NCBI RefSeq assembly: GCF_054482525.1
Contig: NZ_CM137006.1
Strand: one strand, 5' to 3'
DNA length: 64,000 nucleotides
Shown piece after piece: positions 1 to 64,000 of this stretch. A model generated the notes under the pieces. It saw nothing but the letters and a program-made list of their open reading frames with translations, was not told the DNA's origin and did not search any database. The position numbers were made by a program, and so were the translations under genes. Position 1 is the stretch's first letter. The number at the start of each line of letters is the position of its first letter.

Positions 1-267
1 CGCCGTTTCCTGTTCGAACTTGAGGCGTTCACGTTCGGACTGATACCAGGCCTTACGGTCATGTGGCTCCATTTCTTCCAGTGATGCCGGAACGGGAAGA
101 TCAAGAAAACAGGTCAGAATGTCAGTCACCCGATAGAGTTTCAGCTTGTCATGCCCTCCGGCTGGCTGGATGTTTTTCAGCCTTGCCGCCGCAGTCTGAC
201 GACATATTCCCGCTATCGCCGCCAGTTGATTAATGTTCAGCATCAGATTTTTCAGTTCTCGATCCAT
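1..267 (-). CDS. Putative terminase small subunit / packaging HTH protein, N-terminal part (gene continues past window start)
   Basis: Manual reverse translation from ATG at 267 gives MDRELKNLMLNINQLAAIAGICRQTAAARLKNIQPAGG..., an HTH-containing N-terminus resembling lambda Nu1-type small terminases. GGAG Shine-Dalgarno lies upstream. Not in the ORF track because it is truncated. Confidence 0.4.
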   Translation of the reverse strand, partial: MDRELKNLMLNINQLAAIAGICRQTAAARLKNIQPAGGHDKLKLYRVTDILTCFLDLPVPASLEEMEPHDRKAWYQSERERLKFEQETA

Positions 268-412
268 ACCCGCTCCAGAATGTTTTAAACATGCATCTTG
301 CGAACAACTTTCAGAAGAGGTCAAAAAATGCGCTATATGTTGAGCATAAAACAAGCAAAATTAACATGCCAAAAATAAAAATACTTAAAATTCAATACAA
401 TATGAAGATGAT

Positions 413-492
413 GATGACGAATGAAAATGCAAAAACTAGCCTTTTTCCGCGCCGCTCCCGCCCCGTGGCAGACCACTCCACCGGGAGGACCC
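413..492 (-). promoter_or_regulatory. Conserved satellite element, copy 1, between the capsid terminator and the terminase-like gene
   Basis: About 72 bp (421-492) roughly 90 percent identical to 2955-3026 and in the same orientation. Contains the inverted repeat CTCCCG...CGGGAG with a nested GTGG...CCAC. Confidence 0.4.
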
Positions 493-517
493 GTAAAAAA
501 GGCGGCTGTCGCCGCCC
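493..517 (-). terminator. Rho-independent terminator after the protease-capsid gene
   Basis: Hairpin GGCGGCTGTCGCCGCC (501-516) followed on the minus strand by a T-run (A-run 495-500 on plus), directly after the capsid stop at 524. Confidence 0.55.
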
Positions 518-523
518 TTGTTG

Positions 524-2437
524 TCATGCTCCACTCGATTTCAGTAATCCGCGATAATCGAGGGCCGCGACACCTGCATCTATGCGCACTTTCCAGGCGA
601 CACCATCAACAGTAAAGCCCACCTGCTCCTCAAGATATGGCGTATCCATACCATCAAGATAAGCGACTTCTATTGTGTCCATCCCCTTAGCTGCGGCTAC
701 ATACCATTCCTTGCTATTGGCCTTATCAAGACGTGGCTCAACAATTACTTCTGCCATATCTTTCACCACGTTAATGATGCCGGGGTTCTGATTGATAGTG
801 CTCTCATCACCAACCGGAAAGACTGATGACGATGACAGAATGGCGCGACGCGCGGCAGATTCCAGCGCGGCAGGGACCAGAACAAAAGCAGGGGTAATAT
901 TCAGTGAGTCGCCGTTAGCATCCTCCTGGAGGCGCATCAGCTTACGGGCTTCATCAAGCCCCACCATGTCCATATCCTTCGCAATAAGATTTTTATGATC
1001 GGCATGGAATAACGCTTTACCATCCGTAAATTTGCCGTTGCTGGTTAACAGAAGATAAACCAGATTACCTACTGTTCTGGCGGCCGCACGCCCCATCGCC
1101 ATGGGGATTGTAGTTAACTGGGTCAGGTCATCGTTGATAATGGCCTGACGGGTAACAGAAAAAATATTACCGTATGTGGCCAGCGCAATAGGTACACCTT
1201 TATCGCTGGTGGTGATGTATTTATATTCCGCACCTTCCGGTACTTTATCCAGCTTTGAAAAACCATTCAGACCAACGCGCTTTGCTTCATGAAAGTTTGA
1301 AAGCGATCCGGTACGCGTCCATTTCTGGAACGTTTCGCCGCTGTCCTGCCAGCCTTTCAGCACTGATTTTTCAGCACCACCAGCCAGAATATGAGAAAAA
1401 TCGCTGCTGCTGTGTGTGAAAGCTGCATTAACGACCTGCGAGCGATTTAAAAAACTGCCAACACTGATACCACGATCAGTTAGTGATGCCTGGGCCATTT
1501 CAAAAAGGCTCATCATCGCGTAAGGATTTCCCCGCTCTGGGCGTTCATACCCAAGACGAGAATAAAGCCCCTGACGAATTGCATCGCCTGTTATGTTCCC
1601 GTTACCGGCATAAATATGAGTCGGGATATTTTTATTGGATGGCGTGGACTCGCGCCCCAGCTCGTTCAACAACTTTTCACGGGCCATCTCCGGTGTACAT
1701 GATGCATCCTCCAGGCACGCCATTTTGATCCCGTCGTAACGACTGCCGAACAGGCTAAACACTTCACTTATTCCGTTGATGCGCTTCTGTTCATTACCAG
1801 CAATATTGGCTGCTCCCTGTGGCGGGGTAATCATTCCTTTAATGGTTTCAGGCATGTGTGAAAAATCTCCTGTGCGTTTCGATTCAATTCGCGCCATTGC
1901 TGTGACAGATGGCAACAATTCATCAGCAAAACCGTGCTTAAGGCATTCTTTCCCGTCCATCCAGGTTTCATCTTCCAGCATGGCGGTAATTTCCTGTGCT
2001 GATTTGCCCGTTTTTCTGGCATAAGCAGGGACTAACACGGTTTCCACCTTATCCAGCAAATCAGCATAATCACGCATATCACCAGCATTTCCGCCAGAGA
2101 TACCCCACGGCTTATGTATCATCATCATGGCGTTTTCCGGCATCACAACACGATCGCCAGCCATTGCGACAACCGAAGCCATTGAAGCCGCAACACCATC
2201 GATATAAACCGTAATTTCTGCCGGATGATTCCGTAACAGGTTATAGATGGCGATGCCTTCAAACACGTCACCACCTGGCGAATGGATCCGCAGGTCGATA
2301 TGTGAGACATCGCCCAGGGCTTTCAGGTCTTCCGCAAACTGCTTCGCGGTAATACCGAAGCCGCCAATTTCTTCATAGATGGATATTTCTGCCGCTCCGC
2401 GAACACCCAGCGCCTTAATGGTGTACCAGTGATTCAT
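524..2437 (-). CDS. Prohead protease (ClpP/S14-like) fused to HK97-fold major capsid protein
   Basis: 637 aa. N-terminal 200 aa carry ClpP-like motifs (GVAASMAS with the catalytic serine context, HKP histidine). The C-terminal ~400 aa resemble HK97-family major capsid proteins. Confidence 0.7.
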   Translation of the reverse strand: MNHWYTIKALGVRGAAEISIYEEIGGFGITAKQFAEDLKALGDVSHIDLRIHSPGGDVFEGIAIYNLLRNHPAEITVYIDGVAASMASVVAMAGDRVVMPENAMMMIHKPWGISGGNAGDMRDYADLLDKVETVLVPAYARKTGKSAQEITAMLEDETWMDGKECLKHGFADELLPSVTAMARIESKRTGDFSHMPETIKGMITPPQGAANIAGNEQKRINGISEVFSLFGSRYDGIKMACLEDASCTPEMAREKLLNELGRESTPSNKNIPTHIYAGNGNITGDAIRQGLYSRLGYERPERGNPYAMMSLFEMAQASLTDRGISVGSFLNRSQVVNAAFTHSSSDFSHILAGGAEKSVLKGWQDSGETFQKWTRTGSLSNFHEAKRVGLNGFSKLDKVPEGAEYKYITTSDKGVPIALATYGNIFSVTRQAIINDDLTQLTTIPMAMGRAAARTVGNLVYLLLTSNGKFTDGKALFHADHKNLIAKDMDMVGLDEARKLMRLQEDANGDSLNITPAFVLVPAALESAARRAILSSSSVFPVGDESTINQNPGIINVVKDMAEVIVEPRLDKANSKEWYVAAAKGMDTIEVAYLDGMDTPYLEEQVGFTVDGVAWKVRIDAGVAALDYRGLLKSSGA

Positions 2438-2643
2438 TGCTCCCCCCCAGATGCAAAACCATTCTTATCAAGCCACGCGTTAACCGCGTGTCTGACAATC
2501 TGCGCCGCACCTGGTAATGGTTGGTCAGGATGATGATTTATGTGGTCGATCCTGTACTGCTTAAGGCGCATAACGGTCTGCGCATCCAGATGAACGGAAC
2601 CACCTTTTACCTCGCCTGTGTTCAGGTCGTTAATACAATTCAC
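2434..2643 (-). CDS. Small hypothetical protein upstream of and overlapping the capsid gene
   Basis: 69-aa ORF with a GTG start preceded by AAGAGGAAG, overlapping the capsid start by 4 nt. Function unknown. Confidence 0.4.
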   Translation of the reverse strand: MNCINDLNTGEVKGGSVHLDAQTVMRLKQYRIDHINHHPDQPLPGAAQIVRHAVNAWLDKNGFASGGEQ

Positions 2644-2743
2644 AGTAACTTCCTCTTACTGACTAAACTGCGCGCATTATTGATCGATAAAAGTGGTAGA
2701 TAAACATATTTCTATCATAAAAATAGATTAATCAGATTCAGAC

Positions 2744-2769
2744 ACAAAAAAGCCGGAGAGAATCCGGCA
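2744..2769 (-). terminator. Rho-independent terminator (minus strand) inside the SSB-capsid intergenic region
   Basis: Hairpin GCCGGAGAGAATCCGGC (2752-2768) followed on the minus strand by TTTTTT. Confidence 0.5.
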
Positions 2770-2954
2770 TAAATATCCCGCCATCTGAACACGTTTTGCA
2801 CAGGCAACTCCATCTGGCAGGTGAAAAACAAATTTATTTATATATTTCAATTAATTGCAAACTGGTCTAATGACAGGGAGAAAAAAATATTGTACAGGTG
2901 AAAACAGAAATAACTTTTAATTATCAATAAATTACTACACATGCTGCCGCCGCC

Positions 2955-3026
2955 ATGAAAATGCAAAAACCAGCCTTTTTCCGCGACGCTCCCGCCCCGT
3001 GGCAGGTCACTACACCGGGAGGACCC
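2955..3026 (-). promoter_or_regulatory. Conserved satellite element, copy 2, between the SSB terminator and the capsid operon
   Basis: Direct repeat of 421-492. The same CTCCCG...CGGGAG dyad is retained. Confidence 0.4.
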
Positions 3027-3052
3027 ATAAAAAAGCCGGATTGCTCCGGCTT
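3027..3052 (-). terminator. Rho-independent terminator after the SSB gene
   Basis: Hairpin AGCCGGATTGCTCCGGCT (3034-3051) followed on the minus strand by a T-run, just 3' of the SSB stop at 3067. Confidence 0.55.
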
Positions 3053-3066
3053 CTGTTACTCGTTGC

Positions 3067-3489
3067 TTAAAACGGTATGTTATCCCCGTACGGATCATCA
3101 TTTCCCGCCTGTTGTTTTGCTCTGCTCAGTGCATCAGTAGCCTGCCCCTGTTGGCCTTTTTTGCCGCCCGGTCGCGCCGTTCTCGCACTGATTACGCTGT
3201 CTGCGATAACCTGCCAGCCCTGCCGCGTCTCCCCGTTCTGTCCGGTCCACTGGCTCACCTGCATGTTACCCGCCACGCTCAGGAGTTCACCCTTGCGGTG
3301 CTTTGCCAGTGCTTCGGCCTGTCTGCCAAACGCCAGGACGGATAACCACATCGTCGCCGTTCCGTCATCTGCCTGGCTGCACGGAAGTGGGACCGCCATA
3401 CTCGCCATCGTCATTTGTGTACCCTTGCTGGTGGTCTTTAACTGCGGGTCAGCCACCAGCCGCCCGTAAGCCGCTATCTGTGCTGTCAT
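3067..3489 (-). CDS. ssb: Single-stranded DNA-binding protein (phage/plasmid type)
   Basis: 140 aa. OB-fold core WLSVLAFGRQAEALAKHRKGELLSVAGNMQVSQWTGQNGETRQGWQVIADSV parallels E. coli SSB [52 protein letters not shown]. Gly/Gln-rich linker and acidic tail DDPYGDNIPF. Confidence 0.75.
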   Translation of the reverse strand: MTAQIAAYGRLVADPQLKTTSKGTQMTMASMAVPLPCSQADDGTATMWLSVLAFGRQAEALAKHRKGELLSVAGNMQVSQWTGQNGETRQGWQVIADSVISARTARPGGKKGQQGQATDALSRAKQQAGNDDPYGDNIPF

Positions 3490-3731
3490 GCTGTCTGCTC
3501 TCCGGTTTTAACGTTGATGGTTGTCACCTGTTCCGCTTCGGCAATCTCCCGTTCTGTCAGCGTGGCAAAGTTTGCAGCTGCCGTTGTCATGAATGAGCTA
3601 ATCAGTTCGGGATGTGCTTTCGCATATCCTTCCCCGGCGTTGCGGTCGATGATTTTTATCGACACCCTTAACCAGTGTTCCGTCAAATCAAGGGCGTGCG
3701 ATTGTGATTTTTTTGTGTGCTTCGCTGTCAT
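3486..3731 (-). CDS. Small hypothetical protein between the origin and ssb
   Basis: 81-aa ORF whose stop overlaps the ssb start (ATGA). No recognisable motif. Confidence 0.4.
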   Translation of the reverse strand: MTAKHTKKSQSHALDLTEHWLRVSIKIIDRNAGEGYAKAHPELISSFMTTAAANFATLTEREIAEAEQVTTINVKTGEQTA

Positions 3732-3782
3732 AGGCTTTATCTCACAGCAGTAAATTAAAATTTTTGCGTTTTAACCCTTCAC

Positions 3783-4005
3783 CTGTTCACCTTTTGATAT
3801 TTTATCTTTTAATTCATAATGTTAAGGGGTGAACAGTTTCACAAAAACTATTCACCAACTGTTCACCACTGTTCACCCTTGAAGCTCAATAAACAATCAA
3901 AAAGGTGAACAGTGAATAGTTTGGTGAACAGTTCATAAATAACTGTTCACCCTATAACATACTGATACAAAAGATATTTATGACAGGGTGAACAGTGGTG
4001 AACAG
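3783..4005. repeat. Iteron array, putative satellite origin of replication
   Basis: Nine copies of GGTGAACAG or its complement CTGTTCACC at 3783, 3828, 3859, 3869, 3904, 3923, 3943, 3987 and 3997, separated by AT-rich spacers, immediately 3' of the replication-protein gene. Confidence 0.7.
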
Positions 4006-4018
4006 TTATTCCATAAGT

Positions 4019-5851
4019 TTAATTTTTGCTATCGTCATTAGTGACCGATACACATGATGGCATCCAGTCTTCTGATTCCTCCGTCAGTGTCACGTTTGAA
4101 CGCAAACCGTGCTTCGTTTTCCGTTTCATATACTCCCTGCCATATTCCGCCATTGCCCCCGGCATATCTTTACCGAAGCGCGTCAGTGTTACAGGTTTAC
4201 CAAACCCATGTGCCCTCATATAAGCCAGATAGGCATGATAGAGATACCTGCGTGGGCTGAATGGCACAATTTCAGCATTACCCACTAACAGGCCATCACA
4301 CATTACCGACGCCATGAGATAGCCGCAGAAGTCCACCAGCGAATCACCTTCACGCTTTATCGCGAGTGCTTCTTCTGATTTCTGCTGCTCATATAAAAGG
4401 CGTCTGGCTTCGTCCTGGTCAGCAAACCGTGTAAGCAGATGGCGAATCACTACCGCCAGCTCACCTTCTATTTTTTCCGCCAGCATTGGATCACGTTCGT
4501 TCTCCGGTACAACTTCCGAAAAATTGAATATCACCCGACGACGTGAGATCCCCCCGCTGCGGTCACTGAATGACATGGCGTTATTGTTAACCGCCAGCAC
4601 TACTGCCGGAATACGCGTTGAGTAGGGGGCTTTGTGTTTCGGGTCAATTGCCACCTTGTCACCGCCTGTAATAGCCTTAATCCCTGCCCCATCACCAGCG
4701 TAGCGGGTCATATCCGGCATGATAATCAGCGAAAAGCCAACCACTAACGCGCGTTCCCTTGCATCTTCCAGCGCCTTCATGCTTGCCGATACTGTGTTGG
4801 CCTTACCCGCCAGCATGGTGCAAATCTCCGCCATCACGCTTTTACCACTTCCCCCTGGACCTGTTACCTCAATGAATAACTGCCAGTCGTACCGGTTCGC
4901 CAGCACCATGAATAATGCAGCCAGTACGCGATCCGCCTTGCGGTCATTCTCAGCCACCGAACGGCGTAACCACTTCCAGAAATTCGGCGCATGTGTTGCC
5001 AGCGTTTCCCCCTCTGCTGGTGGGCTGAAAGGTAATTCACTGGCAATTAACAACCAGTCGTTTTTGTTATGCTCCCGAAAATTACCTGTTCTGGTATCAA
5101 ATACCCCGTTACTGAATCCAATCAGGTTACGGGCTGTATTCCCCATTACAGGCAAACTTAACTTCATGGTATCGACCGCCGATTTAATGGCGTTCTGCGA
5201 ATAGCTGATCTCCGCATCAATGAAAATCTGTGCCATAGCTCGCTGTAATTCTTTATCCTGTACTGGCTCCCATACAACGCCGTTGTAATGGTGAACAGTG
5301 TCAGAGTCAGCATGAATCGCCAGTTCACCGCCATAATGTGCCAGGAGAACTTCGCCGCGTTGACTTGCTCCCATCTGGTTAAGCGCCAGTGATGAAGCGT
5401 TATCGTCTTTTACCCGCTCTTTTTTCTTTACAGGCAGTTCAACTACCTTTTTCTTTTCCGCCAGCTCTGCCCGTTCACGTTCCAGATATTCGCGCCAGTT
5501 CTCCCGTTTCTGGCTGTGCATTCCTTCAGGGTAATAATCAGCATCCCTGACACCTGCCGCTGCCAGTTTCTGCCCGATGGTATTAACAAGCCCCGGACGC
5601 AATAACCCCGCCTGATAGAGACGCACGCGATAGCGTCCGTCCGGTACGATTTGCAGGTTGTCCAGTTCGGCAAGTTGTTGCTCTCCAAGCCAGACAGGTG
5701 GCACGTTATCGCCAGCCAGTCGCCCGTCCTGTTCCTGCCACTGATTCGCATGTGCCCACGCATCACTACCCGCAAAAATGATGACTTCCGTCATTTTGTC
5801 ACGCGGCTGGTGTTTTAAATTTGGCGCTTTTTTCATTTCTGCTCTCTCCAC
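4019..5851 (-). CDS. Replication initiator, P4 alpha-like primase/helicase family (D5_N plus SF3 NTPase)
   Basis: 610 aa with Walker A GPGGSGKS and the general architecture of phage/plasmid primase P4-family C-terminal domains. Sits next to the iteron array. Confidence 0.7.
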   Translation of the reverse strand: MERAEMKKAPNLKHQPRDKMTEVIIFAGSDAWAHANQWQEQDGRLAGDNVPPVWLGEQQLAELDNLQIVPDGRYRVRLYQAGLLRPGLVNTIGQKLAAAGVRDADYYPEGMHSQKRENWREYLERERAELAEKKKVVELPVKKKERVKDDNASSLALNQMGASQRGEVLLAHYGGELAIHADSDTVHHYNGVVWEPVQDKELQRAMAQIFIDAEISYSQNAIKSAVDTMKLSLPVMGNTARNLIGFSNGVFDTRTGNFREHNKNDWLLIASELPFSPPAEGETLATHAPNFWKWLRRSVAENDRKADRVLAALFMVLANRYDWQLFIEVTGPGGSGKSVMAEICTMLAGKANTVSASMKALEDARERALVVGFSLIIMPDMTRYAGDGAGIKAITGGDKVAIDPKHKAPYSTRIPAVVLAVNNNAMSFSDRSGGISRRRVIFNFSEVVPENERDPMLAEKIEGELAVVIRHLLTRFADQDEARRLLYEQQKSEEALAIKREGDSLVDFCGYLMASVMCDGLLVGNAEIVPFSPRRYLYHAYLAYMRAHGFGKPVTLTRFGKDMPGAMAEYGREYMKRKTKHGLRSNVTLTEESEDWMPSCVSVTNDDSKN

Positions 5852-6132
5852 GCGGCAATCATGTTTTTCAGTTCCTGTAGTTTTTTATCAACATCCATAC
5901 ATGACACATGGTTATTTCTGGAAAGCGGGATTTCCCGCCTGAATCTGCTAATAAAGATCTCCACGTTCAGCGAACTATGAAATGAATAGCCATCACGAAT
6001 AAAATACACACGGTCAAACATCAGTTCTTTTACCGTTACTCTGTTACCGTTCTTATCCAGATAAATAGCGCCGGGGATAATTTTGGGGTGTGCATAACCG
6101 CTGGCAGTCAAGCCAGATAAATATGTTCTCAT
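5833..6132 (-). CDS. Small hypothetical protein of the replication operon
   Basis: 99 aa, Shine-Dalgarno GGGGA upstream, 3' end overlaps the start of the replication gene. Confidence 0.45.
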   Translation of the reverse strand: MRTYLSGLTASGYAHPKIIPGAIYLDKNGNRVTVKELMFDRVYFIRDGYSFHSSLNVEIFISRFRREIPLSRNNHVSCMDVDKKLQELKNMIAAWREQK

Positions 6133-6138
6133 GATTAT

Positions 6139-6451
6139 TTATCCCCGATTTGAATCAGTATTCGCTTTCTTTATGGCATTTAATGCATCTGTGGCATTTT
6201 CAATGGTGCACCGTAACGAAATATCAAACTGCCCAAGCATTGCCAGTAACAAACCGATATTACCCATATCAATGCGCATAGCCTTTTCGTCATAGTCCTC
6301 ATTTTCTGACGCATGCCACATCAGGCTACCAATTGACGCAATACCCATTGATATATTGTCAGTAGCCCCATCCGCAGCGGAATAAACCTTTTTAGCAATA
6401 TCATGCTCACAGTTAAAATGCGGATTAATCAGGTACTGGTAATTTGACATA
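6139..6451 (-). CDS. Small hypothetical protein of the replication operon
   Basis: 104 aa starting [15 protein letters not shown]. The ORF-track entry 6139..6894 is longer, but its 5' extension is Pro/Arg/Leu-rich junk. The ATG at 6451 overlaps the TGA of the upstream gene. Confidence 0.45.
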
Positions 6452-6991
6452 TCAGGCATGGCACACCCCCTGGCGAATACGGGCGGCGAATACAGCAACA
6501 CAACCGGACGGGCAGCGGTTACGCGCTTCACGTTCCGTCCAGGCGGTGACGTGGATGATTTGATGGTCTGACGCGCCAAAGATGATAAAGCGCCAGAGAA
6601 AGGCGGTTTGAGAATGTACAAGGGTAGGGATAGTAGCCATGTTGGCAGCCTCCTTTGACAGTGAAGAATTTCCACCGCAGGAAACGCCAATTTCGCTGGC
6701 GGTGGACTGAACGGGGTTGGCGTAACCGGCGTCAAAGGGAACCGGCGCTTCCGAAGAAGCCCCCGCCCAGCCCACCATAACTTTGATGTGAGCGAATGCG
6801 GACGATAAAAAAGACGCTGGCGCGTCATATATCGCCTTTGACATTTCCAGGACGCCAATCCCGGCACCAGATTTTGCTGGTGCGGATAAATCATAGCCCT
6901 GGCTTGCAGTGGCGATCAACTGGTTTTTTACACCCGCTTTATTCAGGTTGTGCGAGTCCCGCCCTTGCGGGTGTGTGGTATGATTTCTCAT
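6452..6991 (-). CDS. Hypothetical protein, first gene of the replication operon
   Basis: 179 aa from ATG at 6991 with GAGG Shine-Dalgarno. This is the 3' part of ORF-track entry 6452..7741, whose upstream part overlaps the operators and the plus-strand regulator gene. Stop overlaps the next start. Ala/Gly/Ser-rich, no recognised motif. Confidence 0.35.
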
Positions 6992-7088
6992 AGCGACCTC
7001 GATACTATCGTTATCGTTGGTGGTTAGAAGCCCCGTTACTGCTCCAACAGTGCGGGGTTTCGTCGTTTCTGCACCTTGCATCAACAAG

Positions 7089-7140
7089 GTGTTGAACACC
7101 AATGTAAACTCAGGTGTTGAACACGTCAAGTGTTGAACAC
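7089..7140. promoter_or_regulatory. Three direct copies of the 11-bp near-palindrome GTGTTGAACAC (operator array) in a divergent promoter region
   Basis: Copies at 7089-7099, 7114-7124 and 7130-7140, between the minus-strand operon start (6991) and the plus-strand small gene (7191). Confidence 0.5.
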
Positions 7141-7190
7141 TTGTTTTTTTTCCTGCATACTGCATTTGTTTTTTGTGAGGGGTACACAAC

Positions 7191-7370
7191 ATGGCGACAA
7201 AAGCAGTAAACGCAAAATCACAAACAGTTGCGGCAAGGGTTCCGCATGAAGTTATGAACAATGTTGAGGCGGTAAAAATGCCTGGTGAAAGTACAGGGCA
7301 ATTTGTAACAGCAGCATTAAAGCGAGAAGTTGAATACCGCCAGCGACGCAAGGCTAAAGAGCAAGAATAA
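7191..7370 (+). CDS. Putative ribbon-helix-helix DNA-binding regulator
   Basis: 59-aa [62 protein letters not shown] found by manual translation; it is below the ORF-track length cutoff. Strand-helix-helix pattern, directly downstream of the operator repeats. Confidence 0.4.
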
Positions 7371-7427
7371 TCACTATCAGCGCTGTGGTGTGAGGTACTC
7401 CGGCGCATTGCTTTACAGGTCGGCACT

Positions 7428-7637
7428 ATGAGCAAAAAATACCTATCCACTGAAGAGATTTTCGCAGAACAACGAAGATTGCTTTTACAGAGCATTGTTG
7501 CACGCCAGAAAGAAAAGGCACACGCTAAACAAATGCCACCAAATACAGAACCAGCGCCTACAAAATTTGCGCTTGATGAGTTTCTCAATAAACAGCCCCG
7601 GGTAATGAAAGCTAACAGGAACCGCCCACCAGGCTGA
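7428..7637 (+). CDS. Small hypothetical protein co-oriented with the RHH gene
   Basis: 69-aa ORF followed by a terminator. Confidence 0.3.
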
Positions 7638-7701
7638 TCACATTGCCCACCAGCCAGCAAATCGCTATGATGGCTGGGCTTATGTTTAGTGTATTCCCAC
7701 T

Positions 7702-7733
7702 GGCGACCTCTGATCCGGGTCGCCTTTGTTTTA
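7702..7733 (+). terminator. Rho-independent terminator, possibly bidirectional between the plus-strand genes and alpA
   Basis: Hairpin GGCGACC-tctgatccg-GGTCGCC followed by TTTGTTTTA. Confidence 0.5.
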
Positions 7734-7751
7734 TGTGTCATATGCCCCCCT

Positions 7752-7961
7752 TTACGCTGCCTTGCCTGAATTAATGCGATCCCGGCTTTTAACCCATTCC
7801 ATAACCTCGGACAGCAGCCAACCTACAGAACGACCGCCCAGATTACGGCGTGACGGGAAATTCCCTTTTTTCTCCAGTTCATAGCGTGTAGTGCGACACA
7901 CTCCAGTTAACTTACGACATTCATCCTCACGGATTACGCGATCTTCATTTATTTCACGCAT
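7752..7961 (-). CDS. alpA: AlpA/Vis-family transcriptional regulator (excision activator)
   Basis: 69 aa. KSVGW...E.EW core motif and size match AlpA of CP4-57 and Vis of P4. Position next to int is typical. Confidence 0.65.
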
Positions 7962-8380
7962 ACAAAAACCTACATAAAAAATTACGTATATAAACTTTTC
8001 TCTTAGCTGTAGATATATGAGATCGGATATTACTTAGATTCTTTTTTCACCTCTTAAATTAAAAACACAACCTTGCTAAAGGCTTTGTTCGCTAAGGTTC
8101 GTAGAAGCTCGTTAGTGTTTAAAATCGTGTCACGAGTTTTTAAGCGATGCAACAAAAAATGTCGTTATTTGGCATTACGCTTGAATTATCTCATTAAAAA
8201 CAAATAGATAAACCATCAAGTGTTGGAACAATCAAGAAACAGAGAATAAAAGTTCAGAAGAAGACATTCCAATTTTTTGATGGTTGACATATATAAAGCG
8301 AAGATATTTGCAGATATTTTCCGATATTCTACGATTTATTCACGGCTGTAATCTCTTAAAGAAAAAACAGCCGTAATTTG

Positions 8381-9619
8381 TCAAGAATTTTGGGTGTAAA
8401 TTCGCGGGGTCATAACAACGATTTTTTTATCATTGTTCTGGAGAAGCTCGAGACGGTCTACCCATAGATTAAGAGCATCACGTTTTGCATCAAGATAACG
8501 GGAGTGGTTATAGACTCGTTGCATCCCCGGCATCTGGTGGGCGGTAAGCTGCTCGACAATATGCGGATCCACGCCTAAATCGTTCAGCATGGTTGTAAAT
8601 GTGTGCCGGATATCGTGTAACGTCCAGGGGGCTTGATTAATTCGTCTGTGCGCTGTTCTTCCGTACTCTGCTACCGAAGATTGTCCTTTCAGTTCACCAA
8701 GCAATAAGCCTGTGTGTCTGTTCTGCTCCACCAGTTGCGTGACGAACGGCAAAATGCTTTCCGGTATTGGCCTGAATATGGCGACCTTCGTTTTGCTGTG
8801 CTCCTTCGGTACTGTCCAGAGCATTTCTTTAAAATCCCACTCCTGCACCTCAGAGCGCCTTAGCTCAGTGGTACGGCATCCAAAAACAATCAGGAGGCGA
8901 ATTAGGGCGCTGTAGTATGGCGGGAATATTTTGTCATCCAGGGCGCGGAGTAATTCCCCAAGCTCCTTATTTGTTAGTACGCGCTCGCTCACTTCTGCTT
9001 TTTTTCCCACATCACCGACAACCATATCATCAAGAACGTTGCTGATTGCGTATCGTCGTTTTCGGCAGTACTTAAGCGCCTGTTTGCATACCTGTAGCAA
9101 AAATCCGGCAGATACTGGGCTTCGCTTTGCCATCTGGTCAAAACATGCCAACCAGTGCCGTAGCTCGCATTTTTCCAACGGCAAAGCGCCAATCTGGCTG
9201 ATTATGTGTTTATTGATCCGGCTTTTCAGTGATTCGTAGTCAGTGCGCTTTTCCTTTGCATACGATTCAAGCCAGTAAGTGAGCGCTTCCTTAACTGTCA
9301 CGGGGGCTAACGCATCCTGTACAGCACGATTAAGCTCATAGCGCGGATTTTTCCCCTCAGCCAGCCAGGCGCGACACTGTGCTGCTTTTTCCCTGGCTGC
9401 TTTCAGGCTCAGATCGGGATAATTGCCCAGTCTCAGACGTTCCGGTGATACCTGCCTACCAGTTCCGGCCCTGTAAGTGAAATACCAGGTTAACAGGCCG
9501 CTGGTGGAATGTCTTACGCTAAGATTGCCACCGTCATTAAAAAAGGCGTTTTTTGTGGTTGGTGATCCGCTTAATTTTCGTAAAAGAGTGTCGCTAAGTC
9601 TATGAATTGCGCTGCTCAT
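8381..9619 (-). CDS. int: Tyrosine site-specific integrase (P4-type)
   Basis: 412 aa. C-terminal catalytic motifs HDIRHTF and RVYNHSRY (tyrosine nucleophile context), N-terminal arm-binding region. Confidence 0.85.
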   Translation of the reverse strand: MSSAIHRLSDTLLRKLSGSPTTKNAFFNDGGNLSVRHSTSGLLTWYFTYRAGTGRQVSPERLRLGNYPDLSLKAAREKAAQCRAWLAEGKNPRYELNRAVQDALAPVTVKEALTYWLESYAKEKRTDYESLKSRINKHIISQIGALPLEKCELRHWLACFDQMAKRSPVSAGFLLQVCKQALKYCRKRRYAISNVLDDMVVGDVGKKAEVSERVLTNKELGELLRALDDKIFPPYYSALIRLLIVFGCRTTELRRSEVQEWDFKEMLWTVPKEHSKTKVAIFRPIPESILPFVTQLVEQNRHTGLLLGELKGQSSVAEYGRTAHRRINQAPWTLHDIRHTFTTMLNDLGVDPHIVEQLTAHQMPGMQRVYNHSRYLDAKRDALNLWVDRLELLQNNDKKIVVMTPRIYTQNS

Positions 9620-10023
9620 GTTTCGCGTTTCCGGTCATCAAAATTAACTACACCATTGACTACACCGTGCATCGTACAAGGGCAAACCGTGACGAACAAG
9701 AGCGAACAAGGAAAACAAAATTTTCCTTTATAATCATAGCGATGAATGCACACAAAACACTACCACGAACACCCGCGAACACTAGATGATAAATAACTAT
9801 CATCTATCGTTGGCATCAGCGACATCTGTCACATTCCTGTCAATAGCGTTAACTGCTTCAAATTTTTGATTCATACCTGCCCCCTGGCCCCTGTCAAATG
9901 CTTGACGGCTCGCCCTAATTCTCTAAATTGTATTTCTAGAGTTGGCGAGGTTTTGAACAGCCCCCTCTCTGACCCCGGTTTATTCCATCTTACTTGTATA
10001 AGATTTGCGAAGGATGTCGAAGC

Positions 10024-10248
10024 ATGGAAAAGGGTACTGTTAAGTGGTTCAACAATGCCAAAGGGTTTGGTTTCATCTGCCCTGAAGGCGGCGGCGAAGA
10101 TATTTTCGCTCATTATTCCACCATTCAGATGGATGGTTACAGAACGCTAAAAGCTGGACAATCCGTTCAGTTTGATGTCCACCAGGGGCCAAAAGGCAAT
10201 CACGCCAGTGTTATTGTGCCCGTCGAAGTAGAAGCGGCAGTCGCATAG
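10024..10248 (+). CDS. cspD: Cold-shock-like protein CspD
   Basis: 74 aa starting MEKGTVKWFNNAKGFGFI with cold-shock domain motifs. ORF-track start trimmed to the conserved start. Confidence 0.85.
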   Translation: MEKGTVKWFNNAKGFGFICPEGGGEDIFAHYSTIQMDGYRTLKAGQSVQFDVHQGPKGNHASVIVPVEVEAAVA

Positions 10249-10320
10249 CTCTTCTGTCTCATTGTGTACATCCTAAAGGCAAAATGCCAGCCCGATCGGC
10301 TGGCATTTTTATCTCAAAAA

Positions 10321-12267
10321 TTACTCTCGTGCCAGAGCATCTACTGGATCCAGTCGTGCCGCATTTCGTGCGGGTAACCAGCCAAATAAAATCCCGGTGA
10401 CCGTCGAGCAGAGAAACGCCAGCAGCAGCGCCAACGGTGAAAAACCAATCTCCCAGCCGGGTAAGAAAAGCTGCAAGGTGAAAGCAATTAACAGTGACAG
10501 TGTTATTCCCAACGCGCCACCGACCAGGCAAACCAGTACGGCTTCGATCAGAAACTGTTGCAAAACATCGCTTGCTCGCGCACCTACAGCCATGCGAATG
10601 CCAATTTCCCGCGTCCGCTCGGTCACTGACACCAGCATAATATTCATTACACCAATACCGCCCACCACCAGTGAAATCACCGCCACCAGCGTCAGAAACA
10701 GTTGTAAAGTACGTGTGGTCTTTTCAACGGTTTTCAAGACGCCGTCCATGTTCCAGGTAAAGAAATCCTTCTTACCGTGGCGCAGTAAAAGTAAACGCGT
10801 GAGTTGCTGTTCCGCCTCAGCGCTGTCAAATCCTTCTTTCACCCTGACAGTAATGGAGTTCAGCCACGACTGGCCCATAACTCGCCCGGACATCGTGCTG
10901 TAAGGTAGCCAGACACGCAGCACTTTACTGCTACCAAACATCGACTGTTTTTCTTCCGCCACACCAATGACTCTGGCGGGCATATTGCCGACCAGAATCA
11001 CCTCGCCAACCACATCTGCTTTATGGGGGAAAAGCTGGCGGCGAGTATTACTGTCGAGAACCACGACCTGCGCACGACCGTTCAGCTGCTCCTGATTAAA
11101 GGTGTTCCCTTCACTGAAGGTCATGCCATAGACATTAAAATAATCGCCGCTCACGCCATTGGCACTGGCAGCCACATCAACATTGTTATAACGCAGGCGC
11201 AGGTTTTGCGAGACGGCAGGTGTGGCTGAGGCGACCCACGGTTGTTTTTGGATGGCGATTAAGTCGTCGTACTTCAGCGCCTGCTGATATTGCGGATCGT
11301 CATCGCCAAAATCTTTCCCGGGATAGACATCAATAGTATTCGTACCAATAGAACGAATATCCGCCAGCACCATTTGTTTGGCGGCGTCGCCCACCACGAC
11401 AATGGAAACCACCGACGCAATACCGATAATAATCCCCAGCATGGTCAGTAAAGTACGCATTTTATTCGCTGCCAGCGCCCGCCATGCCATCGTCAGCGCC
11501 TCGTTAAAACCGCTGACAAACTGCCGCCAGCCAGAGGCCGTGTTGACAACAGGTTCCGTCCCGCCAGTAGCATTCACTTTTTCAACGGCGGGAGGATTGC
11601 GCACAATTTCGCCGTCGCGAATTTCGATCACCCGCTCGGCCTGAGCAGCGACCTGCGGATCGTGGGTAACGATAATCACCGTATGCCCGCGATCGCGCAG
11701 CTGATGCAGGATCGCCATCACCTCTTCGCCAGAATGGCTGTCCAGTGCGCCGGTCGGTTCATCGGCAAGAATTACCTGACCGCCGTTCATCAATGCCCGC
11801 GCGATGCTGACGCGCTGTTGCTGACCACCCGAAAGCTGTGCCGGATAATACTCTGTACGGTCTTCCAGCCCCAGTCGTTGCAGCAACTCCTGGGCGCGAA
11901 GCAGCCGCTGTTTCCGCTCAAGACCAGCATAGACGGCGGGTACTTCAACGTTCTGCTCGGCGGTTAAATGCGAAAGCAAATGGTAACGCTGGAAAATAAA
12001 GCCGAAATGCTCGCGGCGTAGTTGCGCCAGCGCATCGGCGTCCAGCGTGGCAACATCCTGACCGGCGACGCGATAGGTGCCGCTGGTGGCCTTATCCAGG
12101 CAGCCGAGAATATTCATCAGGGTCGATTTACCGGAACCCGAAGCGCCGACAATCGCCACCATCTCACCAGCATAAATATCGAGGGTGATGCCCTTCAGCA
12201 CCTCAACCTGCTCATCACCGGCAGGATAGCTGCGACGAATATCCTTTAATTCGAGCAAGGGCGTCAT
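10321..12267 (-). CDS. macB: Macrolide export ABC transporter ATP-binding/permease MacB
   Basis: 648 aa with Walker [18 protein letters not shown] signature and C-terminal FtsX-like permease. Overlaps macA by 4 nt. Confidence 0.9.
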
Positions 12268-13379
12268 TGTGCAGCTCCTGGTTTGGCCTCACCAATCACC
12301 ACTTCATCGCCCGCTTCCAGCCCTTTGACAATCTCAACATCGGTATCGTTACGTGCGCCAATCGTCACTTCACGCTCGCGTGTTTCACCATTACGCAACA
12401 ATTTGACTTTATAACGATTATCGCCAACCGGATCGCCTAACGCCGACAGAGGGATCGTCAGCACATTTTTCACATCGGTGAGCTGAATATGCACTTGCGC
12501 GGTCATATCCAGCCGCAGCAAACCATTGGGGTTGGGTACTTCAAAACGGGCGTAATAGAAAATAGCGTCGTTAACCTTTTCCGGCGTCGGTAGCACATCC
12601 TTGATTTGCCCCTCATAGCGCGTCAGTGGATCGCCAAGCACCGTAAACCAGGCTTTTTGCCCCGGCTTCAGGTGGATTACATCCGCTTCAGAAACCTGCG
12701 CTTTTACCAGCATGGTGCTCATATCTGCCAGCGTCAGAATGTTCGGTGCTTGTTGTGCGGCAATCACCGTCTGGCCTTGCAGAGTGGTTATTTGCGTGAC
12801 TTCCCCGGCCATCGGGGCAACGATGCGGGTGTAATCGAGATTGGTTTTAGCCGTATCGAGAGAGGCCTGATTGCGCTTGATTTGCGCGTCAATGGTGCCA
12901 ATTTGCGCCTGTTTCACAGCCATCTCCGTCGCGGCGGTATCGAGATCCTGCTGTGAAACCGCCTGCGTTTGTGCAAGACGTTGCTGACGGGAATACGTCA
13001 CCCGCGCCAGTTTCAGCTCCGCTTCCGCCTGCTGCCGCTGCGCGCGTAGCTCCATCAGAGTTGCTTCCACCTCCTTGATCTGGTTTTCAGCCTGTTCAGG
13101 ATCAATAACCCCTAAAAGCTGGTCTTTTTTTACTTTATCGCCAATCGCCACCGACAGCGTTTTCAACTGACCGCTGACCTGCGCGCCCACATCAACCTTA
13201 CGCAGCGCGTCCAGCTTTCCGGTCGCCAGCACGCTTTGCTGTAAATCACCGGGGCGCACAATCAGCGTCTGATAAGTCGGCACGGGTGCGTTAAGAATTC
13301 TCCATAACGTAATCAGCCCGGCGATGACTATCACCAGCGCAATAACGTAACGCTTCTTCACGGTTTTCCGCTTTTTCAT
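12264..13379 (-). CDS. macA: Macrolide efflux membrane fusion protein MacA
   Basis: HlyD-family periplasmic adaptor with coiled-coil region. Start set at MKKRKTVKK (371 aa). Confidence 0.85.
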
Positions 13380-13493
13380 AAATATTCTGAATACTCCATA
13401 TGCCAATCCGGGTCATTAACTTCAACGAAATATCAACAAAACCCTAAAATTTACGTTAGTAATCACACTATTGATGTTTGGTTAAGATACGCA

Positions 13494-14486
13494 ATGGTGA
13501 AATCGACGTCATGTATAACCATTGATTTCATGAATATGTCGCAGCTAACTGAACGGACCTTTACGCCATCTGAATCTCTCAGCAGCCTGTCACTTTTTCT
13601 TAGTCTGGCACGTGGACAGTGTCGGCCGGGTAAATTCTGGCATCGCCGTAGTTTTCGCCAGAAATTTTTGCTGCGCTCGTTGATTATGCCGCGTTTAAGC
13701 GTTGAGTGGATGAACGAACTTTCCCACTGGCCTAATCTCAATGTGTTGTTAACGCGCCAGCCGCGACTGCCTGTGCGTCTGCATCGCCCTTACCTTGCGG
13801 CGAATCTTAGCCGTAAGCAATTGCTGGAGGCGTTACGTTACCATTATGCGTTACTCCGCGGGTGTATGTCGGCGGAAGAATTCAGCTTATATTTGAATAC
13901 CCCCGGGCTGCAACTCGCGAAGCTGGAAGGCAAAAACGGCGAGCAGTTCACACTTGAGCTGACCATGATGATCTCAATGGATAAAGAAGGTGACAGCACA
14001 ATCCTGTTCCGCAACAGCGAAGGTATTCCTCTGGCAGAGATCACGTTTACCCTGTGTGAATATCAGGGGAAAAGAACAATGTTTATTGGCGGACTGCAAG
14101 GCGCAAAATGGGAAATTCCACATCAGGAAATCCAGAATGCGACGAAAGCCTGCCACGGGCTATTTCCCAAACGCCTTGTGATGGAAGCGGCCTGTCTGTT
14201 TGCCCAACGTTTGCAGGTAGAGCAGATTATTGCCGTCAGCAATGAAACGCATATTTACCGCAGCCTGCGTTATCGTGATAAAGAAGGCAAGATCCATGCC
14301 GATTACAACGCGTTCTGGGAGTCGGTTGGCGGCGTATGTGATGCTGAACGCCATTACCGCCTTCCGGCACAGATAGCACGAAAAGAGATTGCCGAAATCG
14401 CCAGTAAAAAACGGGCTGAATACCGTCGGCGCTATGAGATGCTCGACGCTATTCAGCCACAAATGGCCACGATGTTTCGCGGTTAA
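13494..14486 (+). CDS. ybjX: DUF535/VirK-like protein YbjX
   Basis: 330 aa in the conserved position between macA and ybjD. Confidence 0.65.
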   Translation: MVKSTSCITIDFMNMSQLTERTFTPSESLSSLSLFLSLARGQCRPGKFWHRRSFRQKFLLRSLIMPRLSVEWMNELSHWPNLNVLLTRQPRLPVRLHRPYLAANLSRKQLLEALRYHYALLRGCMSAEEFSLYLNTPGLQLAKLEGKNGEQFTLELTMMISMDKEGDSTILFRNSEGIPLAEITFTLCEYQGKRTMFIGGLQGAKWEIPHQEIQNATKACHGLFPKRLVMEAACLFAQRLQVEQIIAVSNETHIYRSLRYRDKEGKIHADYNAFWESVGGVCDAERHYRLPAQIARKEIAEIASKKRAEYRRRYEMLDAIQPQMATMFRG

Positions 14487-16141
14487 TCCGCGCGACCGCG
14501 CGCCAGCCACAGCACGCGTGAGAACATTTTTTTCAGCAGCGTCGGTACGGAGTCCACACCACGACGTCCGGCCTCCATTGCCACTTCAATGGCAAGATCG
14601 GGTTTGGAAGAGCGATGGATCGCTTTCGAGATAATTTTGCGCAGATTCATCGGTACATTTTCCGGGATTTGCGCCACGCGGTGGAACACATCGGAAAATC
14701 CCTGGCGATACATAAAATGTTCCATATCCAGCGCCGGTAACGCCGTTAAATGTTCTCGTTCGGCTTCCCGATCATTATTCAACAGGCTGCGTACCGTAGC
14801 GGCATATTTCTTCCCTGCTTCATCGCCATCGACCAGTACATGCCATTCAATCCCCATTCGCCGGGCAAATTTAACCAGTGGCTTTAGCCCGGACTGGGCA
14901 AACTCAATGACCTTGATCCCTTCGGCATCAAAATGATGTCCGCACTGACGCGCCAGTTCATTGATAACCCAGGTTTCCGTTTCCCCTTCCACCAGCAGCC
15001 AACAACGGGCAAACAGCGATGACGGACGGTTAAAACGAATGTGAAAGGATATGCGTCGGCTATCTTCGGTACTCAAGCCACTCGGTCCCAGACGCCAGGC
15101 GGCAACGCGAGAGGACTCACGTACCAGTCGGCAAACATGCTCTACCGGCGTTAACGAAAGCAACTCTCCCGAGTTGGTAGTAGCGATGCGCTGCAATGGC
15201 AGAAGGTTCAACAGATGCCAGGCAACTGAAAGCATAATGGGGTGTAAACGGGTTTCTGGATCTTCAATCAGCAATAATGGACGGGCGTCTTTATCCAGTC
15301 GCAATGTGCCTTTTGCCTGCAACAAAGTAGCAAACAGGCCGAGCAAAATAACCCGATACGAGCGCCCACCAGGTCGGTCAATCATCCGGTTGATGATATC
15401 CAGATAGCGCCAGCTTCGTTGCTCATTGCTGGCTCGCCGCCGCATTAAACGATATCGCGCCTGTCCGGCCCCCTGCTCAGAGAAATAATGCTCAAGCAGC
15501 TGTACCATTGCGGAAAGTCCCTGACGAATCTGTCCATCAGAGAGATTTTGCGGATGTGAGGACAACTCACGGGCGAGGAAATCGAGCTGGCGCGCGGTGA
15601 CTTCCACATTAGGGACATTTGGCACCGTGCCGTTACGAATACGGCGCATAAAACGGGCATCACGCAAGCGCAGCACCGGCATTAAACGCACCAGATGGCG
15701 TGCCTGATCGTTAATATCCTCGACATCAATCGGATGTCCGTCTTTATCGAGAAAACTGCGCAGTGTCATCACGCTGCCGTCTTCCGCACTCTCCCCTTCC
15801 AGACGATAAAAAATACGGTGATAGCCATCGGTGCATGGCGTCCAGCACGCTTCCAGCGGCCGATAGCGGCGTACCCGATGTCGGCCTGGCAGCGATTCGC
15901 GGAAGGTCAAAATAATATGCAGATGATGTTCTCGCCCGTTGATATCTCCCGGCGGGAACCAGAAATCGTCGCGCTCAAAATGGTAGAGATCTGATTCTGG
16001 CGATAGCAGCAGGGTTAAGGCGTCCAGCAAGCTGGATTTACCCCACGCGTTCTCCCCAATCAGGACGTTGTTTTGTTCCAGCATCAACGACAAACGGTTG
16101 ATACCGCGAAAACCCACAATTTCAACGCGCTCAAGAATCAT
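14483..16141 (-). CDS. ybjD: OLD-family ATP-dependent nuclease-like protein YbjD (AAA ATPase plus Toprim)
   Basis: 552 aa with N-terminal P-loop GENAWGKSSLLDA and conserved synteny. Confidence 0.75.
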   Translation of the reverse strand: MILERVEIVGFRGINRLSLMLEQNNVLIGENAWGKSSLLDALTLLLSPESDLYHFERDDFWFPPGDINGREHHLHIILTFRESLPGRHRVRRYRPLEACWTPCTDGYHRIFYRLEGESAEDGSVMTLRSFLDKDGHPIDVEDINDQARHLVRLMPVLRLRDARFMRRIRNGTVPNVPNVEVTARQLDFLARELSSHPQNLSDGQIRQGLSAMVQLLEHYFSEQGAGQARYRLMRRRASNEQRSWRYLDIINRMIDRPGGRSYRVILLGLFATLLQAKGTLRLDKDARPLLLIEDPETRLHPIMLSVAWHLLNLLPLQRIATTNSGELLSLTPVEHVCRLVRESSRVAAWRLGPSGLSTEDSRRISFHIRFNRPSSLFARCWLLVEGETETWVINELARQCGHHFDAEGIKVIEFAQSGLKPLVKFARRMGIEWHVLVDGDEAGKKYAATVRSLLNNDREAEREHLTALPALDMEHFMYRQGFSDVFHRVAQIPENVPMNLRKIISKAIHRSSKPDLAIEVAMEAGRRGVDSVPTLLKKMFSRVLWLARGRAD

Positions 16142-16566
16142 ATCCCCTCCAGAAATATGTGACTTATCCTTTACGCTGGCAGTATAACGGGAAAGGCCAT
16201 GCTAATACGTGATGACATCACATTTAAGCATGGCAAATGTCTGAAAAATGAGCGAATAATCGCGTTATACTCCCTCTTGCTGATAAGCCTGCAAAAACAA
16301 CAAAATCAAATAATTAGCATGATAAATTATTTTTTATTACGCCTAAAGGATTAAATCTTTTGCTTGCACTACACTGTCAATCAGACAAATGACTATATGG
16401 GGCAACCCGCTGTTGCCCTAAATCAAATTTACTGGATTTATTTATCTGGTGAATGACTCGCCTTCGTTTTTAAAATAGCCGCGCATTATTTCCGTCGTCA
16501 CTTTTTTACGACGACCCTATAAAACGACCATATTTTTCACAGGGTCAATTTTTAATTGAGGTGGAT

Positions 16567-17262
16567 ATGTTCAGAAAATTAGCAGCTGAATGTTTTGGTA
16601 CTTTCTGGCTTGTTTTTGGTGGCTGTGGTAGTGCCGTACTGGCCGCAGGCTTCCCGGAATTAGGCATTGGTTTTGCCGGCGTGGCGTTGGCGTTCGGTCT
16701 GACCGTTCTGACGATGGCCTTTGCTGTTGGTCACATTTCTGGTGGTCATTTTAACCCGGCGGTCACTATTGGTTTATGGGCTGGCGGACGTTTCCCGGCA
16801 AAAGAAGTCGTTGGCTACGTAATTGCCCAGGTTGTCGGCGGTATTGTTGCGGCGGCGCTGCTGTATTTAATTGCCAGTGGTAAAACGGGTTTTGACGCGG
16901 CAGCCAGCGGTTTTGCTTCTAACGGTTATGGCGAGCATTCGCCAGGCGGTTATTCCATGCTTTCCGCGCTGGTAGTTGAACTGGTATTGAGTGCAGGTTT
17001 CCTGCTGGTGATCCACGGCGCAACCGACAAATTCGCTCCTGCTGGTTTTGCGCCGATCGCTATTGGTCTGGCCTTAACCCTGATTCACTTAATCAGTATT
17101 CCGGTGACTAACACTTCTGTTAACCCGGCGCGCAGCACCGCGGTTGCTATCTTCCAGGGCGGCTGGGCATTAGAACAACTATGGTTCTTCTGGGTGGTGC
17201 CAATTGTCGGCGGCATTATCGGTGGTCTGATTTACCGGACTCTACTGGAAAAACGTAATTAA
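16567..17262 (+). CDS. aqpZ: Aquaporin Z
   Basis: 231 aa starting [13 protein letters not shown] with both NPA motifs (HFNPAVT and VNPARS). Confidence 0.9.
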
Positions 17263-17272
17263 TTAACGCAGA

Positions 17273-17300
17273 AGGCCTGGCGCAATGTCAGGCCTTTTTT
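17273..17300 (+). terminator. Rho-independent terminator of aqpZ
   Basis: Hairpin GGCCTG-gcgcaatgtca-GGCC followed by TTTTTT. Confidence 0.6.
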
Positions 17301-17745
17301 AAATATATTGATTCATCTTCCTGTTGCGCTCCTTGATGTGTTAAGCCACATATAGTCACTGGCGCAGGGAGCGCGCAGGGGGCGGCCAATCGCCGCCGCC
17401 CCCTGCACCCCCGGGCTCTGGCGAACAAAATCGCCGCTGCGCGGTGCCCTCGACTTATCCCTTGCGGCTACCGGGTCGGGCGCGAGGTAACATCCCTGTA
17501 AAACGCGCCCTCAGCCCACATCCATGTGGGCTGCCCCGGCCTTCAGGGAACGCCTCGGCGATTTTGACGCCACCAACACCGGTGCGGTTTGTAATTAAAG
17601 CGCAAGAATATCTTTAAATGAAAATGAATACCCTACCGATCCTTATGCATAACATTTCCTTTTAATTGCAACTTTACTCGTCCTTCCGCTTTCAGTAGTG
17701 TGTCATCGCGCATTTCGACTTCATCTTTGCAAGGACTGGGTTTTC

Positions 17746-18645
17746 ATGTTTTCTGGGCTGTTAATCATTCTGGTTCCCCTGATTGTGGGTTACCTCATTC
17801 CGCTTCGCCAAAAAGCTGCATTAAAAGTTATTAATCAGCTCTTAAGCTGGATGGTTTACCTTATTCTCTTTTTTATGGGTATCAGTCTGGCGTTTCTCGA
17901 TAACCTCGCCAGTAACCTGTTGGCAATTCTGCATTATTCCGCCGTCAGCATTACCATTATTTTACTCTGCAATATTATTGCGTTGTTGTGGCTGGAGCGC
18001 GGTCTGCCGTGGCGCAACCACTACCAGCAAGAAAAACTCCCGTCGCGTATTGCGATGGCGCTGGAGTCGCTAAAACTGTGCGGCGTAGTAGTGATTGGTT
18101 TTGCCATTGGCCTGAGTGGACTGGCTTTCTTACAACATGCGACCGAAGCCAGTGAATACACCTTAATTCTGCTACTTTTCCTCGTCGGTATTCAGTTGCG
18201 CAATAATGGCATGACCTTAAAGCAGATTGTCCTTAATCGCCGGGGAATGATTGTCGCCGTGGTGGTGGTTGCCAGTTCATTAATTGGTGGTTTAATTAAC
18301 GCCTTTATTCTTGATCTTCCCATCAATACCGCGCTGGCAATGGCCTCTGGTTTCGGCTGGTATTCTCTTTCCGGTATTTTATTGACCGAATCTTTTGGTC
18401 CGGTAATCGGGAGCGCGGCATTTTTTAATGATCTGGCCCGTGAGCTGATTGCAATTATGTTGATCCCTGGGCTGATTCGCCGCAGCCGCTCTACCGCACT
18501 GGGCTTATGCGGTGCGACGTCGATGGATTTCACCCTGCCCGTTCTTCAACGTACTGGCGGGCTGGATATGGTCCCGGCGGCAATTGTTCACGGTTTTATT
18601 CTTAGCCTGTTAGTGCCGATCCTCATCGCCTTTTTCTCTGCGTAA
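17746..18645 (+). CDS. lysO: Lysine exporter LysO (YbjE)
   Basis: 299-aa polytopic membrane protein starting MFSGLLIILVPLIVGYL. Synteny. Confidence 0.75.
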   Translation: MFSGLLIILVPLIVGYLIPLRQKAALKVINQLLSWMVYLILFFMGISLAFLDNLASNLLAILHYSAVSITIILLCNIIALLWLERGLPWRNHYQQEKLPSRIAMALESLKLCGVVVIGFAIGLSGLAFLQHATEASEYTLILLLFLVGIQLRNNGMTLKQIVLNRRGMIVAVVVVASSLIGGLINAFILDLPINTALAMASGFGWYSLSGILLTESFGPVIGSAAFFNDLARELIAIMLIPGLIRRSRSTALGLCGATSMDFTLPVLQRTGGLDMVPAAIVHGFILSLLVPILIAFFSA

Positions 18646-18788
18646 TACCTCTCTGGCGGTAGATCCCTGCCGCCAAAATTGCGCTAAATCAATCTCCCTT
18701 AAAGTTGCATGAAAAATCCCTTTTATCCCTGCGTTAAGCGTCTTAACCTTAAACATGTATATTAAATATAACTTTAAAAGGTGTGATC

Positions 18789-31367: not shown

Positions 31368-32096
31368 ATGAGTATTCAATTAAACGGCATTAATTGCTTC
31401 TACGGCGCGCATCAGGCGCTGTTCGATATCACGCTGGATTGCCCACAGGGCGAAACGCTGGTGTTACTTGGCCCCAGCGGCGCGGGTAAAAGCTCGCTGC
31501 TGCGTGTACTCAATCTGCTTGAGATGCCGCGCTCCGGTACGCTCAACATTGCAGGCAACCATTTCGATTTCACCAAAACACCCTCTGACAAAGCGATTCG
31601 CGATTTGCGTCGTAACGTTGGCATGGTGTTTCAGCAATACAACCTGTGGCCGCATCTGACCGTGCAGCAAAACCTGATTGAAGCGCCCTGCCGTGTACTG
31701 GGGTTGAGCAAAGATCAGGCGCTGGCCCGTGCAGAAAAACTGCTGGAACGTCTGCGTCTCAAACCTTATAGCGATCGTTACCCGTTGCATCTTTCTGGTG
31801 GTCAGCAGCAGCGTGTTGCTATTGCCCGTGCGTTGATGATGGAACCGCAGGTACTGCTGTTCGATGAACCGACCGCCGCACTGGACCCGGAAATTACGGC
31901 ACAAATCGTCAGCATCATTCGTGAGTTGGCAGAAACGAATATTACCCAGGTGATCGTCACCCACGAAGTTGAAGTGGCGCGTAAAACCGCCAGCCGAGTG
32001 GTGTATATGGAAAACGGTCATATAGTAGAACAAGGCGACGCGAGCTGCTTTACCGAGCCGCAAACCGAAGCATTTAAAAACTATCTCTCTCACTAA
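31368..32096 (+). CDS. artP: Arginine ABC transporter ATP-binding protein ArtP
   Basis: 242 aa starting [13 protein letters not shown]. Walker [10 protein letters not shown] and LSGGQQQR. Confidence 0.9.
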
Positions 32097-32113
32097 TATT
32101 CGGGATAACAACA

Positions 32114-32845
32114 ATGAAAAAAGTTCTGATTGCCGCGTTAATTGCAGGTTTTAGTCTTTCCGCCACAGCTGCCGAAACCATTCGTTTTGCTACCGAAGCC
32201 TCCTATCCTCCGTTTGAATCGATTGATGCAAACAACCAGATCGTTGGTTTTGACGTCGACCTGGCACAGGCGCTGTGTAAAGAGATTGATGCAACCTGTA
32301 CTTTCTCTAACCAGGCGTTTGACAGCCTGATCCCAAGCCTGAAATTCCGTCGCGTAGAAGCAGTGATGGCGGGCATGGATATCACTCCGGAGCGTGAAAA
32401 GCAGGTGCTGTTTACCACGCCGTACTATGACAACTCTGCCCTGTTTGTGGGTCAGCAAGGCAAATACACCAGTGTTGATCAGCTGAAAGGCAAAAAAGTC
32501 GGCGTTCAGAACGGGACGACACACCAGAAGTTCATTATGGATAAGCACCCGGAAATCACCACCGTTCCGTATGACAGCTACCAGAACGCAAAACTGGATC
32601 TGCAAAACGGTCGTATCGACAGCGTATTCGGTGACACCGCAGTGGTCACCGAGTGGCTGAAAGACAACCCGAAACTGGCGGCAGTGGGCGATAAAGTGAC
32701 CGATAAAGATTACTTCGGTACTGGCCTCGGCATCGCAGTACGCCAGGGCAACACTGAACTGCAGCAGAAACTCAACACTGCGCTGGAAAAAGTGAAGAAA
32801 GATGGCACTTACGAAACCATCTACAACAAATGGTTCCAGAAGTAA
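32114..32845 (+). CDS. artI: Arginine-binding periplasmic protein ArtI
   Basis: 243-aa periplasmic binding protein paralogous to artJ. Synteny. Confidence 0.85.
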   Translation: MKKVLIAALIAGFSLSATAAETIRFATEASYPPFESIDANNQIVGFDVDLAQALCKEIDATCTFSNQAFDSLIPSLKFRRVEAVMAGMDITPEREKQVLFTTPYYDNSALFVGQQGKYTSVDQLKGKKVGVQNGTTHQKFIMDKHPEITTVPYDSYQNAKLDLQNGRIDSVFGDTAVVTEWLKDNPKLAAVGDKVTDKDYFGTGLGIAVRQGNTELQQKLNTALEKVKKDGTYETIYNKWFQK

Positions 32846-32851
32846 TTCCTG

Positions 32852-33568
32852 ATGAATGAATTTTTTCCTTTAGCAAGCGCCGCCGGGATGACCGTCGGCC
32901 TTGCCGTTTGTGCATTGATTGTCGGGCTGGCGCTGGCGATGTTCTTTGCGGTATGGGAGTCTGCGAAATGGCGTCCTGTCGCGTGGGCAGGTTCAGCGCT
33001 GGTAACCATTCTGCGTGGCCTGCCAGAAATTCTGGTGGTGCTGTTTATCTATTTTGGCTCCTCGCAGCTGCTGCTGACGCTTTCGGATGGCTTCACCATC
33101 AATCTTGGGTTCGTGCAGATCCCGGTGCAGATGGACATTGAGAACTTCGACGTTAGCCCGTTCCTTTGTGGTGTCATCGCTCTGTCACTGCTGTATGCCG
33201 CCTATGCCTCGCAAACGCTGCGCGGCGCGTTGAAAGCGGTGCCGGTGGGCCAGTGGGAATCTGGTCAGGCGCTGGGGCTGTCGAAATCGGCTATCTTTTT
33301 CCGTCTGGTGATGCCGCAGATGTGGCGTCATGCGCTGCCTGGTCTCGGTAACCAGTGGCTGGTGCTGCTGAAAGATACCGCGCTGGTCAGTTTGATTAGT
33401 GTGAATGATTTAATGCTGCAAACCAAAAGCATCGCTACCCGTACCCAGGAACCGTTTACCTGGTACATTGTGGCGGCGGCGATTTACCTGGTGATCACCC
33501 TGCTCAGTCAGTACATTCTCAAACGCATTGACCTGCGCGCGACACGTTTTGAGCGGAGGCCCAGCTAA
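32852..33568 (+). CDS. artQ: Arginine ABC transporter permease ArtQ
   Basis: 238-aa membrane permease. Synteny. Confidence 0.85.
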
Positions 33569-34236
33569 TGTTTGAGTATTTACCCGAACTGATGAAAGGG
33601 CTGCACACCAGCCTGACGCTAACCGTTGCCTCGCTGATTGTGGCACTGATTCTGGCATTGATTTTTACCATCATCCTGACACTGAAAACGCCGGTACTGG
33701 TGTGGCTGGTGCGGGGTTATATCACGCTGTTTACCGGTACGCCGCTGCTGGTGCAGATCTTCCTGATTTATTACGGGCCGGGCCAGTTCCCGACGTTGCA
33801 GGAGTATCCGGCACTGTGGCATCTGTTGTCAGAACCGTGGTTATGTGCGCTGATTGCGTTATCGCTGAACAGTGCGGCGTATACCACGCAGCTGTTTTAC
33901 GGTGCAATTCGTGCGATCCCGGAAGGTCAGTGGCAGTCCTGTAGCGCCCTGGGAATGAGCAAAAAAGATACGCTAGCGATCCTGCTGCCGTATGCCTTTA
34001 AACGCTCGCTCTCTTCTTATTCCAACGAAGTGGTGCTGGTGTTCAAAAGTACCTCTCTGGCTTACACCATTACGCTGATGGAAGTGATGGGATACAGCCA
34101 GTTGTTGTACGGACGCACCTACGATGTCATGGTGTTCGGTGCGGCAGGGATTATTTACCTGATTGTTAACGGTCTGTTGACGCTGATGATGCGTCTGATC
34201 GAGCGCAAAGCACTGGCATTCGAACGGCGGAATTAA
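33568..34236 (+). CDS. artM: Arginine ABC transporter permease ArtM
   Basis: 222-aa membrane permease. Synteny. Confidence 0.85.
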   Translation: MFEYLPELMKGLHTSLTLTVASLIVALILALIFTIILTLKTPVLVWLVRGYITLFTGTPLLVQIFLIYYGPGQFPTLQEYPALWHLLSEPWLCALIALSLNSAAYTTQLFYGAIRAIPEGQWQSCSALGMSKKDTLAILLPYAFKRSLSSYSNEVVLVFKSTSLAYTITLMEVMGYSQLLYGRTYDVMVFGAAGIIYLIVNGLLTLMMRLIERKALAFERRN

Positions 34237-34302
34237 TGTAGCTGCGTGCTGATGCCGGATGCGTCGTGGACGTCTTACCCGACCTGCATAGTGCATAAAT
34301 TC

Positions 34303-34337
34303 TTATAATGAAGACGGACAACTCACTAAGTTGTCCG
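34303..34337 (+). terminator. Rho-independent terminator of the artPIQM operon
   Basis: Hairpin GACGGACAACTCACTAAGTTGTCCGTC followed by TTTTTTT. Confidence 0.6.
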
Positions 34338-34461
34338 TCTTTTTTTATTTCATTTAAATTATTTAATCATATTTATTGCATATAAATTCACTTGATGGCA
34401 TTGTTATCCCATGCCGCAGACACGGCCAAAAATCATAAGATTGACAGACGGGAGTTCCATC

Positions 34462-35193
34462 ATGAAAAAGTTAGTTCTTGCCGCTTTACTTGCTTCCTTT
34501 ACTTTCGGTGCTTCTGCCGCAGAGAAAATCAATTTTGGCGTTTCAGCCACCTATCCCCCCTTTGAATCTATAGGTGCTAATAATGAGATTGTCGGCTTTG
34601 ATATCGACCTGGCAAAAGCCTTGTGCAAACAAATGCAGGCAGAATGTACTTTTACTAATCACGCGTTCGACAGCCTGATCCCGTCACTGAAATTCAGAAA
34701 ATATGACGCCGTAATCTCCGGTATGGATATCACCCCGGAGCGTAGCAAACAGGTATCGTTTACCACGCCCTACTATGAAAACTCAGCCGTCGTGATTGCC
34801 AAAAAAGATACCTACAAAACGTTTGCCGATCTGAAAGGCAAACGTATTGGGATGGAAAACGGTACTACGCACCAGAAATATATTCAGGATCAGCACCCGG
34901 AAGTGAAAACTGTCTCCTATGACAGTTATCAGAATGCCTTTATCGATCTGAAAAATGGTCGTATTGATGGGGTATTTGGTGACACAGCGGTGGTTAATGA
35001 ATGGCTGAAAACCAACCCGCAACTGGGCGTTGCGACTGAAAAAGTGACCGATCCGCAATACTTCGGCACCGGCCTGGGTATCGCTGTACGTCCGGATAAC
35101 AAAGCTCTGCTGGAAAAACTGAATAACGCGCTGGCAGCAATTAAAGCTGACGGTACATATCAGAAAATCAATGACCAGTGGTTCCCACAGTAA
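34462..35193 (+). CDS. artJ: Arginine-binding periplasmic protein ArtJ
   Basis: 243 aa from MKKLVLAALLASF. Periplasmic binding protein. Confidence 0.85.
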   Translation: MKKLVLAALLASFTFGASAAEKINFGVSATYPPFESIGANNEIVGFDIDLAKALCKQMQAECTFTNHAFDSLIPSLKFRKYDAVISGMDITPERSKQVSFTTPYYENSAVVIAKKDTYKTFADLKGKRIGMENGTTHQKYIQDQHPEVKTVSYDSYQNAFIDLKNGRIDGVFGDTAVVNEWLKTNPQLGVATEKVTDPQYFGTGLGIAVRPDNKALLEKLNNALAAIKADGTYQKINDQWFPQ

Positions 35194-35221
35194 GATTCAG
35201 AAAGCCGCACCTGCGGCTTTT

Positions 35222-36349
35222 TTATTGCTTCACCAGCAGCGTCAGCACTTCATAGTGCGCGGTGTGCGGGAACATATCAAAAAGCTGTACCCGTTCGATG
35301 CGGTAACCTGGCAGTTCGCGGATATCTTTCGCCATGGTTTGGGCGTTACAGCTGGAGTAGATAATAAAACGCGGTGCCATCGTTGAGAGATAATCACACA
35401 GCGGTTTACCAATGCCGCGGCGCGGCGGGTTAACCAGCACCAGCTCCGGCACTTCCCCCTGGGCGGTGGCAAACTGAGTGGAGTCCAGCGCCTGAAATTG
35501 CAAACGCGTTAAGCCCAGTTCAGCAGCTGACTGATTCGCACAGGCAATGGCCTCTGGTGCAATTTCGATCCCGGTTAACTGCATGTCAAGCGTCGCGCAG
35601 TGTAAACCAAAGCCCCCCACGCCGCAGAAGAGATCCCACATATGGTTTACCGGTAGTTGCCGCACCCAGTCGCGCGCGGTAGCGTAAAGCTGGCTGGCGA
35701 CCGCCGGATTGGTCTGGAAGAAACTTTGCGGACGGATCCACAGCGGTACGTCGTTAAAACGCTCTGCCAGCGCCTGTTGTTCGGTCAGGTAGATCTCCGT
35801 CTCCCCTTCCATGATCGCCATATGTACCGGCTGAATATTGACGGTAATAACTTTTAGCTGCGGCAGTTGTTCCTGTAACCACGGCAGCGCCTTACGCAGT
35901 TGCGCCAGTTTGGTTTCAGAACGCAGTACAAAGCGCAGCATCATACCGCCATCGCTCTGGCTTTCGGTCAGCAGAATGTATTTCAGTTCGCCACGCTTAC
36001 GCGCCACGTTGTAGGGCGTTAACCCCGCTCGGGCGATAAACGGTTTTAGCGCCGCAAAAACGGGCGCAAATGAGGCAGGATAAAGCGGGCAGTCACAAAG
36101 GTCTTCTGGTGTGCCGTCTCGATGCAGCATACCGAGCAGTGGTTTTTCAACGCTACCACTCACCACCATTTTGGCTTTATTACGAAACCCTTGTTCCGGG
36201 CCTGACACCGGCGCGCACCATTCCTCAACCGGAAAGTCGGCGAGCAGATTTTTAAGATCGGCGGTTTTAGCGGAGAGTTGCTCTGGAATCGGCTGCGTTA
36301 TCCACTGACAGGAACGACAGCGACCCGCGTCGTAAAGTGCGCACTGCAT
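35222..36349 (-). CDS. rlmC: 23S rRNA (uracil747-C5)-methyltransferase RlmC
   Basis: 375 aa with N-terminal Cys cluster [12 protein letters not shown]. Synteny. Confidence 0.8.
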
Positions 36350-36389
36350 ACATTGACCTTCACATCATCAGGGGCGACGATTATACACA

Positions 36390-36878
36390 TTATTGCAACT
36401 GGAAGAACCGCCGACTGGTCGAGGGAACGAACAGCAGCATCAGGATGAGCATATCCGGCAGCTTCTGCAGCATCAGGCTATGGAAGATTTCACGTTTTGA
36501 TTCACCGGGAATGCTGAACAGCTCCGGATAACCATACCCCAGCGAAGCCGCCCACAAGTAACTTGCGGCCGTGATTTGTGTCAACAGATACAGCCAGCGC
36601 GCCCAGCGACGCCCTTTCACCAGTGAAAACGCACACCAGATCTCAATAAAAACCAACACCAGACTGCTTAAAAAGACCAGCGTTAAACTCCAGGTTTGTA
36701 CGCTGCGATGAATGAACTCGCCAATACCGCGCACGCCCAGCGTATTGAAAATCATCAGCACGTCGAGGCCACGGATCATAATAATGGCGAGCGCCGCCAC
36801 CTGCACCAGCGCAGGCACATTCAGGCGAGCATGAGATGAAGATGTTTTCTTAAAAAATCCCAACGTTTCGTCTTCCAT
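36390..36878 (-). CDS. ybjO: Inner membrane protein YbjO
   Basis: 162-aa membrane protein. Synteny. Confidence 0.7.
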   Translation of the reverse strand: MEDETLGFFKKTSSSHARLNVPALVQVAALAIIMIRGLDVLMIFNTLGVRGIGEFIHRSVQTWSLTLVFLSSLVLVFIEIWCAFSLVKGRRWARWLYLLTQITAASYLWAASLGYGYPELFSIPGESKREIFHSLMLQKLPDMLILMLLFVPSTSRRFFQLQ

Positions 36879-36937
36879 GAAAACAATGCCGCGACATGCG
36901 CGGCATTATGTAGCCAGGTTGGCAAATTTTAGTGTCT

Positions 36938-37783
36938 TCAGCCACGTCTTGCACGCTGGATGTCGCGTATCCGCTGTTTTTCTGCGCGCGCCATCAGATA
37001 CCAGGCGATAAATCCGACAATTCCGACCGCGCCGAGGATCAATGTTGCCAGGGCGTTGATTTCCGGATTCACCCCCATCCGCACGCTGGAAAAGACCAGC
37101 ATCGGTAACGTGGTGGCTCCCGGCCCGGAAACAAAGCTGGCGATCACCAGATCATCAAGCGACAAAGTAAAAGCCAGTAACCAGCCAGAAATGATCGCGG
37201 GCATGATCATCGGTAGCGTAATGACAAAAAACACTTTCAGTGGCGTCGCACCGAGATCCATCGCTGCTTCTTCTATCGAGCTATCCAGTTCCCGCAGACG
37301 CGACGAAATAACGACTGCCACATAAGCCGTACAGAAAGTGACATGCGCCAGCCAGATGGTGAGCATCCCGCGGTCCGCAGGCCAGCCAATGGCATGAGCA
37401 AGCGCGACGAATAACAACAATAGCGACAAGCCCGTGATGACATCTGGCATCACCAGCGGCGCGGTGATCATAAAGGCAAAACCATTTGATCCGCGAAACC
37501 TGCCAAAGCGCACCAGCACGACCGCCGCAATCGTCCCGAGGATCGCCGCCGCCGTCGCCGCACAGGCCGCAATTGTCAGGCTTAAACCAACCGCACTCAT
37601 CATTGCGTCATCGCGCAATAACTCACCATACCAGCGTGTTGACCAGCCGGCCCACACCGTCACCAGCTTCGAGCTGTTGAATGAATAGATCACCAGCATC
37701 AGCATTGGCGCGTAGAGAAAGGTGAAGCCCAGCAGCAAAATCACAATCCGCCAGGGCGAACGAACTACCGGTAAATTATTCAT
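36938..37783 (-). CDS. potI: Putrescine ABC transporter permease PotI
   Basis: 281 aa from MNNLPVVRSPW. Overlaps potH. Confidence 0.85.
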   Translation of the reverse strand: MNNLPVVRSPWRIVILLLGFTFLYAPMLMLVIYSFNSSKLVTVWAGWSTRWYGELLRDDAMMSAVGLSLTIAACAATAAAILGTIAAVVLVRFGRFRGSNGFAFMITAPLVMPDVITGLSLLLLFVALAHAIGWPADRGMLTIWLAHVTFCTAYVAVVISSRLRELDSSIEEAAMDLGATPLKVFFVITLPMIMPAIISGWLLAFTLSLDDLVIASFVSGPGATTLPMLVFSSVRMGVNPEINALATLILGAVGIVGFIAWYLMARAEKQRIRDIQRARRG

Positions 37784-38724
37784 CCGTGTTCTCCCACGCT
37801 TTTTTGCTGATGCTTGTGGAACCACATTATCGGCACAATTAGCAGCAGCAACATGATGATCGCTACCGCTGAGGCCACCGGCCAGTCGCGATTGTTAAAG
37901 AACTCCTGCCATAGCACGCGCCCGATCATGATGCTGTCCGGGCCACCGAGCAGTTCAGGGATCACAAACTCGCCCACAGCCGGGATAAACACCAGCATCG
38001 ATCCGGCAATAATCCCGCCTTTGGTCAGCGGCACGATCACAGTAAAGAACGTTTTCAGCGGTCTTGCACCGAGATCCAGTGCCGCTTCCACCAGCGAATA
38101 ATCAATACGAATCAACGCGGTATAAATCGGCAGCACCATAAACGGCACATAGGCGTAAACAATGCCAATATAAACGGCCAGATTGGTATGCAGAATGGTC
38201 AGAGGTTGATCGATAACCCCCAGCCACAGCAGAAAATTATTCAGCACGCCGTTATTTTTTAATATTCCCATCCAGGCATAAACGCGGATCAGAAACGAGG
38301 TCCACGACGGCAGGATCACCAGTAGTAATAAGATATTACGGGTCGAGGGCTTACTGTGCGCCACCGCCCACGCCAGCGGATAGCCGATCAGTAAACAGCA
38401 AATAGTCGAAATCGCCGCCACCTGTAGCGACTGGAGATAAGCATCGAAATAGAGCGGATCGTCGGTCAGTTGCAGGAAATTACCGAGATTAAGAGTGATG
38501 GAAAGTTGCCCGTCAGCCCACTCCATCAGTTCGGTATAAGGTGGAATGGCGCGCGCCATCTCCGCCAGGCTTATTTTAAAAACGATCAGAAATGGCAGCA
38601 GAAACAGCAGGATTAGCCAGATATAGGGCAGCGCAATCACCAGTTTTCGCCCATGCTTCATTTGCAACTGCGACAGCCACAGCTTAAAGGGTTTTGGCTG
38701 GGCAGCAGGTTCAAGTGTACTCAT
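37780..38724 (-). CDS. potH: Putrescine ABC transporter permease PotH
   Basis: 314-aa membrane permease. Synteny. Confidence 0.85.
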   Translation of the reverse strand: MSTLEPAAQPKPFKLWLSQLQMKHGRKLVIALPYIWLILLFLLPFLIVFKISLAEMARAIPPYTELMEWADGQLSITLNLGNFLQLTDDPLYFDAYLQSLQVAAISTICCLLIGYPLAWAVAHSKPSTRNILLLLVILPSWTSFLIRVYAWMGILKNNGVLNNFLLWLGVIDQPLTILHTNLAVYIGIVYAYVPFMVLPIYTALIRIDYSLVEAALDLGARPLKTFFTVIVPLTKGGIIAGSMLVFIPAVGEFVIPELLGGPDSIMIGRVLWQEFFNNRDWPVASAVAIIMLLLLIVPIMWFHKHQQKSVGEHG

Positions 38725-38733
38725 CTTTGCTCC

Positions 38734-39867
38734 TTAAACCGTCAGCACCACACAGCTGTCCACTTCCCAGCACAAACGCACTTCGTCGCCCCAGGTCGGT
38801 AACCCTTTACGATGACGATGGGCGTTTTGTAGCTGGGCGCTAATCATCTGCCCACTTTTCAGACGAACGTGATACACCGAAAGATCGCCGAGATAGGCAA
38901 TGTGTATCACCTCCCCCACCGCGAAGTTACAACCATTGGCGGGCGGCTCTTCGCAAAGCATGATTTTTTCCGGACGCAGCGCTACGTGTACCGGCACGTT
39001 ATCAACCACTGAAGCATCTGCATCGACTTTCAGTGGGTGCACCAGTCCCGGCGAATAAAGCACCAGACCATCTTCCTGACGCTCTTTGAGTACACCTTCA
39101 AAGACATTAACCGAACCGATAAATTCAGCGCTATAGCGGGTGGTCGGATGCTCATAGATCTCTTCCGGTTCGCCAATCTGGACAAATTTCCCGCGATTCA
39201 TAATGGCGATACGCCCCGCCATGGTCATCGCCTCTTCCTGATCGTGAGTAACCATCACGCAGGTCACACCGACGCGCTCCAGAATATCCACCACTTCAAG
39301 CTGCATCCGGTCACGCAGCTTTTTATCCAGTGCGCCCATCGGCTCATCGAGCAGTAATAGTTTCGGGCGCTTGGCAAGGCTTCGGGCCAGTGCCACACGC
39401 TGTCGCTGACCGCCGGAAAGCTGATGCGGTTTGCGTTTGGCGAACTCCTGCATATGCACCAGCCCGAGCATCTCATTGACCCGGCTGGCAATTTCCGCTT
39501 TCGGCAATTTGTCCTGTTTCAGGCCAAAAGCGATATTCTGTTCCACGGTCATATGCGGAAACAGCGCGTAAGACTGAAACATCATATTGATGGGGCGCAG
39601 GTAAGGCGGTACCTGTGACAAATCGACGCCATCGAGCATAATCTGCCCGACAGAAGGTTGTTCGAAACCTGCCAGCATACGCAGCAGCGTGGACTTGCCA
39701 CAGCCGGATGCGCCCAGCAGCGCGAAGATTTCACCTTTGTAGATGGTCAGGCTGACATCATCCACCGCATGTTGACCATCGTAGGATTTGGTGAGGTTGC
39801 GGATTTCTAATAGCGGCGTCAGCGCCTTACGGGTTTTCGCCTGCGGGCGAGGGATAGCGTCATTCAC
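38734..39867 (-). CDS. potG: Putrescine ABC transporter ATP-binding protein PotG
   Basis: 377 aa. Walker A GASGCGKST and LSGGQRQR. Confidence 0.9.
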   Translation of the reverse strand: MNDAIPRPQAKTRKALTPLLEIRNLTKSYDGQHAVDDVSLTIYKGEIFALLGASGCGKSTLLRMLAGFEQPSVGQIMLDGVDLSQVPPYLRPINMMFQSYALFPHMTVEQNIAFGLKQDKLPKAEIASRVNEMLGLVHMQEFAKRKPHQLSGGQRQRVALARSLAKRPKLLLLDEPMGALDKKLRDRMQLEVVDILERVGVTCVMVTHDQEEAMTMAGRIAIMNRGKFVQIGEPEEIYEHPTTRYSAEFIGSVNVFEGVLKERQEDGLVLYSPGLVHPLKVDADASVVDNVPVHVALRPEKIMLCEEPPANGCNFAVGEVIHIAYLGDLSVYHVRLKSGQMISAQLQNAHRHRKGLPTWGDEVRLCWEVDSCVVLTV

Positions 39868-39998
39868 GGCTGCTCTCCGGCATTGAATGTGTGCAAGCGC
39901 ACCATAATGGTGCGAATTGCCGGCGGGTGTGGTGCGCCTGTCCGGCAGATTAATTTGTCGCAGAACGTCTATTGCTGGCTATCTGTAGGCTGGAACCA

Positions 39999-40040
39999 TC
40001 CCCTCTCCCCTTTGGGGAGAGGGTTAGGGTGAGGGGAAGC
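39999..40040. repeat. Intergenic dyad repeat (boxC-like) between potG and potF
   Basis: CCCCTCTCCCCTTTGGGGAGAGGGTTAGGGTGAGGGG, with internal dyad symmetry. Confidence 0.4.
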
Positions 40041-40071
40041 CCCGTCATACCTGTTCAGCAATCTGAACTGA

Positions 40072-41184
40072 TTATTTTCCGCTCTTCACTTTGGTCCACG
40101 CGCGGGTGCGCACACGGTCTATTTTTGGATCCTGCACTTTCAGAGTGAACAACTTCGCACGAACGTCCGCCGGAGGATAAATCCCTGGATTATCACGCAC
40201 TTCCGCGCTTACCAGCGGCGTAGCTTCTTTGTTCGCGTTGGCATAGAACACATGGTCGGAAATATGCGCCACCACATCCGGGCGCAGCAGGTAATTCAGG
40301 AATTGATAGGCTTCGTCTTTATTTTTGGCATCCGCAGGCATGGCGAAGACATCAAAGAACGCCATCGCCCCTTCTTTCGGAATCGAGAACGAGACATTAA
40401 CGCCATTCTTCGCTTCCTTCGCGCGGTTTGACGCCTGCCAGACATCGCCCGCCCAGCCAATAGCGACGCAGATATCGCCGTTTGCCAGGTCGTTAATGTA
40501 TTGAGATGAATGGAAATAACGAATGTTCGGGCGCAGCTTTAACAGCAGATCGGTTGCCGGTCCGGTGTAATCATCTGCTTTAGTGCTGTTGGGATCTTTA
40601 CCGAGATAATTCAGCACGGTAGCAAACACTTCTTCCGGTGCATCAAGGAAAGAGACACCGCAGCTTTTCAGTTTTTCCAGATTTTCAGGTTTGAGGATCA
40701 AGTCCCAGCTATCGACGGGCGCGTTTTCGCCCAGCACCGCTTTGACTTTATCGACGTTATAGCCAATCCCGGTTGTCGCCCACATATAGGGCATAGCAAA
40801 TTTATTATCCGGGTCGTGTTTGGCAACCAACTTCAGCAGTTCCGGGTCGAGATTCTTCCACTCCGGCAATTTGCTTTTGTCCAGCGGCTGGAAAACTCCC
40901 GCAGTCAACTGGCGTTCAAGAAAGCTTGCTGACGGCACCACCAGGTCAAAGCCGGTGCTACCCGCCATTAATTTGCCTTCCAGTACTTCGTTAGAGTCGA
41001 AAACATCGTAGACGACTTTAATACCGGTTTCTTTTTCAAAATTGGCCACCGTGTCCGGGGCGATATAATCAGACCAGTTATAAATGTGGAGTGTTTTTTG
41101 TTCAGCCGCGAGCGTACCGACAGAGACGGCCATCAGAGCACCCGCAACCAGACCCGATAGCCATTTTTTATTTAAGGCGGTCAT
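40072..41184 (-). CDS. potF: Putrescine-binding periplasmic protein PotF
   Basis: 370 aa from MTALNKKWLSGLVAG. The ORF-track N-terminal extension was trimmed. Confidence 0.85.
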   Translation of the reverse strand: MTALNKKWLSGLVAGALMAVSVGTLAAEQKTLHIYNWSDYIAPDTVANFEKETGIKVVYDVFDSNEVLEGKLMAGSTGFDLVVPSASFLERQLTAGVFQPLDKSKLPEWKNLDPELLKLVAKHDPDNKFAMPYMWATTGIGYNVDKVKAVLGENAPVDSWDLILKPENLEKLKSCGVSFLDAPEEVFATVLNYLGKDPNSTKADDYTGPATDLLLKLRPNIRYFHSSQYINDLANGDICVAIGWAGDVWQASNRAKEAKNGVNVSFSIPKEGAMAFFDVFAMPADAKNKDEAYQFLNYLLRPDVVAHISDHVFYANANKEATPLVSAEVRDNPGIYPPADVRAKLFTLKVQDPKIDRVRTRAWTKVKSGK

Positions 41185-41534
41185 ATCTCTTTCCTTCTGA
41201 AAGTTCGTTAACAAACGAACAAAAGTTGTCACACTGAAAGATATGCAATAAACGTGCATATTTTTTATCGGCGCGGTGTAAGAAAAGAGAACTCTCTCCC
41301 GGCCAGCACTGCTCGCTATATAAAAGCATCGCAAGAATAACTTTAGCCAGGGTTTGAGACTATAGCTCGGATTAAAAAACGGTATTTAACAAATTTTTAT
41401 GCGTATTTGCTCTATGTGATAAAGCCAAATCGGCACAAGAGAAGTGAAATAATCTTTAAGAAAAGGTTAAAAACAGCAGATAATTTTGCAGCACGCAGTC
41501 ACTGCGGCAGCGACTGCGTACTCGAAAGGAGTTA

Positions 41535-42011
41535 TCAGTGGAGGAAATAGTTTTCGGTAACGTTGTTTTGCCCTTCATCGTCAGTCGGTAACAGCAGTTG
41601 ATGGGCATTAGCTTCAAGAATGACCATCGAAATCTGCTCTTCGCTCTGACGCACGAACCATGCAAACTGCTCATAGGTTACGCCCTGCATAACGGATAAA
41701 GACTGGCAAACCACCAGCTTTGGCAGATTATCATCCTGCATATCAAGAAATGCTTTCACGGTCAGCGAACTGGCATTGATGGCTGATAAATCCGCCGCCA
41801 GCGGCAATACGGCTGAAGGTCGGACTTCCGCCATGGCAGAAAACAGGATCGTGTTATCGATCAGATCGATTTTGGCATCAAAGACACCGTCGAAATTCTG
41901 CATATGGGGCAGATGCAGAGCCTGACAGTTATCACATTCAAAAAAACTCATCCCCAGGTCATCGAGCCATTGACGCAACGTATCCAGACCAGGAACGACC
42001 AGCGATGTCAT
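41535..42011 (-). CDS. ybjN: YbjN (putative sensory transduction regulator family)
   Basis: 158 aa from MTSLVVPGLDTLRQWL. Synteny. Confidence 0.75.
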   Translation of the reverse strand: MTSLVVPGLDTLRQWLDDLGMSFFECDNCQALHLPHMQNFDGVFDAKIDLIDNTILFSAMAEVRPSAVLPLAADLSAINASSLTVKAFLDMQDDNLPKLVVCQSLSVMQGVTYEQFAWFVRQSEEQISMVILEANAHQLLLPTDDEGQNNVTENYFLH

Positions 42012-42098
42012 AATTTTGTACAACCTCTTTCGATAAAAAGACCGGCACAGCTTACGCAAAAAGCGCAGGCAAAACCATGATCAGTAATGTGATTGCGA

Positions 42099-43001
42099 CT
42101 AACCACCCGTTTTCAGGCAATATTCGGTCGTAGCGTGGCGTTCGATCCAGCGGATCATTTTACCCGCGATGTCGATACCGGTGGTTTTTTCTATTCCTTC
42201 CAGCCCCGGCGACGCATTCACCTCCATCACCAATGGCCCGCGATTAGCACGCAGAATATCCACACCAGCAACGTCCAGCGCCATCGTTCGCGCGGCTTTT
42301 ATCGCGATTTCACGCTCCTGTGGTGTGATACTGGCGACGCTTGCCGCGCCGCCACGATGCAAATTGGAACGAAAATCGCCCTCTTTCGCCCGCCGTTCAA
42401 TCGCCGCGACCACTTCATCCCCAACAACCAGGCAGCGGATATCGCACCCTTGCGCCTCTTTGATATATTCCTGCACCAGAATATGCGCGTTCAGACCGCG
42501 AAAGGCGTCAATCACGCTTTCCGCCGCCTGACGCGTCTCCGCCAGCACGACACCAATTCCCTGCGTACCTTCAACCAGCTTAACCACCAGCGGCGCACCA
42601 CCGACCATGTCGATTAAATCGCTGGTATCATCCGGCGAATGCGCAATGCCCGTGACAGGCAGGTCGATGCCCTGACGCGCCAGCAGTTGCATGGAACGCA
42701 ATTTGTCACGCGCCCGGGCAATGGCGACCGACTCATTGAGCGGATAGCTCCCCAGCATCTCGAACTGGCGCAGTGCCGCCGTCCCATAAAAGGTAATGGC
42801 GGTGCCAATACGCGGGATCACAGCGTCAAAATGGGGTAACTTGCGGCCTTTGTAGTGAATAGAAGACGCCGCAGGATTTATGTTCATGTAGCAAGAAAGC
42901 GGATCAAGAATTTCAACCAGGTGACCGCGCTGTATAGCGGCTTCACGCAGCCGCTTACACGAATAGAGCGTTCCATCCCGGGACAATATGGCAATTTTCA
43001 C
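42099..43001 (-). CDS. rimK: Ribosomal protein S6 glutamate ligase RimK
   Basis: 300-aa ATP-grasp protein starting [18 protein letters not shown]. Confidence 0.85.
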
Positions 43002-43061
43002 CCTGCACCTCTCTGTCAGACCTGGTCAAAAGCCCGCGTATCATACATCGGCGTGGCGGTT

Positions 43062-43784
43062 TTAGCGCGTCGCCCAACCCTGTTTGTGCAAATAATCCAG
43101 TATAAATGGGCGGCTTTCTTTAATGATTGTTCGGCGGATATGATCGCTCCAGGTATCCCGGCGATTATTGCTGCCACGTGTGAGGTAATATTCCGCCAGT
43201 TGTTCGTCATACTGCGCCAGTGCGTCTTTATCCAGCGGTTGATAGTTGTTTTCATGCACCAAAATGGAGGCCGGTAAACGCGGCTTAAGATCCGGATTAT
43301 CCGCAGGCCAGCCAAGGCACAGCCCAAACAGCGGCAGAACATGCTGCGGTAATTTCAGCAGTTCCGTCACCGCTTCAATATTATTGCGCAGGCCGCCGAT
43401 ATATACCCCGCCCAATCCCAGCGATTCCGCTGCGGTTAACGCATTCTGCGCCATCATTGCTGTATCAACGACACCGAGCAACAGTTGCTCCGCCAGGCCA
43501 AGTTGTGCATCCGGACAGATCTGTAAATGGCGGTTAAAGTCGGCACAGAACACCCAGAACTCCGCCGCTTGCGCTACGTGTTTTTGCCCGCCGGTCAGCG
43601 TCACCAGTTCATCACGTAACGCTTTGTCGGTAATGCGAATAATGCTACTGCACTGCAAAAAACTGGAACTGGACGTCGCACGGGCGCTGTTAATAATCGC
43701 CTCACGCTGCGCTTCGGAAATGGGTTCATCAGTGAAATGGCGAATGGAGCGATGGCCACAAATAAGTTCAATGGTTGGCGTCAT
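43062..43784 (-). CDS. nfsA: Oxygen-insensitive NADPH nitroreductase NfsA
   Basis: 240 aa starting MTPTIELICGHRSIRHFTDEPI. Confidence 0.85.
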   Translation of the reverse strand: MTPTIELICGHRSIRHFTDEPISEAQREAIINSARATSSSSFLQCSSIIRITDKALRDELVTLTGGQKHVAQAAEFWVFCADFNRHLQICPDAQLGLAEQLLLGVVDTAMMAQNALTAAESLGLGGVYIGGLRNNIEAVTELLKLPQHVLPLFGLCLGWPADNPDLKPRLPASILVHENNYQPLDKDALAQYDEQLAEYYLTRGSNNRRDTWSDHIRRTIIKESRPFILDYLHKQGWATR

Positions 43785-44055
43785 TATCTTTTTCTCTTTC
43801 TGAACGTGAATATTGCGGTGGACGGTTCATCAGCTGTGGGGCAAGACGTTTTGCCACCTGAAGAATAACCACCACCGCAGCGGGAAGCATGAGCAAAACA
43901 CCGAGAAAAATCATCAGAATCTGCACTTCTGGCCGAGAAAATGGCTCAGGCAGCGACAGGGAGCCGCTTACCGACAGCAGCGCCACCGCCAGCAACATCA
44001 TTCCGATAAATTCCAGTATCAACACGCTTGTAGGCAATTTACCGATCGCGCGCAT
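43768..44055 (-). CDS. ybjC: Membrane protein YbjC
   Basis: 95 aa, overlapping upstream of nfsA. Confidence 0.7.
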   Translation of the reverse strand: MRAIGKLPTSVLILEFIGMMLLAVALLSVSGSLSLPEPFSRPEVQILMIFLGVLLMLPAAVVVILQVAKRLAPQLMNRPPQYSRSEREKDNDANH

Positions 44056-44214
44056 ACGCTTCCCTCTGCAAAGTGAGCCTTCAGTCTAAAACTTTTCACT
44101 GTATTGTGTTTAACAGTTATAGCTTTTAGCAATTAATGCAACAGGTTAAACCTACTTTCAGCGAATACATTTTAGCGTGATCATTACAGGCATAAATCTA
44201 TGAGGAGAGAAATA

Positions 44215-44472
44215 ATGCAAACCGTTATTTTTGGTCGTCCGGGTTGCCCTTACTGTGTGCGTGCAAAAGATCTGGCTGAGAAATTGAGCAATGAACGCGA
44301 TAATTTTCAGTATCAGTATGTTGATATTCGTGCGGAAGGGATCACTAAAGAAGATCTACAACAAAAGGCAGGTAAACCCGTAGAAACCGTGCCGCAGATT
44401 TTTGTCGATCAGCAACATATCGGCGGCTATACCGATTTTGCTGCATGGGTGAAAGAGAATCTGGACGCCTGA
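44215..44472 (+). CDS. grxA: Glutaredoxin 1
   Basis: 85 aa from MQTVIFGRPGCPYCVRAK with CPYC active site. Confidence 0.9.
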   Translation: MQTVIFGRPGCPYCVRAKDLAEKLSNERDNFQYQYVDIRAEGITKEDLQQKAGKPVETVPQIFVDQQHIGGYTDFAAWVKENLDA

Positions 44473-44501
44473 TCGTCTGACAAGCCCTCGCGTTGAGGGC
44501 T

Positions 44502-44879
44502 TTATTGATTTTTTCTGTGCTGTGGTTTAAACAAACTACTGATAAATAAGAAACACAGTGCCCCCAGCGCACACCAGAACACCGCACTCAATAACCATGC
44601 CAGCTCTTGCCAGAATGAGCGCGTCGGTGAAAAAAACAGCCGCATAATAAGCATTGAACAGGGTGCCGCCAGCATTGCGCCAAACAGAGGTTTCAGGACT
44701 TCTCTACGCTGTGAAAAGAAGCTGGCAACTGCTCCAGGAAGAATGAAAAACAGCAAGCCGATTTCAGGATGCCCGGCAGCCCGAAAAGCGCCTTTCATGT
44801 GCGTCGCCAGAAAAAGGCACACCACAATGAAGAGGACAAAACAGCAGATTGCCCCCGCCCAACGTTGTTTATGTTTCAC
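44502..44879 (-). CDS. ybjM: Inner membrane protein YbjM
   Basis: 125-aa membrane protein. Synteny. Confidence 0.7.
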   Translation of the reverse strand: MKHKQRWAGAICCFVLFIVVCLFLATHMKGAFRAAGHPEIGLLFFILPGAVASFFSQRREVLKPLFGAMLAAPCSMLIMRLFFSPTRSFWQELAWLLSAVFWCALGALCFLFISSLFKPQHRKNQ

Positions 44880-45148
44880 TCGTTCCTCCTGACACTGCGT
44901 CTATCGAACACATTTTTCGCCAGTGTGGCGTTCAGTAAGATAAAGCCGCTTCGCATTCCATGCTAATATAGGCCAACGCAATTCATATAGCCGTTGATAC
45001 CTAATGTGATTACACTAGTAAAATATATTGTTACTTTACTATCGTTTAGGTGCGCTGAATGAATCTGCGCCCTGAATTCTGGTAAAAAACATTATCGTAA
45101 ATTACCATTTCTTTCAACAGCTTACTAGTAAACAAGAAGTTAGCCTCC

Positions 45149-46834
45149 GTGAATATAAACGTCGCCGAATTGTTAAATGGGAATTACATTCTGTTATTAT
45201 TTGTGGTCCTCGCGCTTGGGCTATGTCTCGGAAAGTTACGACTTGGTTCGATCCAACTGGGTAATTCCATTGGCGTTTTAGTCGTATCGCTGTTATTAGG
45301 CCAACAACATTTCAGCATTAACACCGACGCGCTTAATCTTGGCTTTATGCTGTTTATTTTCTGCGTCGGGGTCGAAGCCGGACCGAACTTTTTTTCCATT
45401 TTTTTTCGCGATGGGAAAAATTATCTAATGTTAGCACTGGTGATGGTTGGCAGTGCGCTGGTCATCGCCTTAGGGTTAGGTAAGCTGTTTGGCTGGGATA
45501 TTGGCCTGACGGCCGGTATGTTAGCAGGATCTATGACGTCAACACCGGTTCTGGTCGGTGCTGGCGATACACTGCGTCATTCCGGCATGGAAAGCAGGCA
45601 GCTCTCACTGGCACTGGATAATCTGAGCCTCGGGTATGCCTTAACCTATTTAATCGGTCTGGTGAGTTTGATTGTTGGTGCGCGTTACTTGCCGAAATTG
45701 CAGCATCAGGACTTACAGACCAGCGCCCAGCAAATCGCCCGCGAACGTGGCCTGGACACAGATGCCAACCGTAAGGTTTATTTGCCGGTGATCCGCGCCT
45801 ACCGCGTCGGCCCGGAGCTGGTAGCCTGGACCGACGGCAAAAATCTGCGTGAACTGGGTATTTATCGACAAACCGGCTGCTACATTGAACGTATTCGACG
45901 TAACGGGATTCTGGCAAATCCAGACGGTGATGCCGTGCTACAAATGGGCGATGAAATAGCGTTGGTAGGCTACCCCGACGCCCACGCCCGACTCGATCCC
46001 AGCTTCCGTAACGGCAAAGAAGTTTTCGATCGTGACCTTCTCGACATGCGTATCGTCACTGAAGAAGTGGTCGTTAAAAACCATAACGCTGTTGGCAAAC
46101 GCCTGGCACAACTGAAGTTGACCGATCACGGTTGCTTCCTTAACCGCGTCATTCGTAGCCAGATTGAGATGCCGATAGATGACAACGTCGTGCTTAACAA
46201 AGGTGACGTTTTACAAGTCAGCGGCGATGCCCGTCGCGTAAAAACCATCGCCGATCGCATCGGCTTTATCTCGATTCACAGCCAGGTCACTGACTTGCTG
46301 GCATTCTGCGCCTTCTTTGTTATTGGGCTGATGATCGGGATGATCACCTTCCAGTTCAGCACATTCAGTTTCGGCATGGGGAACGCTGCCGGGTTGTTAT
46401 TCGCCGGAATTATGCTGGGCTTTATGCGTGCTAACCACCCGACCTTCGGTTACATTCCGCAAGGTGCATTAAGCATGGTGAAAGAGTTCGGCTTGATGGT
46501 GTTTATGGCAGGCGTTGGTCTGAGCGCCGGTAGCGGTATTAATAACGGCCTGGGCGCGATTGGCGGTCAGATGTTGATTGCCGGATTGATTGTCAGTCTG
46601 GTGCCCGTGGTTATCTGCTTCTTGTTCGGTGCTTATGTATTGCGAATGAACCGCGCACTGTTGTTTGGCGCAATGATGGGCGCACGCACCTGCGCGCCGG
46701 CAATGGAGATCATCAGTGATACAGCTCGCAGTAACATCCCGGCGCTGGGCTATGCGGGCACCTACGCAATCGCCAACGTCCTGCTGACGCTGGCAGGGAC
46801 AATCATCGTCATGGTATGGCCAGGATTAGGATAA
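45149..46834 (+). CDS. ybjL: Putative transporter YbjL (AAE family with TrkA-C domains)
   Basis: 561-aa polytopic membrane protein. Synteny. Confidence 0.8.
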
Positions 46835-46878
46835 AACTGAAGTTGCCCTGAAAATGAAATTTTTTTTTGCACAACCGC

Positions 46879-46912
46879 AGAACTTTTCCGCAGGGCATCA
46901 GTCTTAATTAGT
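46879..46912 (+). promoter_or_regulatory. Putative sigmaE promoter of rybB
   Basis: GAACTT (-35 like) and TCTTA (-10 like) with sigmaE-type spacing, directly upstream of the RybB 5' end. Confidence 0.5.
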
Positions 46913-46991
46913 GCCACTGCTTTTCTTTGATGTCCCCATTTTGTGGAGCCCATCAACCCCGCCATTTTGGTTCAAGGTTGGTGGGTTTTTT
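46913..46991 (+). ncRNA. rybB: sigmaE-dependent small RNA RybB
   Basis: GCCACTGCTTTTCTTTGATGTCCCCATTTTGTGGAGCCCATCAACCCCGCC...GGGTTTTTT matches the RybB sequence as I recall it, in its known position between ybjL and rcdA. Ends in a terminator hairpin plus T-run. Confidence 0.8.
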
Positions 46992-47010
46992 GTTGCCTGA
47001 AATTTATCTA

Positions 47011-47547
47011 CTACCCTGCAACCCTCTCAACCATCCTCAAAATCTCCTCGCGCGATAGCGGCTTACGGTCGGTGACAAAATGCAGCGTCATCCCCTCAAT
47101 AAACGCATCAAGCGCGCGTGCGGTTCCGGGTTCAAACCATTGTTCGAGCGTTTGCTGACTGCGCTGCATCCAGTTTTGCATTACCGTTTTTAATAGCGGT
47201 TTTCGGCTAGCCAGCGCGTAGAGCTGGTACATCAGCTCCATGTTATCCGGCGTTGCAACCTGTGAGCTGTATATCATATCGGTGATAGCCTGGCATGCGC
47301 CCGTAGCATCACTAACATCGCTAAAAAATGCCTGATATTGCCGGGACATGATCTCAGTAAAACTGCTGAACGCCTCCAGCAATAACTCATCAATTCCTGA
47401 AAAATAGTAGGTCATCGACCCCAACGGTACCCCGGCAAGGGTAGCAATTTTGCGGTGCGTAACAGCATGTATTCCATAAAGTTTCACCGCCTCCAGCGTG
47501 GCCTGGATAATTTTTTCTCGCCGTTGCGGATCGTTAGCGCGACGCAT
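47011..47547 (-). CDS. rcdA: TetR-family regulator RcdA (YbjK)
   Basis: 178 aa from [14 protein letters not shown] with TetR-type HTH. Confidence 0.8.
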
Positions 47548-47630
47548 GTCATTTCCTCTCTCTGCAATTGTGTACAAATGTACACAACCTTGCTAATGTT
47601 GTCTTCCCTCTCCTTATTTTGACGTGATCT

Positions 47631-48839
47631 ATGACCGTAAATTCTTCACGTAATGCATTGAAACGCCGAACCTGGGCGCTGTTTATGTTCTTCTTTTTGC
47701 CGGGCCTGTTAATGGCGTCCTGGGCAACCCGTACGCCTGCTATCCGCGATATTCTTTCTGTTTCGATCGCTGAAATGGGCGGAGTCCTCTTTGGTCTGTC
47801 GATCGGTTCAATGAGCGGTATTCTCTGCTCGGCGTGGTTAGTGAAACGCTTTGGCACGCGTAATGTCATCCTGGTCACGATGTCCTGCGCATTGATCGGG
47901 ATGATGATACTAAGTCTGGCACTCTGGCTGACATCGCCCCTGCTCTTCGCGGTTGGTCTCGGCGTCTTTGGGGCAAGTTTTGGTTCTGCGGAAGTGGCGA
48001 TAAACGTTGAAGGTGCTGCCGTTGAGCGAGAAATGAATAAGACGGTTTTGCCGATGATGCACGGTTTTTATAGCCTGGGCACGCTGGCAGGCGCTGGTGT
48101 CGGGATGGCACTGACGGCCTTTGGCGTTCCGGCAACGGTGCACATTTTATTGGCGGCGCTGGTAGGTATCGCGCCTATTTATATCGCCATTCAGGCAATC
48201 CCTGACGGTACGGGCAAAAATGCTGCCGATGGCACCCAGCATGGCGAAAAAGGCGTTCCTTTTTATCGCGATATCCAGTTGCTGCTGATTGGTGTTGTGG
48301 TGCTGGCGATGGCCTTTGCCGAAGGTTCTGCCAACGACTGGTTACCCTTATTAATGGTTGACGGTCACGGTTTTAGCCCTACTTCCGGCTCGCTGATTTA
48401 TGCCGGTTTTACCCTGGGGATGACCGTTGGACGCTTCACTGGCGGTTGGTTCATCGACCGTTACAGTCGCGTTGCCGTGGTTCGGGCCAGTGCACTAATG
48501 GGGGCGTTGGGTATTGGGCTGATTATTTTTGTCGATAGCGCCTGGGTCGCTGGGGTGTCTGTTGTACTCTGGGGACTGGGTGCCTCGCTGGGCTTCCCGC
48601 TGACCATTTCTGCCGCCAGCGATACCGGCCCCGATGCACCAACCCGCGTCAGTGTGGTAGCAACGACCGGTTATCTGGCTTTCCTCGTCGGGCCGCCGCT
48701 GCTGGGCTATCTCGGCGAACATTATGGATTACGTAGTGCAATGCTGGTTGTACTGGCGCTGGTTATTCTCGCGGCTATTGTCGCGAAAGCCGTCGCCAAA
48801 CCCGATACCAAAACGCAGACGGCGATGGAGAATAGTTGA
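47631..48839 (+). CDS. ybjJ: MFS transporter YbjJ
   Basis: 402 aa, 12-TM-like. Synteny. Confidence 0.8.
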
Positions 48840-49654
48840 TGAGCATTAAATTAATTGCGGTAGACATGGATGGTACTTTCTTAAGCGATCAAAAAACCTA
48901 TAACCGTGAGCGGTTTATGGCTCAGTATCAGCAAATGAAAGCACAAGGCATTCGCTTTGTGGTCGCCAGCGGGAATCAATATTATCAGTTGATCTCTTTC
49001 TTTCCGGAAATTGCTAATGAAATAGCCTTTGTGGCTGAAAACGGCGGCTGGGTAGTGAGCGAAGGCAAAGATGTTTTTAATGGCGAGCTGTCGAAGGATG
49101 CGTTTGCTACTGTCGTGGAACATTTGCTGACGCGCCCGGAAGTGGAAATTATTGCCTGCGGAAAAAATAGCGCCTATACCCTCAAAAAATATGACGATGC
49201 CATGAAAACGGTGGCGGAAATGTATTATCACCGTCTGGAATACGTCGATAACTTTGACAACGTAGAAGATATCTTCTTTAAGTTTGGTCTGAATCTTTCC
49301 GATGAACTGATTCCACAAGTACAAAAAGCATTACATGAGGCCATCGGCGATATTATGGTGCCGGTCCACACCGGCAACGGCAGCATCGATCTGATTATCC
49401 CCGGCGTACACAAAGCCAATGGCCTTCGCCAACTGCAGAAATTATGGGGAATAGACGACAGCGAAGTGGTGGTCTTTGGCGATGGCGGTAACGATATTGA
49501 GATGCTGCGTCAGGCAGGCTTTAGTTTTGCAATGGAAAATGCCGGCAGCGCGGTCGTCGCAGCGGCAAAATACCGGGCAGGCTCCAATAACCGTGAAGGC
49601 GTACTGGATGTGATCGATAAAGTTCTTAAACACGAAGCGCCATTTAACCAATAA
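48839..49654 (+). CDS. ybjI: HAD-superfamily phosphatase YbjI
   Basis: 271 aa with Cof-type motifs (DMDGT near the N-terminus, GDGGND near the C-terminus). Confidence 0.8.
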   Translation: MSIKLIAVDMDGTFLSDQKTYNRERFMAQYQQMKAQGIRFVVASGNQYYQLISFFPEIANEIAFVAENGGWVVSEGKDVFNGELSKDAFATVVEHLLTRPEVEIIACGKNSAYTLKKYDDAMKTVAEMYYHRLEYVDNFDNVEDIFFKFGLNLSDELIPQVQKALHEAIGDIMVPVHTGNGSIDLIIPGVHKANGLRQLQKLWGIDDSEVVVFGDGGNDIEMLRQAGFSFAMENAGSAVVAAAKYRAGSNNREGVLDVIDKVLKHEAPFNQ

Positions 49655-49739
49655 AAACGGCAGCACGCCCGGCAACACAATGCCTGAATGAAGGCTGCAT
49701 AATTCGCGGAAATTAACCCGCTGCATTATTTCAGGCGAA

Positions 49740-50024
49740 ATGATTATGAAAAATTGTCTACTGTTGGGCGCGCTTTTAATGGGCTTTACTGGTGTGGCGA
49801 TGGCGCAAAGTGTCACCGTCGATGTGCCGAGTGGATACAAAGTGGTTGTGGTTCCTGATTCAGTCAGCGTTCCACAAGCGGTCAGCGTCGCGACTGTGCC
49901 GCAAACCGTCTATGTGGCTCCTGCGCCAGCTCCGGCTTACCGCCCGCATCCTTATGTTCGCCATCTTGCCAGCGTCGGTGAAGGGATGGTTATCGAACAC
50001 CAGATTGACGACCATCACCATTAA
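49740..50024 (+). CDS. ybjH: Small secreted protein YbjH
   Basis: 94 aa with signal peptide. Synteny. Confidence 0.65.
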   Translation: MIMKNCLLLGALLMGFTGVAMAQSVTVDVPSGYKVVVVPDSVSVPQAVSVATVPQTVYVAPAPAPAYRPHPYVRHLASVGEGMVIEHQIDDHHH

Positions 50025-50064
50025 TTCGAGAATGCCTGATCGCACAAAGCAATCAGGCATTTTT

Positions 50065-51297
50065 TTACCCTTCGTGCGAATTTCCCATCTGTTTATCTTT
50101 TAAAAAGATAACCATCAGCAACAGCCACAAAATTCCGTTGACAAGGTTGAAGAGATTAAACAGTCCGTTGCCCCCGTTCAGCCAGGCATGTTTGCTGATT
50201 TCAATACCGACGGTAAAGATCAGCATTTGCAGCATCCCCATCGCCGCAGAAACCGTACCTTTACTCATATCGCTGGCAAACAAGGTTAATCGCACCAGTC
50301 CCGCATTCGCCAGACCAATACCGAAAGCATAAATACTTAACCCGGCGGTCATCCATAAATACGCGTGCGATGAGATAACCGTTGCCGCAGCAGCGACCAA
50401 CAGACCAATCATAATCGGCCAGCCGCCCATAATAATCAGCGAACGTACGGTGCGACGCGAGGTCAGACGCGCTAACAGCAAGTTACCCGCAATTAACGCC
50501 CCGAAAATAGGCACTTGCAGCAAGCCATATTCATAGCTGCTCAACTGCTCACCGGTAATGATGATAATCGGCGACTGAGCGATCCACGCCAGCAACGGCA
50601 GGCTAACGAATCCCAGCGCCAGCGCCCCCGCAACAAAGCGACCGTTCTTCAGCACCAGCTTATAGTCACGACCGAGTTCTTTCAGCGACAGTTTCTCGCC
50701 TATACGCGTGGCGGTTTCAGGCATGGCTCGTTGCAGACCGAAAAAGGAGATCGCTGCCAATGCGGCAAACAAGACAAACATCCCTTCCCAGGGCAGCACA
50801 TGGATCCACGCCGCGCCCACCAGCGGGCCAAGTAGTGGAGCAATCAGCGCCACGTTCGCCATCAGCGCGGTGATCTTGATACAAACCGCCTCTTCGAAGG
50901 ATTCCTGAATTGCGGCGTATCCCACAGCGCCAATGAAACAGAGGCTTATGCCCTGCAAGAAGCGCAACAGGGTGAATTGTTCAATGTTTTGCGCCAGTAA
51001 TATTGCCAGACAGGTGATGATAAACCACACCACCCCCGCCAGCATCACCGGACGGCGACCAATACGATCCGACAGCGGCCCCAGGAGCCATTGTAAAAAC
51101 ATCCCGCCCGCCAGATACGCGGTCATCGAAGTAGGAACCCAATCAATGCCCGCCTGATATTGTTCCACCACGGCCAACATACCGGGTTGAATCATATCGT
51201 TGCCGATATAGGTTGAAAATTCGTAAAGCACCAGACAGAGAGGGAAAAGTAACGCCTGACGTCCAAGCCTGGCACCGGAAGCTAATTTATTTTGCAT
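50065..51297 (-). CDS. mdfA: Multidrug efflux MFS transporter MdfA (Cmr)
   Basis: 410 aa from [27 protein letters not shown]. Confidence 0.9.
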
Positions 51298-51581
51298 GCA
51301 ATTTCTTCGCCAATAATAATCGCGCAAAGTTTAATAAAAGCGCAGCTAACGAGAAAGCGAATTTTGTAGCTGAAACCACGGTTAAGCACATTCTTACATT
51401 ATCGCGAGTATAGCTACGCTTTCTTTAAGTTTTATTTAACCTATGCCCGTTACAATCACCCACCGTAAACAGGCCGCTTGAGGGAAATAAGACGATGCCG
51501 CTTTACCCAGTTTAACCTGCACTTTATTCTCAACGACTTGCCTGTATTGGCTCCCTTTTAATCACTTTGCGTCGGGAAGTT

Positions 51582-52178
51582 ATGCTGGAAAATTTGAATC
51601 TCTCTCTATTCTCTCTTATTAACGCGACGCCAGACTCTGCGCCGTGGATGATCTCGTTGGCGATTTTTATTGCTAAAGATTTGATTACCGTGGTGCCGTT
51701 GCTGGCCGCGGTACTTTGGCTGTGGGGGCTTACAGCACAACGGCAACTGGTGATAAAAATCGCTATCGCGCTGGCGGTCAGCCTGTTTGTGTCCTGGACG
51801 ATGGGGCATCTTTTTCCGCACGACCGACCCTTTGTCGAAAATATCGGCTATAACTTCCTGCATCATGCGGCGGATGACTCATTCCCGAGCGATCACGGTA
51901 CGGTGATTTTCACCTTTGCACTGGCATTTTTATGCTGGCATCGCCTGTGGTCCGGCTCACTTTTAATGGTGCTGGCCGTCGTCATTGCCTGGTCGCGCGT
52001 TTATCTTGGCGTCCACTGGCCGCTGGATATGCTCGGTGGATTGCTGGCAGGTATGATTGGCTGCCTTAGCGCCCAGATTATCTGGCAAGCGATGGGGCAT
52101 AAACTCTATCAACGTCTGCAATCGTGGTATCGCTTCTGTTTTGCATTACCGATCCGCAAAGGCTGGGTGCGTGACTGA
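51582..52178 (+). CDS. ybjG: Undecaprenyl-pyrophosphate phosphatase YbjG (PAP2 family)
   Basis: 198 aa from MLENLNLSLF with PAP2 motifs (PSDHG, SRVYLGVH). Confidence 0.8.
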   Translation: MLENLNLSLFSLINATPDSAPWMISLAIFIAKDLITVVPLLAAVLWLWGLTAQRQLVIKIAIALAVSLFVSWTMGHLFPHDRPFVENIGYNFLHHAADDSFPSDHGTVIFTFALAFLCWHRLWSGSLLMVLAVVIAWSRVYLGVHWPLDMLGGLLAGMIGCLSAQIIWQAMGHKLYQRLQSWYRFCFALPIRKGWVRD

Positions 52179-52235
52179 TCTCTGCTAAAAAGTGTAGTAT
52201 TGAGCGGCTCGCTTCAATAACTATTCAGAGGGATT

Positions 52236-52994
52236 ATGGAAACACGTCGCGAAGAGCGTATCGGGCAGCTGCTGCAAGAATTAAAACGCAGCGATAAGTT
52301 ACATCTTAAAGACGCCGCCGCCCTGCTTGGGGTTTCGGAGATGACGATTCGTCGCGATCTGAACAACCACAGTGCGCCCGTCGTTTTGCTCGGCGGCTAT
52401 ATTGTTCTGGAACCGCGCAGCGCCAGCCATTACCTGTTAAGCGATCAAAAATCCCGCCTGGTGGAAGAAAAACGCCGGGCGGCAAAACTGGCTGCGACGC
52501 TGGTAGAACCCGATCAGACCCTCTTTTTTGACTGTGGCACCACCACGCCGTGGATTATTGAAGCGATTGATAATGAAATCCCTTTCACCGCCGTTTGTTA
52601 TTCGCTAAATACCTTTCTGGCACTGAAAGAGAAACCCCATTGCCGCGCGTTTCTTTGCGGTGGTGAATTTCACGCCAGCAACGCCATTTTCAAACCCATC
52701 GATTTTCAGCAAACGCTGAATAATTTTTGCCCGGATATCGCTTTTTATTCCGCTGCGGGCGTGCATGTCAGTAAAGGCGCTACCTGCTTTAATCTTGAAG
52801 AGTTGCCGGTAAAACACTGGGCCATGTCGATGGCGCAAAAGCATGTGCTGGTTGTCGACCACAGTAAATTTGGCAAGGTGCGTCCGGCGCGCATGGGTGA
52901 CCTGAAACGCTTTGATATTGTTGTGAGCGATTGTTGCCCGGAAGATGAGTATGTGAAGTACGCGCAGACGCAGCGTATTAAGTTGATGTATTAA
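52236..52994 (+). CDS. deoR: Deoxyribose operon repressor DeoR
   Basis: 252-aa DeoR-family HTH protein. Synteny. Confidence 0.85.
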   Translation: METRREERIGQLLQELKRSDKLHLKDAAALLGVSEMTIRRDLNNHSAPVVLLGGYIVLEPRSASHYLLSDQKSRLVEEKRRAAKLAATLVEPDQTLFFDCGTTTPWIIEAIDNEIPFTAVCYSLNTFLALKEKPHCRAFLCGGEFHASNAIFKPIDFQQTLNNFCPDIAFYSAAGVHVSKGATCFNLEELPVKHWAMSMAQKHVLVVDHSKFGKVRPARMGDLKRFDIVVSDCCPEDEYVKYAQTQRIKLMY

Positions 52995-53044
52995 CAACGA
53001 ATAAATATCCTCCGGCATAGCCGGAGGTTTTTCAAATGCGCCTA

Positions 53045-53750
53045 TAAGGCTCTCTTACCAGCCGCGCCCTAACAGGCGCACACGATCTGACATTTGCATC
53101 CAACTTCGTTACTTACGGCCCGTAAACGGGCTGCCCGGATAGGGAATCGATAACTGCTCTCCCATTTTATCCTCTTCAAGCTGGTGCTTTATGTAATCCT
53201 GTATCTTCGCCGTGTTCTTACCCACCGTATCGACGTAGTACCCTCTGCACCAGAACTCCCTGTTCCTGTATTTGAATTTCAAATCACCAAACTGCTCGTA
53301 AAGCATCAGACTGCTTTTCCCTTTCAGATATCCCATAAAGCCGGATACGCTCATTTTGGGCGGGATCTCCACAAGCATATGGATATGATCTGCACAGCAT
53401 TCAGCTTCCAGAATCCGTACACTTTTCCACTCACACAGCTTTCTCAAAATACTGCCTATTGCTCTACGCTTCTCTCTGTAGAACACCTGTCTTCGGTATT
53501 TTGGCGCAAAAACTATGTGATATTTACAGTTCCATCGGGTGTGCGCTAAGCTCTTTTCGTTCCCCATTGGGACCCCCTTTTGATTTCTTGTTTGACACTT
53601 GCAGTTGCCAGACCGCAAGGTGTTTTAACAAATCAAAAGGGGTTTTAATAACTGGCTTAAAGCTGAAAGCTTTCCGGAACCCCCAGCCTAGCTGGGGGTT
53701 TTCTGTGCACAATAACCGGATGACGTTTCGCGCCATCCGGCTATCAGAAG
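53045..53750 (-). mobile_element. IS200 (IS200/IS605 family) insertion between deoR and dacC
   Basis: Complete Y1 HUH transposase gene flanked by about 60-180 bp of structured DNA, including the hairpin AACCCCCAGCCTAGCTGGGGGTT upstream of tnpA. Element ends are approximate. Confidence 0.65.
53109..53567 (-). CDS. tnpA: IS200 transposase TnpA (Y1 HUH)
   Basis: 152 aa from MGNEKSLAHTRWNCKYHIVFAPKYRR with HxH motif ADHIHML and C-terminal catalytic tyrosine region. Near-identical to IS200 TnpA as I recall it. Confidence 0.85.
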   Translation of the reverse strand: MGNEKSLAHTRWNCKYHIVFAPKYRRQVFYREKRRAIGSILRKLCEWKSVRILEAECCADHIHMLVEIPPKMSVSGFMGYLKGKSSLMLYEQFGDLKFKYRNREFWCRGYYVDTVGKNTAKIQDYIKHQLEEDKMGEQLSIPYPGSPFTGRK

Positions 53751-53751
53751 A

Positions 53752-54954
53752 TTAAGAGAACCAGCTGCCGAACCACTGATGGAATTTCATCATCACGAAA
53801 TCCCACATCCGACCAAAGAATCCGCCCTCTTCCACATTTTCCATCACGATTAGCGGACGCTGCTCAATGGATTTACCGTTAAGCTGGAAATCAATGGTGC
53901 CAACAACCTGACCTTTTTTCAGCGGTGCGGTAAGCTGCGGTTCCGTTAACGTGTAGCTCGCTTTCAGGTTTTTCAGCTGCCCACGCGGTATGGTCACTGA
54001 TCCCGCTTCGCCTGCCCCGAGATTCACTTCGCTCTTATCACCAAACCAGACGCGCTGAGTCACAAAGGTGGCATCAGGTTTAATTGGCGTCACGGTTTCA
54101 AAGAAGCGGAAACCCCAGGTCAATAATTTCTCAGACTCATTAAAACGGATACGGTCAGTTTTCGCACCCAGTACTACGGAGATCAAACGCATATCGCCCT
54201 GGGTAGCCGAAGCAACCAGATTATATCCCGCGCCTGCCGTGGTTCCTGTCTTCATGCCATCAACATTCAGATTGCTGCTCCACAGCAGACGGTTACGGTT
54301 AGGCTGACGAATTTTGTTGAAGGTGAACTCTTTCTCTTTATGAATGGCATACTCTTCCGGCACATCGTGGATCAATGCTTTACCCAGCAATGCCATATCG
54401 CGCGCGGTACTGAACTGCCCCGGCGCATCCAGACCGTGCACCGTCTGGAAGGTAGTGTTGGTCAGACCCAGTTTTTTGGCATAACCATTCATCAGACCAA
54501 TAAATGACTCCTGGCTCCCGGCAACGTAATCGGCCAGCGCAATACAGGCGTCATTACCGGACTGGATAATCACACCTTTGTTCAAGTCTGCCACCGAAAC
54601 CTGATCGCCCGGTTTGAGGAACATTACCGATGAACCACGCAGTGCCGGATTTCCCGTCGCCCAGGCATCTTTACCGACCGTCACCATATCGGTGAGTTTA
54701 ATCTTATCGGCCTTAAGCGCCTGCCCAACCACATAGCTGGTCATGATTTTAGTCAGGCTCGCGGGGTCCAGTTTCTCATCCGCATTGCCTTCTGCCAGCA
54801 CTTTACCGCTGGCGTAATCCATTAAAATCCATGCACGCGCATCCACGCTCGGCGCTTCAACGGTTTGTTCCGCCGCGAATGCCGTTGGGGCAAAAAGGAA
54901 TAAAAATGCAGAACCCGCTGCAAGACCACGAAGGAGAGAGGAGTATTGCGTCAT
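53752..54954 (-). CDS. dacC: D-alanyl-D-alanine carboxypeptidase DacC (PBP6)
   Basis: 400 aa from [17 protein letters not shown] with SxxK (SLTK) and SGN motifs. Confidence 0.85.

Positions 54955-64000: not shown

Follow-up and report, generated by a model that had tools for sequence, protein, structure and literature searches.

Results

An IS200C copy between deoR and dacC

The DNA analysed here, a 64-kb stretch that we call the window, carries an insertion sequence between two intact, convergent genes. On the plus strand, deoR (52236-52994, 252 aa) ends with its stop codon at 52992-52994, 5 bp from the right end of the insertion sequence. On the minus strand, dacC (53752-54954) is co-oriented with the element and has its stop codon 41 bp upstream of the element's left end. 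The intergenic region measures 757 bp here versus 46 bp in K-12 MG1655 and PCN033, and positions 53000-53710, read on the minus strand, constitute a full 711-bp IS200C. An initial annotation of this DNA had called an intact IS200 copy in the deoR–dacC intergenic region, near the 3′ end of dacC, and both the call and the location were borne out. The 711 bp are 100% identical to annotated IS200C elsewhere, with no mismatch to the copies in seven genomes examined, PCN033 and strain 7/2 among them, and complete E. coli genomes hold 1301 records with at least 99% identity to IS200C. Judged by this identity to annotated copies, chance is ruled out as the origin of an intact IS200 with its hairpin.

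In every respect that could be tested, the element agrees with IS200C (IS200/IS605 family, IS200 group). Its sole gene, tnpA, occupies element nucleotides 144-602, which leaves no space for a second gene within the 711 bp, and tnpB is absent. The ends GTGCACAGAA and ATATTTATT are unrelated to one another, so that the element has no terminal inverted repeats, and a subterminal hairpin lies at either end. The initial annotation had also named membership of a larger composite element as the outcome that would overturn its reading. We found a single left-end match and a single right-end match in the 64-kb window, with no second IS200 copy in it, and the flanks are collinear with those of empty-site genomes; a composite transposon was rejected.

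The tnpA reading frame (53109-53567, minus strand) encodes 152 amino acids plus a stop codon and is assigned by its open reading frame, Pfam and NCBIfam, as expected for the intact IS200-type TnpA of that length in the initial annotation. It matches Pfam Y1_Tnp with an E value of 3.8e-38 and the NCBIfam equivalog transpos_IS200 at 147.7 bits (cut-off 55). The HUH motif H61-I-H63, the catalytic Y125 and Q129 are all present, and a Y125F mutant of the Salmonella IS200 TnpA is catalytically dead (PMC4513863). Relatives among solved structures include 2EC2, 2F4F, the IS608 TnpA 2A6M and the ISDra2 TnpA 2XM3; the PDB matches gave E values of 4e-19 for IS608 and 2e-16 for ISDra2, and the remaining solved relatives are Sulfolobus IS200-like transposases. 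A search of the solved structures returned no complex of an IS200 TnpA with DNA. Transposition that depends on IS200 TnpA has been reported in E. coli (PMC4513863).

Exact boundaries and the empty site

The filled site minus the empty site, as determined from the window and empty-site genomes, is 711 bp. Read directly on the dacC-sense strand, the empty site of PCN033 is ...CATCCGGTTATT|CGTTGTTA..., and the 711 bp stand at the bar when the site is filled. The motif TTATT occurs both at the target and at the right end of the element, which makes a single junction ambiguous by up to 5 bp. We compared 13 E. coli copies, namely that of the window and 12 others located at deoD, glcA, lacZ-lacY, pqqU-mcbR, the prophage gene lom (in two genomes), fdnI-yddM, a plasmid gene, pheP-ybdG, tkt, wzzB-hisIE, an ST131 locus and htpG-adk. 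All share the same 711-bp unit, 5′-GTGCACAGAA...ATATTTATT-3′, starting GTGCAC. Their upstream pentamers vary (TTATT, TTTTT, TCATT, TAATT and TCTTT) and their downstream flanks are unrelated. The boundary is resolved because the 12 other copies combine varied upstream pentamers with the same right end, and the comparison with IS200 ends that the initial annotation had proposed is thereby settled in favour of ends shared by all 13 copies.

On the minus strand, the complete IS200C (53000-53710) accordingly runs from the terminal 10 nt of the left end, GTGCACAGAA (53701-53710, a boundary taken from the copy comparison), to the terminal nonamer of the right end, ATATTTATT (53000-53008), which is invariant in the 13 E. 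coli copies despite their differing downstream flanks. The cleavage site at the right end lies after TTATT. Other copies have TTTTT, TCATT or TAATT upstream and nonetheless TTATT at the right end, so by sequence comparison TTATT stands at both junctions of the window copy because target and right end happen to agree, and no duplication is involved. The 711-bp element is the entire difference between empty and filled sites, with no target-site duplication. Of the extent originally given to the insertion, 53000-53751, the start at 53000 is exact; the element stops at 53710, 41 bp short of the proposed end, and 53711-53751 are native bases present in empty sites.

These native bases hold the target. 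The pentamer TTATT (53711-53715, minus strand), also found in the empty site of PCN033, is abutted by the left end of the element and belongs to a hairpin at 53712-53744 (minus strand; GC core 53716-53740; fold -11.7 kcal/mol, z -5.4) that K-12 and PCN033 also carry in their empty sites. The intergenic region has no other native structure. On the dacC-sense strand TTATTCGTTGTT comes after the stem, and for this reason the hairpin looks like the dacC terminator. We also considered a REP sequence, and rejected it: MG1655 carries no REP annotation here, and the structure behaves as a gene-end hairpin with a T-tail.

The right end supplies a terminator-like hairpin next to deoR

The subterminal hairpin of the right end, CCTCCGGC-TAT-GCCGGAGG (53009-53027, minus strand; fold -10 kcal/mol), reads on the plus strand as CCTCCGGC-ATA-GCCGGAGG followed by TTTTT at 53028-53032, and a terminator-like scan matched it on both strands. 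The initial annotation had taken this hairpin and its T-run for a deoR terminator flanking the element, with the insertion sequence lying between it and dacC and filling 53000-53751. The appeal of that anatomy is easy to see, as 53009-53032, read in the direction of deoR, obtains a good score as an intrinsic terminator (an 8-bp stem with seven GC pairs, then TTTTT) and the hairpin lies 14 nt past the deoR stop codon. It is missing, however, from the empty sites of K-12 and PCN033, and it is base-for-base the same in every IS200C and IS1541 copy examined, at unrelated loci. These two observations identify 53009-53032 as part of the element, namely the right end of IS200 itself. Since 53711-53751 exist in empty sites, the insertion sequence does not extend to 53751 either. 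The comparison of empty and filled sites refutes a native deoR terminator at 53009-53032, and we give the earlier anatomy virtually no chance of being right. For annotation, the case is a caution that a mobile element can own a terminator-looking hairpin beside a stop codon.

Left end and leader of tnpA

The left end begins with GTGCACAGAA, followed by the hairpin AACCCCCAGC-TAG-GCTGGGGGTT (53678-53700, minus strand; DNA fold -11.7 kcal/mol), which corresponds to positions 1-23 of a match to Rfam STnc490. That match (RF01405; 53577-53700, minus strand) is full-length and scores 146.1 bits against a gathering score of 56 (E 3.5e-31). Overlapping it, a stem-loop in the 5′UTR (53574-53643, minus strand; fold -19.8 kcal/mol, z -6.2) covers the tnpA Shine-Dalgarno sequence AAGGGGGT. 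The characteristic upstream hairpin of the initial annotation is thus present at 53678-53700, with the 5′UTR stem-loop after it. In Salmonella IS200 the left-end hairpin, numbered nt 12-34, terminates transcription in both directions and thereby protects tnpA against transcription from outside, and the 5′UTR stem-loop has been described as sequestering the Shine-Dalgarno sequence (PMC4513863). From the Salmonella description of a 90-nt RNA, a putative art200 can be placed at 53559-53648 on the plus strand (PMC4513863). Silencing of tnpA in Salmonella IS200 involves the bidirectional terminator of the left end, the sequestering stem-loop, the antisense RNA art200 and Hfq (PMC4513863). Given the matching sequence elements, the IS200C copy of the window is probably kept nearly silent by its left-end terminator hairpin, its sequestering stem-loop and antisense art200.

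Among IS200-group left ends, G at nucleotide 1 and (G/C)AA before the hairpin are conserved, and nucleotides 3-7 are variable. The GAA of GTGCACAGAA forms, together with the next AA, an A-run 5′ of the left-end hairpin, which by analogy with IS608 is a candidate guide for the T-rich cleavage site. GAAAA precedes both hairpins of IS200C and both cleavage sites are T-rich, an arrangement that would fit the pairing of guide and cleavage site in this family.

A very recent insertion in this lineage

Our survey covered 5426 complete E. coli genomes; the source strain lies outside the collections searched, and its junctions come from one assembly. None of the 5426 genomes has an IS200 between deoR and dacC, and 5423 have a contiguous deoR–dacC empty site. 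As to the statement of the initial annotation that K-12 lacks IS200, our comparison covered the deoR–dacC site of K-12, which is empty. In STEC2018-607, an unrelated IS1A lies in the 3′ end of dacC. The 31-nt left-end junction CGTCATCCGGTTATTGTGCACAGAAAACCCC was found in no JGI metagenome contig. As for the element in general, 2063 of the 5426 genomes carry IS200C at 80% of its length or more, with as many as 35 matches in a single genome, and 2330 show no IS200 match.

The closest genomes, PCN033, SCU-102 and 19KM1776, are 100% identical to the window over 4 kb on each side of the insertion. For SCU-102 and 19KM1776, identity is 100.0% over 24,289 bp, which is the 25-kb query minus 711 bp. 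PCN033, the nearest relative, holds an identical IS200C copy at htpG-adk. The suggestion that the insertion is strain-specific therefore stands, both on the comparison of the locus across strains, in which the deoR–dacC site is free of IS200 in all 5426 genomes, and on the relatives that are identical over 24.3 kb and lack only the 711 bp. Because the copy is 100% identical to others, its flanks are free of SNPs and the filled site is absent elsewhere, the sequence comparison points to a very recent transposition in this clone. An identical resident IS200C copy would be the likely source.

Such an event is rare a priori because IS200 is reputed to be almost immobile (PMC4513863; bioRxiv 10.1101/2024.06.26.600842). 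We weighed two ways in which the locus could look as it does without a recent jump. Import by homologous recombination from a strain that already had IS200 between deoR and dacC draws some plausibility from the fact that E. coli recombines and that so many genomes (2063 of 5426) carry IS200C. Such a donor, however, appears neither in the 5426 complete genomes nor in the metagenome contigs, and 24.3 kb of flanking DNA that is 100.0% identical to empty-site relatives shows no imported SNPs; we regard import as very improbable. Slightly less probable still is an assembly artefact in which a repeat was put at the wrong locus. Copies of insertion sequences are a classic source of misassembly, but the insertion here is base-perfect, 711 bp with the flanking DNA neither lost nor duplicated, and its site obeys the target rule of the family exactly.

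Overall, we are highly confident that 53000-53710, on the minus strand, holds a full-length IS200C (IS200/IS605 family, IS200 group, tnpA only) that appears functional and that entered the convergent deoR–dacC region of this lineage very recently. It stands exactly 3′ of the T-tail TTATT of the dacC terminator-like hairpin, co-oriented with dacC, without target duplication and without loss of host DNA. A 100% identical copy at a site that is empty in 5423 genomes, relatives identical over 24 kb among them, gives direct evidence of continuing IS200 movement in natural E. coli. The insertion itself looks neutral, and its main use is as a clonal marker.

Target sites combine a hairpin with a T-rich pentamer

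The initial annotation had asked for the target site; the insertion proved to lie exactly at the T-tail of the dacC terminator-like hairpin, a point that the annotation itself had missed. To place this site among others, we searched one genome of each species for a perfect match to the 23 nt of the left-end hairpin, which gave at least 120 loci. These include Yersinia pestis IS1541 (about 50 copies), loci in Vibrio, Brenneria, Dickeya, Edwardsiella, Pluralibacter and Budvicia, and loci in metagenome-assembled genomes with labels such as Bacillota, Mailhella/Desulfovibrio and Oxalobacter. Adding the E. coli copies brought the set to 130 unique insertion sites. The same geometry, a GC hairpin followed by a T-rich pentamer that ends in TT and, next to it, the left end, was found at the 13 E. 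coli sites and at 130 IS200-group sites overall. Position -1 is T at 130 of 130 sites and position -2 at 129 of 130, and the commonest pentamers are TTTTT (69 sites) and TTATT (23).

A detector of perfect-stem hairpins recognized only 88 of the 130 sites and missed imperfect hairpins, including the window's own; it was replaced by folding energies with matched controls. With DNA parameters, the upstream 40 nt fold at -6 kcal/mol or lower at 97% of sites, versus 9% of other T-rich pentamers and 12% of random positions at the same loci. The median fold is -11.2 for sites and -2.4 for other T-rich pentamers (Mann-Whitney p 6e-74). We also reconstructed 50 empty sites and ranked the used position by hairpin energy against about eight alternative T-rich pentamers within 100 nt on either side. 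The used position came first in 39, second in 9 and third in 2, and the candidates that ranked better were all the other strand of that hairpin or of a neighbouring one. Head-to-tail tandems of IS1541, in which one copy directly follows the right-end hairpin and ATATTTATT of another, imply that the right end of the element is itself a target of the same shape. Of the 13 E. coli insertions, 12 lie behind a gene that runs in the same direction as the element and stops a few tens of bp short of its left end; the exception, the lacZ-lacY copy, is antisense to the operon yet still follows a hairpin plus TTATT. The insertion behind the T-tail of the dacC hairpin is a typical IS200-group target, and follows a rule rather than an accident. 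This regular geometry accounts for the insertion here and could be used to predict IS200 landing sites.

The tail of the dacC hairpin differs among E. coli lineages. It is TTATT in the PCN033 lineage, TTATA in K-12, ST131 EC958 and an O145 strain, and TAATA in Ecol_316; the PCN033-type 140-bp site occurs at 99% identity or more in 127 of 5424 records. The common alleles do not have the T that all 130 sites share at position -1, and on this basis they would be poor targets. This difference may plausibly explain why it was in this lineage that the insertion arose.

What produces the geometry can be read in two ways. IS200-group TnpA might pick its targets by shape as well as sequence, recognizing intrinsic-terminator-like single-stranded DNA (a GC hairpin and, 5-10 nt later, a T-rich tail ending TT) as a mimic of its own right end. 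Alternatively, TnpA would need just a T-rich pentamer, and purifying selection alone would leave those survivors that sit behind terminators. The latter gains from IS608, whose target is recognized solely through base pairing to a guide tetranucleotide, with no need for a target hairpin (PMC5934647), and from the convergent gene ends, which are neutral landing places. It is harder to reconcile with the about eight T-rich alternatives in equally neutral DNA, where the strongest hairpin of the neighbourhood always marks the one that was used, with the lacZ-lacY copy, which lies antisense inside an operon and is still beside a hairpin plus TTATT, and with tandem copies inserted after a hairpin-bearing right end. 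Selection as the only cause appears unlikely to us, and recognition of a right-end mimic is a tentative proposal that we put forward with low confidence. The hairpin association could also stem in part from selection, insertions behind terminators being harmless, and not from a preference of the enzyme. If recognition by shape were true, terminators genome-wide would be landing pads for the IS200 group, and one tail base, TTATT versus TTATA, would decide whether the dacC terminator is permissive.

Discussion

Odaert et al. are said to have proposed terminator-like stem-loops as hot spots of IS1541 in 1998. Terminator-like sequences are also enriched upstream of IS200/IS605 elements, where they were linked to the known internal terminator of the element (bioRxiv 10.1101/2025.07.22.666184). 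The association between terminator and target is not new, and the exact geometry and its reading as a right-end mimic amount to a modest refinement.

A mechanism for the insertion can be proposed from the better-known members of the family. As in IS608 and ISDra2, the Y1/HUH TnpA would excise the top strand as a single-stranded circle ("peel and paste"), which would then be pasted into single-stranded DNA on the 3′ side of a short target, with the left end adjoining it. For the IS200 group, the target would be a T-rich pentamer ending TT after a GC-rich hairpin, which has the shape of an intrinsic terminator and resembles the right end of the element, a GC hairpin followed by ATATTTATT. By the same analogy, these events would take place preferentially on the lagging-strand template. 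The plus strand of the window has a GC skew of -0.045, negative in seven of eight sub-windows, and because this skew is negative the active strand of the element is the G-rich one. Judged from GC skew, with origin and terminus outside the window, the active (top, minus) strand lies on the lagging-strand template, as the family leads one to expect.

Effects on the neighbouring genes are probably small. The question of polarity is moot because both genes end at the insertion site, and a polar effect is not expected. dacC retains its native hairpin and the first five bases of the T-tail, and any read-through from dacC would meet the terminator hairpin of the left end. In the deoR direction, the native dacC hairpin lacks a U-tract, and the right-end hairpin of the element with UUUUU now stands 14 nt past the stop codon; deoR termination may, if anything, be tighter than before the insertion.

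Compared with known systems, the element shares with RAYT/TnpA-REP transposases (REPtrons) the Y1/HUH fold and an association with GC-rich extragenic hairpins. RAYTs, however, are single-copy and fixed in place, whereas IS200C occurs in many copies (as many as 35 in one genome) and close relatives have none at this site. We rejected a RAYT/REPtron assignment, as TnpA scores 32.2 bits against NCBIfam REP_Tyr_transpos (cut-off 80), the element is multicopy and its flank holds a single terminator-like hairpin. IS608 of Helicobacter pylori and ISDra2 of Deinococcus, the mechanistic models of the IS200/IS605 family, have a homologous TnpA. Like IS200C, they have subterminal hairpins and lack inverted repeats, they insert 3′ of a short target next to the left end without duplicating it, and they favour the lagging-strand template. 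Unlike the IS200 group, they carry tnpB, use the specific targets TTAC and TTGAT, and have no known need for a target hairpin.

Within the group, Yersinia pestis IS1541 has the exact 23-mer of the left-end hairpin, the right-end hairpin with ATATTTATT and the same target geometry, but is 710 bp long, has a left end starting GTGCCCAGAA and reaches about 50 copies per genome, some in head-to-tail tandems. IS200 of Salmonella enterica LT2 (707 bp versus 711 bp here; PMC4513863) shares the single tnpA with Y125, the left-end terminator hairpin, the sequestering stem-loop and the art200/STnc490 region. The copy in the window has a few 5′UTR substitutions relative to the Rfam consensus, and Salmonella numbering starts one T earlier, so that the hairpin at nt 12-34 there is at 11-33 here. 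Closest of all is IS200C of E. coli (the RefSeq/PGAP name; TnpA WP_000526135.1), with the same 711 bp, the same TnpA and the same ends, from which the present copy differs only in location: the element is of a known kind, and its site is new and strain-specific.

Polymorphism and interruption of the deoR–dacC site

The T-tail of the native terminator-like dacC hairpin (window 53711-53715) is polymorphic in E. coli (compared at loci L001, L136, L137 and L138): the PCN033 lineage has TTATT, whereas K-12, EC958 and an O145 strain carry TTATA and Ecol_316 carries TAATA. The five bases that follow the T-tail vary as well, reading CGTTG, CGTCA or CATCA. A match of ≥99% to the PCN033-type 140-bp site is limited to about 127 of the 5424 records. 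Besides the source strain, the deoR–dacC junction is interrupted only in E. coli STEC2018-607 (NZ_CP075697.1; 1 of 5424 genomes), in which an IS1A (L139 2604-3345) lies at the extreme 3′ end of dacC, inserted a few bp within the gene.

A copy of IS200C identical to that of the window was observed between lacZ and lacY in E. coli strain 7/2 (NZ_CP023820.1, L125 601-1311), oriented antisense to the operon. Since IS200C carries two terminator-like hairpins, this insertion could exert a polar effect on both lacY and lacA.

Ends of related elements

In Yersinia pestis NCTC5923, copies of the IS200-group relative IS1541 are arranged in head-to-tail tandem at five loci (L071, L070, L073, L087 and L117), with 710 bp separating the hairpins at L071. 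The right-end hairpin and ATATTTATT of one copy are followed directly by the left end of the next, with one extra T at the copy–copy junction in L087 and L117. This tandem arrangement fits a right end that serves as a target mimic.

The exact 23-nt IS200 left-end hairpin, AACCCCCAGCTAGGCTGGGGGTT, is also present in IS200-like elements of GTDB representative genomes labelled as distant phyla (within L005-L124), including an Oxalobacter MAG (L005-L008), a Bacillota MAG (L012-L024), Mailhella MAGs (L049-L059) and Saccharibacteria MAGs (L010 and L060). In these elements, the 10 nt 5′ of the hairpin and the sequence 3′ of it vary while the hairpin itself is exact, and many of the copies are located at contig ends. 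Such identity could stem from strong constraint on a hairpin to which TnpA binds, but broad horizontal transfer or contaminated genome bins could also account for it.

In Dickeya undicola (L056), a perfect 43-bp palindrome without a transposase surrounds the hairpin match at 697-719, in the order GTCTATAGAA, left-end hairpin, TTCTATAGAC, and is flanked on both sides by terminator-like hairpins that face each other. The palindrome may be a remnant, solo left end, or may instead have arisen by rearrangement between two opposed copies.

Strand of the STnc490 match

The Rfam STnc490 match (window 53577-53700) covers the left-end hairpin and the 5′UTR stem-loop on the tnpA-sense strand, whereas STnc490/art200 is described in the literature as antisense to the tnpA 5′UTR (PMC4513863). 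It therefore seems that the Rfam model does not describe the antisense RNA but either the sense-strand structures or the 5′ fragment of tnpA.
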